A stretch of DNA of 64,000 bases from Eledone cirrhosa (taxonomy: Eukaryota), in assembly GCA_964016885.1 (NCBI GenBank), contig OZ024740.1, forward strand, positions 269,762,001-269,826,000. Direction: 5' to 3'. The notes under the pieces were generated by a model, which did no database searches, had not been told where the DNA came from, and was given only the letters and a program-made list of their open reading frames with translations. Shown in pieces: positions 1 through 64,000 of this stretch (positions within the stretch are counted from its first letter, which is position 1; each line of letters begins with the position of its first letter). Both the position numbers and the translations under genes were made by a program.

Positions 1-720
1 ATAGGGTGTTGGTAACGGATAAAACCCCTCACCAACGGAACCTGTCCTTTCTGCAAGAAGTTGAAGACAAGCCGCTCAAATTTAGCGAGGCGCGAAATGT
101 GGCAAGTCTCGACGGCAAGTGGTAGTAGATGACGGACGCGATGTACGCGTTCACCCCCTCCACCCGACCTTTCAGAGACAGATTCCTCTCGGCCCATTTC
201 TGTCTCAGGGTGGTTGCCTGTCTTAATTTTTGTCTATATGGAGGGCTGGTCCAAACCAAACCCCGAGCAGCTTTAACTGCACATCTATTCAGCACCCGAC
301 GACGATGTTGGACGGCATGGTCTTGCCTATCCAGTTACCGATCAGCAAGCCCACCGTTATTTCTGCGTTTAGTTTCGCTCCCGTCAACCCTTTATATTCC
401 TCCAAGAAAGTGCCGACCATTCCGATTTCTGAGGTGTTCGACACCATCACGGTGATGTCGTCCTCCTATGCCGACACAGCCTTTCCACATCCCGACTCGA
501 GTGGGATGCCCTGCAACAGCTCCAGCTTCCGCAGTAAAGGCTTGAGAGTCAATACATACAGAAGGGAGGGGGAGACGGCACCTCTGACGGACCAATCGGG
601 AGATATGAAACGGTTCCGAAAGTTGGCCATTAACTTTGACCCCGAGCAGATGTCGCTGTTGATTGCAGCAATCCAGCTTCTGAAGACGGGACCGAAGCCA
701 GTTGCCTTGAGGAAAGCTTT
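1..720 (-). mobile_element. Degenerate RT fragment of a Tx1/L1-clade LINE
   Basis: Minus-strand translations (QKWAERNLSLKGRVEGVNAYIASVIYY; VNGQLSEPFHISRLVRQ; SAY-EDD) match the RT at ~18410-19150. Has frameshifts and stops. Confidence 0.9.
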
Positions 721-2261
721 CCCTAATCCCTTTGTAGGTGTCGAGCGTCATTCTTACCAGAAACAAATCTTATTGCACGTTAAATGTCCTCGTTCCAAAA
801 ATCGACACGTCTTTCTCGATTTCTTGTCTTCGTGCTATGAGAGTTATCAATTCCTTGTTGGCTCTTCTTACAAGCACGAAATGTTGTGTGCTTTGTTGTT
901 GTGATTTTACTCGTTTGCGTATTGGTGGTTGTGGTGGGGATGGTGTGTTGTGTTTTGGATGTGACTGTGTTTGTTGAGGGTGTGTTGTCTGCGATTTCAG
1001 TTGTTTGTGTGCTCTTTTGTTCTTGTGTTTGTTGTGGTTGTTTGCGTTTGGGGGAATCTGGTGGTAATTGTTGTGTTCTTGTGGAAGTGCTTGTGTTTGT
1101 TATACGTGAGGTTTCTGCATATTCTGTTCTGATGTGTGGAGTCTTTTAGTGTGCCTTCTTATTTTATTTTTATTTTTAGGAATGCGGACTCTTACAGTTT
1201 TTTTTCCCATGTGGGATGGATACATGATGACCGTGCTGGTTTTTCAAGGGGTCACCGAGTGTTTCATAGCGAGGGCTTCTCAAACAGTGCCATCTCTGAT
1301 GCACCTCAGCGCAGTTTTGGGTTCTGCTTGGAGATTGATGGTCGCGTTTTTAGTCTGCACTGAAATGCATCTAAAGACTACTGTTCTCCTCTCCCCCGTT
1401 TGTATGGCCTCCGCCAGTACAGTTGAGTTGGCTCAGGTTTGCTCTTGTTTAATGAGCTTCCATGTCTGGGCCAACGTTTTGTCTTTTGGGCTGAGGTACA
1501 TGCAAAAGCGTGGTCCGTTTTCGGCTGCTGCACCAGCGAAATAGTTCTTGTTGTTGTCTGTGTTGCTGTTGTTGGTCACATTGTTGTTGGTGATGTTGTT
1601 GGTGATGTTGTTGGTGTTGTCGCTGTTGCAGTTGGTGTTAGCGTTGTTCCTGGTGCAGTTGCTGTAGCTTTCGTTGTTGCAGTTGGTGTTGGTGTTGTTC
1701 TTGGTGCAGATGCTGTTGTTGTTGTCGCTGTTGTAGTGGTTGTTGGTGCTGTTCTTGGTGCAGTTGTTGATGCTTTCGTTGCTGCAGTTAGTGTTGGTGT
1801 TATTTTTAATTACGTTGTTGCTCTAGACGTTGTTGATGCCGTTGTTTTCTTCACTTGTGTCGTTGTGGCAGTTGGTGCTGTCGTTGTGGATGTTATTGTT
1901 GGTGGTGTTGCTAATTTTCTTGTTGCATGTTGTGTTTCTAATTGTTATTTTGTATCCACAATGGTGCTTGTTGTTGTGTTATCCCTTCTCTCAACCTTTA
2001 TGTTGCCGTCACGAGACAGCAGAATCAATGTTGGAGGGGGCGACTTTCGTCCATGGTTTTTTAGAGAAAAAGAAAATATAAAGCAGTTCAAAGGTCCAAA
2101 TATTTGGGCCACAAGGCTCAAATATTATCAACTCTCCCCTTCATAGGGCAAGGACGGGAGGCTTGCGACCCTTTTTCAAAAAATATAACAATTAATACAA
2201 ATCAAAATCTTGAAAATGCACTACTTGCGGAGTTCACAAAAACATGTCTTAACTGCCAGCC
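721..2261 (-). mobile_element. 5' UTR and decayed ORF1 of the same Tx1-like copy, fused to the RT fragment (endonuclease region deleted)
   Basis: Minus strand ~1180-1290 reads EALAMKHSVTP*KTSTVIMYPSHMGKKTVRVRIP, similar to ORF1 EAKAQSVVTLRSEEMVLVPSYGGQKIVRVKL. T/N/Q-rich tracts. Begins next to an (ATT)n run. Confidence 0.7.
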
Positions 2262-2269
2262 AATAATAA

Positions 2270-2660
2270 TAATAATTGTTTCTACTTTTGGCACAAGGCC
2301 AGCAATTAATCAGTGTATTACTGGTACTTTATTTTATCGACCCCGTAAGGATGAAAGGCAAAGTTAATCTGGGTGGGATTTGAACTCAGTCCGTAAAGGG
2401 ACGTAACTGTGCTGCAAAGCATGGCGTCCGACCCTCTACCGATACTGCCAATCCACCGCCCTTAATAATAATAATTATTATTTCTACTTTTGGCACAATG
2501 CCAGCAATTACCCAGTGCCAACATCTTTGTGGAGGGGGAACGTAGTTTAAATCGATCCCAGTGCATTATAGCTACTTCATTTTATCGACCCCATAAGGGT
2601 AAAAGTTAACCTGGGTGTGATTTGAGATCAGAATGTAAAAGGACGTAACTATGTGCCGCG
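2270..2660 (-). mobile_element. Two tRNA-derived SINE copies (family 1)
   Basis: Reverse complement of the recurring GAGTTCAAATCCC (B-box-like)...TTTCATCCTTACGGGGTCGATAAAATAAAGTACCAG...GGCCTTGTGCC consensus. Confidence 0.85.
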
Positions 2661-4657
2661 AAAGTAGAAGGAGAAGGAATGCCCCCAAAGGACCTTTGGT
2701 CATTGGTTATGACTCACTATTTTGGTATAGTATCGCTATAACATGTGCCAGAACAAAGCGTTCCGAATAATAACAATAATAACAATAACAACAACAACAA
2801 CAATTATAATAAAGATGATGATATTATCCAACAGTCACGGTACATAGGCGTATTATATACTTTATAGTAAATACTCACGAACTTTCAGGTTCTGAATTTA
2901 AAATCCATGGATATTGATTTTTGCCTTGTATGCTTCTAAGTGAGAGACAAAGCAGTCAGAAATGCATTGTGGAAATGTAGTGGAAATATACAACTCAATC
3001 AAAATTGTGTCAATGTAAAACTTCATTATCAATAATAGAGTGGCGAATGACAGAATCCCTGGATCGTTGGGAGAATGCCTTGTTTTATTTAGTGACATAT
3101 CTTTCTTTAACTTCTGAAATTAAATTCCGAAGTGCTCAATATTTCTTTCATCCTTCTTGAATGTTTGAATGTGTAAAGGTTAAGCAGACTGGGATCGATT
3201 TGATTTACTTTACTCATCCTCTTGAAATATTTGGTTGTGTGCCTACGTTAGAAGTCACTATAATTATTGATATTTCTCTCTTGGTGTATTTTACACTTGG
3301 AAATATGATACATCGAACATGATGCCTAAAAAGCATATTGTTAAGTTCTCTATTCGCGATATCAACAACATCGATCCAAGCATTTATATGAAACAAACAA
3401 AAGGTACCAAAAAAAAAAAAAAAAACACTTGAACGTACGCAGAAAATGTCAAAAAAAAAATAAAAACTTGCAAAAATGTATCTTAAGTATTTTGTAAATT
3501 TTTGATCTAAGAATAACATTTGAAAACGCCCAATATAATTACAACTGTAATTTCACTTACTGCAAAGTAGTTGCAGGTTGTAATGACATTTGTACAGCTA
3601 ACTATACACATGTATTTTGAGCATATATCATAAAAATAACTAAAATACCTAATTATAGCCAAATCCCACCCACACCAAACTGCATCATTGTAAACAAAGA
3701 AAGATATATTGACCAACGTTGCACTAGATAGCACTGAAAAGCATAATGGCTTGATTATATCTTTGATTAAAGCTCTGCTCGGTCAAAATAGAGCTAATGT
3801 TAAACAACAAACATAGACCAGCAGATTTTCGACCAAAGCGAGTAATTAGATCTGATAATAATAGTAGCTAAATATCGCTTCATTTACAAATTATCATATT
3901 AAAATTGGAAGGACGTATTGGGTAATTGTTTCCTAAGTGGTGTAATCAAAGTTGATATGGAGTAAAACAATAGAAAGTTATAATTTGTTAGTCAATACGT
4001 AACATAAATATAGGTTTTGTTGTTGTCAATGTTTTGCGCAAGTTCAATCTTTTATGGAACATATTTCTGATCAAATATTTCAGCGGTGACATTCCTGTGG
4101 TTTTGTATATATAACAGGGTAATTGTTAATGTCACGTTATTTTAAGACGCTAGTTTGTGATTTGATTGAAATGTGTTAATTTTTCTGTCATACAGAGTGA
4201 TGCCTGCAGAGCGACACATGATGGTCTGAAAATAGAGTATTTTGAATAAGTGAAACTTAACTCTATAAACAGCAACAGGAATGGATATAAATTGATCGAT
4301 ATGTCGTGAAATTGACGGATTTTGCTTCGGCTCCACACAAGCCAGGTTAATGAAATTGGGAGACATAAACGGTTTCGAAGTCTATCAGATGAATTGTACC
4401 TTTAATTCAAAAGGCCAACCTTATAAGAATGTTTCACGCTGAAACTCCCAAAGAATTACGCTAATGGTGCACGTGGATGAAGAATGCTTAGCCACTTACG
4501 AGTTAATTTTAAGAACAGATTTTTCCGTTGTTTAAATAATTGGAACATTCATTGTCGAAATCAATGATGGTCCGTTCGATTCCTATATGTAAAATATATT
4601 CACTCACCTTTCATCTGTCACATATGACATTCGTTGTCACAAATATAGACAGAGAAA

Positions 4658-4688
<31 letters not shown>

Positions 4689-4781
4689 AATGTCTTTACC
4701 GCTTCATATACGAAGGTAAATACGTACATTCTCGTCCGTGTTCATTGTAAGACATCAAAGCAAGCATCGCTGCACAATCAA

Positions 4782-4817
<36 letters not shown>

Positions 4818-4825
4818 ACACACAC

Positions 4826-4856
<31 letters not shown>

Positions 4857-4859
4857 GTG

Positions 4860-5926
4860 GTAGAACATTGGAAGGTAATGTCCGTAGTGGTATAGCACTC
4901 AGTCCATGGGACGAGTGCTCTACCACAGGGCGGCACCCTACTATAACACAGCGTTAGCTAACAGCGGCTTCTCGCAACCTATCACTTACTCTCCCACTAA
5001 CAACAACAGTAATAAGAAAAGAAAGTGCTAACAATAGACAAACTATCTGGTTCTCTCCTCCCTTCTCACTCAACGTTAAAACCAATGTAGGCAAAACATT
5101 TCTAGCCCTCTTAGATAGACACTTTCCCATAGGTCATATATACCGCTCCATATTCAACCGACACAAAGTAAAACTAGGATACACCTGCGCCAAGAACGAG
5201 AAGGCCCACATCACCAACAGCCCTAATAGCTACACCCCACCAGGGTGCTCTTGCCGTAAGCCCGAAACTTGTCCCCTTCAACAGCAATGCAACACACACA
5301 CACTGTAGTTTATGAAGCTGTGCTCACTTCCAACCGACCAAATCAACCACAGGTGGTCAAATCCTATGTGGGTATGGTGGAGGGCCGATTTAAGGAACGC
5401 TTCCTGAAACACAAGTGACCTTTAGGTACCCGGACAGACGTTCCTCCACGAAACTCGCGAGCAACGTATGATCCCTCAAGGACTCAAGTATAGACTATTC
5501 CATTCAATGGAAAGCCATCACTAAGTTCAAGCCATACGCAAGGGGCCTATGTCGTGTGGACTATGTATTGATGAACGAATAAATATTCTAAAGAGATTAC
5601 GTAATAGTGATTGCCTAAGCACGAGAAATGAATTCTTCACATGTTGTCCACGCGTCTATAAACACCTCTTACATAATTACAAAGCTCCGGATTGAATTAC
5701 AACATTCTAATGTACTTATCAACTTGAAACTTTCGGACTTCGCAGTTATCTCCCTTACACCTCTCGGACGCAATTTAGTATTGCCTGTGTGAAGTGATCG
5801 TTTCTGCGCATTCGCGTTCGAACGGTTGTACTTCCTGTTCCGTATAATCATGTCCATTACGAGTTGAGGATCCGCTAAGGTGAAACAATTGTTCTCAATA
5901 TGGTGAACTATCTGTTGTGTAACCAC
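4860..5926 (+). mobile_element. Penelope-like element fragment (Naiad/Neptune-type linker plus GIY-YIG endonuclease) with pLTR
   Basis: Translates as IWFSPPFSLNVKTNVGKTFL..RHFP..IFNRHKVK; GCSCRKPETCPLQQQC; VVYEA..SYVGM..RFKERF..H; CGLC..E. Has frameshifts. Followed by a hammerhead motif. Confidence 0.85.
5861..5896 (+). ncRNA. Minimal type I hammerhead-like motif in PLE pLTR
   Basis: gag TTGAGGA tcc gctaa ggt GAAAC aatt GTT ctc; sister copies near 27970-28005 (-) and 28058-28094 (+) have CTGAG(G/A)A. Confidence 0.65.
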
Positions 5927-5927
5927 T

Positions 5928-5959
<32 letters not shown>

Positions 5960-5986
5960 GAAGTGGTTACACAACAGATAGTTCAC

Positions 5987-6027
<41 letters not shown>

Positions 6028-6061
6028 AGTGTAATTTACTACACAAAACGAAGGTTATAGG

Positions 6062-6165
6062 GAAAATTGAGGTTGGTAATGGCACATGGAATATATAAGA
6101 GACAGAATACTTTTTTGTATTCTGTCTCTTATATATTCCATGTGCCATTACCAACCTCAATTTTC
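6062..6165. repeat. Perfect ~100-bp palindrome in (TA)n
   Basis: GAAAATTGAGGTTGGTAATGGCAC...GAATAC tttttt GTATTC...GTGCCATTACCAACCTCAATTTTC. Confidence 0.9.
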
Positions 6166-6186
6166 TCTCTCTCTATATATATATAC

Positions 6187-6251
<65 letters not shown>

Positions 6252-6309
6252 TACGTACATATATATACATATATAAATATATATATATATAAATATATAA
6301 ATATATAAG

Positions 6310-7675
6310 TAAGATGTATGGTAGGTCGTATGTGAATCGCGATGATCACGTTTGACTTACCAAATATGTGACGGTAGCTAGTTAAGCTCTATGCCTGACC
6401 GTTAATAGTGTTCTGATTACTTGTTGATTGGGCAGGAATATATATTGTTGTCTTTGTTGATCCTGTATCAATAACTTTGTGATAATTTTGTAATAATTTT
6501 ATGATAATTTTGTAATAATTTTGCGATAATTTTATGATAATTTGATAATTTTGTAATGATTTTGTGGTAATTTTGTGATGATTTGATAATTTTGTAATGA
6601 TTTTGTGGTAATTTTGTAATAATTTTTTAATAATTTTTAATCCTGTATCAATAATTTTAGAATGTTTTTTTTTGTGATAATACATTGTTAGATCACTGAA
6701 GCTACCTTATACCTTCTTAAAGATACATTTTATAATTATTGTCTTTTTGCTTATGTATTTTCTTAGTTACCACTTTCTTTAATCTTGCCCATCTTGATAA
6801 ACTCCTTGAATTGCTCCCTAATTAAATTACTTAAATTGCTTAGATTATTGTATCTATTATGCCTAAGTTGTATCTGTTGAAGCAGCCCTTTGAAAATTCC
6901 TCGGATATCCCAAATACCGTAATTTTTAATTTTTAACTTTTAATGTATAATTTTCCTCAATTCGTTTTTATATTTATCCTTAAAGGCTCTCTAAAATTTT
7001 AATTCTTCGAAGGGTCTCTCGGAAGAAGTTCCTATTGGAAATATTAAAGGGGCCTTTTCTGAGAGATTTATGGAAGGCTCTCTGAATTAACCTCTAATTG
7101 ATTAGTTTCTTTCAACCTAGTTTTCAATTCAGTTTTCTGAATTTTGTAAACGTGATCTCGGGGGAAGAAGGTTTTTTTCGCTTTCGGAAAAATTTTTTTT
7201 TCTCTAGAAGAAATTTCATAGGAACTTTATATATTTTTTAGGGAAACTTTATATTTTTATTTTCTTATTTTATTAGCCTCTTAATTTTCTTCTAGTCTAC
7301 TAGGTTTATTGGAGCCTGTAAGCTTTATGCACTCATTGAGGGATTTTCTAAGGTGCTTCTACGGGACCCCAAGTCTTTTAGTTTAATGTTGATGCGTAAA
7401 TTATATATTTTTGTTTAATTTTTAAACTTCAATCCCTGACCCCGACAACTAATATAAAAGAGCCCCCCTTAGAATATTGACCCCAACTATACAAGCGGAG
7501 TTGCTGATGTATACAACAATTTCAAACTGCTAACCTTGAGTGATACGTTGATGTAAACAATGATCTTGCAATCACATGTTATATGCCTTGATAAGTCCCA
7601 CCATGGGGTCGGACGAAACGGCTGTCGGCAATAAACTTGTTATAATGTCATAATAGTTCCTTTGTTCTTTTTCAC
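6310..7675. mobile_element. Heavily decayed Penelope-like remnant with internal ~11-bp tandem repeat (6475-6680)
   Basis: AT-rich skewed sequence bounded by (TA)n, ending in a hammerhead-like motif plus AATAAA. Protein similarity is weak. Confidence 0.4.
7584..7630 (+). ncRNA. Minimal type I hammerhead-like motif
   Basis: tgcc TTGATAA gtcc..ggac GAAAC ggct GTC ggca, then AATAAA. Core differs from CUGAUGA at two positions. Confidence 0.65.
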
Positions 7676-7677
7676 TA

Positions 7678-8578
<901 letters not shown>

Positions 8579-8679
8579 GAAGTGGTTACAAAACAGATAG
8601 TTATATATATGTATATATATATAACGGCGATGAATTAATTTTGCGAGGTTTTTAATATGAAATCGTGTGTCGAAACAAA

Positions 8680-9188
8680 TATTGTTATACTTGGGGAGGG
8701 TCATATGTGTGTAATAATATTGCCAGAATTAATAACAGAACACACTCACTGTTTAGTTGGTTTTCGCTTCTGTGTCTTTTATATCGGTTAATTTAATTTA
8801 TTCGGTCCTCAATGTTACCATTGACTAACCAACGGTCAAAAATACAGATACAATATAGACACAAACACATATATATAGTCTAACAAAGTTCTTTCGTTGC
8901 ACACCTGCAACATCATCAGTGGTACTATTATGTTTCCTCCCGTTGTATTGTATGCCTACGCCATCTTTATTTAGTCTGTTTATTTATTTATTTATTTGTT
9001 TGTTTATCTTTTGTCTTCTCTGCGCATGCATTTGCGTGTCAGTTAATGGTAACATTGAGGACCGAATAAATTAAATTAACCAATATAAAAAACACAGAAG
9101 CGAAAACCAACCAAACAGTGAGTGTGTTCTGTTATTAATTCTGAGAATATTATTACACAAATATGACCCTCCCCAAGTATAATAATAT
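8680..9188. mobile_element. Non-autonomous foldback element with ~150-bp inverted arms and an internal hammerhead-like core
   Basis: 8680-8830 is the reverse complement of 9038-9188. Minus strand at ~8890-8922 reads CTGATGA t gttgca ggtg tgcaac GAAA. Arm homolog at 25350-25450. Confidence 0.75.
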
Positions 9189-9480
9189 ATATATATATAT
9201 ATGTGTATATATATATATATATATACATATGCAAAAGTTTTATTTAAAATTGTTGGGTTACAACAAGTAAATATTTTATAACTGATATAAAGAACTCGAC
9301 AAGTTTTGGGAGTAGATATACGATATTAAACAAATGGAAACTATATTTATAAAACCATATTTATTTCATTATACATATTTCAGGGATACCATATTAAAAA
9401 TATGGCATGCCTTCGTCAGATAAAATACAATATATAACCAGTTCTATAAATAATTTTATAGTTTCTATTTGTTTAATATC

Positions 9481-9549
<69 letters not shown>

Positions 9550-9837
9550 GTGGCACTAACAAAGTGTAGTTTATCAGAGGGGTGTATTATATGAAAGGAT
9601 ATACGATATTCCAGAGTCTCATTGTCAATTTTGTTTAATCTGTGATCATGTCACAGTCATCTCAGTTGCGGGGATATGTCAGACAGAAGTGTATGGACTT
9701 TTATCCGCTATCGCTGAGATTTACTCATTACTGAGACAAAAATCGGTTAAAGCCGATATAGAATTCGTGTATGGAACATTGGCTGAAAATGTTCAAATGA
9801 TATAATGATTCATTATGGGGGAGGATATAAATGCACG

Positions 9838-10187
<350 letters not shown>

Positions 10188-10219
10188 CTCTATACAGCTA
10201 TGCATGAAACTAAATCCTA

Positions 10220-10284
<65 letters not shown>

Positions 10285-10289
<5 letters not shown>

Positions 10290-10567
10290 AAAGTCTGTCT
10301 TAAGGCAGAAGGCTCATTTGGCCGGTGCTTATCACGGTTTCATGGCGTGGCGCCACTGAGAGTACAAGACTCGCCCCTGGACAGGACGCCAGTCTATCGC
10401 AGGGTTAAACCTCCAGCTAATGCTGGTACTTATTTTCAGCTGAGTATACTGGAGCAACGTGAAATGAAGTGTTTTGCTCAAGAACACAACACGCAGCCCA
10501 GGAATCAGATCCACGAGATTATGATCGTAAGTCTAACACTCTTATCACTAGTCCACGTGCCTCCACA
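10285..10567 (-). mobile_element. tRNA-derived SINE (family 2)
   Basis: tRNA-like head at the right end on the minus strand. Close copy at 33737-34020; partial relatives near 29960-30190, 33370-33625 and 45270-45470. Confidence 0.8.
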
Positions 10568-10627
10568 TATATATATATATATACATACATATATATATCA
10601 GGATAGAACGCGTTTAAATATCTCTCT

Positions 10628-10822
<195 letters not shown>

Positions 10823-10832
10823 CATATATATA

Positions 10833-11535
10833 CGGGGTAACAAATTATTGTTATAGGTAGTCCACTTAAGTGTAGTCCAGTTATGGTACTCCGGGTAGTG
10901 GATGGTATCAACGCTTGGCTAAGTTTGACTCAACAAGGCGTTTCCATGGTGATGTAGCGAGTACGCTGTAATTTCTAAGTTGTAAACACTTGGAGTAATG
11001 AAAACGCTTTCATCTAATATAGACCACACAAATATTACTATCCTCACTACAGTGATAAATTCTTCATCTGTCAGATAATTAATTATTCTTACGACCACCA
11101 GACCTACATTGTTTTAAGCCACCGGCTTATCTTTACACTATATATAATACACCTCATGACAGCTTTTACATGTCAATTTTATACATCTGCCTCATGTCAG
11201 CTAGTTTTACACGCTAAAATCATAGATATACTATACTTCCCACCTAGATTGATGTTGTGATTATTTCAAATAATTTATCGCTAGCATTGTTAGTATTGTT
11301 GTTATTGTTCTGATTGAATGCCATTACTACTATATATAGTAGCCATGCCTGTATATTCTTTTCATTCTCACAAGCTCCGATGAATTGACTGGTTATAACT
11401 TTGTATTGGTGATCGAATAACGTGAAAACAAGCTGGTAGCGATCTCTAGACCTACCAGTTCAGAGAAAGAATTGTCACCAATGAGATTAAAAACCTTTTT
11501 TGTATAGCAAGCCGTGTCACTCTTCTTTCCTGATT
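10833..11535 (+). mobile_element. Possible decayed Penelope-like GIY-YIG 3' fragment
   Basis: Weak motif IDHTNITILTT..RPTL, bounded by (TA)n, with a degenerate CCGATGA..GAAA motif. Confidence 0.35.
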
Positions 11536-11599
11536 TATATATATATATATATAAATATATATATATGTGTGTGTGTGTGTATGTGTGTGTGTGTGTATA

Positions 11600-11658
<59 letters not shown>

Positions 11659-12009
11659 AATAGATAGATAGTTAGATAGTTAGATAGATAAATGGATAGC
11701 TAAATATTTACACAGATCAGCAATACATTGTACAATGGGTTTTATTTCAAGTATTTACATATGATTCATTGTCATGTTTGGAAGCCCATCTGGAATTCGC
11801 TAATCCCAATAATCTATTGGGAAAAATCGAATTCAAATATGGTGAAAAATGTGTTTATGAACAGAGAATAACGACTTGTATTAGTTAAGACCATATATGT
11901 ATGGTAGGCGTGTTAATGGACAAAGGGGTAGACATCAAAAGGAAAGAACGGTCCTCGATAAGCGTTGCTATATGATGATAACTCGTATACCTATATATAT
12001 ATATATATA

Positions 12010-13028
12010 TCATTATTTATAAAAGGCAGATTGTTGTTGTTGTGTGTGTGTGCATGTTCAATGTTTATACATTTGCACAATTTCAAACCGATTCGACTCA
12101 AAGTCTGTAAGAATGTTTTAAATGGTCTAACTTAGGTCAACGACTCTTTATTTATTTCAAACTCACCCACAATTACGGAAATAATCGATAAAACTAAATA
12201 CATGACGCTTTACCCTTCTAATACAATCTGATTCTCTCTCTCTACTCTCCTTAAAATTCGATAAAACTACATACATGCTGATGCTGCAACTTTCTCTTAT
12301 ATACGCTTAAATTTACAAACTTCCTTTAGGAACGCCGAAGAAAGAAGAGAGAAAGAATTGAAGGAGAGAGAGAGAGAAGAGAGTGAGAGAGATAGAGAGA
12401 GAACGTTTGTTCTTGAGTGTGGAACGGTCAAACATTTATTTACTTCAATGACAACGACAACTTATTACATTACTTCAATGACAATGACAACTTATTACAT
12501 TTTATACGAAACAACAATTATTCATAAGCAACAGATAAATTTATTCAACAACAAAAGAAAATAGCGATAAATCTTTTTTTAAACATCTCTCAACGAACGT
12601 GGAAGAAATAAGTATCAGTTTATTTACTATACACAATAATATCCTCTACGAGGTCACTAAACCTGATAGAAACAGAAGCTAACTCTCCCCCACATCACAC
12701 CCCTCCCTACTGCCTTAAATTTAGAAAACACACATTAGACAACCATGCAGAAGAACTCCATCGCAGCTCCGTTGTTCGGCTGGCATCGTCTACGCGCGTG
12801 TTGCGCAAGTACTGTAAAACAATAAATTTCAACACTTCTTTGCACAGATATAATATCCATAGGCGAAACTACAATTGTCACTGCTGGCGCAGCTCCTGCT
12901 TCGGCAGTCAAGGTCTGCAATTCATTCACCCAGTGCCTGGCAAAAAAAAAGGTGCTGCCATAAAATGGGTGGTGCAACCTAACTTTGGTAACTTACTGAC
13001 CCCGAGCAACGCCGGGCTTTAATGCTAG
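12010..13028 (+). mobile_element. Non-autonomous Helitron
   Basis: 5' TC(ATTATTTATAAAAG); 3' GC-rich hairpin CCCGAGCAACGCCGGG then CTAG; inserted between A and T with no TSD. Confidence 0.8.
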
Positions 13029-13164
13029 TATATTATAAAACAAAAAATCAGTGATGCATCTGAAGTCAATTTATTGTGTGTTACAATTGTTTCGCTGGCG
13101 ACAGCTCGAGACGCGTTCATCGTGTGGGTCTGTCTGATTCTGGAACCGCAGGTTCGATGGACAC

Positions 13165-13225
13165 GTCTAATGATTTCGGAGCATATTCTTCCACGTGGAA
13201 GAATATGCTCCGAAATTATTAGGCG
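13165..13225. repeat. ~60-bp near-perfect palindrome
   Basis: CTAATGATTTCGGAGCATATTCTTCCAC|GTGGAAGAATATGCTCCGAAATTATTAG. Confidence 0.9.
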
Positions 13226-13420
13226 GTGGATTGGCAGTGTCGGTAGAAGGTCGGGCGTCATGCTTTGCTGCATAGAGTTACGGCCTTTGCCATTCTGTGT
13301 TCAAATCCCGCCGAGGTTAACTTTGCCTTTCATCCTTACGGATAAATAACATCGGTAAAATAAAGTACCAGTAATGCACTGGGTAATTGCTGGCCTTGTG
13401 CCTAAAGTAGAAACAATTAT
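13225..13420 (+). mobile_element. SINE family 1 copy
   Basis: Matches family consensus and ends in (ATT)n. Confidence 0.85.
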
Positions 13421-13444
13421 TATTATTATTATTATTATTATTGT

Positions 13445-14262
13445 TCTTTGAGTCTCAGTCATTGATGTTATTTAACTGGAAAGTTTGTTGAAATGAATAT
13501 CGAGCCACTACCTGCAGCCTCAGATATTCAGGACGTATCGGAGGGTTCTTGCTGTTCCTAGCAAGCATGCCTTTTGAAGTGTTCCAAAAATAGGGGCGGG
13601 ATCAATTTTCTTTAACCATCCTTGGAAACTCTTTGAGATAGTACCTAGTGCGCCTATGACAATCGGGATCATTTTGACGTCATGGCAGTTCCAAATCCTT
13701 TCTACATCCCACTTTAAGTCTTGGTATCGGTTAATTTTCTCCCTCTCCTTCTCTTGCACTCTTGTGTCGAATGGGCAGGCTACATCCACAATCAGGCACG
13801 ATCATTTTTCCTTGTCCAAAACCACCAGGTCAGGTCTATTGTGTTCCAGTTTCTTGTCCGTCTGTATCCTAAAATCCCTGATCGTTTTCTATCACCGACT
13901 CTGGCTTATGCTCATACCACTTCTCACAATGTGGTAAATTGTTTACTTTGCATAGGTGCCAGTGGATCACCCTGCCCATCACATCATGTCTCCAGCCATT
14001 ATAGTGAGTCTGGGCTAGTCGTTTACACTCGGATACAATGTGAGCCACAGTCACCTCTTTCTCTCCACAGATCTTACACAGTGGGCTAGCCTCCTCCTTG
14101 CCAATATGGTGTTTCACCCACTTCGTTTTGAGGGCCTGCTCTTGCACAGCCATTAGCATTCCTTCTGTAGCCTTTTTAAGGTCTCCTCTTTTCAACCAAT
14201 TCCATGTCTGTGGATCTCTAAATTCAGTTTTCTCAAAGAAGTTACTATGAAGGGATTTTTCA
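13445..14262 (-). mobile_element. 5'-truncated R4/Dong-like non-LTR retrotransposon (CCHC finger plus restriction-like endonuclease)
   Basis: CKICGEKEVTVAHIVSEC, RHD, RPD..IVDVACP..EKINRY, IPIVIGALG motifs; flanked by (TTA)n on both sides. Confidence 0.9.
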
Positions 14263-14504
14263 TATTATTATTATTATTATTATTACTGAATGCTATGGTT
14301 GACGGAGGCTCGGCTGTGTAAGGTATTGTAAATTTTGAACGTTATAACAATTGTAAATTGTTTAAAACTTTAACGAACTTCTAGACAAAATCACCCTCCT
14401 CCTCGTGAGAGGGGTCTTTCTGCCCGTTATTTGGACCTTCGGGGTTAAATAACTGCTTATTGGGGTTTTGTGCCCAATATTTATTTTAAACAAAAAAAAA
14501 CAAC

Positions 14505-16282
14505 ATGGCTACGAAAAAGAATTTTCATAGGTCACTCCCACTCATTCCGTCTTCTTCTTCCTCAATCATCACTACAGCAGAGAGAAGATTGTCTCTCTCC
14601 CTCCCTTCTTTAAATGTGTCTCTCTCCCTTCCTTCTCTTTCGCAAGCGACGACAGAAAAGAAAAGTCTCGTGCAAAGCGTGCAAGATTTCTCCACGACGA
14701 CGACGACAACGACGAAACAGGTGTGTGGGAAATACGAAAACCCATTTCATTCGTCTGAAGTCAGGAATAATAGCAGTAGCAGCCGTAATAACAACAGCAA
14801 CAGTGACAATGAAAACAACAGTAGCAGCCGCAACAGCATCACCAGCAGCATAAACAACAACAGCATTAGCAGCAGCAACACCAACAACAACCACAGCAAC
14901 AGCGGCGGAGGCAGTAGTCGTAGTACCTGCAGCAACAACAAAAGTAACAGCAGCTCTGACGATAACAACAACAACAACAGCAGCAAAGAAAAACCAATCT
15001 CATTTGCAGGTATTGCGAAGAACCTGGAAACAATCCTCATAACAAATGAGGAATTAGAGGAAGCGAAGAAGATGGTGACAAAGACTGGACACCGAGCAAT
15101 CTGCAAGGCAGCGGAAAATTTTTTCGAAATCCAACAGCACTGTACGGTCACGTACCGTACAGTAAGTACAAAATCCCGTAGGGTTGAAAGAGCCACAGAG
15201 GCTCAAATACAAAAAGCCTTGGGGTCTGTGTGGCAGCGGAAAACGCACATCACCCGAGGCAAAAAATATGCCACCGTAGTCGTACTTTTTGCCACACCCC
15301 AGGAGGCAAAGGCTCAATCCGTAGTGACCCTAAGGAGCGAGGAAATGGTGTTGGTGCCCTCCTACGGCGGGCAAAAAATTGTGAGGGTTAAACTGACCCA
15401 CGTCCCCCCTGGGATGGCCCCTTCTTGGCTGGCCGCGTCTGTCCTCGTCGGAATCGAGGACAAAACAACTGTACTGCAAGTACAGAAAAAAGTAAGAGAA
15501 GATTGGGTCGGCACCTCCATTGAGATGCTAATCCAAACCAACCAGGAGTGCATCGAAGCTATCCCGGATGTGATAGACTTCGATAACGGCACTCAACTGC
15601 CCATAAGTGTTGAGGGTAAACGCCCGAAATGCTTTCGCTGTGGATCGAAGACTCACCTCAGGGCCTTCTGCAACGAGAAGACCCTGAGAAAGGAGAAATG
15701 CCCCTCCTCCCGAAACCGGCTCCACGGCTACCAGCAACAGGACAAGCGGCAACCAGGAACGATAGGTCCGTGGCACCCATACCCACGCCACGGAAATCAA
15801 AAACAGCAGCAGCAGTGGAAATATTAACAACAACAACAGCAATACCAAATGCAGCTACAACAGAGACTCCAGTGCAAACATCACCAACAACAACAAGTGA
15901 AAGAGTGGAGCTGGTACCCCTCCCCGACCTCACAGAATCAGACATGGAGTGTGAGGTGGGAGAGGGATGGCAAAAGGTCGTAAGAAGGCACAAACGCAGA
16001 AGCAGCGTATCGTCGCCTTTGAAAAGGGAGGAAAGAAATGAGAAAAGGGTAAAGTCTACTGCAAAGAGACTCACAGCAGCAACACCACCAACACCATCAC
16101 CACCCACACTAGCACCACCGTCACCACAGGCGACAACCCCACCGCCAACAACACCTTCAACACCACCACCACAAGCACCAACATCGCAAACACAACAACA
16201 AAACACACACACACCCAGCAACAACGACAAGAAAATAGCAAAACCACACCGCACCCCAAGAAAAACAAATGCACGGCAATAA
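14505..16282 (+). CDS. LINE ORF1, nucleic-acid-binding gag-like protein (probable frameshift near 15690)
   Basis: 440-aa ORF with CFRCGSKTHLRAFC knuckle; the overlapping frame continues with a P/T-rich tail and GWQKVVRRHKRR. Confidence 0.8.
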
Positions 16283-16646
16283 ATACACACAACAAGAAAC
16301 TAATGACTTACATAATTGAACACACAGACATTTCACAACACGACTACATAATACCAGCACCAATCAAAACGTCAACTAACATAAGACTGCTAAAAATAGC
16401 ACAGAAACAATACACAAACATTAAAACGAAATTCCCCAACGCAGTTGGTGATTTCAGGGACCTAGGAGGAACTATCAATCGAAGAGTATATTCGGACATA
16501 CTCATAGAAGAGCCGATGACCAGCCGAAGGGACGATTCAACGGTCCCTTCACCAGACGATCAAGTGAAAAGGGATGTAAAAACCATCCCTCCTCTAGGAA
16601 AAGTACGGTAAGTGGTCTTTCCCATCTTTTCCGCTCTATTTTAAAC

Positions 16647-19600
16647 ATGACCTCACTCAGAATAAGCAGCATAAATGCGCGTGGCTTGGGGTCGTCATGG
16701 AAGCAGGGTCACCTGCTCAACGACCTCAGGTCACTAAACATAGATGTAGTGGCCATCAGCGAGACCAGAATCTCCGAAGCACGGGCCTTCGCACCGATCT
16801 TCGGCGGCTACGATGTGTACGCATCTTCCAGCCGTCCTGGATCGGGGGGAGGAGTTGCTGTGCTTTTTCGGAGAGGTTTGGATCTCGCCATACGGGCCAT
16901 CTTCCTGGACCCAGAGGGTAAGCTGGTGGTGCTGGACGTGACCAGCGGAGACGGGCAAGCGTTCAGGCTAGTGGCCGTCTATGCCCCGACAGGAGCAGGT
17001 CGGCCTGATTTCTTCCGGCGTCTGGAGACCTTTCTTGGAACGTCCCGCTCTTTAGTGTTAGTGGGCGACTGGAACGGGATCTTAGATGCACGCTGGGACT
17101 GTGTGGGATTAGCGGATAGGGGTGGAGGGTGCAAGGGCCTCACCAACCTGCTCAGGCGTTTTGAACTGTCTGACAGGTACCGATTGGAATTCTCGAATGT
17201 GCCAATGTGGACTTGGAAAAATCGCATAGGGTCATCCAGATCATATCTAGATATAGTATTTTGTAGGGAAATAGATAGGTCTAGTATAGGCTGTCCACAA
17301 TTCAAGATAGTCAGCTACACGGACCACAAATTCGTGATCTGTGTGCTTGACTTAGATAGGCTTCATAGACGAGGACCCGGCTACTGGAACTAAACGCGTC
17401 CTTACCAGCGCGCAAGGCCTACAGAGACCGGATTAGCGAACTAATTAAGCGGGCGTTGACGGGGGCCATCGTCAACAACAAGTGGTGGTTTGCTCTGAAA
17501 AGAGCGATTAGAATAGAATCCATTAGGTTTAGTAAGGCTTTAGCAATAGAGAAAAATAGAGCAGAGGGAGAACTAGTTAGAAAATTAGACGAGGTGCTTA
17601 GCAAAGGCATTGCGACCGACGTACTTGCGGCGAAATTGGCCCTTGACCAATTCTTCAATGCAAAGCAGAAGGCTGCGTTGTCAGAGCAAGGGTGCGTGCT
17701 CTCAGACACGAGGGGACGAAAGCCGTTCAATGGGCCCGAGTGGCGGAGGCGCGTCGTGGCAACAAAGCCACGATACGGTCTTTGGTGGACCACGACGGGC
17801 GCATGCTACTCGATCCCGGGCAAATGTGTGAAGTTTTTCAGCGACACTTCGCTCAGCTGTTCGGGGGCAGCGGTGGGCCGGTTCGAGGCATGGACTTTAG
17901 TGTCTACCTCGACGGACTGCGGCGGCTCTCGGCCACTGAGGCGAAGTGTTGCGAAAAGCCGATAACAGCCGCTGAAGTAAGGGAGGCAATGACTGGCTGC
18001 ACAAGGGGTAAATCGCCTGGTTTGGATGGTCTGCCCTATGACTTTACGTACAGATGCCAGACTTGTTCGGAGGCCTCTTGGCGGACGTCTACTGCAACTG
18101 GCAACAGAACGGGAGAATTCCCAGCTCTGTGAGCCGAGGAGCGGTGGCACTGCTGAGAAAGGATCCGAACAAGGGGGATAACATAGATAATTTCCGGCCC
18201 ATAACTCTGCTAAACACAGAGTTCAAGATTTTGGCCAAGGTGCTAGCAAAGAGGTTGGCGCTTGTCGTTGGTGGTCTGGTGGGAGAGGCGCAGACATGCG
18301 CCATTCCCGACAGATCCATCCACGACAACCTCCACCTCATGCGATACATCGTAGAGAGGGTAGCTAGGGAACCTGGCACGGGTGGGTCTTTGATCAATTT
18401 AGATCAGTCGAAGGCTTTCGATAGGGTCGACCATCGTTACCTAGCGGCAGTCCTGAGGGCGGCTGGCTTTGGGCCCGTCTTCAGAGGCTGGATCGCTGCC
18501 ATGCACAGCGACATCTGTTCTGTGGTGAGAGTGAACGGTCACCTGTCGGAACCGTTGAACATCATGCGCTCGGTCCGCCAAGGATGTCCCCTCTCGTCCC
18601 TCTTGTACGTATTGACTCTCGAGCCATTACTGCACAAATTGGAGACGTTGAGGGGCATCCCGCGCGAACTAGGATGCGGAAGAACCGTGTCAGCATATGC
18701 GGACGATGTCACCGTAGTGGTGTCGAACGCCAAACACATCGAGGCGATCGGCACTACACTAAGAGAATACGAAGCGGTGACAGGAGCAATGATCAACCAG
18801 GAAAAGTCAGTGGGCCTGCAGCTCGGCACCTGGAGAGGCAGGTCCATGCCGTCCAACAGCGTCGTCGGACGCTGGACGGACGGACCGGTTAAATTGTTAG
18901 GGGTCTGGTTCGGTCCGGACCTCCAGACGGACAAAAACTGGGACGAGGTGACGAGCAGGGTGGCTTCTCTCACCCAGAAATGGGCGGAGAGGAAGCTATC
19001 CCTGAAAGGTCGAGCGGAGGTGGCTAACGCGTACATCGCGTCTGTCATCTGCTACCGCCTGACCGTCGTACCTTGTCCTAAGCCTCGCCTGACTGCGCTG
19101 GAGCGTTTGTTCTTTCGCTTTTTGTGGAAGGGACGCGCTCCGATGGTCAGGCGGTCCATCTGTTGTCAACACCCGCTACGTGGAGGGCTGGGCATGCCGT
19201 GGCTGATGATGCGCAGGCACGCGCTCAGGCTACGACATCTCCACCTCTTCCTCGACGGTGATCAGGTGTGGTCGCCGTTTGCTAGACACGTATTTCCCCA
19301 GCTCGTTTCCTTGACGGAGCTGCAGTCCTGGGTCAAGCGAAGTCCGAGAGGGAGCGCCTGGAGACTGGAATGTCTTCAGGCGCTCACAGCCCTCGACCAA
19401 TCGGGCAATGTGATCGGTGGAAACTCCACCTCGGCGTTCTATAGAGGATTAGTGGAGGGGAAGAGCGACGACGTACTTGGGGAAACTCTAGGCGTCGACG
19501 AAAATCAACTAGCCAATCTCTTCGGAAGAACTTTCGGGCCTGGGCCTATGGACAACTTCCAGAAATCTCTGGCCTGGCAGTGCTACCGAGGAGCCTTGCC

Positions 19601-20063
19601 AGTTCGGGATAAACTCTACAGGCATGGAGGTGCCGTCAGCCGGGCATGTCCGAGATGCGCGCAGGGCGACGAAACCGTCCTGCACGCACTCGTCCAGTGT
19701 CCGAAAATTGCTGACTTGTGGGTTTATGTCGAACACCTGCTGTCGCGTTTAGGACGGATCCGGCTATCATCTGAGTCCATCGTGAGGATTGCCCCGCCCT
19801 CCTCCTTTAGCCGGGAAGGGCAGGCAGTTTTTATCTGTCTGGTGGCCATGGCGAAAGAGATAGTATGGTGGACACGTTTGAAAGGGCTGAAGACGAGCAC
19901 TTACCTCTTCGGTGATGCTCTGATTGACTTTTTCAAATTTCATTTGAAAAGGAAAATCAGAGTAAAGAGGGAAGTGCACTCTTCCCAGCATTTTGTTGAA
20001 AGATGGGTGAGAGAAGCAAGAATGGCCCGAGTGAATGGGCCTACTCTGAGTATATATCTGTAA
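16647..20063 (+). pseudogene. LINE ORF2: AP endonuclease, reverse transcriptase and C-terminal zinc finger, broken by ~3 frameshifts (~17390, ~17670, ~18040)
   Basis: SINARGL, ISET, VYAP, GDWN, YLD, TDH, GYW(K)LN; KSPGLDGLP; FRPITLLN, DQSKAFD, VRQGCPLS, AYADD; CPRC..ET..H.L..C. Confidence 0.93.
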
Positions 20064-20356
20064 ATTAAAGGTGGAAAATTGGGAGAGGGCACTTGCCTTG
20101 GTGGTCAGGGTCATTGTGGCCTTTTACTGGGCTTTCTCCACAAATGTCCCTCCGAAGTCTCCCCCCTATTGGGGAATTTTTCATTGTTATTTTTTGTTAC
20201 ATCCTCTGTTTTTGTTTTTTACACGCAGAAATGCCCATTTGTACCGTCCTGTATTGTCCTGCACTGTCCTTAATGTCTACTTTATGTAAACCCTTGTGGT
20301 TAATAAAGAAATCATTATTATTATTTATATTATTATTATTAATCTGTTATTTTAAT

Positions 20357-20387
<31 letters not shown>

Positions 20388-20459
20388 CACGCGTGTGTAT
20401 GTGTGTGAGTGTATAAATATATATAATTTATATATATATATATATGTATATATAATGAA

Positions 20460-20930
20460 ATATATGGAGAATAGAAATGGCTGTGTAGTTGCTATTTAAG
20501 GTAACTTAAAATGCAGTGAGAATACGAAGACAGCAATAACAGGAGTGAGTTTTCCTCATCAGTTGTCCACTGGGGGTCTAGGATATGTCTACGCTTTAAA
20601 GACAAGATTCCACTTCACCCCAGGGCGTCAATAACTGGATAAGTTATTGAGAAAACGAAGGAAGGTGAAGGAAATAAAAGGGGAAGAAAAGAGAAACAGT
20701 AACAAAACAACGAAAAAAAACACAAACCGAGCAACGTGCGAGCAACTATAGATGGGAAATCCAAGACTACTCGACAATAGAACTTAAGTTCGAGACCGAG
20801 TAATCGAGAGAAAGAAGACACACGTCTGATGGCCGCAATTGTAAGTGAGAAGAGAACCGCTAAACGGTCAGACGAGGGGGTGAAAGTGAGAGGGAGAAAG
20901 GAAGAGGGGGAAAGTGGGGTATACATATAA
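20460..20930 (-). mobile_element. Divergent member of the non-coding pyrimidine-rich retrozyme-like family
   Basis: CT-rich body on the minus strand followed by the permuted hammerhead-like motif; flanked by (TA)n-rich sequence. Confidence 0.65.
20549..20656 (-). ncRNA. Permuted, pseudoknotted hammerhead-like motif (divergent copy, GAAA mutated to GACA)
   Basis: gttttct caataact..agttattg acgc c ctggggt gaagt ggaat C ttgtct ttaaa gcgt a GAC atatcc taga cccccag t ggacaa CTGATGA ggaaaac. The family's helices are retained with different sequence; helix E is imperfect. Confidence 0.7.
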
Positions 20931-22085
20931 TACACACATTTATATAAACTTAAGTGTTGGTGGTACGTGCATGCGTGTGTTTGCTCAAATATTTAGTGCA
21001 CATTGGAAGCATATTTTCTAAGCATCTGTTGCTACATAATGTTTTGTATAATTATTTGTGTATGTAAGCAATATACAGTGGATAGGCAGATTCTTTAGAA
21101 CGTCACAGTGAATGTTTTGCAGTATTCTTCTCGACTCTCTTCTCTCTGAGTTCAAATCTCGTCGTTTCCCAAATTTGCATTTCATCCTTTCGAGGTCGGT
21201 AAAACAGTACAAGTCTTGTACTGGGTTCGATCCTTCCTCTGTATCTCTTTTTCACTTCTCCTTCATTTTCTAAAGAGATCTGCAGTTTAGACCTGCAGAA
21301 GGATGGACTACGCCAAGCTTAAAATGCACAAGAAACGCCGTATTTCACTACGGTGCCCCTATGACACCCTCAGTACCGGGACCATGCAGTTTTATTGAAC
21401 AGTAAATTGGTAGAGGCGTTAGAGCGTCGAACACACGCTCGACAATATTTGTTCTCGGTACAATTTCCGCCCAGGTTAACTTTCCCTATCATATTTTTGG
21501 AGTCATTAAAATAGAGTATCAGTTAATTAGCTCAGGTCAACTTTCCCTAGTATATTTTTGTAGTCGCTAAAATAAAGTATCAGTTAATTACTGGGTTCGA
21601 TATAATTGACTTTCCTCTTCCCCCAAATTACGATAACATGCGAAAAATATATAGGTTAACAGATGACCCGGAAATTAAACCGAAATGATAAGAAAATTCA
21701 ATGACAGTTGAGTATTGTGTAAACATTCGCTACAAAGACATATTTAAACAAACTGCCAAGAAGAAGAAAAAGATGTCATTGATTTTGCTTTATCATCTCA
21801 TTATCTCTATACACATACAAGGTTACATGCAGAGACACACATTTGCACATATATATACTGTATGTATTGGATTATCAAGTACGAAATTTGTAGAAATTCT
21901 TTTTTTTTTGCTATCTAGAGATCTCTACAAATTCCATACTTGACAATCCAACGTGTGTTTGTGTGTGTGTCTGTGTGTCTGTGATTTATATATATCTATA
22001 TCTATATATATATATATAAGAAAAGATGAAATCGAAAATGCAACAGGAGTCTTATTTTTTAAAAAATATATATATTTATTTGGTT

Positions 22086-22123
22086 CCTTTACCGGTTTCG
22101 CAGTTCTTTTGCTTTTCAAAAGT
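22086..22123 (-). ncRNA. Degenerate minimal hammerhead-like motif (PLE pLTR type)
   Basis: ctt TTGAAAA gca..tgc GAAAC cg GTA aag, followed by AATAAA. Confidence 0.5.
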
Positions 22124-22188
22124 AGAGTTGAGATGGAGGGTCTGTGGTTTTTCAAAAACAGACACAGATACATACCCCCCCCCCATAT

Positions 22189-22239
<51 letters not shown>

Positions 22240-22266
22240 CATGTATATATTTACGTATGCATCTAC

Positions 22267-22321
<55 letters not shown>

Positions 22322-22694
22322 AGGCTGTTATGCATGGGTGACTGCTGGTCTTCCACAAACAGGCTTGCCCGGACTTGTGCCTAGTTGCAAATGCCATGGT
22401 CATATGTGACCGAAGGGATGTTTACCCTTTACCACAGTAGAGGATAATATTTTTTTACAATGGACAAGCTAGCGTTTAACTCTGGAGTTCCTTCTCTGTA
22501 ACCACCACAACACTCTTGCCCGTAATAAATGTTTCTACTTTAGGCACAAGGCCAGCAATTACCCAGTGCATTACTGGTACTTTATTTTATCAACTCCGTA
22601 AGGATGAAAGGCAAAGTCAACCTCGGCGGGATTTGAACTCAGATCGTAAAGGGACGTAACTATGCTGAAAACCGATACTCTCTCTCTATATATA

Positions 22695-23087
22695 CGAGGG
22701 TAATCCCAAAAGTAAGGTCTCCAAAGCGATGGGGACGCAGAAAAACTGTTCGCACGGCTGTTGGCAACACTGTTGTGATTGGTGCTTCATTCACTCCCAA
22801 ACAAGCATGCACGCGCTTCGTTGGGATGCTCAATCTTGGCTTGGCAGCCGTTGAGAATGGAGCTCCCGTTGAACGCTACCACCGAGTGCGAATTTCGCGC
22901 AGTTATGACATAGAGGGCAATCCAAAAAGTAAGGTTTCCTTCCGAGAAAAACATGCGTAAAGATCGGCGGATCACTCTGGATGCTCTCTGCATTTTGGTT
23001 CTTGAGGTTTCCCGAAGCACCATCCACAGGATTTTAACGGAAAAGTTGCAATATCGGAAGGAGACCCTACTTTAGGGATTGCCCTCG
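22695..23087. mobile_element. Non-autonomous mariner-type element
   Basis: ~28-bp TIRs CGAGGGTAATCCCAAAAGTAAGGTCTCC / GGAGACCCTACTTTAGGGATTGCCCTCG with TA flanks; extra internal TIR copy near 22913-22940. Confidence 0.85.
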
Positions 23088-23964
23088 TATATTGTTTCTA
23101 CTTTTGACACAAGGCCAACAATTATCCCAGTGCATTGCTGGTACTTTATTTAATAGACCCCGTAAGGATGAAAGGCAAAGTTAACCTCGGCAGGATTTGA
23201 ACTCAGATTGTAAAGGGCCGTAACTCCATGCTGCAAGGCATAGCGTCCGACCCTCTAATAATACTGCCAATCCACGTGTGTGTGTGTGGGTGTGCGTGTG
23301 TGTGTGTGTGTGTGTGTTTGTATATGTGTGTGCATATCTATTTTATCATAGATATAGAAATTATAGTAGAACTGTAACATTCGTAAGAAAAGATCTCATG
23401 GAGGACTACACATGGCTGAGTAAAAACTTTAGTCTTGAAAATTCCGTTGCTGACGACGTCTCATGTGGCTTATCAGACGGGCAAGAGACTTGAATGCCAT
23501 ACTTTAACGCTCGCATGTCAATGCTCTTGGAGAAAACTGCTTTTGGGTCTGCTGAGATTTGTAATGCTGAGTGAATCCACTGGCTGAGCGACACACTTTA
23601 TTACACACGCTGCAGGGGAGATGAACATGGATGTCATATTGGTAGACAGTGGCATTTTTATGACACCGTTTTACGGCTCACTAGGCTTGCCTTAGAGAAG
23701 CAATTTCGGTCATATTCATCCCATGAAAGAGATTCTTTCGTTCCCTTCTTAGCGAGGGGTGTAAAGACTTCCATATATTTACCAGCTCGTTTTAACTCAG
23801 CCTACGCAAATTGGAAGATTTCGAATTCGATAGTACCACTTGCAATCAGATTGTCTTCACTCGACTCTATATGATGCAAGATCTTCCCATGTCCTAATAT
23901 CATATATGTATGTATGTTTAGATGTACATGTATGTACATATATGTATACATGTACATGTATGTA

Positions 23965-24850
23965 TGTTATCTCTTTCTCTTAATTTCGAGCATATTTTTT
24001 TGACCGGCCACCTTCCTGGTGGCAAGGTTGTAAAAGAAAAGAAATTGTCATCCCTTGAATCGCAAGAATGTTTTGCAAATTTTGAAGGTGCCAGCTATCA
24101 CAGCCATTTGTAGACTATGAATTAGGGAGCTGCGCTCTTTGTCCGCAAATCCATGTTCAGTCATACTTTGGTCCAAGCGGGTTGGTATATAACCCATAGC
24201 TCCAATAATGATGGGTATGAAGCTAAGGGTGTATCTTGGATACTGGATTTGTAAAGTCCTCATCAATGGTCCGTAGATGTCCTCCTTCTCCTGTATTTTT
24301 CTCAAGTATCCATGCGTCTCAAGTATCCATGCACAACTTTTTCTGTAAATTGGTCAATTTTTTCATCTTGTTTGAACTTTGAATAGGATCTTCCGATTTC
24401 TCTGGGTGAGATTTATATCAGGCTTTATTCCATATCTCTCCTCCAGATCAGTGGCTATTCTAATGATATTTTTTTTTTCATGCTCAGAAACCTGGGCAAG
24501 ATGGTTGCCAACCTTTTTCCTCTGTTGAAGATGTTGCTTCAGTGTTACTATCCGGGTCTCATATGATGTTAATATGGATTTTAGACCCCGGCCACCTTCC
24601 TTGCGTGAGAAGTATAGCCTATCCACATCACCATTGATGTTAAAGTTCCCTGTAACACTGAGAAGTTTGCGAGTTCTAACATCCATCTCACTTAGTTTTT
24701 GCAATGACCAGTTCAGCAGGCCAAGTGTTGGCGTTAGAATTAGTATTGGCACAGCATAAGTATTGTAGGCAATGTATTTGTTGTACGCTGACAGTTCTGA
24801 TGACCATATTTTCTTTACTCTTCTGAGGTATTCAGTTCTGGTTCTCTCCT
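23965..24850 (-). mobile_element. R4/Dong-like retrotransposon fragment (RT thumb region joined to endonuclease C-terminus)
   Basis: [50 protein letters not shown]; flanked by (TATG)n. Confidence 0.85.
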
Positions 24851-25216
24851 TATGTATGTATGTATGTATGTATGTATGTATGTATGTATGTATGTATGTA
24901 TGTATGTATGTATGTATGTATGTATGTATGTATGTATACCAGGAAAACAACGTTTATATTATTTTTCCATTGCTGTTAGCATCTACCTTCGCAACATTTG
25001 ACAGAGGGAAGAAGGTGAAAAACTGAATGAGCCATCCCATCTCGCAAGTGAAACCATGAACATATGATCGTAAGTCTAACAGCGTGACAACATACATATA
25101 CATACGCGAACACACACTATATATATATACACGCATGTGCGCATGTATATACACACACGCAAGCACATAGACACAGACACACACACACATGCGTATATGT
25201 GTATACATCGGTCATT

Positions 25217-25292
<76 letters not shown>

Positions 25293-25447
25293 TAGTCATT
25301 ATTCAGTTCTAGTCATGTAGAAGTCATTACTAATTTAAATTAACTATGGAGATATAAAAGATACAGAAGCGAAAACCGACCAAACAGTGAGTGTGTTCTG
25401 CTTTTATATCTGGCAATATTACAACATGACCCTCCCCAACTATAACA

Positions 25448-25512
<65 letters not shown>

Positions 25513-25542
25513 AAAGAATAGAGGTGTAACACACAAGTTATT

Positions 25543-26044
25543 ATATATTGGTAAACGGAATAGAAAATGCTGACAAATTGTTCACAGTTGAAAAATGGTT
25601 TAATTAGGAATAAAAGAGTATTAGTGATTGTATGGGTTAGTATTCAGTTGTGGTTTTAAGTTTTTAAGTTTTTACCGGTTGCGCATTTCTAAATGCTTTT
25701 CAAAAATAATTTTGAGATAGAGTGTCCGTGCTGTTTGCTCTGATCTGATTAGTTTTGGGAATTCTACCTGTTTTTATGTTAAAAAAGTGGCTCCAGCGTT
25801 ATTTTTGTGTTGCAAAAATGCTTGTGGTCAAAACAATTTTGATTGGTCGGTAGAGGTCATGTGAATGATAAAAGTTGATTTTGCGCCAAGATTGAGAAAT
25901 GACTCTTTCACAACAAATATGTGTGTGTGTGTGTGTATGTGTGTGTGTGTGTGTATATATGTGTGTGTGTGTGTGTAGTAGTAGTAAGGTGTTCGATGCT
26001 GCGACAATGGCCAGCAGCGATGTGTGTCAAATGGCTATTAAGAT

Positions 26045-26089
<45 letters not shown>

Positions 26090-26650
26090 GCAGAGTCATT
26101 CGAAGGTCAAAAGATATTTTTCAGCTTTTGTCTTATACGGAGAAGTGCGTGTGTGTGTGTGTGTATAAGTCTCTTTGTATGTTGATGTACGCGTGTGTAT
26201 GTGTTTGTGTATATATGTGTGTGTGGGGGGGGGGACCAGTATTTTTTTCCCCCTGGTAAAATGGTGTACATTATTCGATTTTTTTCAGTAAAATCGGTTC
26301 TCTTAATAGAACATCAAAAATCTTAACAATAAAAGGTGCGAAATGATATTCACTATATATATATATACACACATACATATATCCACTACATATATATATA
26401 TATATATATACATATATACATACATATATATGCACATATATGTTTTTGTATTGCACCATAGAGCATGTGTGTTTACGTGTGTCATTGTGTTTATATGTGG
26501 GTAGAGATGTGTGCTGATGTAGGTATGTATGTTGACGTGTGTATGTTGTGGGTTCGTCTTAGGGAGAAGTGTTTAGACGGGGTCCGTATTTGTTAATGAA
26601 GTAAGATTCCTTGCTGATGCGCTGGGTGTGGGTGGCATTATCTTTAAATT

Positions 26651-26687
<37 letters not shown>

Positions 26688-26702
26688 TGGCATTACCTTT
26701 AA

Positions 26703-26756
<54 letters not shown>

Positions 26757-27102
26757 CACATGAATCAAAGTTCTGTTCAAACCATTAATTATAATTAATT
26801 GTAAGCTAATTAGCTTACAATTGTTTCGTCCAAACCGAGGTTTAGAGTCTTCGGAGCAATTTTTCAATGATTATTTACATACATGACCTCCTGTTAAGTA
26901 CTGAGGTTGATTCAATGGCTATCCTTCAAAGTGTGGTTGAAAAGTTTATTGTAGTCCGTATGTTACAAATGTGGTAAGCAAATGTGCCTCGTGGCATGAC
27001 AAGGTATAATCCTGAATTATAAGATATGGTTGAAAAAAGGTTAGCATGTTTGCGCTCGATGTGACCAGTTTGAGAGGTGCCGCCAAAAGAGTAAGACTCT
27101 GC

Positions 27103-27179
<77 letters not shown>

Positions 27180-27794
27180 ATCTTAATAGCCATTTGACAC
27201 ACATCGCTGCTGGCCATTGTCGCAGCATCGAACACCTTACTACTACTACTACTACACACACACACACACACACATATATACACACACACACACACACACA
27301 TACACACACACACACACACACATATTTGTTGTGAAAGAGTCATTTCTCAATCTTGGCGCAAAACCAATTTTTTATCCACATGACCTCTACCGACCAATCA
27401 AAATTGTTTTGACCAAGAATTTTTGCTGGAGCCACTTTTTTAACATAAAAACAGTCTTGGCGCAAAATTAACTTTTTATATTCACATGACCTCTACCGAC
27501 CAATCAAAATTGTTTTGACCACAAGCATTTTTGCAACACAAAAATAACGCTGGAGCTACTTTTTTAACATAAAAACAGGTAGAATTCCCAAAACTAATCA
27601 GATCAGAGCAAACAGCACGGACACTCTATCTCAAAATTATTTTTGAAAAGCATTTAGAAATGCGCAACCGGTAAAAACTTAAAAACTTAAAACCACAACT
27701 GAATACTAACCCATACAATTACTAATACTCTTTTATTCCTAATTAAACCATTTTTCAACTGTGAACAATTTGTCAGCATTTTCTATTCCGTTTA

Positions 27795-27802
<8 letters not shown>
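25543..27802 (-). mobile_element. Penelope-like insertion with inverted pLTR arms (25543-26098 and 27095-27802) around a GIY-YIG fragment
   Basis: Arms are reverse complements. The middle encodes ..TQRISKESYFINKYGPRLN on the minus strand. Each arm has a degenerate hammerhead (TTGAAAA gcattt/aaatgc GCAAC cg GTA). Confidence 0.8.
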
Positions 27803-27878
<76 letters not shown>

Positions 27879-27937
27879 ACTGGAAGGTAATATCCGTAGT
27901 GATAGAGCACTCAGTCCCTGGGATGGGTTAGGTCGAG

Positions 27938-28124
27938 GTGGTAACACAACAGTTAGTTCACCATACCGAGAACTATTGTTTCACCTTAGCGGATCCTCAG
28001 CTCGGACTTATCATGGTTATACGGTTGTCTTCCTATTCCGAGTAGCCATGACCAGTCCGAGCTGAGAATCCGCGAAGGTGAAACAATTGTTCTCAGTATG
28101 GTGAACTAACTGTTGTGTTACCAC
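27938..28124. repeat. Inverted pair of PLE pLTR ends, each with a minimal hammerhead motif
   Basis: Both arms are homologous to 5860-5926. Minus arm: ccgag CTGAGGA tcc gctaa ggt GAAAC aata GTT ctcgg. Confidence 0.8.
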
Positions 28125-28125
28125 A

Positions 28126-28278
28126 ATTCAATTCCAAACAATATTATCATCCTCGTAGGATGTATGAATTATACTTACGTTTTCACCCGTATAATCAAGT
28201 AGTATATATGCTTAGACACACAAAAACACCTGACAACATAGCAATCACGACTTCTTGCTGTAACGCCCCTTTCTCTCT

Positions 28279-28317
<39 letters not shown>

Positions 28318-28577
28318 GTTATTCCGGGTTGAATCGGAGGTAACCACAGTAAGTAAGGTACTCAATACATAGCAGAGTATAAAAGTTTTAATATAGATGA
28401 GATTCTACAGGACTAGAACTCTTTAGAAATCATCAGGAATTTCCTGATGATTTCTAAAGAATGAAACACTTCTAGTCCTGTAGAATCTCATCTATATTAA
28501 AACTTATATACTCTGCTATGTATTGAGTACCTTACTTACTGTGGTTACCTCCGATTCAACCCAGAATAACGTATATA

Positions 28578-28646
<69 letters not shown>

Positions 28647-28799
28647 AGAGAGAAAGGGGCGTTACAGCAAGAAGTCGTGATTGCTATGTTGTCAGGTGTT
28701 TTTGTGTGTCTAAGCATATATACTACTTGATTATACGGGTGAAAACGTAAGTATAATTCATACATCCTACGAGGATGATAATAGTGTTTGGAATTGAAT
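28126..28799. repeat. ~670-bp near-perfect palindrome centred at ~28440
   Basis: Both arms share the unique sequence and an internal microsatellite; mirrored ORFs in the track confirm the symmetry. Confidence 0.92.
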
Positions 28800-28994
28800 A
28801 TTTTCAATTCAGGAATCTAAACCAACTCTCAGATTCGCTTGGTACCAGGCTGTAATGATTTTAGGAAATATATAGCTGGTTGAATTAACTCGATATACAA
28901 CACACATACACACGCACACACACACTCTCTCTCTCTCTCTCTCTCCCTCTCTCTGTCACACACATACTCACTTACGCACATTATATATATATCG

Positions 28995-29172
28995 AGTGGC
29001 AGTATCGGTAGAGGGTCGGACGCCATGCTTTCCAGCATAGTTACGTTCCTTTACGATCTGAGTTCAAATCCCGCCGAGGTTGACTTTGCCTTTCATCCTT
29101 ACGGGGTCGATAAAATAAAGTACCAGTAATGCACTGGGTAATTGCTGGCCTTGTGCTTAAAGTAGAAACAAT
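28995..29172 (+). mobile_element. SINE family 1 copy
   Basis: Matches consensus. Confidence 0.85.
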
Positions 29173-29337
29173 TATATATATATCGAGTGAGAGGGTGGTA
29201 TAATCCCGACCGCATTCCCCAGTGTTTCGGATTATAACTATTTCTACATCCACTCTGCATCTGCCCATGCATTGAGTACTCTCATCATTTGTGGTCTCTT
29301 CGGTCTCAGCACCGCCGACTCCCGCTTCTCTATCTGT

Positions 29338-29393
<56 letters not shown>

Positions 29394-29557
29394 AGGACCA
29401 CGACGGCTGAACTCCGGCCGTTTCTACAGCTAGATCCGGAGCTCATCCGTCGGGATTCTGAATCTTTTCATATTACCAACTCTACGACCCCAAGTATCGA
29501 GTACTCTGGTGGGTTATAGTCTAGTTGGTTTTTACCACACCCTATCTGATATGTATA

Positions 29558-29664
<107 letters not shown>

Positions 29665-30186
29665 GTATATATATATGGGGGGGGGGTGAAGGCCCATGGC
29701 TTCGTTAGGTTGTGTGTTCGATTCTCCGACCGGGATTTGCGTTGTGTTCTTGATGAAGAGACATTATTTCACGTTGCGGTGGATTGGCAGTATAGGTAGA
29801 TGGTCGGACGCCATGCTTTGAAGCATAGAGTTACCTCCCTGTATGATCTGAGTTCAAATCCCACCGAGGTTAACTTTGCCTTTCATCCTTCCGGGGTCGA
29901 TAAAATAAAGTACCAGTAATGCACTGGGTAATTGCTGGCCTTGTGCCAACAGTAGAAACAATTATTTCACGTTGTTCCAGTTCACGGAGCTGTAGAAATG
30001 AGTTGCGACGTCACTAGTACCAAGCTGTATCGCGCATTGTCTTTCTCTTGGACAACATAGGTGACGCGGGGAGGGGAGATTGGCATGCATGGGTGACTGC
30101 TGGTCTTCCACAAACCACTTTGGCAGGATCTGTGCCTCGGAGGGGAACTTTCTAGCAGCAAATCCAATCATTCGTGACCGAAGGGG

Positions 30187-30247
<61 letters not shown>

Positions 30248-30400
30248 CTCTCTCTCTTTCTCTCTATATATATACTTGGAATAAACGCTATTGTATAGCC
30301 AATCCGTGTTGTTCTTCACTCCTATATATATATTTCGGATTTTTGCGTTTCGCTTCGCTTTTCCTGCCCGCCGAAATGCGATTCTCGCTGAATCTTTATT

Positions 30401-30445
<45 letters not shown>

Positions 30446-30521
30446 CGAAGGAAATGTGGTAAGGAACCAGGTGGACCATAACGCACCAAAGTACTCAATA
30501 CTTAGGGTAGTAGAGTGGGTA

Positions 30522-30618
30522 ATAGGAACAAGTGAGACCCCGACGGCTGAGCTCAAGCCGTTTCGTACAGAATTAGTCGTCGAAACGGCTTGACTCAGCC
30601 GTCGGGGTCTCACTTGTT

Positions 30619-30623
<5 letters not shown>
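30522..30623. repeat. ~100-bp GC-rich palindrome
   Basis: AGGAACAAGTGAGACCCCGACGGCTGAG...CTCAGCCGTCGGGGTCTCACTTGTTCCT. Confidence 0.88.
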
Positions 30624-30687
<64 letters not shown>

Positions 30688-30751
30688 ATATGTGTACTTG
30701 CAACCTGTAATGCCATGTGTTTATAGGCACACACACACACACACACATATA

Positions 30752-31255
<504 letters not shown>

Positions 31256-32615
31256 AGCTAGGATAACCGTTAGCCCATCAAATTCAATAACTTGCTACTT
31301 GTATTCTATCTCTTTGTTGTCGGAGTTCAATCCCATCGCCATCCACTGAACTGAAATTTACCTTTTAGGGTCAACGAAGTAGGTGGACTAACGGAATTGC
31401 CAGATGGTTGAATAGAATGCCCTAATGTCTCTGCAACGTCTCTGGGCGCTTTAAGTTCAAATCCCTCTTACTGTCATGAAAACAATTGTGACAGGATATG
31501 ACAGGGATTCTATGATTAAAACACCCACTAGGCATCCTATTTAAACAACTTCACTGAAAGCTGACTAAATCTACTACAACAAAACCTGGTCAAACTTGTT
31601 CCACACATGCCCTGCCTTGGAGTATCCTTTGCCCAGTGCAATCGCATTTTACAACAGGGTAAGTTTTGATTTAGACAAATGTGGTTCCTAATTCTAGCAG
31701 ATCCACGAACCCCGTAGACGCCCTTACCTTAGTTCTTGTATATAAGTGTATATATGGACATGGATGTGGACGAATATACCAAAACAACTTTTATATGTTC
31801 GTGATAATACACACACACACAATACATACACACATATATACACGCGCGCGCACTCCCACATTCCCACAAAGATTCACAGACACACGAACACATAAATATA
31901 CATACACAAAAGAAAACGCGCGCACACACAGACACGTGTGTACGTGTGCATGCAGAAGAGTGCGTGTGTATGAGAGCGTGTGTAAGTGTCAATTTATATG
32001 AAGGAGCAGAAATATGTTGTAAAACAACTTAATCTTGCCTTTCAAATTAATGTATTTGTCATTCCCATCAGCCACAGCATCGTAATAAACATTCTCATCG
32101 ATGGTTTTATATAAACTGTATCGAAATTATCTGTAGAGTACTTCTCTGTGTACATAGTGTAAACGGCATAACTTTATTTGTTCAAGCCTATGTACACTAA
32201 CAGGCGCCCACACACAAAGAAATTCAAAATAGCATAGCATAAACAGACACACACGAACCTATAGTTGTTAATTAACTCACACATATATTCAAACCTGTCA
32301 ATACAAATAGTAAAAATAATTTTCCACAATTGTACACACAAACGCACATATATGTGTATATGTATGTATGTGTGTATCCCGGGATCAATTGGGGGTAACA
32401 ACAGTAAATAAGTTACTCGATACATAGCAGAGTATAAATATTTGATATAGAATTGGTTTCTACTGGAATAGAACTGTTTCATTCGAATGAAACAGATCCT
32501 ATCCTGTTGAAGCCATTTCTTTTAATAAATATTTGCTATAGGGTTCTTATATATTTGAAATATATTTATCCTTATCGAGCCCTCTTTGGATTTTAGTCTT
32601 CAAATTTATTATTAT

Positions 32616-32663
<48 letters not shown>

Positions 32664-33635
32664 AACTTTGAAGAATAGTCAGCATTTTCATTGTAAAATA
32701 TATATATATATTCGTTAGTTTGCCGGCAACCAGAGCTTCGATTATGCTGTACTACCTTCTTGTATATATATATATATATATAACGAAGGAATTGTGGTAA
32801 GGAACCAGATGGTGCATAACGCACCAAAGTACTCAATACTTAGGGTAGTAAAGTGGGTAATATATATATATATATACTTTTACAATGAAAATGCTGACAG
32901 CGAGTTTGAAAATTTAACTGCGGCCCGGCCCGCTTCAGCAGTTTAACGAAGCCAAGCGCATGTGAAACTTCGAAGTCACGGTAAATGTTTTCCTTGTAAA
33001 AAATAAATGCAATGCTCTACGGATATTCATCCTATTAATGCTTTGATTGATATTAAACTAATGATATACATTAATAAATATTTATAAATATATGCGTATA
33101 TGTGTGCATGTATGTATATGTGTGTATGTATGTGTGGGTGTACAATCAATTATTGACATCAATAAGTGATTCTTTACTTTTATCTACGATGGCAGAAATA
33201 TTATGTTAGTCGGTATTTTAACAATTTTTCAATTTAATTATAAGGAGTATTGTAATGAGACTACACGCTTAGATGCATACACACATTCATATTCATAATA
33301 TATACATAATTGTATATATATATATAACTATATATAAATATATATCGAATGCCTCTCCGGATAAAGTTGTTTAAGAAAGACCAGCAGTCGCCCATGCATA
33401 CCAGCCTCCCCTCCCCACGCCACCGATGAAGTCCAAGAGAAAGGCTATAGGCGATCTAGCTTGGCACCAGTGACGTTGCAACTCATTTGTACAGCTGAGT
33501 AAACTGGAGCAACATGAAATAAAGTGTCTTGCTCAAGGACACAACGCATCACCTGGTCCGAGAATCGAACTCACAACCTTTCGATTTCAAGTCCAATGCT
33601 CTAACCAATAAGCCATGCGCACTTGAGTATGTATA

Positions 33636-33668
<33 letters not shown>

Positions 33669-33673
33669 TCATG

Positions 33674-33710
<37 letters not shown>

Positions 33711-33736
33711 GTATATATACATGTATATATGTATAT

Positions 33737-34020
33737 CTAAAGTCTGTCTTAAGCCAGAAGGCTAATTTGGCCGGTGCTTACCCCGGTATCATGGCGTGAA
33801 GCGACTGAGAGTACGAGGCTCCCCCACCCCCTGGACAGGACGGCAGTCCATCGCAAGTTTAAACCTCCAGCTATTGCTGGTACCCATTTTGAGCTGAGTA
33901 TACTGGGGCAACGTGAAATTAATTGTTTTGCTCAAGAACACAACACGCAACCCAGGAATCGAGCCTACGACATTATGATCGTAATTCCAACCCCCTTACC
34001 ACTAGGCCACGTGCCTCCAC
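33737..34020 (-). mobile_element. SINE family 2 copy
   Basis: Homologous to 10285-10567. Confidence 0.8.
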
Positions 34021-34122
34021 ATATATGTATATATATAAGTATATATATATATATATGTATATATATGTATATATATATATGTATATATATAGATATATAT
34101 ATATATATGTATATACACATAT

Positions 34123-34168
<46 letters not shown>

Positions 34169-34234
34169 TCACACACACCCATATATATATATGTATATAT
34201 ATAGATATATATATATATATGTATATACACATAT

Positions 34235-34273
<39 letters not shown>

Positions 34274-34978
34274 CACTCACACACACCCATATATATATAT
34301 GTATGCATGTATTTATATATGTATGTGTATATATACATATATACACATACATGTATGCATACATACGCAAACACACGCATGCATACATACATTCATACAC
34401 AAATACATGCACATGCACACCTGCCTGCGCCTGCCTATAGTAGATTTATATAATTGTAAAACAATTTTTCCTGTGAATATCTAAATTAATTTTTAATATA
34501 TTTGTTTAAAATACATATGAAATATTTCATTTAAAATGAATGCCCACCATAAATATATCCATCGTCGGGTTTTAAAGGAATTATAAACACATCCTATATA
34601 TGCCTAGAATCAATGTTGCATATTTCAGGACGATTTGTTTAGTTCAACAAATCTAATTGGTGCTGAAATTTTAGCAAGTTTTCTCTCTCCCTTTCTCTCT
34701 CACTCCCCCTCTCACTCTCTATTGTACTCTCTCTCCCTCTCTCCCACTCTCTCTCTCCCTCATCTCTCTCTCTCTCTATATATATAGAGAGAGAGAGACA
34801 CACTTCTTTCAGAATGCAGTTGAAGTTTGTATACATTTTTTGTATATATATATATATATACTCTTTCACTACTATATATACATATATATGTGTGTGTGCG
34901 TGTGTGTACGTTTGTGTGTGTGTGTGTGTGTACATTTGTGTGTGTGTGTGTGTGCATTTCTGTGTGTGAGTTCGTATA

Positions 34979-35055
34979 CAGAGTGTTCCCAAACATATAT
35001 ATTTACACTTCAACTGCATTCTAGTAAAAGTGGTTCTACTTTTAGGGACACCCTG
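34979..35055. mobile_element. Tiny Tc1/mariner-like MITE remnant
   Basis: ta CAGAGTGTTCCCAAA ... TTTAGGGACACCCTG ta, imperfect TIRs. Confidence 0.5.
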
Positions 35056-35092
35056 TATATATATATGTGTGTTTGTGTGTATAATATATGTG

Positions 35093-35145
<53 letters not shown>

Positions 35146-35161
35146 ATAAAAAACTATATAG

Positions 35162-35209
<48 letters not shown>

Positions 35210-35225
35210 ATAAAAAACTATATAG

Positions 35226-35271
<46 letters not shown>

Positions 35272-36049
35272 GAAAGAATTAAGCAAAGAAAATATTATAT
35301 ATAAAATATTAATAGCTTTAAAATAAATATAATTTATATAAAAGTAATTATATGATTTATATCAATAAATAAATATAATTTTATATTATTTATAGTTGGA
35401 AATTTAAGTTGCTTTTTTTTGTTTGTATGTGTATTGGAAACTAAATGCAACAATATATATAATAGTAGATAAACCAAAGTACCGTGCAAAGTATAAAATG
35501 ATATATTTAAACAAATATTTTTTTTTATATAAGAATATATATATAAATAATTTACATTAACTAATTATCTATATACTTCTTAACATTTGTCATTACTATA
35601 TATTTCATAACATTTGTTTTTATCTATATAATTCATGACATTTGTTATTATTAAGAACAAAAATAGTAAAAGTTTATTTCTGACTTTATTAAAATAGATA
35701 AGAAATCATTTCTAAACAAAAACAAAAAAGCGCAGCTACGGATCACTTTGTAAAAGTGAAAGAAACTATAGTATGAAAAGTAAACACAAACCTGGTGCAA
35801 GCTGTTCGGAATCTTCACTGGCGATATTAATAAGTGAGTTTGCCGTAGCGGTAGAGCTGATCTTCTTTGGAAGAAGCAAGCGAAATGGAAGCGCAGACGA
35901 CACAAGTAACATCAGTAGCAGCAAGTGCAGCAATAGCAATGGCGGCAACAGAATCAGCAGCAATGGCAGCAGTAGCGGAGTTTAACAAAAAAACAAAAAC
36001 AAAAAAATAAAGAAAGAAAAGAAAACACCTCGTCGACGGTAACTACAAC

Positions 36050-36994
36050 AATGATGACGATGATTAAAATTATGATCAGGTTGACGATGACAACCACGCC
36101 GCCGCCGTCGACGACGATGACCACGCCGACGACGGCAGTGATACCGTCGCCTTTGACAATGATGATGACGATGACGATGACGATGTTGATGGTAGTGGTG
36201 GTGGTGGCGGTGGTGGTGATGGTGATGATGATGATGGTAGTGGTGGTGGTGATGATGATGATGGTAGCGGTGGTGGTGATGATGATGATGGTAGTGGGGG
36301 TGATGGTGGTGGTGGTGGTGATGATGATGATGGTAGTGGTGATGATGATGATGGTAGTGGTGATGCTGGTGGTGGTGGTGGTGATGATGATGATGGTAGT
36401 GGTGATGATGATGATGGTAGTGGTGATGCTGGTGGTGGTGGTGATGATGATGATGATGATGATGATGATAGTGGTGGTGGTGATGATGATGACAATGGTA
36501 GTGGTGGTGGTGATGGTGGTGATGATGATGATGATGGTAGTGGTGGTGATGGTGATGATAATAATGATGATGATGATGATGGTGATGATAGTGGTGATGG
36601 TGATGGTGATGATGATGATGGTGGTGGTGGTGGTGGTGATGATGATGATGATGTTGGTGATGATGATGAGTATGATGATGATGGTGGTGATGGTGGTGAT
36701 CATGATCATGATGATCATGATCATGATGATCATGATCATGATGATCATGATTATCATGATGATGGTGATGGTGATGGTGATGGTGATTGTGATGATGATG
36801 ATGATGGTGGTGATGACATAGTTGACTTCGTTGTTGCTGACGCTGAAGCTGATGCTGTCGGTAATGCTACTGTTGCTGATGATGATGAAGCTAATAATGA
36901 CGGGCGGGGCTGTGGATAATTATAAAGTTATGAAAAATACTTCTAATATTACAGCATACACATCATCATCACCATCATCACCATCACCATTATC

Positions 36995-37046
<52 letters not shown>

Positions 37047-37194
37047 GCATCATCACCACCATCATCATCGTCACCATCATCATCATCATCATCCCCATCA
37101 TCACCATCATCACGATCATCATCATCATCGCCACCATCATCATCATCATCATCACCATCATCACCATCAACATCACCATCACCATCACCACCAT

Positions 37195-37229
<35 letters not shown>

Positions 37230-37975
37230 ACATCATCATCATCAACATCATTATCATCAACATCAATATCATCGCCATCATCACCACCACTACCAACGCC
37301 ACCACCGCCACCATCATCATCATCATAAACGCCACCACGACCACCATCATCACCATCACCATCATCACCACCAACACTATCATCGCCACCGCCAACACCA
37401 CAACCGCCACCATCATCATCAACGCCACCACCATCAACACCACAACCGCCACCATCATCATCATCACCATCACCACCACCACCACCACTATAATCGACAT
37501 CATCAACGCCACCACCACCACCACCATCACCACCACCAACACCACCACCACCACCACTATCATCATCATCAACGCCACCACCACCACCACCACCATCACT
37601 ACCACCACCACCATCGCCATCACCACCACTATCATCAACATCATCAACGCCACCACCACGACCACCACCACCATCACCACGACCACCACCACTATCATCA
37701 TCATCAACGCCACCACCACCACCACCACCACCATCACTACCACCAACACCACCGCCATCACCACCACTATCATCGACATCATCAACGCCACCACCACCAC
37801 CACCACCACCACCACCACTATCATCATCAACGCCACCACCACCACCATCACTACCACCACCACCATCGCCATCACCACCACTATCATCAACATCATCAAC
37901 GCTACCACCACCACCACCACCACCACCATCACCACCATCATCATCATCATCACCAAAGCCATCACCACTCCACCA
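36050..37975. repeat. Compound trinucleotide low-complexity region: (GAT/GGT)n arm, spacer, (CAT/CAC)n arm
   Basis: Direct inspection; the two arms are complementary in composition. Confidence 0.92.
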
Positions 37976-38114
37976 TATCTAACACAGGAATCAACATGAT
38001 TGTCACTGATACTTGTGTTCTTATCATGACTTCTATTCTATTCGTTTTCTCACAATAACAACAGTTTATTTAGTTTAACTTTTAAACTTCAACAATTCGG
38101 GTACTTCCACTATT

Positions 38115-39325
38115 TATAACTGTTTCTACTTTAGGCACAAGGCCAGCAATTTCTCAGTGCATTACTGGTACTTTATTTATCGACCCCCCGTAAGGATGAA
38201 AGGCAAAGTTAACCTCGGTGGGATTTGAACTCAAAACGTAACGGGCCATAACTTTATGCTGCAAAGCAGTAATGATGTGCAATAAAAATAATTGTTTCTA
38301 CTTTAGAGACAAGGCCAGCAATTGCCCAGTGCATTACTGGTACTTTATTTTATCGACCCCGTAAGGATGAAAGGCAAAGTTAACCTCGGCGGGATTTGAA
38401 CTCAAAACGTAACGGGCCATAGCTTTATGCTGCAAAGCAGTAATGATGTGCAATAAAGATAATTGTTGCTACTATTGGCACAAGGCCAGCAATTACCCAG
38501 TGCATTACTGGTACTTTATTTTATCAACCCCCGTAAGGATGAAAGGCAAAGTTAACCTCGGCGGGATTTGAACTCAAACGTAACGGGCCATAACTTTATG
38601 CTGCAAAGCAGTAATGATGTACAATAAAAATAATTGTTTCTACTTTTGGCACAAGGCCAGCAATTTCCCAGTACATTACTGGTACTTTATTTTATCGACC
38701 CCGTAAGGATGAAAGGCAAAGTTAACCTCGGCGGGATTTGAACTCAAAACGTAACGGGCCATAACTTTATGCTGCAAAGCAGTAATGATGTACAACAAAA
38801 ATAATTGTTTCTACTTTTGGCACAAGGCCAGCAATTTCCCAGTGCATAACTGGTACTTTATTTTATCGACCCCGTAAGGATGAAAGGCAAAGTTAACCTC
38901 GGCGGGATTTGAACTCAAAACGTAACGGGCCATAACTTTATGCTGCAAAGCAGTAATGATGTGCAATAAAAATAATTGTTTCTACTTTTGGCACAAGGCC
39001 AGCAATTGCCCAGTGCATAACTGGTACTTTATTTTATCAACCCCCGTAAGGATGAAAGGCAAAGTTAAGCTCGGCGGGATTTGAACTCAGACCGTAAAGG
39101 GACGTAACTATGCAATAAAAATAATAATAGTAATAATTGTTTCTACTTTTGGCACAAGGCCAGCAATTACCCCAGTGTATTACTGGTACTTTATTTTATC
39201 GATCCTGTAAGGATGAAAGGCAAAGTTAACCTGGGCGGGATTTGAACTCAGATCATAAAGGCACGCAACTCTATAATGGAAAGCATGGCGTCCAACCCTC
39301 TACCGATACAACCAAACCACCACCC
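38115..39325 (-). repeat. Head-to-tail array of ~7 SINE family 1 units (~171-bp period)
   Basis: TGTTTCTACTTT..GGCACAAGGCC recurs at about 38121, 38293, 38464, 38635, 38806, 38977 and 39139. Confidence 0.9.
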
Positions 39326-39344
39326 TTCCACTATTAATGATAAG

Positions 39345-40555
39345 GGCGGTGTATTGGCATGGCAGTATCGGTAGAGGGTCGGACGCTATGCTTTGCAACA
39401 TAGAGTTACGCACCTTTACGGTCTGAGTTCAAATCCCACCGAGGTTAACTTTGCCTTTCACCTTTCCGGGGTCGATAAAATAAAGTACCAGTCACGCACT
39501 GGGGTAGATTTAATCGGCTTTCCTCTCCCATAAAATTGCTGGCCTTGTGCCTGTACTAAAATAAAGTACCAGTAATGCACTGGTTAATTGCTGGCCTTGT
39601 GCCTAAAGTAGAAACAATTATTAGTGTTTTCTGATTTAGGTACAGTGTTGCGAGGTGGGGGGAGGGGGGACGATTATAGCAAGCCATTGTGTTACTGGTA
39701 CTTTATTTTATTGAGCCCTGTAAAGATGAAAGGCAAAGCTAACATCGACAAGATTTGAACTCAGAAGGTAAAGAGCCGTAACTATATGCCGCAAAGCATG
39801 TTGTCCGACGCTCTATTGATACTGCCAATCCACTGCCCTAATAATAATAATAGTAATAATAAAAAAAAAAAAACATAACCAGAACCTCAGAATTTAAAGT
39901 TATATACTGCATACAAAAAATAGCACTACTAGGCACTGCACACGAATTATGAAAAGTACTATTAATACAATAGAAAGAACACCAGCAAAATCTATACTGC
40001 TCGTACCCAAGGCGCACAGAGCTGTGCTCGGTAAAGCAGTAATGATGTGCAATAAAGATAATAATAACAATAATGTTTATACTTTTGCTACAAGGCCAGC
40101 AATTACTCCCGTGCATTACTGGTGCTTTATACTATCGACCCCGCAATGATAACAGGCAAAACTAACCTCGGCGGGATTTGAACTCAGAACGCAAAGGGCC
40201 ATAACTTTATGCTGCAAAGGAGTAACGACGTGCAATAAAAATAATAATAGTAATAATTGTTTCTACTTTTGACACAAGGCCAGCAATTATCCCAGTGTAT
40301 TACTGGTACTTTATTTTATCGACCCCGTAAGGATGAAAGGCAAAGTTAACCTCGGCGGGATTTGAATTCAGACAATAACGGGCCGTAATTCTGTGCTTCA
40401 AAGCATGGCGTCCGACCCTCTACCGATACTGCCAATCCACCAGTAATAATGTTTCTATTTTTGGCACAAGGCCAGCATTTACCTCAGTGTATTACTGGTG
40501 CTTTATTTTATCGACCCAGTGAGGATGAAACGCAAAGTTAATCTCGGTGGGATTT
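39345..40555. mobile_element. Cluster of SINE family 1 copies in both orientations
   Basis: Multiple consensus matches. Confidence 0.8.
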
Positions 40556-40778
40556 ATGGGTTTCTGCGTGTAAAAACAAACATAATACAAAAACAAAGTA
40601 TATAAGAAAAAAATAGAACAAAAGAAAATTTTCCAATAGTGGCTAGACTTCCAAGGGTTACTCATGGAGAAAGGACACAAAAAGCCAGTCACCCATACTA
40701 CCAATGCAAGTATCCTCTCCTAAGTGTCCTCCTTCAATCTATAGACACACGGTCAGAGCAGGCCCATTCCTCTCACCC

Positions 40779-40853
<75 letters not shown>

Positions 40854-42780
40854 CTCTCTCTCAATTTCTCCCACTGCGTGCTACGAGGGCCTTTCTCACT
40901 AGCACGTAGTTTTATTGTTTGGTTGGTTGATGTTCTGTGTGAGTAATGTTGATGGTGGTGCAGCTGGTAGTGTTGGTTGTGTTGTAGGGTTGCTGTTGTA
41001 GTTGTGATTGATTTGTTGTGGGAGTAGTTTCTGTGTTTTCTGGCGTGTGCGTGTATGTGTATTGGTGTGAGGCAAGATCTTATCCTCGGGCTGGGTGAGG
41101 GTGTCTCTTTCATCTCCATTTCGAGACGAGAATGTAGTGGCGTCTGCGGAATTTGGCTCGGACATATCTGAGAGTGTTTGTGTTTGTGTAACTGTGTATG
41201 CGCTCGTCTGTGTGTGGAGGGGACAGAATGAGAACTTTGTTGGGAGCCCACAAATGAGTTTTCTATATTGTCCGTTATTTTCCCTCCTTGTTGCTTGTTG
41301 CTTCTTGGTACCGCTGTTATTGTTATTAACTGTTGATGATGTAGTTGTTGTGGTGTTCGGGATCCTAAAGTGGGCAGCAAGGGGTCCTGTGGTTTCCTGT
41401 CTTCTGTTGAGGGCCCAAAGCTCTCAGATGGTTTTTCTCCCCGCACAAATTACAACGTGGGTTGTTTTTTCCTCAACGAACACGTTTAGTTTAGACCCAC
41501 ACCATCCGGTAGGTGTACGAGGATCTCGAAAAATGCCCCCGACCAGTGTTCCATCCAGGTGCGCCTGACTTCTAAGAGGGTGTCGTAACCTTCAATACCA
41601 CACAGGCCAGGATCCATCAGATGTCAAATCCTGGCGTGATGCCAATGATCCTGACCGTTACTAATTTTCTTCCCTAATACGCAGCGTATAACAGTCAAGC
41701 ATACTGTTGTCAGAACGAGGACAGCAGTATGCTTGACTGCCAGAGCCTCGCTTTTGAAAAGTATTGAAATACCCGAGATTTGCTTTACCCTGGCTATATC
41801 GGGTATAATGTCTTTTGGTACTCTTTCGCACTCACGTTGTGATGCCACTTCTGACTGTCTCGATTTTGTAGAAATTGGTTTGTAAATCAAAGGTTATATA
41901 TCCCCTGCCGCCAACACCACGGGTGGGACGGCTAATTCGGCCCTTTTATTTTACCGCTTGATTAGTCTGGCTGCGGGTGACAAATGTTCATGTTTTTTTC
42001 AGAATATCTACGATGAATATTTCAGGTGCTTTTGAAGCCGTGACTGAAAATGCGTTGTTGTTGTTGATGTTATTATTGTTGTTACTGTTGCTGGGTTTGT
42101 TGTTGTAATTGTTCATATTGTTTATTGTTAGTGGATTGGCAGTATCGGTAGAGGGTCGGACGCCATGCTTTGCAGCATAGAGTTACGGCCCTTTATGATC
42201 TGAATTCAAATCCCGCCGAGGTTAGCTTTGCTTTTCATCCTTACGGGGTCGATAAAATAAAATACCAGTAATGCACTGGAATGATTGCTGGCCTTGTGCC
42301 AAAAGTAGAAACAGTTATGAATGTTATAGTAGTTTATGTTGTTGCTGTTGCTATTTCTCATCATTGATTTTGTTATTTTTTATTTGTTGTGCTTTTGTGT
42401 TGTATGTATTGTTGTTGTCACCATGGTGTTGGTGGTAATGATGATGGTGGTAGAACTGTTGGTATTGGCTGTGCTCACCGTTATTGTGATGCGAACTTTG
42501 GCATTGGCAGGACATCAGGCTCACGCATACATACTGCTGCACATAATTTAGTTTTAGTTATTTTTGTCGCCGTCGTCGCTGTTGTTATTGGTACTGTTAC
42601 TGTTGCTACTGCTGCTGTTGATAGTATATTTAATGGCGTTGGTGGTGACAGTAGTATGGAATCACGTTTTCTGGGGGAAATTTATGGCGTAAAATAAATA
42701 TAAGTAAAAAGCGTTTTAAAAAATGATGAAAATCAGCAAACTTACAGAAGCTGACTCAATGACGTCTGAAGCAGACAATG
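40555..42780 (-). mobile_element. ORF2-less derivative of the Tx1-like LINE (decayed ORF1 plus 3' UTR), interrupted by a SINE at ~42130-42315
   Basis: IYKPISTKSRQSEVASQREC..ILFKSEALAVKH resembles ORF1 TYRTVSTKSRRVERATEAQ..VLFATPQEAKAQ; reverse complement of 40555-40735 matches the 3' UTR 20080-20240 (TTTACACGCAGAAA). Confidence 0.75.
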
Positions 42781-43077
42781 AAAATGATGATGATGATGAT
42801 GATAATTGGTTCTAATTTTGGCACAAGGCCAGCAATTACCCCCAGTGCATTACTAATGATAATAATGATTTCTAGTATAGGCACAAGGCCAGCAATTGTG
42901 GGGGAGGGGAAAGTTTATTAAATCGACCCCAGTGCGTTGCTAGTATTTTATTTCATCGACGCCGTAATGATGAAAGGCAAAGTTAACCTCGGCGGGATTT
43001 GAACTCAGAACATAAAGGCCCGTAACTCTATGCTGCAAAGCGTGGTGTCCGACGCTCTACCGATACTGCCAATCTAC

Positions 43078-43108
<31 letters not shown>

Positions 43109-45999
43109 AAGAAAATTACAATAACATTACACAATATATTAACGCGTTAAGAAATTGAAAATTATACAAGATAATCAGAAGATTGCATAACACATTTAAA
43201 AGATATTTAAATAAGCAGGGAAAGAAATAAGAACAATCTCCTACACACAAGTGAGAAGCTGACACTAAGATTAGATCAGAACTCCTCACGACTTAAACTA
43301 TTTTACATTCGTATGTCACGGTTCTCAAAATGCTCATGACAGGCTGAACAGAAAAACTTACATCATTTGTGAAAAATCATCGAGCTTTAGTTTCAAAAAC
43401 CCATTAATGAAATGATATTTTAAATTATGCTATCAAAATAGTTATTGCTTGTTTGGTTATATTTGTATGAACACAAATCCATAGCACGGTTGCATACTTT
43501 CACGCATCATGATGGGATGACTGAACTGTAGATATTGTTCTTATATGCGCATGAACTCCGAAAAGAGCGTCTGGCAATTTTTAAAGAAGAAAACAAATTT
43601 TACGTTTGAGAATATATTCAAAGTGAATTTTCGATCTCTAACTCGGAATATTTGATAAACATATTTCAAAATGTTAATATTATCAATAATATGAGCAGAC
43701 AATAAGAAAACAAGGTGAAAATATAAATAAAAACTTTGTATAAACTGATATAATTCCAGACACAATCATAAATACGTAAGGACGAAAAGTTAAATACGGT
43801 AAATTTGTAACATTCCCTTTAGTAAATAAAACGCATAAATGAAATGACTTCTTCCATATTTGAAGATTTGACAACCTTAGAAGAGAAATTGAGATTATAT
43901 TTTCCATTATTAAATATAGAAGAATATGATTTTATTCCGTAAATATTCCAACTAGTGTTGGTTTGAAATTATCCGGAGAAGAAAATTGGCCTCTATTATT
44001 CAGTGATTTTGGAATAAAAATCATATTTTAGGAACTGTTTCTAGAAATGTTTTTGGCTTTCCATCAGAAAAGATTATATTTGAGTAGCTAAAAAACTTTT
44101 GTGTATTTTTGTTCAATTTTCAACATCATATTTATGTGAATTAAGGATTTTATTTTCACTGGCCTACATTAAGCGCAAAAAATAACATCTATTCAATACA
44201 TTGGGGAGGAAATGAGAATCTGCAAAATATATATATAAGTTCCAACATTGAAAGAAGATACACTTGTTCCACCTAAGCAGAATTAAGCAATATGTTTCTA
44301 TTTTCCACCTAAGCATTTAAGCAATATGTTTCTATTTTTTATTCTAACTTTGTAACTTTAAAATAACTTCTGCTTTTAATTTCCATACAATGTTGCAAGT
44401 AATTCGTACTTGGACTCCAGTGCGACTCGGAGTCAAAGTGATTGATAACCACTGCGCTGGTCTATCGTTTCTATCGTTATTTTCTTGCAATACACTGCCA
44501 CGTTTACTCAAATGGTTCTATTCCAATACGTCCACCATTTATTGTTGTCGATCGATCCCGTTATAATTCGCTACTTCAATCTCGGTAAACGCTCTACACC
44601 GAGAACGACGTATTCATTTTGAAAATTAAAAACGAATGTGTAGCTACAGTTCAGAACAAACCAAAATAATTAGCCAAGCTCCACAGCGAGACTCTAGCCA
44701 ATCCTACTGAATAAAGCAGATTTACAGAAAAGTCATGTTATAAATGTGCCACACACTTCAGCAAATGCAATAGATAGTCATTTATCAGAAATTCTTGGGA
44801 GCGGAAGGGGTTGAGATATCGGAATTATTGTATAATTATTTATTTAAAAGGGAACAATTTACAGATGATACCTTAATCTAAATACATTATGCATTTTTAT
44901 TTCCTAATGCAGATTATATATATATATATACCATGAAAGTAGTTATATATAAATCTATAGCCCAGTTGTGAGGTTTTCATTTTAAGGCGTCTTAATCTTT
45001 TACCAAACTAAATCCTCCTTATTACAATTTCGTTTCACATTGTCAAACATATGGAACATCCAACACGCCACTTTCACTTTAGAGCTAACTAAATCTTTTG
45101 AAACATTTTCAAAATAAATAACTGGGTAACCTATTTGAAGAAGAAAGTCGATTATATCACCCCCCCCCCGCCCCAGTAATTAAATGATAACGAAAGGATG
45201 AGAGGCAAAGTTGACCTCAGCGGAAATTGTACCCAGAACGTAAAAAGCCCGAATAAGTATGTGTTTGTCCGACACTCTAACGCCTCTAGAAAGCTGCCCC
45301 GTGAAGCACAAGTGAGGGCAAGGTTGTTTGTGGAAGACCAGTATATGCCCATGCGTACCTGTTACCCCTCGCCATGCCACCGATGTTGACCAAGCAAATA
45401 TCAATGGCTGATACAGCTTGGCACCCGTGACGTTGCAACTCACTTCTACAGCTGAGTAAACTGGAGCAACCTTTCGTTTATGTATATGTACATGAACTGC
45501 ATAATACAATGTAAATAACTCTAGGTTATTCTCACGGGAGTTTCATATATTTGAATAATTATATGCATGTTAGCATCTGACATACTTATTTCTTCTTTTG
45601 GGATGTGAGGAAGTTTCATTCTGCTATATATCAGTGATAAAATTGAAGGCGGCTTGTATTTTATGTATGTTCTGTTTGTACCTTATTGTACATGGTGTTA
45701 ACAGATACAAAATAACAGGAATATAACATTAATTTCAATATCTTTTATAACTTTCATATACCGAGAAAATTCTCTCAGATTTTAATATCCTTAATATATT
45801 AAACTGGTCGCAACATTGGGAAATATTCTACGTGCAGATATTATATATACAGCCTAAGAACCAGATTGAGGATGCTAAACCATTAAAAGACTGATATATA
45901 CAGTATGCAGTTTTACTAGAATAAATCCCACGACAAGGTAAAAGTTAAGAAGATGAAAATTAATTTCAAACACCTATGTTATATTATATTTAAAAAGTA

Positions 46000-46185
46000 G
46001 TGGGTTGGCAGTATCGGTAGAGGGTCGGACGCTATGCTTTGACGCATAGAGTTACGGCCTTTGCCATTCTGAGTTCAAATCCCGCCGAGGTTAACTTTGC
46101 TTTTCATCCTTACGGGGTCGATAAAATAAAGTACCAGTAATGCACTGTATAATTGCTGGCCTTGTTCCAAAAGTAGAAACAATTA
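46000..46185 (+). mobile_element. SINE family 1 copy
   Basis: Matches consensus. Confidence 0.85.
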
Positions 46186-46199
46186 TATTTAAAAAGGGG

Positions 46200-47770
46200 T
46201 AAAATTGTTAGGACAAAACTTACAATAATCATGAATACTTTGGATGTCCCAGTAAGAAGTAATAGATATATTTTCAATTGGACGCTAATTAAATTAGCAA
46301 GTCTCGATCAGAAATTAAAACAAAACAAAAAATACGGATTGTATTTAGAATTATGCACCTGTACCCTAATACCAAAAGATTATCTATAATAATGGGCTTC
46401 AGCGGATAGATTAATATTATAGAATATCAACTATAGGACTAGAAATATATCTAATGAAAAAATTAATTGAAACATATAAAACACGACAGAAAACTGCTTT
46501 CTGTCTCATAGAAAAGCAAAAAATCACACGCTGATTATTAGAAAAAGAGGATAACACAGATCTGAAAGTAATATTTAATTCCAACTGAGACGAGTTAATT
46601 TTAGTAACATACGTCTCAAAAAGAATTTATAACGAATACAAGCCACAAAATTATAAACTTATAAACATGGGGAACGTAAAAGCCTAAGGTAAGCAAAAAA
46701 AATTAAGAAAATACAACAAACTCAAACTAGAGAAAAATCATAAACAAATCTATTTCAAATAACACCAACACTACATATATTTAAAAACGCAAAATGAAGA
46801 GAAGGGCAAGGGCTCTAGAGTCACAGAAGAATGGGAGGGGAAAGAGGGAGTATGATAGGCTCTAGGGCTCCTTCCTCAGATGGGCTGCTGACCTTCCGAT
46901 CTTGCGGAGGAGCTCGGTAGTACGGGGTTTAAGTAGGCCCGAGGTCCGAACGGCAACCGGCGCTATAAGGAAGCAGCTGGACAATCCCCAGTATTTGTTG
47001 ATTTTCCTTTCCTCTGCATTGCGGGCCGCATAAAGTATCTACAAAATACTGACCAACAAAATCCGAAACAGAACAACACAAACGAAAATATGAATGAAAA
47101 AGTATATGGGAAATATTCGGAAAAAGAAACAAATTCTACTAATAGATATTCAGAATATGAAAATTGTGTAAGGATTTGGAATAGTTAAATAATTAACATC
47201 GATATATATTCATATGAACACTAACTGTAAACCTGATATTAAAATAGCAACAACAATAAAGAAGCCAAGATGGCGAACCTAGACATTATGGAAACAGATG
47301 CTACTATCAATATTACCAGGATAAAACAAATAATATATGCAAAGGCAACAGTAGTTTTTAAAAAAATTAACATTTTCTTAGATTAACTCATACAGAAATA
47401 TCAAGAGTCAAACAAATAACGCGCAAGACGAAACTTGCAGAAAAAGGCTGAATATAATATGAACACGCCTACATCTCTATGATATCAATAACTAAAATAT
47501 ATATATGAAAACAAGAATTCAGGCCAAATAATTCATAACTATAAAATACAAACGTTTTCAAACTCAAGTAACTCTTGAAACAAAAAGCCTTACGAAATTG
47601 CAAAGAATCCGTCATTATAGAAAGCGACAACAATTCTTTGCACAAAACAAATATTACAATTCCGACTAAAAATCAATTGTATGAAGAACTAGGTAACAAT
47701 TAAATATTAATCAATGCAGCATAAAGTACAACTATCCTACAAAGAATTTTGAATATGAACGATTTGCAAC
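46200..47770 (+). mobile_element. Possible decayed N-terminal part of a Penelope-like ORF
   Basis: A-rich sequence with remnants YLELC..LIPK and KALRNCKE..IIESD; many stops. Confidence 0.35.
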
Positions 47771-47774
47771 AGTT

Positions 47775-49535
47775 CTTCTTCTTGTCGTATGACACATGGA
47801 ACAGTAGTTAAAGAGGCAGGTTGAGACTGGCGAGCCAGACCATGCCGTCATTTTGGAGCATTATGGATAAACTGTTGGGAATATGTATGAGGGGGAAAAC
47901 CTGAACAACACGCAGCACTGTCTGGTCAGGGTCCCCACAATCACATACTTGGCTGTCATTCATTTTCCGTCGATGGAGATGCTGGGCTGTTCTGGTATAT
48001 GTTTTGTAGATCCGATAAGGGACACTCATTGCTTTCTGGGAAAGTCAAAGTGAGCTGGTTTAGATGTGGGATCCAGGACGAGGTCTTGGTTTGCAAAATT
48101 TGACTCATTCCATGATCTTCGCCACTCTTCCTTCAGATCAAAGTAACTATCCTGTAGGGTATCCATTGATTCCCACAATGGTTTGCGCGATTTGAAGCGC
48201 ATGTTAGGGACATTTTCCAGGTCTGCATGGATAGGAAGGTCAGGCTTGGACTTGGTACAAAGTGCTGTTTCGCGCATCATTTTCTGACGCTGCACGTGAG
48301 AAGGAGCTATTTGAGAAAGGGTTGGTAGCCACTGAGTAGGTGTAGATTCCCTTGTACCATATACTATTATCATTGCTGAGTTCAGGATGGTGTCTACTTG
48401 CTTGCCATGGCAGCTCCCTGTTCATATCAGTGAAGAGTACCTGCAACTGAGTATGCAAGTGCTGTGCACGCAGTTCAGGGAGTTTGTGTATCAGAACCCC
48501 AGGTATTTCCTGTCAATTTACGTATAGTAATCTTGAAACTTGAACTTTCCGGAAACTCTCTTTAGATGCTATCGGTAAGTCAGGCTGCGATCTCATGTTG
48601 CACCAAGATATTTTGGGTGTAGTTCATTCTTGACAGGTCTACCACAGAAGGAGACATTCTGTTCCGCTTGTCTGGTGCTGAGATAGAAGCCTGTCACAAT
48701 GATCTTGCTTGGGGTGGAAGGAAGGCAGCAGTAGGAGTAGTAGCTCTCCATCTCCTTCAGGTCTTCTGTCAGTGTAAAGTTGAGGTTGTCAAAGTCATTA
48801 AATAGGATAAGCAAATTTCCTCTAAGTCGTCCTAGGCATATTTCACACGTAGATATTAAATAGCACTGGTAACAGGACAGAACCTTGCGGAATGCCATCA
48901 TTCAGGGATCTGGTTGAACTTATATGACCCCCTAGTGACACACTGAATCTTCCGTTACTGAGAGTAGAGGCAAGAATGTTCATATTTGACTGGCACTTGA
49001 TGCTACGCCAGGTCTCTACAACCCCTGCCTTGAAACTTCGTTGGTAGCCAACCATGATGGAGGTAGTGAGGATGATGACTTGATTTGAGCAATTCCTTTG
49101 TGGTCTGAAGTCTGCTTAGTTCTTAGAGTGAGAACATTCAAAACTGCTTGGAACAGGTGCAACTCTTGAACAATTGAGCAGGTCCGTTGCACTCGACCAA
49201 TCCCACTCTCTGGGCATCGAAAACACTACCCGAAAAGGACAACTGGTCTACATCATCGGATGCTTCCGAAGCCGCAAGCTATTTTTCAGAGTTTCCCTCT
49301 CTTAGAAAGGTGTTGGGACAACTGGGAGTTGGAAACAAATACTATTTGGATGGCCGTTGACTCTGCTGAGTTGCTCTGCCTTTCGACGGGTCTTGCATTT
49401 TATCGCACGGGGTGTCTAAATATCCCCCTCCTCACCAAACAAGCTTGGTGGAGTTGCCAGTTTAATCGCCGACGACCCGACCATGAGACAGGTTTTACTG
49501 GGTTACATGTTACCAATAATACTCGAAAGTGACCT
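47775..49535 (-). mobile_element. Decayed, internally deleted Ingi/Vingi-like LINE
   Basis: NDGIPQGSVLLPVLFNIY, HPKYLGAT, STPTQWLPTLSQIAP, FKSRKP, CDCGDPDQT motifs; GC-richer 5' region. Confidence 0.75.
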
Positions 49536-49751
49536 GATATACATACATACATACATGCATATATACATGCATGCATACTTACATATATATATATATATAT
49601 ATATAAATGTGTGTGTGTATAATATTTAATATAGAAATGGCTTCTACAGAACTAGAACTGTTTTGTTCGTATGAAATCATTAGTTTTAAACGTGTTGTTT
49701 ACACTCTACTAATGTATTGAGTACCCTTTTAACTGTGGTTGTCCCCGATTT

Positions 49752-49861
<110 letters not shown>

Positions 49862-51061
49862 CGGAATATTGTTTTGGGTTTCCGTAGTTAAAATTTAGTG
49901 TATTCCGTACTGAGGAGTGTTTCACCGTATGGTGGTAGTCCACTCAACAGGGTGTTTACTACGGTAGGTTGGTCGAAGGGTAATTCCTTGATCGTTCCGT
50001 CATCAGTAATTCTTGGAATACTTACAAGAGATAAAAAGAGGATTAACACAGATAAGCGATATAATCGGGTTTAATACAAGCTTTAACATATGTTTCATCT
50101 CCAGGTGTTAAGTTGATTTTTGTCTTGAAACCACTATCCTCACCAATCAATGGACAATTGTGAAAACTCGATTTTAAATACATAAAATAATACAACGTGG
50201 CTGGCTTATTTTCAAAACACAGTACCAAATATTTACCATCGCGGCAGTCTTATAAGCAGAAAGAAGGAAAAAGTATATACAGAAATGTACTAAATTCGCA
50301 AAAATACACAAAAATATGTAAAAATATAAAAATATATGGAAATTTACACACACGAGGGAGGCTGGGGAGAACATGTAACAGAATAGAAGAGAACAAAAAG
50401 AGAAAAGAAGAAAATAAGGAAATATATGTATATATAATATGAAATTATATGTGTTCTTGTGTATAAATAGATATTTATTTGGATGTGACTAATATTGGAA
50501 AAACAGAACGTGGTGTGAGAATCTTATACTAGCAGAAATGAAATCTTAAACGAAAAATGATTACTTAAAAACAATAACTAACTCTCAGAAGAACTGAAAT
50601 GATGCGACAGGGTTCATTAGGTTTTAGCTGTCAATTGTTGATCAACAAATAAAAAGCGAAAGCGGGAAAGTGAAAAAAATAAAAACAATAAAACTCTCCT
50701 GAATATGTCATGTGGATTACGAAAATTTTGGACAGAATTTTTCAGCTGTGATTCTGTATACCTTAGTCGAAGTAAACTATAAGCCAGTAGTGGAAGGTGT
50801 ACAGAAGATTTATTGAAAAATTTATACATTGCCAATAACTGACAACACTAAACGAATCAGAAAATGTATCACACAAGAAACTTCAAAAATTACAAATCGA
50901 CGAACACAAAATCAAATCAAAAATCAAACTTCGTGTCAACTAAGAAAGAATTAGCCAATTTATTTTCTGGGGTTTTTTTCTCCCAATATTTGTCTCGTCT
51001 AAATAAATACCTACATCTATTTATACACACGAACATACATAAATTCGCATTATATGTATAT

Positions 51062-51165
51062 ACAGTGGCGGGCTGGCCAGGTTGCCAGGTTGCCCAATGG
51101 AAAGTGGGTCCCAGGGGCCCACGGTGGCATTGCAAGGCCCACAGTAGCATTGCAGGACCCACTGT
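51062..51165. mobile_element. Short GC-rich DNA-transposon-like remnant
   Basis: Begins CAGTGGCGG (hAT-like terminus) and ends CCACTG; internal repeats of GCATTGCA(A)GG. Confidence 0.4.
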
Positions 51166-51269
51166 AGTATTTTAGGAGCCAATGCTTTGCTTTCAAAAAA
51201 TACCTGAAGTCTATGAGAAAGAATAAATAAGAAAAAAAAACAAAAAAATAATTAAGCAAAGCATTTGGT

Positions 51270-51967
51270 CAACTGATGAAGGACCAACTTTATTCATATG
51301 TAACCCATTTGCAACCACGCAGCACGTTTATTCTCATATTTACACATATATTTTCCCCCGCTGTGACCCGTCTATTTCGTTCTTACTGCTTCTTCTTTCT
51401 CTGTATCTTTACCCTCTCTAACAGTCACTCTCTCTGTTAGCCTCTTCCTCACCCTTCACTCACTCACTCTCTGTTACTACCTCTCCTCCTCCTCCTTCTT
51501 CCCGGTTGACCTGTGCGTAATTATTTTCTTTCGCACGCTTGGCCAGCCCGGTTCCCCTTTTTTCTCTCCTCGTCTACGATTTCACAGAACTTATGTTCAC
51601 CGAATTCACAGACTAGACTCCTTCTTCCCCCCGTTTGACCTGTACGGAATTCCTTCCTTGCTCACATTTCAACCAGGTTTGATGGTCTTTATTCTCCCTC
51701 GTTCACGATTTCACCGAACTTATATTCATGGAAATTTGGGACTTGACTCGTTCTTCCTCACTTTTCGTTGCTTCACCATCTTTGTTTGTTTACACTCTGT
51801 TCCCTTTATTTACGTGTCCTAACGACTTTCTTTAGCCGTTGCTCGCACCAACCAGAGGTATATGGTCTTTAAAGCGAAGAAATACCGAGGATGGTTGGAA
51901 GATCACTGATGAAGGACCAACTTTATTCATATGTAACCCATTTGCAACCACTCAGCACGTTTTTATT

Positions 51968-51970
<3 letters not shown>
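51270..51970 (+). mobile_element. Retrozyme-like element: partial upstream repeat plus one unit (623-nt spacing between CTGATGA cores)
   Basis: CTGATGAAGGACCAACTTTATTCATATGTAACCCATTTGCAACCAC occurs at 51283 and 51906; non-coding pyrimidine-rich body. Confidence 0.78.
51816..51917 (+). ncRNA. Permuted, pseudoknotted hammerhead-like motif with kink-turn consensus
   Basis: gtcct aacgac..gccgtt gc tcgc a ccaacca GA ggtat A tggtctt taaa gcga a GAA atacc gag GA tggttgg aagatca CTGATGA aggac. Confidence 0.8.
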
Positions 51971-52025
<55 letters not shown>

Positions 52026-52085
52026 TTCGGTTAGCTTTTCCTTCTATGTTGTTTACTTGTCTCACTCGCTTTACGCGTTTCACTT

Positions 52086-52187
52086 GTCCCAATAGCTTAT
52101 TTTAGTTATTGCTCGCACCAACCTGAGGTATATGATTTTTAATGCGATGAAATACCAATGATCGTTGGCAAATCACTGATGAGGGAC
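52086..52187 (+). ncRNA. Permuted, pseudoknotted hammerhead-like motif
   Basis: gtccc aatagc..gttatt gc tcgc a ccaac ctGA ggtat A tgattt ttaat gcga t GAA atacc aat GA tc gttgg c aaatca CTGATGA gggac. Confidence 0.8.
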
Positions 52188-52612
52188 TAATTTTATAATA
52201 TGTAATCCATGTGCAACCATGCAGTATTCTTCTCCCCATGTTTTTCATATATTTACCTAAACTGCGATTATCTGTTTCTCGCTTTCTCTCTTACTGCTCC
52301 CCCGTTCTCTCTGTTTCTCTTACCTTCTTTCGTCCCCTCTGTCAGTTAACACTTTCTCTCGACTGACCTCCTCACGCACTTCCACTCACTCACTCTTTGT
52401 TTCTCCCCTTCTCACTTCCCCCCGTTCGCTAGGAGAGGGATTCTTTCTTTCTCACATCCCAGTCACAGCGAAAGGTTTGTTTCCTGAGCGCCCATGAAAT
52501 TCACCCAGATTATGGTGATCGGATAACCATGTTGCTTGTTTTCCTAACCATCTTCGGTTAGCTTTTCCTTCTACGTTGTTTACTTGTCTCACTCGCTTTA
52601 CGCGTTTCACTT

Positions 52613-52714
52613 GTCCCAATAGCTTATTTTAGTTATTGCTCGCACCAACGTGAGGTATATGATTTTTAATGCGATGAAATACGAATGATGGTTGGCAAAT
52701 CACTGATGAGGGAC
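52613..52714 (+). ncRNA. Permuted, pseudoknotted hammerhead-like motif (second repeat)
   Basis: Same as 52086-52187 with a few substitutions. Confidence 0.78.
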
Positions 52715-53007
52715 TAATTTTATAATATGTAATCCATGTGCAACCATGCAGTATTCTTCTCCCCATGTTTTTCATATATATATATATATATATATTGATA
52801 TATATATATATTGATATATATATATATATTGATATATATATATATATTGATATATATATATATATATATTGATATATATATTGATATATATATATATTGA
52901 TATATATATTGATATATATATATATTGATATATATATATATATATATAAAATATTAAACAAATAATGAATAAACAATGAGACTATTCCTTATATTAAACA
53001 AAAAAAG

Positions 53008-53161
53008 TTCATTATTTAACGATCGTTTCTAGGATATATATGTGTTAGAATTGGCATGCATATTCAACAGATCTATGTACAAAATTATACAAAATTATAC
53101 AAACTATCAAGATTAAATATACATACCAACACATATATACGCCGTCTTCAGAAATAATGAA
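53008..53161 (-). ncRNA. Type I hammerhead-like motif with extended stem II
   Basis: ttcattattt CTGAAGA cgg..(tatatatgtgtt/aacacatatata)..cta GAAAC gatc GTT aaataatgaa; 10-bp perfect stem I. Confidence 0.7.
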
Positions 53162-53699
53162 GTATATTTATTGATAATAACAACAATTCAAAATTTCAGG
53201 TCCGTTTGGGAACAAAATTGACCAATGAAAACACAAAGGGTTAAATGCAGTTCGGTGTGTGTATATACATGTAAAACCCTTACACATATTTTACAAAAAT
53301 GTATGTATAATTTGTATACGCATACTAAAAGAATGGATGCAAATACAAAATTTCAAGGTTAATGTCTCTGTAAGTTTATAATGCACAGATAAGATGCGTA
53401 TAGACACACAGATATGAAATTAAGTATATAAATATATTTTTTCATACTCACACATATCCGTACAATCACACATACACGCGCGTATATGCATAAATATACA
53501 CATAACCACGAACATACAAACACACACACACCCCCACTCACATTTATATATGTGGATATAAAATCATAAGCACATGGATATTAATTCACTCACATAAACA
53601 CTGGCACACACATTTAGATCAAGATACAGAAATTAGGTGGGAGGGGGGGGGGGAGAGGTCAGTATTCAACGGTCTGAGCAGACTGCCTAATATAGATGT

Positions 53700-54038
53700 A
53701 TCTATAAACTAAGAAAATAAAAAATAATAAATAATAAATAAACATTAAAGAGGAAAGAATAGAAAGAAAAAAGAAAAAAGAAATATATCAAGAAAATATA
53801 TAAATATATATATATATATATATACACATACATATATATATATATATATATACATACACACATATATATACATATATATACACATAGACACACACACACA
53901 CATACATATATATATATACACACATATACAAACACATACATACATATACACACATCCACACTAAGAACATACATACACACACATATATAAACATATACAT
54001 ATACACACATACATACATATACACATATACATACAAAT

Positions 54039-54093
<55 letters not shown>

Positions 54094-54411
54094 TATGTAT
54101 ATACACATACATATACACATACATATATATATATAATCACACATACTATATAGACACACATATATATAACCACACACATACATGCACATATACAACACTT
54201 ACATACTAATATACATACAGATATACACATACATAGCTATATATACACACAAATATATACAGACTTACATACATACATACAGACAAATACTTACGCATCT
54301 ATATATCGGTATATACATACAAACACCACTACACTATCACACAACTTAGACATACAAAGAGAAAGGTATATACCTATACACACATACATATACAAATAGA
54401 AAAACATATAG

Positions 54412-54442
<31 letters not shown>

Positions 54443-54715
54443 TATATATATATATATATACATACATATATATATATATATATACATACATATACACATA
54501 CACACATAACACATACACACACATACATACATGTACACACACAAATATATACGCATACACACATACACACATACATATAAAGTCATACACACACATACAC
54601 CTACACGAACATACACATACACATATATAAAGATATACATACACACACACACACACACACATACACACACACACATATATATAAAAAATAAAAAATAAAT
54701 AATAAAGATATATAC

Positions 54716-54774
<59 letters not shown>

Positions 54775-55123
54775 CACACATATATACGCACACACATACA
54801 TACACACATACATAGACATACATGTACATACATACACATACATAGATATACATACATATATATATAGACACATAGACATATACATACATACACACACAAC
54901 TTACATACACACATATATATACATGTATATTCATACATAGAATTAGATATATAATCATACATACATATGCACTTACATATACTCATATATACAAATACAT
55001 ACGCATCCATATATGCGTATATACATAGAAACACCACTACAACTTCACCCAACTCAGACATACAAATAAAAAATAAAAAATAAAAAGGCATATGCATATA
55101 CATATATACACGCATTAATAGAG

Positions 55124-55178
<55 letters not shown>

Positions 55179-55410
55179 CATACATTCACACATATATATA
55201 CATACCCACACACACATACCACCATAAATACACATACAAACACCCACATATACATATATATACACACGTATATATATATATATATACACACACATAAAAA
55301 ACAGACATGCACGTATATATATATTTTTTTACACTTATATATACACATATTATATACACATACACATCCTCACATATACACACATACACATAAGTTATAT
55401 TATAATAATA

Positions 55411-55475
<65 letters not shown>

Positions 55476-55535
55476 AACATATACATACATATATACACAC
55501 ATACGAATATAGACATATATTCACACATAGACACC

Positions 55536-55569
<34 letters not shown>

Positions 55570-55781
55570 TACATATACACAGACACATATACACACTCAC
55601 ATATATATGTGTGTGCACACACACATATATACACACATACACACATATACACATAAACACATATATGTGTGTATACATGCACACACACACATATATCCAC
55701 ATAGATACGAAGATAGACATATAAATAGAGAGACATACATATATATACACAACACACATACACACACATACATACACACAC

Positions 55782-55850
<69 letters not shown>

Positions 55851-56100
55851 TACATACATATACATATACATATATATATACACATACACATACACACATT
55901 CACATACACATACATATACACATGCATATATACACATATATACATACATACGCACACTCATATATACACACACAATCTTACATTCATATTTGCATGCGCA
56001 TATATGTATTTTTATATTCAGATATAAATACCCAAACATATATAGACACCTACCTACATATATATTCATACATACACGCTTACAAATACAGATGATAATA
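53700..56100. repeat. Degenerate (CA/TA)n compound microsatellite field with internal duplications
   Basis: Direct inspection; 54290-54400 resembles 55000-55100. Confidence 0.9.
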
Positions 56101-57224
56101 GTATGGGGGAAAGGGGGGGTTTGGAGAAGGGGATCATAGTAAATATATGTTTCAAGAAACATAGAATATTTTCCGTATCTTGATCCAATGTATGTTTTTA
56201 CATAGTTTCAGTGTTAGGAAATACAATAAACAAGAATTAAGGCAAAATCTATGCATCTCAAAATAAACAAGTATACCATTAATTATATGTTAACTAAACC
56301 AAAGATAGTTAACATATTGATTTCTAAGGTGTAAATTAGTTAGGTTTATAATATTTGAAGCAGAATTTTGAAGTTAAATAGTAGTAGAGTATTAATTATA
56401 GTATAACTAAATTAAAGTTAATAACGTTATGGTATCAATATTAGGAAATGAATTTAGTAATAGGGAAAAAACAAATAAAGTATTACATCGGTAGTAGAAT
56501 ATAAATTATAGGTTAACTAAATTAAAAATTATATATTTATTTCTATAGTATATGTTAATTAGGTATATAATAAATAAAACAGATATTGTATTTTATCAAT
56601 AGCAGAATATAATTATATGCAAATAGAAATCAAAATCAATACATATACATATACATATACATACACATACACATATACATATACATACACATATATATAT
56701 ATATATACATATATACATATATACATACACACACACATACACATACACATATACATATACATATTTTTTTCAAAAAATTGCATAGAATATATTAACTAGG
56801 TATATATCCAAAACACATCCCATTCTATGATTACATGACATTCTGCAATTCGTCTGTATAAGGATACTAATTTTAAGCAAATTAAATTAAATTTTTAGGT
56901 TGATTAAAATTAAAACCAAATTATAAATATATTTCTAAAATGTATATTAATTAGGTCTATAATACTAAAAATTATTTCTCTGTCATTGGATACACGATAT
57001 TATTATGTTATATTTTATCTGTAAAAGAATTATAATAAAAGGTTTAAATAAATTAAAATTAATCTATAAATTAAATTACTAAGTATATATTAGTAATATT
57101 TAAAGGTTTATCACAATTTATGATTACATAATATTTTATATTCTCATCTGTAATAAAATTTTAATTAAATTAAATTTATAGGTTAACTAACATTTAAATT
57201 AAATTAATCTCTAAAATAATGTTA

Positions 57225-58170
57225 TTAATTAGGTTTATAATATTTAAATGTTTTTTTTAGTTTATGATTACACGATATAATTAATTCCTGTCGTTTATTT
57301 AATAAGATATCCTTAGACTTCATTATTTCAAATAGTTCTTGGGAACATAATCTACATTCATTTCTATTATTTTGATAAGGGGTGGCTCTTTTGAGCACAC
57401 TCCAGGTCAAATCATATTCTATATTCTTATTTTTATAACTATTGATTTTTTCTGCTAGAGATGTTGTATTAGCCAGTGCGGCATTTTTAAAACTATGCTT
57501 GTGGGTATTAAACCTTGTCTTAAAATTGTTAGAGGTAGCTCCTATATATGAGCAAATAGAATCTTTAGTTTTAACATTACATTTATAGACTATGTTGTTA
57601 ACAAGACAATTCCCTTTTAATGGGCAGTTTGCTTTGTTTCTACAGTTACATCCTTTCGTTAATTCTGTATTTGAGGAGATATTATGGTTAATTTGATGTA
57701 CTGGTGGTATACTTATGGTTTTCTTACATTTATATGCATTATAGGCACTTATATTTTGTTTTATGTTATTTGTTGTAGAGTATGAGAATTTAACTGTAGA
57801 CCTATTTAAGATTTGATGGTATTTGTGGTTTGGCGGGAAGTTTTTCTCAAGGATATAAAAAAATTTTTTAGCAATATTATCCTTAACTTGTAAATTAAAT
57901 GGAGCATTATACCAAGTAACCCGTCTATTACGGTTTCTATGTTGTTTATTATTTTTATTATTTTTATAGGTTGTATCGTGATTTTTACTAGGAGGATTAA
58001 TGTTAATGATCTCACCACAACCATTTTTAGTTATATTTGTAGATTTAGGTGTTTTAACCTTTTTATTAGGAGTTTTATTATTAATATTTATTAGAGTTGT
58101 ATGATGAGTAGTTTTTTGAGAGTTACTATACTTTATATTAGTGAATTTTTCATTACATATATAGACACCT
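57225..58170 (-). mobile_element. Naiad/Neptune-type Penelope-like linker plus GIY-YIG endonuclease, stop-free but lacking a start codon
   Basis: Manual translation: VTWYNAPFNLQVKDNIAKKF..NFPPNHKY..ILNRSTVKFSYS..GCNCRNKANCPLKGNCLVNNIVYKC..SYIGATSNNFKTRFNTHKHSF..CRLCSQE..LLNKRQE..CNH. Confidence 0.88.
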
Positions 58171-58309
58171 ACCTACATATATAATTTTTCATTACATATA
58201 AGTGAATATAAGTGAATTTTTCATTACATCTCTTCTTTCCATGATATCCGGAATACATTGAGTTCTTCATACGGATTGGACACTACCGTAAACTCTTGGT
58301 AGATTTATT

Positions 58310-58334
58310 TACATATATATATATATATATATAT

Positions 58335-58378
<44 letters not shown>

Positions 58379-58430
58379 ATATATATATATATATATATAT
58401 ATTGATATATATATATATATATATATATAT

Positions 58431-58468
<38 letters not shown>

Positions 58469-58514
58469 ATATATATATATATATATATATATATATTGAT
58501 ATATATATATATAT

Positions 58515-58554
<40 letters not shown>

Positions 58555-58582
58555 ATATGTATATATATATATATATATATCG

Positions 58583-58614
<32 letters not shown>

Positions 58615-58662
58615 TGATATGTATATATATATATATTGATATATATATATATATATATATAT

Positions 58663-58696
<34 letters not shown>

Positions 58697-58776
58697 ATAT
58701 ATATATATATATATATATTGATATGTATATATATATATATATATATTGATATGTATATATATATATATATATATTG

Positions 58777-58820
<44 letters not shown>

Positions 58821-58885
58821 ATATATATATATATATATTGATATATATATATATATATATTGATATATATATATATATATATATA
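58310..58885. repeat. (TA)n microsatellite punctuated by TTGA
   Basis: Direct inspection. Confidence 0.95.
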
Positions 58886-59385
58886 GAGGGTCAGACGCCA
58901 TGCTTTCCAGCATAGTTACGTCCCTTTACGATCTGAGTTCAAATCCCGCCGAGGTTGACCTTGCCTTTCATCCTTACGGGGTCGATAAAATAAAGTACCA
59001 GTAATGCACTGGGTTATTGCTGGCCTTGTGCCTAAAGTAGAAACAATTATTTTAGTAATACACTGGGATAATTGCTGGCCTTGTGCCAAAAGTAGAAACA
59101 ATTATTTTAGTGGATTGGCAGTATCGGTAGAGGGTCGGACGCTATGCTTTGATGCATAGAGTTACGGCCCTTGCCATACTGGTTAATTTCTGGCCTTGTG
59201 CCAATAGTAGAAACAATTATTTTAGTAATACACTGGGATAATTGCTGGCCTTAGAAACAATTATTTTATATAATCGGTGGATTGGCAATATCAGTAGAGG
59301 GTCGGATGCCATGCTTTGACGCCAAGAGTTACGTCCCTTTACGATCTGAGTTCAAATCCCGCCGAGGTTAAAAGTAGAAACAATT
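58885..59385 (+). mobile_element. Cluster of SINE family 1 copies and fragments
   Basis: Consensus matches. Confidence 0.8.
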
Positions 59386-59399
59386 ATTTTATATATTTT

Positions 59400-60190
59400 C
59401 TCCAATAGAGACAGATTTGATTTCTAACATGGGAACGAGACTCTTTCATTGGCATTTAGACAATATCAACTGCGTAAATAGCTCTATATATGTCTGTATG
59501 GGGTTTTGTGCGAGGGTGTGATGATATGGAAATGTTGCTGCATGCATGAAACTGTATGTTTTAAATTATATGTGTACTCGTGATTATATTTCTGTATCTA
59601 TACATGTGTATATGCAATTATTTCATGTTTGAATTTCTCAAATGTTTTACCTATTTTTACATTTCCATTATTGGGTTGTATTTGAAACTTGCGTCTGTAA
59701 CTGGTGCATTCGTATCCTGCAATTTTACCTCTCACATTCTCATTAATGTGGTTGCATCTTGCTTGAACTATTTTTCCACAACCCATAATTTTCCCCGGAA
59801 GGAATCTATGTCATTCTAGGATGGGGTCTTAGTGATATTTATTGATTTGCTCCTCATATCTCTATAGACTGATGCTTAATTTCGACTGTACTTTTTTTTT
59901 TTATTAACTTTCTTTTCAGCCACTCAAATCAGATATTGGAGTTTGTTGCAGTCAACCTTACATTCTTTTTTTGAGGATGATCAACATGTATTGAAGAATT
60001 CTGCTTGTACTGTCTCCAAACATTATTTCTATTTCGTTCTGCCTTCTTTCTTGGTGAGGAGAATAGATTTTTGTTTTTGTTTACATGTGATAACGATTGT
60101 TACATGGCCTATAGCTTTTCGTAAGTCAGTCTTCTTGTCTTCGATTTTTGAAGTATATGATGGCATTTTATTGTTTCGTTTCGGTTAACA
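59400..60190 (-). mobile_element. Decayed R4/Dong-like 3' fragment
   Basis: RKFQIQ..GNVKIGKTFEKF matches the C-termini at 24050 and 62320; 3' UTR resembles 62120-62200. Confidence 0.6.
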
Positions 60191-60589
60191 TGCTTTGAAA
60201 CACAAAGATAATGCTTTACAATCGATGCTAAGGTTTATAGACAAACGTTAATTTGCCAAAATGTAGAGGCTTTTATTCGGCGTAAATTCTGCGTGGATAG
60301 CACGCAGAATTTCCATATTAAGATTTTTGTTTAATATTATGATTATATTTTTCTTCTCGTGCGTATGTTTTATACATATATTAAACTGTTTTTGTAACAA
60401 TGCACTAAGGATACCTTTTAACTGTTTGTACTTTACACGTTTCCACCTAATGGTATTATCACTGACGGTATTTTGATGTTGATAAGGCAACGTGATAGCG
60501 ACATACTCTAACGATCGAGGTAAAATTTGTTGTGACACGTGGTGTCAAATATTTCACCGACAGGGCTGTTTCAAGAGACTGATTGGCTA

Positions 60590-61485
60590 TTATTTGGCAG
60601 TATCGGTAGAGGGTCGGACGCCATGCTTTCCAGTATAGAGGTATGTCCCTATATGGTCTGAGTTCAAATCCCGCCGAGGTTAACTTTGCCTTTCATCCTT
60701 ACGGAGTCGATAAAATAAAGTACCAGTAATGCACTGGATTAATAGTAGAAACAATTATTTGTTGAGGGTAGGGCAGCGGATTGGCAGTATCGGTAGAGCG
60801 TCGGACATCATGCTTCGCACCTTTACGTTCTGAGTTCAAATCCCGCCGAGGTTAACTTCGCCTTTCATCCTTACGGGATCGATAAAATAAAGTACCAGTA
60901 ATGTACTGAGTAATTGCTGGCCTTGTGCCAAAAGTAGAAACAATTATTTGTTGAGGGTACCAGTCACGCACTGGGGCGATTTAATCGACTTTCCCCTCCC
61001 CAAAAAATTGCTGGCCTTGTGCCTGAATAAGAAACCATTATTTTATATATAAGGGGCAGTGGATTGGCAGTATCGTAGAGCGTCTGACGCCATTCTTTGC
61101 AGCATAGAGTTACGGCCCTTTATGATCTGTGTTCAAATCCTGCCGAGGTTAACTTTGCCTTTCATCTTTACGGGGTCGATAAAATAAAGCACCAGTAACG
61201 TACTGGGGTCAATTCAATCGACTTTCTCCTCTCCCCAAATTACTGGCATTGTGCATATACTAGAAATTATTATTTGTTGAGGGTGAAGTGAATTTGTTGG
61301 CGGTGAATTGGCAGTATCGGTAGAGGGTTGGACGCCATTCTTTCTAGCATAGTTACGTCCCTTTACAGTCTGAGTTCAAATCCCGATGAGGTTAACTTTG
61401 CCTTTCATCCTTACGGGGTCGATAAAATAAAGTACCAGTAATGTACTGGGTAATTGCTGGCCTTGTGCCTAAAGTAGAAACAATT
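60590..61485 (+). mobile_element. Cluster of about four SINE family 1 copies
   Basis: Consensus matches. Confidence 0.85.
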
Positions 61486-62089
61486 AATTGTTATCGGTGG
61501 TTGGCATGGCTACGAGGAAACGTTGTAGCAGAGGAGCTGGTTGTGGAACGAATTGATTGCATATCTGATCTAGGATAATGCTCACTTAGTATTGTTATTT
61601 GTAGGTATTTCACACTTTTGGACATGGAACTACATTAATATTGTTTTGAATTGTCTATGTTTCTTTCCCATTTGTTAAACTTTGAATGATAGTGCAATTG
61701 TTTGGCTCTGAAATAAGTTTGCTTGGTAAATTTAGTACCAATGCAGCTTCATTCTGTTCATTCTGCCCTTTATAGTTTCAGTTCTTCCTGAAACTTAAAC
61801 AGAAAAGATTCTATTTACCTTTCTCATTGTTGTTTTTATTTGATTATTCACTACTCTTATTGATGTTGATGTTGCCGTGTTCAGCCATGTTGTTTGTTGC
61901 AAATTCGTGTAAGTTGAATGCCATTTTGAGACAAATATATCTACGATTTCAAATAAAAGCTATCTTCAATGAATATCATCAGAAGAATAACCATTTATTC
62001 AACATGGCAGGAAATTGTGGCATTACTGAATAGTCTCCCACACTATATGTGGGAGGGCTCGCGCTGAAGATAGTATGTATGTATGTATA

Positions 62090-63445
62090 TTCTTCTGGTT
62101 TTATAATTTTATGAATTTTTTAGCAATAGAGAGAGAGTCGTATTCTAACATAGACACAAGTCTCTTTCAATGGAATTTACACAACATCAACTAGTGTATG
62201 CATGCATGTCTGTGCAGGTATGGTTGTTATTGTTTGTGTGGATGTGGATGTTTTGAGTTATATGTGTGCATGTGCATATGCTTTGTATCTGTACAAGTGT
62301 ATATGCAGTTATTAGATGCAGAATTTGTGGAATGTTTTACATGATTTTTACTGTTCCATTAATAGATTGTCCCTGTAATTTCCTAACTAGTTGTGCTCTT
62401 TCTGTTCCTGTGAAGCCTAGCTTCTCAAGAATTGTAGTGAGAACTTGCTGACATATCCCAGTGCCCCAATAATCACAGGTATGAATCTGAAGTTATAAAC
62501 AGTGTGGAGTATCTGCAGGTTTCTCATTAGTTCTGCATTGATATTCTCCTTTTCGCTAATCTCTAATTTTATATTGGCATCTGCTGGACAGCTAATTTCC
62601 ATTACTGTGCATGCCTTATTTTCCCTGTCCCATATCATTATATCTGGTCTGTTATCTTTGCATTTTATTGGGGTTTTGACTGGAACATTCCACCAGTACG
62701 CTTTCATATTATGTATGTGTATGTCTTCCACATTACTGTAGCTGTTAATGTGTTTATTGTTGGGGTAATCTTTTCTACTGATTGCATTGTACAGTGTTTG
62801 GTCACTACATCAAGCCTCATGGGTACATAGTTTACGTGATGACATCTTTGGACAGCTGCTTATGACATGGGTGACATCTTCGATGTTAATTCTGCAGAGT
62901 ATGTATTTATTGTCACATCTAGGTGTTCTGCCTGCATCCCTGTCTCTTTTGTGAAGCAGGTATTTTCTGTTGATTTCCTGTTCTTGGATTGCAAAAGCGT
63001 ATCCTTTAAAGTGAGAGCCAAACTAGCGGTTGTTAGTCCAAGATAGACTACTTTGCTTATCTATATTACTCTCACTATGGAGCTTGCTGCCAACATATCC
63101 ATGATTTTTTGCTGATAAGCATGCATTTCTTTCATCCATGGATTCGCTGGGGCATTGCTGGGTAATTTTCTGTGTGTGAGATTTTGATTACCATGCATGG
63201 AGTATCTTTCAAGGATTTTCTTCCCAACTCTCATCATCTTATCTGTCTCATGCAGACAGACTTGCTCAATAGATGGACCCTTACACTTGGTGGTTCGTAA
63301 ATGTTGTCAGAAGGATATGATGCGACACTCAAATGATGCCTTGACTGATGTTATCCCCCCGCCTCTCTGTTTATGTTTCAAGTAGAGCCGGTCTGTATCA
63401 CTGTCGATGTGGAAGTTTCTGGTGTTCTTTAGGATGTTTCGTGTT
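62090..63445 (-). mobile_element. R4/Dong-like retrotransposon 3' fragment
   Basis: WWNVPV..NRPDIMIWD..VMEISCP..EKEN..FIPVIIGALG; FAIQEQEI and HVISSCP remnants; flanked by (TATG)n. Confidence 0.85.
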
Positions 63446-63471
63446 TTAACATATGTATGTATGTATGTATG

Positions 63472-63505
<34 letters not shown>

Positions 63506-64000
63506 TGTGTGTAATTATGTGTATGTGAGTTTGCATGTGCGTGTTGAAAACGATTCCGACTTTATTATTCCCGAGGAAAGTAATTACGTTAGGAAGGCAA
63601 ACATGTTCAGCGTGGACCCACATACTTTCATTCGCATAAGTGGCTCATGCATTCTGTTCATCAAATATTATGATAAGTGTAGGCTTGGCGTAAGTGTAAG
63701 TGTGGATCAAGAAACTAAAGTTCAATCATAGCAGGGAAAGTATCCAACGAAGACAAACACAAAATGAAAGTGATGCTGACTGTTTTGTTCAAATCCTGAA
63801 TAAACTTAAATATGAAGACATAGATTATTCACTAACCTCGTCAATAGATCGATCCGCTCGTCTCTATTTGGGAGGAACGGGAATACAATGTATCTATTAT
63901 GAAGAATTTGCAAATGATTACAAACGGAACTTCTATAATTAATAAAAATGTGAAATACTAGTACACATACTTTTAATAAATCAGTCATGAAATCGATAAA

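Follow-up and report, generated by a model that had tools for sequence, protein, structure and literature searches.

How a hammerhead-like RNA whose core strands stand in scrambled order could fold as a single chain is the question raised by a repeat at 51.8 kb of the window, by which we mean the whole 64,000-nucleotide stretch of the Eledone cirrhosa genome analyzed here (assembly GCA_964016885.1, contig OZ024740.1, positions 269,762,001 to 269,826,000 of the forward strand). The original prediction was that a kink-turn (k-turn) between helices D and E, constant in bulge length and in both of its GA dinucleotides, folds D back towards stems I and II and could render activity sensitive to host 15.5K/L7Ae proteins.

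A Hammerhead Core in S-G-C Order with a Broken Block C

The 51.8-kb copy holds all core letters of a hammerhead (CUGAnGA, GAAA and UH), and its parts run 5' to 3' from helix A through hairpin B, helices C and D, a GA, stem III with the UH, stem I and a URA linker to C', GAAA, stem III', the bulge, a further GA, D', stem I', CUGAnGA and A' (Table 1), with cleavage predicted from the hammerhead consensus between 51862 and 51863. The core blocks stand in the S-G-C order of type-SGC hammerheads (HRIMA-1; Eckert et al. 2023, PMC10085705), with which the RNA also shares a short stem I-to-II linker, a further helix that links stems I and II, and mutually crossing stems. Unlike in type SGC, however, the strands for the stem II 5' side and for the interaction helix precede the cleavage block, an A+B junction interrupts block C, and a k-turn-like loop leads on from the interaction helix to stem III. 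No stem II 5' strand directly follows CUGAnGA, where the available part of the SGC account reports no insertion beyond 1-2 nt (PMC10085705): the stem II expected next to CUGAnGA and GAAA is replaced by a multi-helix junction, in which upstream C is the partner of the strand preceding GAAA, and upstream A that of the strand following CUGAnGA. Because these block C strands pair with two separate upstream strands, the repeat ribozyme likely works like an SGC ribozyme and yet is not a plain member of the type. Helix C abuts GAAA in the LINEs described below and in the older families, through a G-C pair in the LINEs, and the base after CUGAnGA can pair with the one before GAAA (10.1-11.1) in only 184 of 256 places; the canonical G10.1-C11.1 pair beside the core appears not to be kept as such.

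Table 1. Parts of the 51.8-kb ribozyme copy and ribozyme-bearing elements in the window
Feature	Positions	Strand	Remark
Helix A 5' strand	51816..51820	+	Pairs with 51913-51917, closes junction
Hairpin B	51821..51841	+	Directly 3' of A; not clearly present in O2/O3 families
Helix C 5' strand (stem II equivalent)	51843..51846	+	Pairs with 51874-51877
Helix D 5' strand (k-turn NC helix)	51848..51853	+	Analogue of SGC stem I/II interaction helix
K-turn non-bulged strand: 3n, G2n, A1n	51854..51856	+	
Stem III 3' strand (k-turn C helix) with U16.1 and H17	51857..51862	+	
Stem I 5' strand (helix F of the original prediction)	51863..51869	+	
URA linker, then C' strand (stem II 3' side) up to GAAA	51870..51878	+	
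Core G12-A13-A14-A15.1 and stem III 5' strand	51879..51886	+	
K-turn bulged strand: 3-nt bulge, G1b, A2b, 3b	51887..51892	+	
Helix D' strand	51893..51898	+	
Stem I 3' strand	51899..51905	+	D'-to-core spacing 7 nt in 16/16 representatives
Core CUGAUGA	51906..51912	+	
Helix A' strand	51913..51917	+	
F1 non-autonomous element	51270..51970	+	5'-truncated piece plus full unit, period ~630 nt, ends in (TA)n
F2 non-autonomous element	52022..52778	+	Partial tandem, period 527 nt
F2 ribozyme motifs	52086-52187 and 52613-52714	+	
F3 ribozyme motif copy	30996..31096	+	Standard k-turn, 3b·3n U·U, one mutation in C'
F4 ribozyme motif copy	20549..20655	-	3 extra nt on non-bulged strand; core mutations too

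The loops quoted in the original prediction for the copies at 51.8, 52.1 and 31.0 kb read exactly so in the window. In the 51.8-kb copy, D (51848-51853) leads into A51854 at 3n and G51855-A51856, stem III (51857-51861) pairs with 51882-51886, and the bulge (51887-51889) is followed by G51890-A51891, U51892 at 3b and D' (51893-51898), providing for both G1b·A1n and A2b·G2n. The bulge comes after the stem III strand and therefore stem III (formerly E) takes the place of the C-helix and D that of the NC-helix; the reverse polarity, with D as C-helix, is ruled out by the same placement. A box C/D snoRNA reading of UGAUGA plus k-turn was likewise rejected, the k-turn GAs lying outside a box C/D context and the hammerhead context having covarying stems I and III. 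A combined core-plus-k-turn pattern finds three matches in the window versus none in each of 100 shuffles and misses the copy at 52.7 kb because its -1b base is mutated; the window also holds a minus-strand copy at 20.5 kb and, at 51.27 kb, a truncated piece.

The junction itself varies among families. Hairpin B is seemingly absent from the older families O2 (L187, L197, L198, L250-L256) and O3 (L177, L194, L258-L264), so that helix A would lead directly into helix C in a three-way rather than four-way junction. In the H2 family (L326-L355) the hairpin B loop, read by eye, could pair with complementary sequence that follows the core, suggesting an additional pseudoknot in this family.

Non-coding Tandem Repeats Carry the Motif across the Genome

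The four families of the window number 505-1,990 first-look candidates each in the 3.0-Gb genome. A pattern of hammerhead core letters only matches 15,710 places in the genome versus 19 in the control, and a second one, for older diverged families, 816 versus 62. The units are non-coding, ~490-700 nt long, and end ~70 nt past the core in (TA)n; no credible ORF was found in the ribozyme repeat units of the window. Neighboring copies form 54 pairs, of which 39 lie in tandem and 15 head-to-head, with no tail-to-tail pair. Non-coding tandem units that each hold a hammerhead are a feature of non-LTR retrozymes, but the non-circular strand order here is not that of a type I hammerhead. The repeat sequence is also present in contigs, of unspecified kind, from two runs of one sample. 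Searches of viral contigs and of prokaryote genomes gave no match. An Rfam scan of the window returned no hammerhead among the best 150 of 179 matches, those listed being mostly miRNA models on microsatellite-like sequence.

Where the repeats begin bears on processing: by eye, among the first 100 matches listed, only 1 of 17 distinct places has a 5' end that fits the predicted cleavage site, a reading confounded by native TATA microhomology. The 5' truncations are scattered, which is consistent with an uncut or re-ligated template and is no proof of cleavage.

The window holds further mobile sequence. An ORF at 57225-58172 on the minus strand lies beside long TA runs and has no Pfam match; its C terminus we take, from a Penelope-type motif, to be GIY-YIG-like. 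A long two-part, frameshifted non-LTR retrotransposon at 14490-20063 on the plus strand, unrelated to the ribozyme repeat, comprises a gag-like ORF and a reverse transcriptase (RT; PF00078, PF13966), with a region that by motif is presumably AP-endonuclease-like. Another repeat family, at 9419 on the minus strand and in L003, L016, L056 and L097, places CUGAnGA in an AT-rich context and is possibly a minimal Penelope-type hammerhead. Tandem arrays of a SINE-like 160-184-nt unit occupy 38116-40555, with related pieces elsewhere in the window.

Stems Covary and Nested Folds of Young Copies Are Unremarkable

Over 23 natural copies, helices C, D, III and I are paired in 86.9% of 504 cells versus 29.5-45% when slid, and hold 125 both-side changes versus 43 after shuffling, the scored structure having been derived from the same sequences. 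The shuffle control overstates significance because the lineages are related; the rows of H2, H2b and L214, partly misaligned on the 5' side and retained nonetheless, lower the covariation counts. Taken singly, helix C is paired in 77% of cells (both-side changes in 3 of 5 pairs), helix D in 89% (5 of 6), stem III in 91% and stem I in 89% (6 of 6), so that stems I and III flank the core with covariation as in a hammerhead. The sequence of helix C is swapped between LINEs H1 and H2. All 17 folded representatives form the A/A' pairing, with differing sequences, as do the folds of H1 and L214, and hairpin B is clear in 14 of the 17; in H2, helices A and B were read by eye. Nested minimum-energy folds of young copies do not stand out (z -0.5 to -1.1), and in part they join the stem I 5' strand to C' or take other alternatives.

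The Same Architecture Ends Two LINE Families

A metagenome scan gave 17 matches, of which by eye only one, record L214, has the architecture: every helix is present with new sequence, including A, B, C, D and I, whose pairing the search pattern had not required. Its ribozyme overlaps the stop codon of an ORF, the protein of which has 36 homologs, among them RT-bearing proteins and several from fish assemblies; homologs carry PF00078 and PF13966. The same protein has 64 matches in the E. cirrhosa genome, and the 3' ends of the matched LINEs fall into two families, H1 and H2, both of which, found by protein similarity alone, show the whole architecture with different helix sequences. H2 copies are ~80% alike; H1 is a 3.6-kb unit that matches protein P0005 over residues 182-1145, in pieces. 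LINEs of the H1/H2 type are putative members of the Hero clade, and their C-terminal domain is putatively of the restriction-like endonuclease type; Hero-clade elements encode RT, a zinc knuckle and such an endonuclease in one ORF. Either such a LINE or a Penelope-like element may move the non-coding repeats.

At 2 of 19 places the H1 3' end runs straight into the element's own 5' start. In L218-L236 and L288 (G000:C2:317445000-317454900) a 5'-truncated H1 3' piece lies directly before a full 3.6-kb unit, and L236 has the same junction, a pseudo-LTR-like layout unexpected for a non-Penelope LINE.

The K-Turn Loop Is Conserved but Not Invariant

A survey of further copies bears out the loop: of the 14,560 young places that match the core, 13,019 keep GA, 3-nt bulge and GA, with 1 and 0 matches for the reversed-pattern controls, although this figure mostly reflects amplification, the copies being recent and nearly identical (best matches 93-100% alike). 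The ~97% retention per k-turn letter in young places can be explained by such recent amplification alone.

Greater weight falls on a comparison of 15 lineages that were found without requiring the GAs, are defined by clustering and are phylogenetically non-independent; L214, whose GAs the search pattern had required, stands outside this count, and O3 and H2 are called from family majorities, their single representatives being decayed (2n = A). A standard k-turn occurs in nine lineages (F1, F2, F3, F5, F6, F7, F9, O3 and H2), three change at 2n only (U in F8 and O1, A in LINE H1), and three depart from consensus: F4, the 20.5-kb family, in which 3 extra nt on the non-bulged strand give a symmetric 6x6 loop; O1b, with Watson-Crick pairs around a plain 3-nt bulge and 1n = C in three of five copies; and O2, with a 1-nt bulge and without the bulge-side GA. 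That GA is the family majority in 14 of the 15 lineages. Among 16 representatives stem III is fully paired in all, -1b/-1n is C-G in 15, and the bulge, in the chosen register, measures 3 nt in all save O2; in the H2 LINE the loop letters are held by most copies (G2n 27/30, A1n 29/30, G1b 24/30, A2b 30/30).

The proposed fit to the k-turn consensus is thus supported, as far as sequence can tell, by near-fixed G1b, A2b and A1n, and the bulge letters vary among lineage representatives as claimed; the supposed constancy of bulge length and of both GAs breaks down at the family level, where G2n changes to U or A and F4, O1b and O2 go their own way. Known k-turns share the 3-nt bulge, the C-helix, G1b·A1n and A2b·G2n (Kt-7, box C/D, U4; PMC5061560), and likewise C-G at -1b/-1n and the variants 2n = U and 2n = A, which occur in natural folded k-turns of the Kt-23 type (PMC2790904, PMC3985660). 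In the SAM-I k-turn A1nC abolishes function, and tertiary context rescues G2nA (PMC5061560). These precedents support the view that variation in the loop follows known k-turn tolerances, 2n being the tolerated position. The comparison confirms the k-turn motif as a conserved but not invariant sequence feature of this hammerhead variant, and the D/stem III loop likely forms a sharp kink-turn bend. Standard k-turns have a kink of about 50 degrees with cross-strand A-minor contacts; the putative k-turn here differs from them in that its C-helix is a ribozyme core stem and in its three off-consensus lineages.

A Rough Geometric Sketch Favors a Sharp Bend

Helix D is connected at its far end, by 0-2 nt, to the tops of stems I and II, and at its near end to the base of stem III. 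The D'-to-core distance does not vary (Table 1), and the NC arm is 9 nt by chosen register in 15 of 16 representatives, one nt longer in F7. A trigonometric sketch at 2.8 A per pair, rough and not a structural model, puts the helix-end axes ~28-32, 44-49 and 54-59 A apart for kinks of 50, 90 and 120 degrees, respectively. With linkers of 0-2 nt only a sharp bend comes near reach, since backbone offsets and a short linker bridge only 28-32 A; and even at 50 degrees the ~30 A between axes makes the monomer tight. The rough sketch says, then, that a monomeric fold would need a sharp bend, and an architectural role for the k-turn is plausible. To this extent the proposal that a kink folds D back is supported; that the k-turn is essential is unsupported because F4, O1b and O2 amplified without a consensus one, and either the requirement for a sharp bend is not absolute or these lineages work differently.

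The three amplified exceptions, with their symmetric loop, plain 3-nt bulge or 1-nt bulge, would sit well with an active permuted hammerhead whose loop is a flexible asymmetric hinge, or which forms a domain-swapped dimer between tandem units, in neither case with k-turn geometry; so would the tight monomer geometry and the frequent tandem arrangement, and dimeric cleavage of retroelement hammerheads is known, to judge from a title cited in PMC10085705. We nevertheless consider this unlikely: against it stand G·A mismatches kept in 12 of 15 lineages while adjoining helix letters turn over, change at just the position (2n) that natural k-turns tolerate, and constant spacer lengths, such as a rigid monomer would have.

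Protein Dependence Is Not Indicated

The 3b·3n pair is U·G in the F1 majority and in H1, C·U or C·A in F4, F5, F6, O1 and L214, and U·U, a box C/D-like combination, in F2, F3, F7, F8, F9 and O3, with A·A among other lineages. Rules measured on standard k-turns class U·G and C·U or C·A as folding in Mg2+ alone (PMC5061560), and the four rules used do not cover U·U or A·A. Because the pairs are so mixed, dependence on L7Ae/15.5K is unsupported, and the sensitivity to these proteins that had been envisaged does not extend to the motif in general; binding of an L7Ae-family protein to the k-turn is possible, and dependence on one is not indicated by the sequences.

A protein-gated switch, in which 15.5K/L7Ae-family binding folds or blocks the ribozyme and the host thereby controls retroelement RNA processing, seems to us decidedly unlikely. 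It would draw on the six U·U lineages, on the need of box C/D k-turns for protein to fold (PMC5061560), and on the helper protein that Eckert et al. suggest for slow SGC ribozymes (PMC10085705). Set against it are the Mg2+-only class of the other lineages' U·G and C·N pairs, the replacement in F8, O1 and H1 of G2n, which L7Ae contacts, and the capacity of tertiary contacts alone to fold an impaired k-turn (PMC5061560).

Discussion

We consider it probable, with real room for doubt, that the repeat encodes a scrambled S-G-C hammerhead core in which a k-turn folds helix D back and so allows a predicted self-cleaving monomer. Helix C would stack on the core as stem II, while helices A and B would form the junction after CUGAnGA, the open end of which would carry the rest of the element. 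The k-turn would turn D back along the ribozyme and bring its distal end to the top ends of stems I and II, and the scrambled strands could thereby fold as a monomer, with Mg2+ and tertiary contacts as the main driving force in place of an L7Ae-type protein. Cleavage after H17 would then cut multimeric transcripts to unit length, and the unit-length RNA, probably circularized, would be reverse-transcribed with priming at TA runs, which would yield partial tandems at (TA)n, fixed 3' ends and intact ribozymes.

That the structure is instead a non-catalytic, hammerhead-derived 3' recognition element for the retrotransposon protein, no longer cleaving, agrees with its position at LINE 3' ends, with genomic copies intact across the predicted cut, and with the split block C and irregular 10.1-11.1 pair, but is very improbable given that all lineages compared retain the UH triplet and the catalytic residues, that core position 7 varies (U/C/G/A) as in active hammerheads, and that H17 is A, C or U and never G in 16 representatives, again as in active ones.

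A self-cleaving monomer of this kind would have several near relatives. Metazoan non-LTR retrozymes (PMC7229834; bioRxiv 10.64898/2026.07.22.740005) are likewise non-coding low-GC tandems present in thousands of copies, each unit bearing a single hammerhead; theirs, however, are type I hammerheads in ~170-450 nt units tied to Penelope-like elements (PMC7229834), whereas the form here is permuted, its units are ~490-700 nt, and it is common to a putative endonuclease-coding LINE. Non-LTR retrozymes are expressed as both linear and circular RNA. Penelope-like elements, Naiad included, also form partial tandems with inverted 5'-truncated neighbors at (TA)n targets and bear a ribozyme near the 3' end (PMC8557442), but the autonomous elements here encode RT and a putative restriction-like endonuclease rather than GIY-YIG. 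The tandem and head-to-head arrangement is the one described for Penelope-like insertions (PMC8557442) and for retrozymes (PMC7229834; bioRxiv 10.64898/2026.07.22.740005). The PK hammerhead is another compact pseudoknotted variant, which differs by its pistol-like connectivity; the available portion of its description mentions neither permutation nor k-turn nor four-way (PMC11300833). SGC ribozymes, for their part, were found only in metatranscriptomes (PMC10085705), whereas this one resides in an animal genome. In the open literature that was searched, we found neither a permuted retrotransposon hammerhead with a kink turn nor a hammerhead in a Hero non-LTR retrotransposon.

Eckert et al. leave open how the interaction helix connects to stem III in SGC ribozymes, and kinks and k-turns are absent from the available part of their account (PMC10085705). 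The k-turn is a candidate answer, for which the natural variants provide ready-made tests; if true, it shows how the two helices can join. A small RNA with a possible L7Ae handle would be useful for engineering too. Because the arrangement is not among the listed Rfam matches and type I descriptors would skip it, other animal genomes may hide many more.

More tentatively, and on balance with slightly more doubt than confidence, we suggest that a widespread clade of animal LINEs, together with its non-coding passengers, has as its standard 3' element this arrangement, which none of the six block permutations covers and in which a k-turn closes the fold and an inserted junction opens it. If so, such LINEs would move via self-cleaved, circular or multimeric RNA in place of an ordinary linear transcript. 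A 3'-terminal hammerhead in an endonuclease-coding LINE that forms partial tandems would also link LINE biology to the circle route of retrozymes and Penelope elements.
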